Below are positions 1 through 20,000 of a DNA stretch of 20,000 nt, piece by piece. The DNA lies in IMG/VR virus record IMGVR_UViG_3300009008_000008, positions 108,048 to 128,047 of that record; one strand, given 5' to 3'. A program made the translations under genes and the position numbers. The stretch comes from an uncultured virus (IMG/VR IMGVR_UViG_3300009008_000008) (lineage: Duplodnaviria > Heunggongvirae > Uroviricota > Caudoviricetes). Under the pieces are notes generated by a model. The model did not search any database. It worked only from the letters and a program-made list of their open reading frames with translations, and had not been told where the DNA came from. Positions within the stretch are counted from its first letter, which is position 1; each line of letters starts with the position of its first letter.

Positions 1-1
1 C

Positions 2-3000
2 AGTTCCTTGACGGCTGGTGTCACTAATCGTGTAGGCATGGCCATGACGGCTATGAAAGATAAGCTCGCCCGTGGTGTTGGTTCTATGGTGGGTCACGTA
101 CAAAATGGCTTAGGTAGCCTAGCCAACAGTCCGATGGTGACCTCGGCTTTCGATAGTATTAAAAACCTGGGCAACAAAGGTATGCTCAAGTTTGGGGAGA
201 TGGTAGGACATGTCCAAGGGTTTGCCTCCAAAGGTATGACGGCTTTGGGTGGCCTTACTTCTCGCGTCACTTCCTCAATAGGGTCTCTCGTATCTTCGGG
301 TACCGCCTCCCTATCAGGAATGGCTGGTCAAGCACGTACAACCTTCGGTTCCTTAACCTCCTCTGTTACGTCCACACTTGGAGGACTTGCAGCCAAAGGT
401 AAAGCGAGTTTGGCAGGTCTTGCATCTTCTGGACGTGGTTCTCTTGGTCGCCTTGCTTCAAAAGGTGTTGCGTCTCTCTCAGGTCTAGCCTCAAAAGGCT
501 TGGACCTTCTAGGTTCCTTAAAAGACAAAATGGGTGAACCAGCACTTCCAGGGGGAGGTGGTCCTCTTCGTAAGATCGGCAAAATGTTTGGGCCCGTTGG
601 TAAGCTTTTAAGTAAAGCGGCCCCGCTTTTAAGTAAAGCGGCACCCATTGCTATGGCAGGCATGGCACTTGTTGACGGTGTTTCTGCCATCAGCAGATCT
701 GCTGATATCTTTGGAAAAGCAGAAGGCGAAAAAACCTCCCTTGGTGAAGATATCTCCGCCGGTCTTGGTGGTGCCCTATCAGGTTTTACTATGGGGTTTA
801 TCGGGGAAGATACGCTCGCCAAGGGTATTCATGGGGTTGGCTCTGCTGTTAGCGATGCCGTATCTGGTATTGGGAATGTCCTTACCTTTGGCCTTTTCAG
901 TGACGATGATGGGGGTAAGGAGGATAAAAAGAAGAAAGAAAAAGAGGTACCGAAGGTAGAGCCTAAGTACGTGGAACCACCATCCCTTCTCAATCGTATG
1001 TCTTTCGGATTATTTGGGGATGACGGTACTACCGAGGAAGAAGCGAAGGCCGCCAAGAGAAAGGCTATTATTCCGGCTCAGGTAGATGGTGTGGCACCAG
1101 AGGAACAAAAAGCTCTGGTGGACACCCACATGCAGTCCTACATTTCAGATGCTGAAGTACCTGCTGGGGTAGCCGGAGACCAGTTTAAAACAAACCAGCT
1201 GGTATACGCCGAGCGATCTAATTGGGTATCTGAAGCCGAATCCGCCGACCTGCAACCTAACTTGATGGCTAAACGAAACTTTCGAGCTCAGATGACCAGC
1301 AAGGTACATGGTCAATGGGCACCTGAACAACAAACACAAGAATCGGAGGTAGCACAAGCGGAAGCCAAGGCAGTAGCAACGGTTCCAGCCGGAGCGGAAG
1401 AAGCCCCATCTATCTTGGACAAGGTGCTTGATGTCGCATCCATGGTATCCCCAATAGGTATCATAGGGAAAGGAATATCCGGCTTATTTGGAAAGGAAGA
1501 CCCTGCTGTTGTTGATCAAGCAGTACTAGGAGCCGAAGCACAAGAACAATCCTTGTTGTCTAAGGTAGGCAGTGCCGTGGCCTCCCTTACTCCATTCGGA
1601 TTAATCTCCAAAGGGCTAGGCGCCATCTTTGGGGATGACTCAGCCCCTGATCCGGTGGCCGCTGAAGCTGTAGCCCAGAGATCAGCCTCTGAGGCGTCGG
1701 CCTCTGCTAGTTCCTTGTTAGATAAAACTTGGGACGTAGTAAAATCTGTTTCTCCGATAGGATTTATTTCTAGTGCCCTTGGTGGTCTCTTTGGTGATGA
1801 TACTACCCCTGTTGATTCTGCTGTAGCGGGTGCCCAGGCAAAAGAGGCTTCTCTGTTATCTAAGGTAGGGGACGCGGTATCCTCGATTAATCCCTTTGGT
1901 TTGATTTCCAAAGGGCTAGGCGCCATCTTTGGTGATGACTCAGCCCCAACGCCAGATGAAACCAAGGCCGCCGTTCAAAGTGCCGCTGATAGGGCAATGT
2001 CGGCAGGGCAATCCTTGCTGACCGCCACTAAAAATATTGTAGACTCAGTACCTATCTTGAGTACTATTTCGTCAGGAATCTCCAGTTTATTTGGAGGAGA
2101 CGCCTCCGTGGCGTCTCCTGTTGGAGTAGCCCCTGGTGCTACGGTGCCCCCTCAGACTATTGAACAACACATGGACCAATGGGTGGCTTCTGCCGCGGTC
2201 CCTAACTCTGTTGTACAAGCCTCTGAGAATACTCATTACTCTTTTGTTGAAGCCCAGCGGGTACAATGGGTACAAGAGGTAACGTCTGCTATTAGTGCCC
2301 CTTCTGGCGAAGACCTGCAGATGTTTAGGCTCAAGTTCCTGAAACGTTTGCGGGACCTCAAAACAGATTGGATGAAAGGACGTGAATCAGAGGCTCGCTC
2401 TTTGGCGGCGGAAGTTTCTGCTCCTGTGGAGAGTGGTTTCCTCGCAGGGCTAGGAAACCTTTGGGATTCTGTAGCATCAACTGCTCAGAACGTGATACAA
2501 GTCGTGGCCCCGAAAGTACAGGCCGCAATCCCTGCTATTACGGCGGCCACTCAAAAAGGACTGGAGTCGGTGGCTCCTGGTGTGTCTCAAAAGATACAGT
2601 CTTTCACAGGAATCGACCAATCTACGATTAAAGGTACCGGGGGTACCCCTCCAGTGCCATCCGGTGCTATCACTTCCCCATCGTATGCCATGCCTCCAAC
2701 TACCATGGGAGGACCGGGCGCAGCCTCTGGTGGGCAGTCGATACCTACTGGTTCCGCAGGGTCCGTGCGGGCTCCGCAGGAAGCGACTCGGGCAGTACAA
2801 GAGCAAAAGATAGGAGATGCTACTCCTAAAGGTCCTACGGCCCAAGGAAGTACAAGACCTGTCGTGGCCTCGGCTCCGAGAATAACGGCTCCAACACCAC
2901 CTAGTACAACGACAAGGGTTGGGCCTGCCCCTGCTAAAGGTGGTGGAGGTTCGCCCGCACCGCCTAAGCCCCCAAAACCAGCGACACCCACAATCAAACT

Positions 3001-4402
3001 TCCATCGGGGCCTGTTCCGCCTTCCCCTGCTACTATGGCGGCAGCAGTAGGTCCTGCAAAACCAAAAGAAGGAGGTCTTTGGGGTGCCTTGAAGTCTGGT
3101 GCCTCTGCGGTGGCATCTGGGATCGGTTCGCTGTTCTTCGGAACAGCGGAAGCGGCGTCGGCTCCCACGACCAAGGGGTCTGCCCCTGCCCCTGGAAGTG
3201 CTGGTTCACCCACCAGCCAAGCACTTCCCGTGGTTGAGCCCGCCGCTATAACTACACCCGCACCTACTGCGTCTTCTACAGTCGTTCCTTCTGGTACTCC
3301 TATCCAACCTCCCGCGAGATCCACAAAACCGAAAGGTCAAGTTACAGGTGGGATGGCCGGTGTAAAGGCCATGATTAAACAGCACGAGGGCCTACGTCTT
3401 AACGTGTACAACGATAGTGTTGGTCTACCAACAATTGGGTACGGCCACCTCTTGCGCCCACACGAGAAACATCTAAGGTCCATCTCAATGCCCCAAGCGG
3501 ATGCCATGTTCGAGACGGACTTTACCCATCATAAAAAAGCCGCAGAACGGATTCCTGCTTTCCCCCAGATGAGTGAAGCTGGTCAGGGCGGACTTATTGA
3601 CCTAACATTCAACATGGGGCCTGCTTGGTACAAGAAGTGGCCTAACATGATGAGCCAACTCAAGAACGAAGATTACGAGGGCGCAGCCAATAATCTACTG
3701 GACTCAAAGTACGCTCGACAGGTACATGGACGTGCCAACACTGTGGCATCCTTGATACGGGCAGGGGGTGACGGATCCCCATCGGCAGATTCAGGTCCTC
3801 CTCCCGAGACATCAGCTGCTATTGGTGAATCGGTATCTGCAGCTGTGCCCACAGGGGGTCCTCCAGCGGGATCTGGTGGCGGAGGGGCGCCAACATCGCC
3901 TCAGGTCCCTGAAGTGCCTGGAGCGGCCTCTCCAAGGGCAGGAGGTGGTGCTATCCCGACAGGCGGAGCCATCATAAACGGTTCGACAGTTCCTGCAGGG
4001 CTTGGCCTTCCTTCTGTCCGCAGTGGTACCCAAGGTGAATCTCCTGGCTCTCGGGCAGGGTTCCCTTCCGTTCGTCGTGGTCGTAGGGGAGGTAAAGCGG
4101 CTCCCGCCCGTGGAAGAATTCGTGAACGCCAACGACCTTCCGTAGTATCGGGTGTGACCCAACCAGCACCGAATCCGTCTGCTGTGTTGGCAGAAGCAAC
4201 ATCCGCCAATAATTTACTTATGAGTGAACCCCGGGCCAAAAAAGAGGCCCGTGTTGCTTCGGGTGGTCCACCTCGTGGTGGAGGTGGTGCGGCTCCTGCT
4301 CCAACTGATGCTCGCGGTGGCAAAGGTGGGGGTGGTTCACCAGAAAAGAAAACATCCATCGACGACCCCTTGTTGATGCTGGCTTCTATGGAGTTATTTT
4401 AA
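2..4402 (+). CDS. Tape-measure-like tail protein with C-terminal-region T4-type lysozyme domain (5'-partial)
   Basis: Frame is open from base 2 (AGT TCC TTG...), so the TTG at 8 is probably not the true start. Ala/Gly/Ser-rich 11-residue periodicity (GLAAKGKASLA/GLASSGRGSLG/RLASKGVASLS/GLASKGLDLLG), amphipathic repeats, lysozyme domain, and position directly upstream of baseplate genes. Confidence 0.8.
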   Translation, partial: SSLTAGVTNRVGMAMTAMKDKLARGVGSMVGHVQNGLGSLANSPMVTSAFDSIKNLGNKGMLKFGEMVGHVQGFASKGMTALGGLTSRVTSSIGSLVSSGTASLSGMAGQARTTFGSLTSSVTSTLGGLAAKGKASLAGLASSGRGSLGRLASKGVASLSGLASKGLDLLGSLKDKMGEPALPGGGGPLRKIGKMFGPVGKLLSKAAPLLSKAAPIAMAGMALVDGVSAISRSADIFGKAEGEKTSLGEDISAGLGGALSGFTMGFIGEDTLAKGIHGVGSAVSDAVSGIGNVLTFGLFSDDDGGKEDKKKKEKEVPKVEPKYVEPPSLLNRMSFGLFGDDGTTEEEAKAAKRKAIIPAQVDGVAPEEQKALVDTHMQSYISDAEVPAGVAGDQFKTNQLVYAERSNWVSEAESADLQPNLMAKRNFRAQMTSKVHGQWAPEQQTQESEVAQAEAKAVATVPAGAEEAPSILDKVLDVASMVSPIGIIGKGISGLFGKEDPAVVDQAVLGAEAQEQSLLSKVGSAVASLTPFGLISKGLGAIFGDDSAPDPVAAEAVAQRSASEASASASSLLDKTWDVVKSVSPIGFISSALGGLFGDDTTPVDSAVAGAQAKEASLLSKVGDAVSSINPFGLISKGLGAIFGDDSAPTPDETKAAVQSAADRAMSAGQSLLTATKNIVDSVPILSTISSGISSLFGGDASVASPVGVAPGATVPPQTIEQHMDQWVASAAVPNSVVQASENTHYSFVEAQRVQWVQEVTSAISAPSGEDLQMFRLKFLKRLRDLKTDWMKGRESEARSLAAEVSAPVESGFLAGLGNLWDSVASTAQNVIQVVAPKVQAAIPAITAATQKGLESVAPGVSQKIQSFTGIDQSTIKGTGGTPPVPSGAITSPSYAMPPTTMGGPGAASGGQSIPTGSAGSVRAPQEATRAVQEQKIGDATPKGPTAQGSTRPVVASAPRITAPTPPSTTTRVGPAPAKGGGGSPAPPKPPKPATPTIKLPSGPVPPSPATMAAAVGPAKPKEGGLWGALKSGASAVASGIGSLFFGTAEAASAPTTKGSAPAPGSAGSPTSQALPVVEPAAITTPAPTASSTVVPSGTPIQPPARSTKPKGQVTGGMAGVKAMIKQHEGLRLNVYNDSVGLPTIGYGHLLRPHEKHLRSISMPQADAMFETDFTHHKKAAERIPAFPQMSEAGQGGLIDLTFNMGPAWYKKWPNMMSQLKNEDYEGAANNLLDSKYARQVHGRANTVASLIRAGGDGSPSADSGPPPETSAAIGESVSAAVPTGGPPAGSGGGGAPTSPQVPEVPGAASPRAGGGAIPTGGAIINGSTVPAGLGLPSVRSGTQGESPGSRAGFPSVRRGRRGGKAAPARGRIRERQRPSVVSGVTQPAPNPSAVLAEATSANNLLMSEPRAKKEARVASGGPPRGGGGAAPAPTDARGGKGGGGSPEKKTSIDDPLLMLASMELF
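604..642 (+). repeat. 21-nt-period tandem duplication (LLSKAAP x2)
   Basis: gcttttaagtaaagcggc at 604-621 and 625-642, identical and in frame. Confidence 0.85.
1409..2105 (+). repeat. Five ~46-54 aa intragenic repeats (S-[IL]-L-x-K...P[IF]G.I...[IL]..[LI]FG.D) in an ABAB pattern
   Basis: Units start at 1409, 1550, 1712, 1850 and 2012 (spacing 141/162/138/162 nt). 1607-1647 and 1907-1947 are 40/41 identical, exactly 300 nt apart. Confidence 0.9.
3350..3770 (+). other. GH24 / T4-lysozyme-like muramidase domain within the tape-measure-like protein
   Basis: HEGLRLNVYNDSVGLPTIGYGHLL matches the T4 lysozyme N-terminus ([24 protein letters not shown]) with E-x8-D-x5-T catalytic spacing (Glu codon 3386). 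Also has LIDLTFNMG and AANNLLDSKYARQVHGRA. Confidence 0.92.
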
Positions 4403-5067
4403 TGCCCTCAGTTATAGCCATTGATGCAGTTCGGCAGGATCCGAATTCTCAAATCCGATTGACCTCTGAAGACGGTGCCGTCCCTTCGATCATTGGGTTT
4501 ATTACCGATGATATGCAGGTATCAGGTGCCGCTGAGTACAACGCTCCTTTTGAAACAGCGATGGCTAAGCAGAGCATACGATTAAACGCGCTCACCACCT
4601 TGGCCAACGACTGGTTCGGTGCTAAGATTCCACAGATGCAACTCAAGTCACGGGCTCATACTGTGAACATGTGGGTGTCCTCGCAACGTCCTAGCTTCCT
4701 GGTGTCTTTCTTATACCCGGCTCTTCGTGAAGGGGAAGACATTGTGGACAACGTAAAGTATCTGGTGGGTGCTACCTACCCGGATGCCGAAGATGGTGCC
4801 ATGACCACCTTGTTGGAAGCACCTAACGGCTACGCTGTAGGCGCTGGCGGGGCTCAAGACTTGACAACTGGTACCTCCCTGGCAGGTACTTGGATGTTGG
4901 AATATGGCCGGTGGTTCCGGGCAACCAACCTGGTCTTACGCTCTGCTTCTGCTACCATGTCCAAAGAGATTACTCCTTATTCCGGGCCTCTCTACGCCAA
5001 GATTGACGTGACGCTTGAACCCTACAGGTTGATTTCAGCAGAAGAATTCCATGACTACTTCCTGTAG
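4402..5067 (+). CDS. Probable tail-tube initiator / baseplate-tube junction protein (gp48/gp54-like by position)
   Basis: 221-aa ORF coupled by TAATG to the tape-measure gene and followed by a LysM wedge gene. This slot holds tube-initiator proteins in contractile tails; function inferred from synteny only. Confidence 0.55.
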   Translation: MPSVIAIDAVRQDPNSQIRLTSEDGAVPSIIGFITDDMQVSGAAEYNAPFETAMAKQSIRLNALTTLANDWFGAKIPQMQLKSRAHTVNMWVSSQRPSFLVSFLYPALREGEDIVDNVKYLVGATYPDAEDGAMTTLLEAPNGYAVGAGGAQDLTTGTSLAGTWMLEYGRWFRATNLVLRSASATMSKEITPYSGPLYAKIDVTLEPYRLISAEEFHDYFL

Positions 5068-5075
5068 GAGCCTAC

Positions 5076-5465
5076 ATGTTTTTCTTTGATCCTGATGTTG
5101 AGTCTGCCGATCGTTATGACCTATCCAAGTTTATGGCCTGGCGCGAGGACACCTACGATTTCCTTGACAGCCTATTCCTAGAACAGTTACGGTTGATCCC
5201 CCATAGGGGAGAGTTCATCATTCAAAACGAGGAACGTAGGCCCGACCTGATTGCTTGGAAGGTGTACAGGGACGTTCGGTACTGGTGGCTTATTCTACAC
5301 TATAATGATATCCCTGACCATGAAGAGCTCTTGTCTGGCATGGTTCTCAAACTCCCCTCTATCTCGGATGTAGAAGACCTGTATTTCAGGCTCCGCGCTC
5401 TTGAACGGTCTGCCGAAAGGTCAGGGGCTGTTAACCTTCCAACACTTGTGGTGACAGCAGGATGA
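5076..5465 (+). CDS. Baseplate wedge protein, T4 gp53-like (LysM-like)
   Basis: RPDLIAWKVYRDVRYWWLILHYNDIPD...SGMVLKLPS matches the gp53/tail-X LysM-like pattern. SD GGAG at 5067-5070. Confidence 0.8.
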   Translation: MFFFDPDVESADRYDLSKFMAWREDTYDFLDSLFLEQLRLIPHRGEFIIQNEERRPDLIAWKVYRDVRYWWLILHYNDIPDHEELLSGMVLKLPSISDVEDLYFRLRALERSAERSGAVNLPTLVVTAG

Positions 5466-6589
5466 TAGGCGTTGATGGCCAATACTTACTTTCATTCTCT
5501 CTTGGGGGCTTAACGGATTTCCTCGAGGAAGAGGACATCATTGACTTTGTCCTCATCGAGGATGCAGGTAACATCCTACCTACCTTTGAACTTAAGGTCC
5601 TGATTCGTGATCAATCGGTGATCTCCAAGTTTAACGAAGGTAACGTCATGAGTCTTTCATTTGGTGCCACCAAGGACGCCATGATTGACACCAGGCTAGT
5701 TATCTTTCGGTCGAATGTAACTCGTGCTGGTAAAGGTTCCTACACGTTGGTCATTCGCGGTATGTATGATGCCATCCCTTACATCTCGGATCCCAAGCTC
5801 AAGACGCACGATGCCAAGTCAGCAGTGGAAACCATCCAGGCTGTAGTGGGTTCTCACTTCACGCCAGACATTGATCCTGGTACTTCCTCCGATAGCCAGC
5901 AATGGTGGCAGTTTAATACCTCGGATAAAAAATTTGTTTCCGACTGTTGGATGCGTACCGATTTTCCCAACTCCTTCCCCCTTATTGGTATCTCCAGTGA
6001 TGGTAAGTTTCGTATGCGGGATGCCAAGCAAGCGGCAGGTCAATCTCCCGCTTACACATTCTCCTACGACCCAAAAGGACCTAAAGAAATAGGCATCGAA
6101 GGCGACTATTTTGCGGACTCCAATACGGGGTTTATGAATCTCTGGAAGGGATATGGAGAAGACCGCTTGATCTACGACATTGAAGCCGGTACCTCTAGTA
6201 CCGTGTCAGAAGAAGCGGAGCCTGTACTAGCCCTATCTAGTAGCCTAAACCGAAAGTCTGGTATGGGTAAACGAGTAGGGCAGATCGCGTTCAACAGTGA
6301 AAACGTGCACAACAATTACTTCGCAGCACAGAACCGTAACCAAATGAACCTAGCGGTATTCAGCTCTGCTAAGGTAACGTTCTCTTTTAGCAGTGCATTA
6401 CTCCCGGTACGGGTACTAGACCTTATTATGTTCAAGGATGACAAACCAAACAAAGCAGAAGCCGCCGATCATTACACAGGTCTTTGGTTTGTTACCAAGG
6501 TAAGTCGATCGGCTGGAGCCAAGCAGTTTACCACCCTATTGGAGGTGTGTCGTGAGGGCTTCAGCGATACCCAAGGGAGCTTCAAATAA
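5462..6589 (+). CDS. Baseplate hub protein (T4 gp27 / Mu gp44 / gpD-like)
   Basis: 375 aa, lies between the LysM wedge and spike genes, ATGA overlap with the upstream gene. C-terminal YTGLWFVTKVSR resembles hub-family termini. Mostly synteny. Confidence 0.65.
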   Translation: MIGVDGQYLLSFSLGGLTDFLEEEDIIDFVLIEDAGNILPTFELKVLIRDQSVISKFNEGNVMSLSFGATKDAMIDTRLVIFRSNVTRAGKGSYTLVIRGMYDAIPYISDPKLKTHDAKSAVETIQAVVGSHFTPDIDPGTSSDSQQWWQFNTSDKKFVSDCWMRTDFPNSFPLIGISSDGKFRMRDAKQAAGQSPAYTFSYDPKGPKEIGIEGDYFADSNTGFMNLWKGYGEDRLIYDIEAGTSSTVSEEAEPVLALSSSLNRKSGMGKRVGQIAFNSENVHNNYFAAQNRNQMNLAVFSSAKVTFSFSSALLPVRVLDLIMFKDDKPNKAEAADHYTGLWFVTKVSRSAGAKQFTTLLEVCREGFSDTQGSFK

Positions 6590-7341
6590 TGTCCATGTTC
6601 AAGATTGGAGAGCACATCAAAAAGCCGAACCTGTTATCGGTTCCCCACATGGGCACAGTGGTAGACAACATGGATCCGAAGAAGCTGGGTCGGGTGAAGT
6701 GTACGATTCCGACTATCATGGATGGCGCTCCAGATAAATTACCTTGGATCTATCCGATGGCGCCTATCGGGCTTGGTGGAAGCCTTGAGAGCTGCACCTT
6801 TTCTGTACCTGAGATGGACTCACGGTTGACCATAGTGTTTCCTTTCGATGACGTTCATGCTCCATTTTATATTGGATACTGGCGGTCTGAGAAGACACAA
6901 CCACATGAAACGTTTGATGAGAGCGAGGAAGGTGCCAAGTACCCAGAGATTTATGGGCACATCAACAGCAAAGGGGATTGGTTCCTGATTGCCAAGGACC
7001 AAGAATGGATGAAAGCCTACCACCATACTGGTACCTTTATTAAAGTAGACAAGTATGGTGACGTGTACATCGAGCAGGTTCGTGACATGTACATGGAAAA
7101 CGCTCGTGACATATTTATTGAGAATGGGCGAGACATCCAGATTGGGAATGGTCGGGATATTGTTCTGTCCAATGGGAATGACATCGACATTGTTAATGGT
7201 AACAACATCACCATTAACAACGGAACGGACATCAACATTGACACTGGTGGAAACGTCACGATTAACGTTGGAGGTAATGTCGATTTGACGGCTGGCGGTA
7301 ACGTGCGGGTGACCGCCGCCATGATTTTTCAAAATTCGTAG
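6589..7341 (+). CDS. Central spike, gp5/gpV/VgrG-like (OB-fold plus beta-helix, no lysozyme domain)
   Basis: GTVVDNMDPKKLGRVKCTIP...LPWIYP...FSVPEMDSRLTIVF...PFYIG is a Gp5 OB-fold signature; C-terminal 8-residue repeats follow. Confidence 0.9.
   Translation: MSMFKIGEHIKKPNLLSVPHMGTVVDNMDPKKLGRVKCTIPTIMDGAPDKLPWIYPMAPIGLGGSLESCTFSVPEMDSRLTIVFPFDDVHAPFYIGYWRSEKTQPHETFDESEEGAKYPEIYGHINSKGDWFLIAKDQEWMKAYHHTGTFIKVDKYGDVYIEQVRDMYMENARDIFIENGRDIQIGNGRDIVLSNGNDIDIVNGNNITINNGTDINIDTGGNVTINVGGNVDLTAGGNVRVTAAMIFQNS
7060..7323 (+). repeat. Eleven 8-aa beta-helix repeats of the spike
   Basis: DVYIEQVR DMYMENAR DIFIENGR DIQIGNGR DIVLSNGN DIDIVNGN NITINNGT DINIDTGG NVTINVGG NVDLTAGG NVRVTAAM. Confidence 0.85.
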
Positions 7342-7350
7342 GAGCCGGTA

Positions 7351-7656
7351 GTGCCAAATGATAGTCGTATTAGTGACATTGGGGTAGGGATTTGCTGTTG
7401 CCATTGTCCTGCCTGCTGTATTGGAATGTCAGGACATCTTATTACAGGGGCTTCCACCGTTATCTACGAGGGGATGCCGACCTCTCGGTTGACAGATATC
7501 GTGCTGGGCTTCTGTGGTCACACAGGTACAATGGTAACGAGTAGTACCACGGTTATAGTGGAGGGCTTGGGTACTGTTCGTATAGGGGACAATTTTGAGG
7601 GGTGCTTTACAGGTGTACTTGTGACAGGGGCCTCTACAATCATTTCGGGAGGGTAG
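7351..7656 (+). CDS. PAAR-like spike tip protein (T4 gp5.4-like), Cys-rich
   Basis: Three degenerate PAAR-type motifs (PNDSRISD, PTSRLTD, GTVRIGD), ITGASTV, CGH and a terminal GG. 101 aa directly after the spike; GTG start with SD TAGGAG at 7339-7344. Confidence 0.85.
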   Translation: MPNDSRISDIGVGICCCHCPACCIGMSGHLITGASTVIYEGMPTSRLTDIVLGFCGHTGTMVTSSTTVIVEGLGTVRIGDNFEGCFTGVLVTGASTIISGG

Positions 7657-7657
7657 T

Positions 7658-9058
7658 ATGTTACGCGGAGCCGATAACTGGGTTAACGCCCATGATTACT
7701 TAAAGAACCAGATTTTGATTTATAATTACCTGGATGAGGAGCAACGTCATAAGGTCATGATGAAGTTTTGGATCCTGGATGGTGTTATTTTAATAGAGGA
7801 TGGAGGCGAAGGTATAGACACGGATGTAATGTCTCCTATGAACCATGTGAAGAGCCTCCTGAATGAGTTAAAGTTCCTTGATCGGTACATTCGCACCAAG
7901 GATGGTCTCTTGCTTTTTGGTGAGGAACCGTTTGATCTGATGGTGTCCAAGCGTGAAGCAAACATGGCGAAATGGGTTACAGACCCTTACCTGCCTTCTT
8001 GTCAGATTGTGGTAGGGGACGACGGGCTCCCACGGGTTGTTGAAGGTTCTTGTCGGAATAAATACGACTACGAGATGCCCTTTAATAGCCGACCAACTTT
8101 ATTAACCTCTGAGCAGTTCGAAGAGTTATACCAATTGTTCAAGGTAAAGCAAGAGGCTGGTGAATTGTCTACTGCTTTTGATATCATGGTCAGCCTAACC
8201 GATTACAATTTGGACCAGGAGGCATTCTCCACAGAGACCGCCATTAATGGTTATGGGGTTAAAGAAGGAACCTTTGAAGAGTCGGCAGTCGCTGGTCAAA
8301 AGAAAGCCATGGGGATCGACTATAACGTGGTTCGCGAGATGCAAAGGATTCATGAGGAACTATGGCCCTACATACAAAATTTGAATCCGCCATCACCTAC
8401 GCCCCCACCCGCTGAGCTTATTGACACCGACGCCGAGCCAGACCCTGAAACTGGTGAACTACCAATGAAGCCTAACCCGCTCTCTTGGCCCTCCAGTGTC
8501 GTGGCTATCGCAGGGTTTCCACAGAATAGGGTACAAATCGAAGCTCTGGGAGGTGAAGGCCCTTCGCACAAAGGTATCATACCTGTTGGGGGTGGTTACC
8601 TTTTCCGCTTCCTAAACGTTGACGGTACTGTGAATACCACTATTCCCGACCCATCAGCGGAACCCCCAATTGATTATCTGGATGCTGGTATCCAATACGG
8701 GGATGTTGAGTGGGACGTCTCCAATTTTTCTTGGGTGCACTATTATATCGAAACAGACGATGATGAAGGTACAGAGGAATCCCACCTACATAAGTTAAGC
8801 AGTGGAGACTTTACAGGGTTCCCTCATGGGGCAGATACTCCTGGGGCAGGCACCCAAGAAAGGTTCCTCTCACTCGCCGAGCGTTGGGCTAATTTGAATG
8901 ATATACGAGAGAACCGTATACAACAGACAGGCACGCGTGTAACGGTGGAAAGTCAGTGGAAGATACTGTCTGACCATATACGCTATTTGGAGACCATTAA
9001 GGACCAGAAACAACAGTATGGTGACACCTTGAAGGAGATTTGTCCGGAGTTTACCTAA
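7658..9058 (+). CDS. Hypothetical protein, probably virion-associated
   Basis: 466-aa ORF filling the gap between PAAR and gp25, coupled at both ends. Acidic, with a Pro-rich linker (NPPSPTPPP) and a helical C-terminus; no recognised family. Confidence 0.7.
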   Translation: MLRGADNWVNAHDYLKNQILIYNYLDEEQRHKVMMKFWILDGVILIEDGGEGIDTDVMSPMNHVKSLLNELKFLDRYIRTKDGLLLFGEEPFDLMVSKREANMAKWVTDPYLPSCQIVVGDDGLPRVVEGSCRNKYDYEMPFNSRPTLLTSEQFEELYQLFKVKQEAGELSTAFDIMVSLTDYNLDQEAFSTETAINGYGVKEGTFEESAVAGQKKAMGIDYNVVREMQRIHEELWPYIQNLNPPSPTPPPAELIDTDAEPDPETGELPMKPNPLSWPSSVVAIAGFPQNRVQIEALGGEGPSHKGIIPVGGGYLFRFLNVDGTVNTTIPDPSAEPPIDYLDAGIQYGDVEWDVSNFSWVHYYIETDDDEGTEESHLHKLSSGDFTGFPHGADTPGAGTQERFLSLAERWANLNDIRENRIQQTGTRVTVESQWKILSDHIRYLETIKDQKQQYGDTLKEICPEFT

Positions 9059-9453
9059 TGACCATATATTCTGACATGAACCAATATAAGTTTGGGCCGC
9101 AGATTAAGCCCATGCTTCATGACGTGGAGCCGGTTTACCAGTCTATTAATAATATTCTGGCGACTGATCCTGGCGAACGTCTCATGAATCCTGAGTTTGG
9201 ATCGCGTTTGCGCGACTTGTTAATGCAACCGATTGATGCCATTACTACGAGTGAAATCTATGCCGCTGTGGTTCAGGCAATCAAGCGTTGGGAGCCGAGG
9301 GTAATTTTAATTCATGCGAAGTCGAAGGTGGTGGCGTTCCCTGATGAAAATCGGTACGAGGTCCAACTCTATTTCAAAATCCGAGGCATTGAAGGCCAGG
9401 TGTTCGATTACATTGGGTCCGCAGTGAAGCTTGGGAAAACGGCGGTGTTTTAA
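9058..9453 (+). CDS. Baseplate wedge / sheath initiator, GPW/gp25 family
   Basis: VYQSINNILATDPGERLMNPEFGSRLRDLLMQP...AIKRWEPRV is the canonical gp25 motif. Preferred start is ATG 9058 (TAATG overlap, GGAG at 9046-9049) rather than TTG 9040. Confidence 0.93.
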   Translation: MTIYSDMNQYKFGPQIKPMLHDVEPVYQSINNILATDPGERLMNPEFGSRLRDLLMQPIDAITTSEIYAAVVQAIKRWEPRVILIHAKSKVVAFPDENRYEVQLYFKIRGIEGQVFDYIGSAVKLGKTAVF

Positions 9454-11328
9454 ATGGCTATCAAGATAATCGATCCCAAACAGGCGTCCTATGCGAAGGT
9501 CTTCGAAGACCTCCAGAAGAATGTTGAGGCGCGTGTTGACTTCAATAGCTGGAAAGATTTCTACGAAAGCGGTAGTGGTGTTACCGTCACCCAGTTGTTG
9601 GCAGGTCTCGGTTCCTTTTTGTCCTACAACTCTCTGGCTTCACGCCGTGAGAGCGGTCTTTACACAGCCAAACTCCGCAGCTCTCTTTACAGCCTTTGCG
9701 ATACTCTAGGTTATCCCCCAAACCGAAAACTCTCCGCTCAACTCCGCCTACAGATGACTATCAACCAACCTCAGTTCTGGGACCGTACGATCCCTCTCGG
9801 GGTTCTAGGTGGTGTTTCTTTGTCCTTGATCGATAGTCATCATTTTACAGGTGGTGACCACCTCATTAACGTGGTATGTGGAGAGTGGGAAACCTTTACT
9901 TATACATCTGACACCAACAGGGCGTTCGCTGAGATCCAGTTTCCTGACCTGGATATTGACGCGATTGATAACCGGTTTATCGAGCTCTACATCAACGGCG
10001 AAAAGATCGAGCTTACCCTGTACCCGGAAGAGATGACGGAACAGAACGTCCTACTCAAAACAATGGCGGATAGGCTGTCCTTGGTCTTTGGGTTCCAAAA
10101 TCTGGGTCGCCAGCTTCTTAAGGGAGATAACATAGAGCTCAAGTATATCAGGGTCCACGGGGTTCCAACAACGGGCTATAACTTACCGAATGCCCAGCTG
10201 GATATCGAGGGTGTGGTTGCTCATGACATGCAGTTGATTGAGAACCTCGCTGCCCCTGACCCAATGATTAAGCTGACGCGGGTAGCCAGTGGTTACTTTG
10301 CCTCCAAACGTCGGATGGTTTCACGTGAGGATCACGAGTTCCTTATCATGAGCTATGAGGGCATCATATCTGCCAAGGTTAATCCCGGTTGGTGTCAGAT
10401 CGAGGATGGTGAAGGGAACATCACCAACTATTACGAGAAATATTTCTCACCCAAGGAATGCCGTGAAGCAGGAGGTAATTGGAAACGCCCTTTTGAGTGT
10501 TGTACCATCGAGATCGCTTATCTATACATTGATGAGCACATTATGCTGGATACCGAAGAGGACCACATCTTAACCTATTTGGATGAGTTCCGGATGCAAG
10601 GCGAAGAGATCATTTTTCGGGACCCAGAAGTTGTATTGGTAGACGCACAGGTCGTGATTGTGATGCAAGAGGGTACGGATACTGCAGGGTTTGATGATTA
10701 CATGCGGGATGCCCTTGAGAAGCAGATGTTTATCCTAGGGGGTAAGTTTTCGACGGCGGAGATTGTAGCGGCAGGTAATATGTTGGATGGTGTTATCAGA
10801 ACTTATTTGACCAAACCTATCGCGGACCGTCAACTCCCCTTCTGGAAGTACTTCAAGCTGCGTACGGTAGCTGTGACCTACACGACTGACCAAGCAGAAG
10901 TGCTTGAGTTTGGTTCCTCTCCTGATAGTGGTTACCAGCAGGATTGTGTTTACGGGGCTCTTTGCTTACACATTGCCAAAGGTGGTGAGGGTAACACTGG
11001 TGAGTTTGAGATCTGGGTTGACGGCCAGTTGTGGCGTACAGAGACGACCGACGTTCCTTACAACTCTACTGGTGAATGGGACTTCCTGTCACTCGAGGAA
11101 CTCTACCTCAGTTCCAACATCAACCACCAGGTTATGATTAAACCAGTCAATGCTAACAGCCATATCTTGGTGAACAAGATTGTGTATGATGCTCGTGGGT
11201 ATGAGGCTAAGACTGACGGCGCGGTAGGCGCCACCCAAGGCGCCGCCCATAGTGGGGCTGTTGAGTTTGATTCTTACGTCAAACTCAACCAGCATGGAAC
11301 CCTGACGTTTAACGTGATGCCAGAGTGA
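9454..11328 (+). CDS. Baseplate wedge protein, T4 gp6 / baseplate-J-like, with extra C-terminal domain
   Basis: WKDFYESGSG...LLAGLG...RESGLYTAKLRSSLYSLCDTLGYPP and RRMVSREDHE correspond to gp6 motifs (ESF.RTA.LRSSV...A...GY.P; RAVT..DY). Follows gp25. Confidence 0.88.
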   Translation: MAIKIIDPKQASYAKVFEDLQKNVEARVDFNSWKDFYESGSGVTVTQLLAGLGSFLSYNSLASRRESGLYTAKLRSSLYSLCDTLGYPPNRKLSAQLRLQMTINQPQFWDRTIPLGVLGGVSLSLIDSHHFTGGDHLINVVCGEWETFTYTSDTNRAFAEIQFPDLDIDAIDNRFIELYINGEKIELTLYPEEMTEQNVLLKTMADRLSLVFGFQNLGRQLLKGDNIELKYIRVHGVPTTGYNLPNAQLDIEGVVAHDMQLIENLAAPDPMIKLTRVASGYFASKRRMVSREDHEFLIMSYEGIISAKVNPGWCQIEDGEGNITNYYEKYFSPKECREAGGNWKRPFECCTIEIAYLYIDEHIMLDTEEDHILTYLDEFRMQGEEIIFRDPEVVLVDAQVVIVMQEGTDTAGFDDYMRDALEKQMFILGGKFSTAEIVAAGNMLDGVIRTYLTKPIADRQLPFWKYFKLRTVAVTYTTDQAEVLEFGSSPDSGYQQDCVYGALCLHIAKGGEGNTGEFEIWVDGQLWRTETTDVPYNSTGEWDFLSLEELYLSSNINHQVMIKPVNANSHILVNKIVYDARGYEAKTDGAVGATQGAAHSGAVEFDSYVKLNQHGTLTFNVMPE

Positions 11329-11332
11329 CCTG

Positions 11333-14300
11333 ATGGTAACCAAAACTCCGCACTCGATGCGGATTTTTAACAAGTCAATTGCCAACGTAGAGGACTATTT
11401 TCCATACGAACTCCGCGGCGAACCCCTGTACCAAAAGGTTGCAGAGCTCTCCCAATGGATTGTCGAGGAGTTCCATGATAAAGACATCCGCAAGGTCCGT
11501 AACTTTTGGAACGCGGGCCATGAGGATTTCGATGCCTCTGCTGTCCTCAAGATGCTTGGTGGGGAGATCTACGACAAACATCTCTTTAATGAGACATCAA
11601 AGACGACCCTCACACACCTCATAAGCCGCCTTTACAACCTCAAGGGTACCTATAAGGGCCTTCGCTTGTTGCTGGGCTTGTTGGACCTTGACGGGACTGT
11701 GTACGAATGGTGGAAAATCAACCGTGACATTGAACGTCAACAAGGTGAGTGGGAAACCTGGATCGCCGACCCGTCTATCGGTGAAGACGGGATGGAACCC
11801 TGCACGGTTATCATTGATCTTGGTGTTGGTGACTGGGTTCTCGATGAAACCCTAGACGAACGCCTCGCACTCCTGATCCAGACCTTTTTGTGGGTATGCG
11901 TCAAGGTTGACGAGATTCGTTGGCTCAAGCCCATCATTGATCAGGTAGAGTCTAGTACCTTATTCAATTCTGAAATGGAGATTTATACCGCCGACCGGTA
12001 TAACGCTCTCCGCTTTTATTGCCCTAACGTTCCCATTGTTGGGATTGGTTGGGACACTCCCACTAAAGTCTATGATTGTCCAATTGTAGGTGAGTTCACC
12101 GTTCTCTCCATCACAGACCCAAATCGTGTGTTGGTATTGGCCGCCGACCACTATTACGAAGAAGAGTTACCTTTGTGGTACGGTATCGACCCAGATTGGG
12201 TATGGTATGTCGGTGAAGGCGGATACCTCATTCCGGGAGAGCATCGTGAATTTACCCTGACAGTCGGTGAATTTGTTGTTGGGGAAGGATACGACGTTAC
12301 TGTAGGGTTGGACTGGAGCCTACAGGTCCAACCGGATATTTGGGTTCCCGAATCCCCGGGAATCCAATACGTAGGTGAATGCCCTGGCTTTCCTGGGTTT
12401 CCAGTCGCTGGTTCCATTATTGAACGGATTGAACAAACTCACGAGGTGGAAACACCCTACCAGATTATTAATGAGTTTGTTGTTAGCCCAGAGAGGGTCG
12501 TTTCCGACCAGTATGTAGTCTGGGCGCCGTTACCCCTACCTTGGTCTGAGGAGTGCTGGCAATACGTAGGCACTTTTGATGTAGGTCCTGATGAGACGGT
12601 AGGTGTTAACTGGAGGCAGTATGAGTACTTCCCCTCAGGGATTCAGATTACCCACCAAGAGATTGGTCTGGCTGAGGATCATTTCATCAACGCCAGTATC
12701 CTGTCAGAGTTGGATTTTCCGACTATCATGGCTGTGGCTGAGGATTCAATCCCAGAAGATCTTGCCTACCAAGTGGATTGGGCGCAGTTTACAGGAGGTG
12801 ACTTGATCGCAGAGCGTTTCCTTGAGGTGGGGGACGCCGTTGCTAATCCAGTGGTGGGTGGTTTTAACGTCGGAGACTTTACCGAGGACTTCACAATCCT
12901 TGAGCGGCACTACAGCCGACAAAATGAGGATGGTACTTACTACTATCTAAACTGGTTGGAGATGCCCCTTCAAGAGGTAGAACTCTCCAATCGGGTGATC
13001 GTCTCGACCGACAATCTGGTAGGTCACTTCACAGTAGGTGCCTACGAAGTTGGATCCACCTTGATCGTTGGAGATTTCAAAGTAGGTGATTGGTCACACC
13101 ATGTCCTCCCAGCAGACGCCAATATATATGCCGCAATGGCGGACCTACAATCGCATACCGAACTAGGATTTGACAATGTTTCGCCAGACTTGAGACAGGA
13201 CCTTTTTGGTGACATTGAAACGTCCGCTGAAGAACTAGAGTCCGCGTTCCTGACATCGGTTGTCGGGGACTTTATTATTGGGGATGGAACACACCTTGCA
13301 GGGTACGGTTCACACCTTAGCCACATTGAGACAGTAGAAGGTGCGTTCTACGGTCCCTACTCTCGGTCGACTCCGAGTTGGACAGAAGCCAGCGGTGAAC
13401 ACCACCTGTACCGGGCTGGCGGCCAGCATACCATCGGATCCTTTGTTGTTGGTGGGGGGTACCAAGAACTTCTGCCGTGGTTCCAAGCTGATACTGAAAT
13501 TGATTGGGCGACCGTTATTCCGGTTGATGACCCCTACGAGGTGTTACTAGAAGAGCGGGCAGTTGATCATTGGTTGGACCTCGACAAGAATCGATTTGAC
13601 TTCTCTTATTTGGAGGACCTAGATCCTGTTCTAGTACGCGTAGGTGATCCGCTTGTCGGCGCTTTCGATGTCGGTCAAGTACTAGCTCGTCGTACTTCTG
13701 ACAAACATTGGTTTCACCACCATCATGACGTGGTTGAAGTTGGAGCCTTTCACGTAGGTGAGATTGATGTGGGACAGGTCCACGAACACAGGGACCTTGA
13801 GGGGCCGTGGCCTGTAGTCGGCGTCTCCCACCTCAGGCAACCGGAACAAGAGGTGGGCTTTGTTGGTCACTACTCTGCTAACCCAGAGGCCACTGTAGGC
13901 GCTTTCATTGTAGGGGCTCATGCGGTAGGAAGCCTTACGGTCGGGGACTTCATCGTTGGTAACTCTAACTACCACGTGTTGCCAGATTCCGTCCACTATG
14001 TTACCTCCAACCTGACTCTCTCCCAAGAGGTAGAATCTTTTGCCGGGACCATAGATTCAGATGATAGTTGGGGCCAACAACAGGTTGAAACAGAGATCTG
14101 GACAAACCTTCAACTAATCGTCGGGCAGTTTGTTGTTGGTGCCGAGGTTGTTCGTGGTTGGGGTTCTTCTCTGCATACGCTGGAAGATGAAGTCCTTGCT
14201 TCTGCTTATGATGTGTCCCAGCCCTACGTCGAAGCAGAAGCCCAGTCAGTTCCCAACCTGGTAGGTACCATCGTTATTGGGCAGTTCGTTGTCGGTCCTT

Positions 14301-17300
14301 CGATTAACCTTGAGTGGTTTGGCCACGATGAAGTAGACTCAATTACCACGAACGTGCCCAGTGATGACCTCCTGGGGTTTGCTCCTACCCTCGAGGACCT
14401 TGCAAGTGACCTTAGGGCTCAAGACCCCCTAAGGTTTGTCCTAGGTGCCCTCGAGGGATTGGTAAGCAGCGCCCCTGTTCAGGTGAATGACTTTGAGGTC
14501 GGTGGCTTTACAGTAGGCGAACAGTACCAAGGTACTACAGACGGGCATTTTTACAAGGAAGCCCTGGAATTTCCCTTGGTAGGGTCCTTTGATGTAGGGG
14601 CCACTGTTATCGAACCCTTCGTTCAAACTCGGTTGTATGGCCCACTATTAGTTGGGGAATTTGACGTTGGGTCCACTGAGATCGGCTCTGACGTTGAGGC
14701 CTCCCGTCTTTACGGTCCGACGGTTAATCCTGTCGCTATTGGTCATTTCCGTGTACCAGAACAGGAAGCTTATTTCGAGCAAAGGTTTAACCTGAGTCCT
14801 TCTTTGCTGGTCGGGGAGTTTACCGTAACGTCCCATGAGGTAGGGGGCTTAACAGTAGGGTCCTTCATTGTTGGAGGTGCCGACCATCATGTGATCGAAC
14901 ACCAGGACTTCATCTTTGACCTCACGGGTGTTGGTCTCCAAGAAGCCCTAACATCGACTGTTGAACTGGGAACCGACCAATTAGAGGTCGGAGACAGCCA
15001 GACTTCGATTGATACCCCTTACTCTGAAATCGTCGGAAAATTTGTCGTTGGCGCCGCCACTGTTAGCGGGATGGCGGACACTCTTGATAGTTCAACAACA
15101 GGTTCCTACTTTGAGAGTGCCTATGTTCCAACGTTTGACAACCAAGTGGATCCACATGAGTTCGTTCCTAATTATGTGGGGGCCTTCCTCGTCGGTGAGT
15201 TTACGGTAGGCTTCAAGACAGATTGGACCCGGTTATCAGAAGAAGTTGGGGTCGAAACGTCGGTATCTGCCACAGATGAATTGGATACCTTGTCGGCTGT
15301 TGAGACTTGGACGGATCCCTATAACTTGGACCCGATGCGTTTCGACTGGAGTGTTCTCGAAGACCCCGAAGTCGAACACCATCCTACTCTTGTTGGACAA
15401 TTTATAATAGGTGCCCATACCCTAGGAAATCTGCAAGAGCGTCACACCGCTACTGACGGGCATTGGGTAGGGGACGTTGCTCGCTTGGTCGAAGTTGGTG
15501 AGTTGCTTGTAGGAGCTTTTGACGTAGGACAATCTTTGGTTGTCCCTACTTTACATCCCGTTGGTTCTGACCCATTAGGTATCAGCCACTTACGGGCCCC
15601 TCACCAAGAACACTCGATGGTCGAAGAATTCCAGTTGAATGCTGGGGTTATCGTCGGTCGGTTTAACGTTGACTTGGTGGCTGTAGACGAATCGTTGGTT
15701 GTTGGGGCTTTCAACGTTAGTGGGGCAGAGGCTAACGTACTACCACACAAGAACTACATCACAGACCAAATAGGCGTCCAGGAAGTATCTAACATAGAAC
15801 AACCAGTTGGGGTTGGCCAAGAATTCGACCATCAATTGACGGTTGCTTATGAAGACAGCCAAATGGCGTTTGTCGGGTCCTTCCTTGTGGGAGAGGCCAA
15901 TATATTTGGTCACACATCGGTTCAAGAAGCGGTTATCGAGGAAGGGTTCAGCGACACTGTTACACCTCATGTCGTAGTGGTTGGTCCTCGATTAGTCGGT
16001 ACCTTTAACGTTGGTGCGGACTCGGACTGGGTGGGTGCTGACGTTCATGTGGTCTATGAAGAACCTATGACCTCAGATGATACGTTTAATGCCCTCCAGA
16101 GGTCCTACCTCGCGAGTTCCCTGGATGGACTACCCTTAGATCGTTTTGACTTCTCGGGCCTGCCTAACACCTCTCAGGCCCCTTTGCAGGTGAACGGATT
16201 TATTGTTGATGATGGAACGGTGGTTGGCCAGCAGTTAGCTCAAGCGTCAGACGGTCATTATACAAGGACCGAATTCCTGTCCGAGGGTATCCCACATCTT
16301 GAATCCACCGTTTATCCACTGCTGGTTGGCGATTTCACGGTTGGGGTAGCAGATGCCATAGGCGACCAGATTGCGGTTGATGAAGAGGTAGATAGTTATC
16401 AGTTCGAGAAAGTGCTAGAAGGGCCCGCTGGAGGTCTTCCAGGCGTGTCCCATCTGACGTTCGGGGACCAAGACGTTGCCTATCAAGAAACTTGTGATGT
16501 TAATCCACGTGCCACCGTTGGGTCTTTTGTGGTCGGCTCTAACTTGGTCGGTTCTTTGGTCGTTAATGAATTCCTGGTGGGTGCTGCCGACTACTATGTA
16601 ATGAGCGATGAGGATTGGACCGCCTCTGATCAGATCACTCACCTGGAACAAGGCGAAGCCTTCGATGACACCGCTCCTCCGATGGATTCTGCTTTTACCA
16701 CAGGAACGCAAGGTACCTCGGTTACAACTCCGGTGACCCAGACCGTAGGATCTTTCATCGTTGGACAGGACATCGTTCGAGGACATACCTGCCAGTTAGA
16801 CATTCACCAGGAATTGGGGGACGCGATCTTCCACGATGAATATAACACTTCAATATTGGTCGGAGACTATCCTGTCGGGGCTTTTGTTGTCGGGCACCAA
16901 AATACCGATTTTCTCTCTGACATAAGGCAAGCGGTTGGCTTTGACCAACAGGTGGCTTCTGATGACAACCACCATGTGATGGCCGAAACGTCTTTGGAAT
17001 CTACCCATGTAGGACTCCAGGAACTACCCCTACAGCTTTTGTCGGACCTACATACCATCGAGATCCCACAAATGGTTGGGCAGTTTGTTGTAGGTTCAGA
17101 ATCTATGGTGGGTGCCCAGCAAGTAACAGGAACATCTGACGGTCACCACATGGTGCCACGGCTGGAGGTTCTTGAAGTCGGGGCTTTTACAGTCGGTTTT
17201 GTGTTGGTAGGATCCTATGAAGTACACGAAGAGTTGGTGCGTCCCTCAGATATAGGGGCCTCTCACTTGTCTAGCCCTTACCAGGATGTTGAACTCTCAG

Positions 17301-18652
17301 ACACGGTCAAGGTTAACTGTCCATTGGTTGTGGGTAACTTTAATATCTTCAGCCTGCCTGTAAGTGAAGACCTGATAGTAGACCGGTTCTTTGTAGGTGC
17401 TGCCACACATTACATCCAAGAGGACAAACCCTATGTCACTGACTGGTCCCAAGCCCTGGTAGAAGATTTTGACGTGGCAGGAAACCCTATAGGTGCCGAG
17501 GTAGTGATCCTTGGGTATCGCGAGGCTACCATTGAAAACAACCTTTACGATAACTCAGGGGATGCTACGTCAGGGTTGGTTGAGAGCGTTTACATGGAAG
17601 GGCGTTTTGAATTTGACCTTCCCATGACTATCGAGGATCAAATCCTGGTAGATGATGATTACTTAGAGGAGATGTTGGTAGCCATCCAGGACCAGCAAAC
17701 CCTTTCGGATTCCTTGGACATTATCGAACTAGACGGTACTCGCACTACAACCTTGCCGGGTAACCAGATTCAGTCTGGGCATACCGATCAAGTGGTAACA
17801 GGCGCTTCCTTTGGTTTCGAGTCCACAGTGGCTATGGAGGAGGGACCCTACCCTGTTATAGGGACTTTCATTGTAGGGGATGGTACCGTAATATCAGGGG
17901 CTGAGAGTCGGCTGCAACTTGAGTATGAAGCCGACGATCTTATGTTCGCAGACCCATATGTTCTCGAAGTGTTGGTTGGTAACTGTGTTGTTGGAGCCTT
18001 TGAAGTCCAGCCCCATGACACCGACCACATTAATTTTGGAACGAATCAAGACTTGACCACTAACGTGAACCATGCCGACCAGGTAGGTGTACAAGAGTTG
18101 CTTGGGGTTCATAACGTGTTTGAGAAGCAAGTACAAACAGCGGACCTCCAAAGCATAGAACACCTGCTGGTAACCCAGAGGGTATACGAGGTTGGAGAGT
18201 TCGTAGTAGGTCTTGCTATTTCCGTAGGTCAAATGGTGCGAGTGGACCCGCGTACTTCAGATGGCCATTATGTTCAACCAACGTCTATGGTCCTTACCGT
18301 GGGCGAATTCATCGTAAACGAAAGGAGCGTAGGCGAAACTTGGACTGAAGACGTTTTGACGGGCCCACTTGATGTGTTGGGTGTGAGCCATGTAGTGGAA
18401 ACTGTTGATACAGGTCTGGTCTCTCTGTATGGTCAGACAGGCACTGTTGTTGGCGGTTTTATTGTGGATGTGACTGAGGTCGGATCTTCGTTGTTGGTTG
18501 ATGGGTTTGTTGTTGGGGCCTCCCCTACCTATGTGACAGCGGATCAGCCGGAAGGCTCCGATTTCGCAGGTGTAAAGATTGAGGAGTATGACGTGCAAGG
18601 TGCGCTCATATCAACTGAGTACAGAAATTTGAGTTTGGGCATCCCTGCCTAA
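11333..18652 (+). CDS. Giant baseplate wedge protein (gp7 / P2 gpI-like N-terminus) with long acidic repeat region
   Basis: LISRLYNLKGTYKGLRLLLGLL...VYEWW is the tail-protein-I/gp7-type motif and the gene follows gp6. The remaining ~2200 aa are rich in VGxFxVG repeats. Confidence 0.75.
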   Translation: MVTKTPHSMRIFNKSIANVEDYFPYELRGEPLYQKVAELSQWIVEEFHDKDIRKVRNFWNAGHEDFDASAVLKMLGGEIYDKHLFNETSKTTLTHLISRLYNLKGTYKGLRLLLGLLDLDGTVYEWWKINRDIERQQGEWETWIADPSIGEDGMEPCTVIIDLGVGDWVLDETLDERLALLIQTFLWVCVKVDEIRWLKPIIDQVESSTLFNSEMEIYTADRYNALRFYCPNVPIVGIGWDTPTKVYDCPIVGEFTVLSITDPNRVLVLAADHYYEEELPLWYGIDPDWVWYVGEGGYLIPGEHREFTLTVGEFVVGEGYDVTVGLDWSLQVQPDIWVPESPGIQYVGECPGFPGFPVAGSIIERIEQTHEVETPYQIINEFVVSPERVVSDQYVVWAPLPLPWSEECWQYVGTFDVGPDETVGVNWRQYEYFPSGIQITHQEIGLAEDHFINASILSELDFPTIMAVAEDSIPEDLAYQVDWAQFTGGDLIAERFLEVGDAVANPVVGGFNVGDFTEDFTILERHYSRQNEDGTYYYLNWLEMPLQEVELSNRVIVSTDNLVGHFTVGAYEVGSTLIVGDFKVGDWSHHVLPADANIYAAMADLQSHTELGFDNVSPDLRQDLFGDIETSAEELESAFLTSVVGDFIIGDGTHLAGYGSHLSHIETVEGAFYGPYSRSTPSWTEASGEHHLYRAGGQHTIGSFVVGGGYQELLPWFQADTEIDWATVIPVDDPYEVLLEERAVDHWLDLDKNRFDFSYLEDLDPVLVRVGDPLVGAFDVGQVLARRTSDKHWFHHHHDVVEVGAFHVGEIDVGQVHEHRDLEGPWPVVGVSHLRQPEQEVGFVGHYSANPEATVGAFIVGAHAVGSLTVGDFIVGNSNYHVLPDSVHYVTSNLTLSQEVESFAGTIDSDDSWGQQQVETEIWTNLQLIVGQFVVGAEVVRGWGSSLHTLEDEVLASAYDVSQPYVEAEAQSVPNLVGTIVIGQFVVGPSINLEWFGHDEVDSITTNVPSDDLLGFAPTLEDLASDLRAQDPLRFVLGALEGLVSSAPVQVNDFEVGGFTVGEQYQGTTDGHFYKEALEFPLVGSFDVGATVIEPFVQTRLYGPLLVGEFDVGSTEIGSDVEASRLYGPTVNPVAIGHFRVPEQEAYFEQRFNLSPSLLVGEFTVTSHEVGGLTVGSFIVGGADHHVIEHQDFIFDLTGVGLQEALTSTVELGTDQLEVGDSQTSIDTPYSEIVGKFVVGAATVSGMADTLDSSTTGSYFESAYVPTFDNQVDPHEFVPNYVGAFLVGEFTVGFKTDWTRLSEEVGVETSVSATDELDTLSAVETWTDPYNLDPMRFDWSVLEDPEVEHHPTLVGQFIIGAHTLGNLQERHTATDGHWVGDVARLVEVGELLVGAFDVGQSLVVPTLHPVGSDPLGISHLRAPHQEHSMVEEFQLNAGVIVGRFNVDLVAVDESLVVGAFNVSGAEANVLPHKNYITDQIGVQEVSNIEQPVGVGQEFDHQLTVAYEDSQMAFVGSFLVGEANIFGHTSVQEAVIEEGFSDTVTPHVVVVGPRLVGTFNVGADSDWVGADVHVVYEEPMTSDDTFNALQRSYLASSLDGLPLDRFDFSGLPNTSQAPLQVNGFIVDDGTVVGQQLAQASDGHYTRTEFLSEGIPHLESTVYPLLVGDFTVGVADAIGDQIAVDEEVDSYQFEKVLEGPAGGLPGVSHLTFGDQDVAYQETCDVNPRATVGSFVVGSNLVGSLVVNEFLVGAADYYVMSDEDWTASDQITHLEQGEAFDDTAPPMDSAFTTGTQGTSVTTPVTQTVGSFIVGQDIVRGHTCQLDIHQELGDAIFHDEYNTSILVGDYPVGAFVVGHQNTDFLSDIRQAVGFDQQVASDDNHHVMAETSLESTHVGLQELPLQLLSDLHTIEIPQMVGQFVVGSESMVGAQQVTGTSDGHHMVPRLEVLEVGAFTVGFVLVGSYEVHEELVRPSDIGASHLSSPYQDVELSDTVKVNCPLVVGNFNIFSLPVSEDLIVDRFFVGAATHYIQEDKPYVTDWSQALVEDFDVAGNPIGAEVVILGYREATIENNLYDNSGDATSGLVESVYMEGRFEFDLPMTIEDQILVDDDYLEEMLVAIQDQQTLSDSLDIIELDGTRTTTLPGNQIQSGHTDQVVTGASFGFESTVAMEEGPYPVIGTFIVGDGTVISGAESRLQLEYEADDLMFADPYVLEVLVGNCVVGAFEVQPHDTDHINFGTNQDLTTNVNHADQVGVQELLGVHNVFEKQVQTADLQSIEHLLVTQRVYEVGEFVVGLAISVGQMVRVDPRTSDGHYVQPTSMVLTVGEFIVNERSVGETWTEDVLTGPLDVLGVSHVVETVDTGLVSLYGQTGTVVGGFIVDVTEVGSSLLVDGFVVGASPTYVTADQPEGSDFAGVKIEEYDVQGALISTEYRNLSLGIPA
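12944..18649 (+). repeat. About six ~270-375 aa super-repeats plus a partial seventh
   Basis: Unit boundary motif (G[VIA]SH[LV]-like) at 13820, 14735, 15578, 16442, 17255 and 18380; [ST]D[GK]H at 13697, 14537, 15452, 16247, 17135 and 18257. Confidence 0.85.
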
Positions 18653-18654
18653 GT

Positions 18655-18670
18655 TAGGGATTTTTCCCTA
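18655..18670 (+). promoter_or_regulatory. Short hairpin just after the giant gene (taggga-tttt-tcccta)
   Basis: 6-bp perfect stem 3 nt after the stop codon. There is no immediate U-tract, so a terminator role is uncertain. Confidence 0.35.
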
Positions 18671-18717
18671 CGCTAATTTTACTCAACTGTGCTTTAGGGA
18701 TAACCTACGGACCAAAT

Positions 18718-19352
18718 GAGGATTTGGACATGAGATTGCGTGATAACATACGAACAGGAATGGAGATGGGAATGAACCAAGCGATTGTGTTGGACGACAC
18801 TATCCAGGTTCGCGGTGCCGTCCGTGCAATGTTCTGGGACTACGAGAGCCCTGACAGTGATCGGATCGTGGGCCAGGGTATCTGTCATGAAAAGACCAAC
18901 CTGATTGTGAACCTGGCCCGGAAGGCGCTGGCACACCTCGTTGCTGAGGGTGAAGGCGTGTACGTGGTCAACACGTTCAAATTGGGTACTCAAGGTCACA
19001 GCGGTACGGATATTTTGACCCCAGTGGATCCGACCGTGACTGACACCGGGCTGATTGATGGAGCACCTTTTTCCAAGGCCATCACAACCCTTGAATACTT
19101 GCCGGTAGGCAATGAAACATCAGTGAAGTTCACGATCCCCGTGGAAAAGGCAGAGGCGAACGGTGGTGGCGGTGGATCCGTCGCATATACCGAGGCCGGG
19201 TTGTTTTCGACAAACGGGAACCTCTTTGCGCGGGAGACCTTTCCTGCGATCGTGAAAAACGCCAATCGCAAGGTTACCTTTGAGTGGACCTTGCTGTTTT
19301 AACAAAGGAACCGTCCACTTTCAGGGTTATCGCTAGGTTTGTCCAAATCCTC
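18718..19352. repeat. 13-bp perfect inverted repeat bracketing the collar gene
   Basis: gaggatttggaca (18718-18730) is the reverse complement of tgtccaaatcctc (19340-19352). Confidence 0.85.
18730..19302 (+). CDS. Tail-collar / fibre-attachment protein (DUF3751-like stand-alone domain)
   Basis: NLIVNLARKALAHLV...FKLGT...TDTGL...EANG...YTEAGLFSTNGNLFARETFPAIVK...FEWTLLF resembles tail-collar/fibre N-terminal domains. SD GAGGA at 18718-18722 favours ATG 18730; ATG 18772 is an alternative. Confidence 0.7.
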   Translation: MRLRDNIRTGMEMGMNQAIVLDDTIQVRGAVRAMFWDYESPDSDRIVGQGICHEKTNLIVNLARKALAHLVAEGEGVYVVNTFKLGTQGHSGTDILTPVDPTVTDTGLIDGAPFSKAITTLEYLPVGNETSVKFTIPVEKAEANGGGGGSVAYTEAGLFSTNGNLFARETFPAIVKNANRKVTFEWTLLF

Positions 19353-19396
19353 GTTACTCCGGAGTAGACACCGCCAACTAATAGGAGATCCAACGA

Positions 19397-20000
19397 ATGT
19401 CTGTTTTTACAGTGAACCCTCAGTGGGTCATGAACGGGGAGCCAGCCTCTGGTTCACCTGACGGTGTAACCCCGTCTGGTAACCTCAACCGGGCTGTTAA
19501 CCTTGTCAATGAGAACACCAAATACCTCAAAGACCGCCTGGATGTGTCTGTCGAAGAGAACGGTGACCTGAAAGCCAGTAAGGTCCTCGAACACCTCGAC
19601 GAAACCACCGGCATTACCAACGCCAAGGTTGCGACCGGCGCCGCCATTGCCGAGGCCAAATTGGCTCTGTCTATCACAGGGCAGAACCGAGTTGGCGGCG
19701 GAACCTTCTCCGCACTCTCCGAGGTCGCCACCGATCTGCAAACCGTCTACGACCAGATCGGTCTGAGCGTGATGGGTCGGGAAGAGTTCGAGATGATCGC
19801 CGCCCAAGCCCGTGAGCAATACGCCGGCTCCGGTTTCATCGAATGGGGGAAACATCACTCGTCCGCCAGCCACCCCCCGATGGGGGAAGGTCTCTGGTCC
19901 TGGGGCTCCGGCACCCTCACCCAGCAACTCTACCTGGGACGTAGCGTATCATCCTTCGGCGGCGAGAGCCGAGCCGAGTTCCCAGTCCTCAACGTCAACG
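19397..20000 (+). CDS. Fibritin-like / tail-fibre protein (3'-partial; absent from the ORF track)
   Basis: SD TAGGAG at 19382-19387, ATG 19397, open to the window end: MSVFTVNPQWVMNGEPASGSPDGVTPSGNLNRAVNLVNENTKYLKDRL...MGREEFEMIAAQAREQYAGSGFIEWGKH. The N-terminus resembles T4 fibritin (WIKNGE...G.MNRP.V.V..N) and fibre N-termini. Confidence 0.78.
   Translation, partial: MSVFTVNPQWVMNGEPASGSPDGVTPSGNLNRAVNLVNENTKYLKDRLDVSVEENGDLKASKVLEHLDETTGITNAKVATGAAIAEAKLALSITGQNRVGGGTFSALSEVATDLQTVYDQIGLSVMGREEFEMIAAQAREQYAGSGFIEWGKHHSSASHPPMGEGLWSWGSGTLTQQLYLGRSVSSFGGESRAEFPVLNVN

Follow-up and report, generated by a model that had tools for sequence, protein, structure and literature searches.

In the single-stranded RNA phages MS2 (for its maturation gene) and Q-beta, a distant complementary sequence closes the ribosome binding site, and in MS2 ribosomes can translate the gene only from nascent RNA that has yet to fold. 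These phages have RNA genomes, and the partner sequence lies upstream or inside another cistron. The locus described here belongs, by contrast, to a double-stranded DNA phage, and the partner would be made about 620 nt after the SD sequence.

A closer relative in design is found in a bacterial mRNA. In the icaR mRNA of Staphylococcus aureus, a motif past the stop codon pairs with the message's own SD region; this pairing both keeps the initiation complex from forming and yields a substrate for RNase III (PMC3868564). The phage locus is like icaR in that the SD region of a gene has its complement beyond that gene's stop codon, here over 16 bp. It is unlike icaR in that the downstream arm lies in an intercistronic spacer of a late operon rather than in a terminal 3'-UTR, and in that the predicted helix, almost free of mismatches, extends over 16 bp (21–22 bp with its extensions) and also covers the A of AUG. 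In the hbs mRNA of Bacillus subtilis, a 5'/3'-UTR interaction has been tied to ribosome initiation and nuclease access (PMC5737220). There, too, the two ends of one mRNA pair; unlike the phage helix, the hbs pairing is described as a matter of stability rather than of SD occlusion (PMC5737220). Finally, in operon mRNAs each ORF has been described as its own structural unit, related to translation rate (PMC5318159). The ORF-centric structure is statistical and genome-wide, whereas the phage case is one discrete conserved helix bracketing one ORF (PMC5318159).

The DNA analysed (the window, 20,000 nt) is the terminal 20 kb of a 128-kb record of an uncultured marine virus (G000), and a 169-kb assembly of the same virus (G001) ends at the identical base. 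The window carries a contractile-tail baseplate module (Table 1), in which an ORF of 2439 aa has no Pfam match at E <= 0.01. This ORF is followed by a 190-aa gene, flanked by the sole two sizeable spacers of that part of the window, and by a fibre-like gene; at the orthologous position of the latter, phages Peetri and Illi-2 are annotated with a tail fiber protein. The two assemblies both stop inside the fibre-like gene, at window position 20000, and from 19648 on, variants cluster in contigs of other runs. The shared end base and these variants suggest that strain variation in the fibre gene breaks assembly.

Table 1. Positions of the features discussed in the text, in window coordinates.
Feature	Position	Strand	Remarks
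Phage_base_V and PAAR proteins	window		contractile-tail baseplate module
gp25-like wedge protein	9040-9453		
gp6-like wedge protein	9454-11328		
2439-aa ORF	11333-18652		stop 18650-18652; baseplate module
Three overlapping terminator-like hairpins	18632-18670	+	straddle the stop of the 2439-aa gene; e.g. stem ATCCCT/AGGGAT, then TTTTT
Conserved block TACGCTAATTTTA	18669-18681	+	13-nt identity with L010; holds CTAATTTTA
Element A, tagggataacc	18695-18705	+	11 nt, 91% complementary to A'
Outer 5' arm (CT, CGGA)	18705-18711	+	pairs with 19358-19364 in predicted duplex
Local hairpin CCAAAU-GAGG-AUUUGG	18712-18727	+	predicted in fold of 18688-18760; SD in loop
5' arm, B	18715-18730	+	holds SD GAGGA (18718-18722) and A of ATG
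190-aa gene	18730-19302	+	phrog_5417 (PHROG E = 2.2e-22), function unknown
Element A', ggttatcgcta	19325-19335	+	from inverted-repeat search
3' arm, B'	19338-19355	+	TTTGTCCAAATCC conserved; 19340-19355 pairs with 18715-18730
Outer 3' arm (TCCG, AG)	19358-19364	+	predicted duplex
Fibre-like gene	19397-20000	+	SD AGGAG 19383; cut off by record end

Two other repeats touch the window. A 28-nt inverted repeat (96% complementary, 531-558 / 3185-3212) lies within a 1466-aa ORF with a lysozyme domain and is far longer than the window's other inverted pairs. A 36-nt exact direct repeat has one copy in a GGGGG-rich loop region of the 190-aa gene (window 19147-19182) and the other about 118 kb away (G000:C1:8443-8478; L003:1501-1536), near the 3' end of a 253-aa ORF; contigs break at this repeat in the assemblies of 3 runs. 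Read by eye, the 253-aa ORF presumably encodes a purine-synthesis (PurC-like) enzyme.

The 190-aa gene likely starts at 18730, as the preliminary description had assumed. This start is preferred over 18766 because the N-termini of homologues align to the protein encoded from 18730, because in the closest relative, a metagenome contig (L010), the equivalent ATG is the first of its frame, only 18 nt of which are open upstream, and because codon-like divergence between the window and L010 sets in directly after the ATG at 18730. The gene-caller version in the database, P0001, begins 12 codons further on, at 18766, and is 178 aa long. The product has no Pfam match. Its AF2 model (pLDDT 79.3, pTM 0.73) has as its best Foldseek match gp105 of Listeria phage A511 (6hhk; E = 3.1e-4, TM 0.46-0.50), with further matches to a tail chain of Haloferax virus HFTV1 and to baseplate and arm chains of phi812. 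In Pseudomonas and Vibrio phages the gene order runs from baseplate wedge genes through the homologue of the 190-aa gene to the tail fibre gene. The gene had been called a collar gene; that name is not supported, since the predicted fold resembles baseplate arm proteins, and a baseplate arm or fibre-attachment protein is tentatively the better fit.

The complementarity brackets this gene. The segments gaggatttggaca (18718-18730) and tgtccaaatcctc (19340-19352) are exact reverse complements over 13 nt. An inverted-repeat search returns the full arms as 16 nt, 94% complementary and 609 nt apart; as RNA they would form 16 bp, including the 13-bp perfect run and one G-U. The match thus exists as first described, and it does cover the SD and the A of ATG.

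How much weight can such a match bear by itself? Inverted pairs are not rare: with a seed of 11 the window yields 28, and among the best 25, which were inspected, 8 (B/B' included) contain a perfect 13-mer. An inverted match of 13 nt could therefore arise by chance in a 20-kb window. In the 128-kb record, a perfect complement of at least 12 nt occurs in 10 of the 2701 spacer pairs; the B/B' spacers are the smallest of those ten (77 x 94 nt), and theirs is the best match among the 73 adjacent spacer pairs, the runner-up being 10 nt. The duplex between the initiation region (-25 to +5) and the downstream spacer has a predicted energy of -30.8 kcal/mol; no other of the 65 cognate pairs is as good and none of 500 dinucleotide shuffles equals it, and -30 kcal/mol or lower is reached by 17 of 8255 non-cognate pairs. 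This amounts to a chance of roughly 0.002 per gene, which does not convince by itself when the finding was selected out of a large scan, and the excess of B/B' over chance, taken alone, is only moderate.

These figures are what a sceptic would build upon. The arms may be unrelated, the 3' arm being conserved independently as a signal of the fibre cistron or as a nuclease or standby site, and its complementarity to the SD coincidental. Inverted matches of 13 nt are common (at least 8 in the window), 17 of the 8255 non-cognate pairs are as stable, the scan from which B/B' was picked was very large, and the anti-SD-like CCTC of the 3' arm helps the match. Because the 13-nt match alone can be chance, the main evidence has to come from conservation.

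Neither the 13-mer nor the 11-nt core with up to one mismatch has another copy in the 128-kb record; the 169-kb assembly adds one exact 11-mer, in a coding region. A general regulatory or protein-binding motif is disfavoured, as there are just two intergenic copies. Other genes of the record with strong duplexes between initiation region and spacer were looked at as parallels and set aside, their duplexes being patchy, loop-rich and not comparable.

A protein search (65 hits) returned one relative at 78% amino acid identity, P0002, encoded at L010. The runner-up (P0006) has 66% identity over only 74% of the query, and all others are at 62% or less. L010 was also the sole locus obtained from the metagenome-contig search. 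In the phage collection there was no DNA match, and the protein matches were all below 60% amino acid identity. The viral-contig search gave 7 loci, all at 51% identity or less except the window's own record, and the genome-contig search gave no relatives of the locus. The evidence from conservation hence comes from one informative comparator. It is a well diverged one: L010 is far more AT-rich than the window, and the two agree at just 71 of 188 third-codon positions (0.38).

The three longest identical runs in the roughly 900 nt aligned between the window and L010 are all non-coding. They are CAAATGAGGATTTGGACATGA (21 nt, 18713-18733) at the 5' arm, TTTGTCCAAATCC (13 nt, 19338-19350) at the 3' arm, and the 13-nt block with promoter-like features that lies upstream of both (Table 1); the longest coding runs are 11 nt. 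The remaining downstream spacer has diverged in L010 and includes a 21-nt gap. For a neutral sequence, hand arithmetic puts a 13-nt run at about 0.38^13 x 75 positions = 3e-4. Judged by this island of identity, set against a third-codon identity of 0.38 and a diverged spacer, the 3' arm is under constraint, and it is complementary to another constrained block. A functional partner of the 5' arm would be expected to look like this.

The L010 arms also pair, at a predicted -25.9 kcal/mol, and none of 500 shuffles is as good. The core of the 5' arm is identical in the two genomes, so the core offers no covariation. The core region of the 3' arm has two changes; one of them, T19351 of the window, is C in L010 and breaks a pair opposite the SD, uncompensated. 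If the arms were unrelated, two independently constrained blocks would have to be 11-nt complements by accident in each of the genomes, a chance that hand arithmetic puts near 4^-11 per position, and the complementarity would have to run by accident past the conserved core, through sequence that differs between the genomes. No sigma-70-like promoter was found on the + strand around the 3' arm, and Rfam 15 gave no match in 18400-19600 (0 at E <= 1); both results speak against coincidence.

The shared core is 11 nt; outside it the arms differ in sequence, yet still pair. For the window the optimal duplex comprises 22 bp (16+4+2), for L010 21 bp (11+7+3). Most positions of the outer 3' arm are different in the two genomes (TCGTTACTCCGGAG in the window vs. 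CTGTTTGTTCTAA in L010). CGGA of the window pairs with UCCG, and at the homologous 5' positions UAGA of L010 pairs with UCUA (in DNA, TAGA replaces CGGA and TCTA replaces TCCG). Two base pairs have changed on both sides here (C-G to U-A, G-C to A-U), apparently in compensation, with the proviso that the pairs require a register shift of 1 nt. When only the extensions were shuffled, the observed value was reached by 21 of 2000 shuffles for the window and by 125 of 2000 for L010, and the 5' arm of L010 gives -25.9 with the window's 3' extension vs. -24.4 with its own.

The preliminary description had argued that the G-U extensions favor an RNA-level role. They prove neutral: since the plus and minus strands pair equally well (-31.1 vs. 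-31.6 in the window; -25.2 vs. -24.9 in L010), the mRNA strand is not singled out.

Both predicted duplexes contain a double-stranded stretch of about two turns, the length looked for in an RNase III stem. The duplex could thus form for processing or stability, through RNase III cutting or RNA shielding, and so separate the arm-gene and fibre mRNAs. The stems flanking rRNAs and the intercistronic sites of T7 are comparable processing stems. The predicted helix length fits (21–22 bp in each genome, interrupted by an internal loop or a mismatch), as does the icaR duplex, an RNase III substrate (PMC3868564). A pure processing site would not need to lie exactly on the SD and AUG, as this helix does, and the 169-kb phage record yielded no RNase III gene. 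We hold processing as the sole purpose of the duplex to be quite unlikely.

Competing folds have to be considered as well. In the fold of the initiation region alone, the SD is placed in the loop of a local hairpin (Table 1), which would compete with the long-range helix; judged by sequence, L010 retains 5 of its 6 pairs. Predicted pairing probability is about 1.0 for B/B' in the window and averages 0.71-0.76 over the initiation region in the window and L010. It was dropped as evidence and carries little weight, because 5 of 43 genes of the record, the 190-aa gene included, reach a mean of at least 0.45 for pairing between initiation region and downstream spacer. A small ORF over the 3' arm (19339-19461) was likewise rejected; it is not conserved and has 14 codons in L010.

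A second complementary pair, A/A', had been put forward together with B/B', the order A-B...A'-B' implying a pseudoknot rather than nested helices. The order does cross, and the 10/11 match of A/A' is present in the window. It goes no further: only ATAACCTA of A is kept in L010, and A' is missing from it. Since A' falls in the 21-nt gap of L010, the A/A' helix is not conserved and a pseudoknot in which it crosses B/B' is unsupported. By hand arithmetic, A/A' alone has about a 6% chance of occurring between these spacers.

Beyond L010 the feature fades. Pairing of the B/B' type is absent from the distant loci L005, L008, L011 (Vibrio phage GR7B), L012 (Vibrio phage GR11A), L013 and L014 (both Pseudomonas phages) and L061; L013 and L014 are without an upstream spacer. 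Two further loci are marginal, 56 of 500 shuffles being as good for L004 and 17 of 500 for L006. Of the homologous loci, the one close relative keeps the pairing, the seven distant ones named first lack it and L004 and L006 are marginal. In L006 (51% identity), 1470-1488 and 2047-2062 are complementary (9+7 bp), as is also seen in L004: a tandem GTGAAAG/GTGAAAAAG just 5' of the start of the L006 gene pairs with CTTTTTCAT/CTTTCAT right after its stop. This may be an analogous fold-back of unrelated sequence, AT-rich and marginal as it is.

A scan of viral contigs for 15-mers gave 69 stretches, of which 64 are chance, 1 is the window's own record and 4 belong to one other phage. The last four share an exact 17 nt with the window, GAGGATTTGGACATGAG (18718-18734), located at L061:1199-1215 and also in L021, L034 and L081; these contigs are mutually identical across the 200 nt aligned. 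In that phage GAGGATTTGGACATGAG makes up the SD and start of a 222-aa homologue, 27% identical, and the search for a complementary downstream arm in it found none. Judged from its first codons, the gene downstream of this homologue looks like a tail sheath gene. A rough estimate puts the chance of the shared 17 nt at ~1e-3 or less. Because the other phage has GAGGATTTGGACATGAG without the 3' arm, the 5' arm can, by this comparison, exist alone, and the 3' arm could be a later addition. The absence of the feature from distant loci and the identical 5' arm standing alone both add to the case for coincidence. Weighed against the two constrained and mutually complementary blocks, we consider it unlikely that the arms are unrelated.

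The equal stability of the two strands leaves room for a role at the level of DNA, as does the perfect 13-bp inverted repeat that flanks a whole gene adjoining the tail fibre gene. The arms could be recombinase sites that flip 18731-19339 between ON and OFF, which the preliminary description had offered as its alternative, or opposed sites for one DNA-binding protein. There are precedents in the invertible fibre segments of phages Mu (Gin/G) and P1 (Cin/C) and in fimS, which has 9-bp repeats. The locus resembles these systems in having short inverted repeats flanking a segment in or near tail fibre genes. It differs from them in that no recombinase was found, no alternative coding state is present and contigs show one orientation. 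Neither PF00239 nor PF00589 was found in the 128-kb and 169-kb records, which are estimated to be 50% and 65% complete. The contigs of 4 DNA runs, which can hide rare forms, contain no strand-changing joint and no variants in either arm. Moreover, inversion would leave the SD followed by ACA without a start codon, merely silencing a conserved structural gene. The extended complementarity, with its loops, indels and genome-specific sequence, is unlike recombinase or operator sites, and another phage has this 5' arm with no partner to it. The invertible segment has found no support, and we regard a DNA-level function of the arms as very unlikely.

For the arms to pair as RNA they have to be in the same transcript. 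The terminator-like hairpins at the stop of the 2439-aa gene number 3 vs. 1.0 expected from shuffles; the local fold there has z = -2.83, and in L010 the hairpins are only weakly present. The conserved block next to them may be a phage promoter serving the 190-aa gene. The CTAATTTTA it holds occurs 6 times in the 128-kb record vs. 0.74 expected, the maximum in 100 simulations being 4. Besides window 18673-18681, the copies in G000 are at 13034+, 97687+, 29374-, 43428- and 70589-, and some of them precede a start codon by about 40-55 nt. Vibrio phages GR7B and GR11A carry a similar ACTAATT(T/A)TA some 45 nt ahead of their orthologues. No terminator-like site was found in the stretch from the 190-aa gene to the fibre gene (19303-19396). 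From the upstream terminator-like hairpins and promoter-like block, and with no terminator-like site between the cistrons, we infer one transcript from near 18690 that would cover both.

Putting these elements together, the arms may act as a cis-acting RNA duplex in one late transcript. Transcription would begin just after the CTAATTTTA block and proceed through the baseplate-arm gene into the fibre gene. While the arm gene is being transcribed the SD would be accessible, perhaps held out in the local hairpin's loop. About 620 nt later, 19340-19364 would emerge and pair with 18705-18730, and the resulting helix of about 22 bp (16+4+2) would bury the SD and the A of AUG. Further initiation on the arm cistron would be limited, the SD of the fibre cistron staying open. 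The helix, two turns long, could also be cleaved by host RNase III.

The reading we favor is a lineage-specific mRNA fold-back of the icaR type, found in the window and L010, that would occlude the SD and AUG and may also serve as an RNase III substrate; to this we assign an even chance. A more specific version is doubtful: a self-closing switch timed by transcription, which would allow ribosome loading only in the interval of about 620 nt, be sealed then by the ~22-bp helix (taken here as maintained by compensatory change), possibly be cut by RNase III, and give a low ratio of arm to fibre protein, perhaps with a crossing contact from the conserved AACCT/AGGTT pair beside the arms.

A narrow literature search found no comparable fold-back in a double-stranded DNA phage, and a published case may exist. 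The present case is a single locus with one comparator. If the favored reading is true, an icaR-like pairing of 5' and 3' sequences would operate inside a late, polycistronic message of a tailed dsDNA phage. It would then give the phage a simple, protein-free means of setting different outputs for adjoining structural genes. More generally, short conserved islands in the intercistronic spacers of phages could be matched to partners hundreds of nucleotides away.
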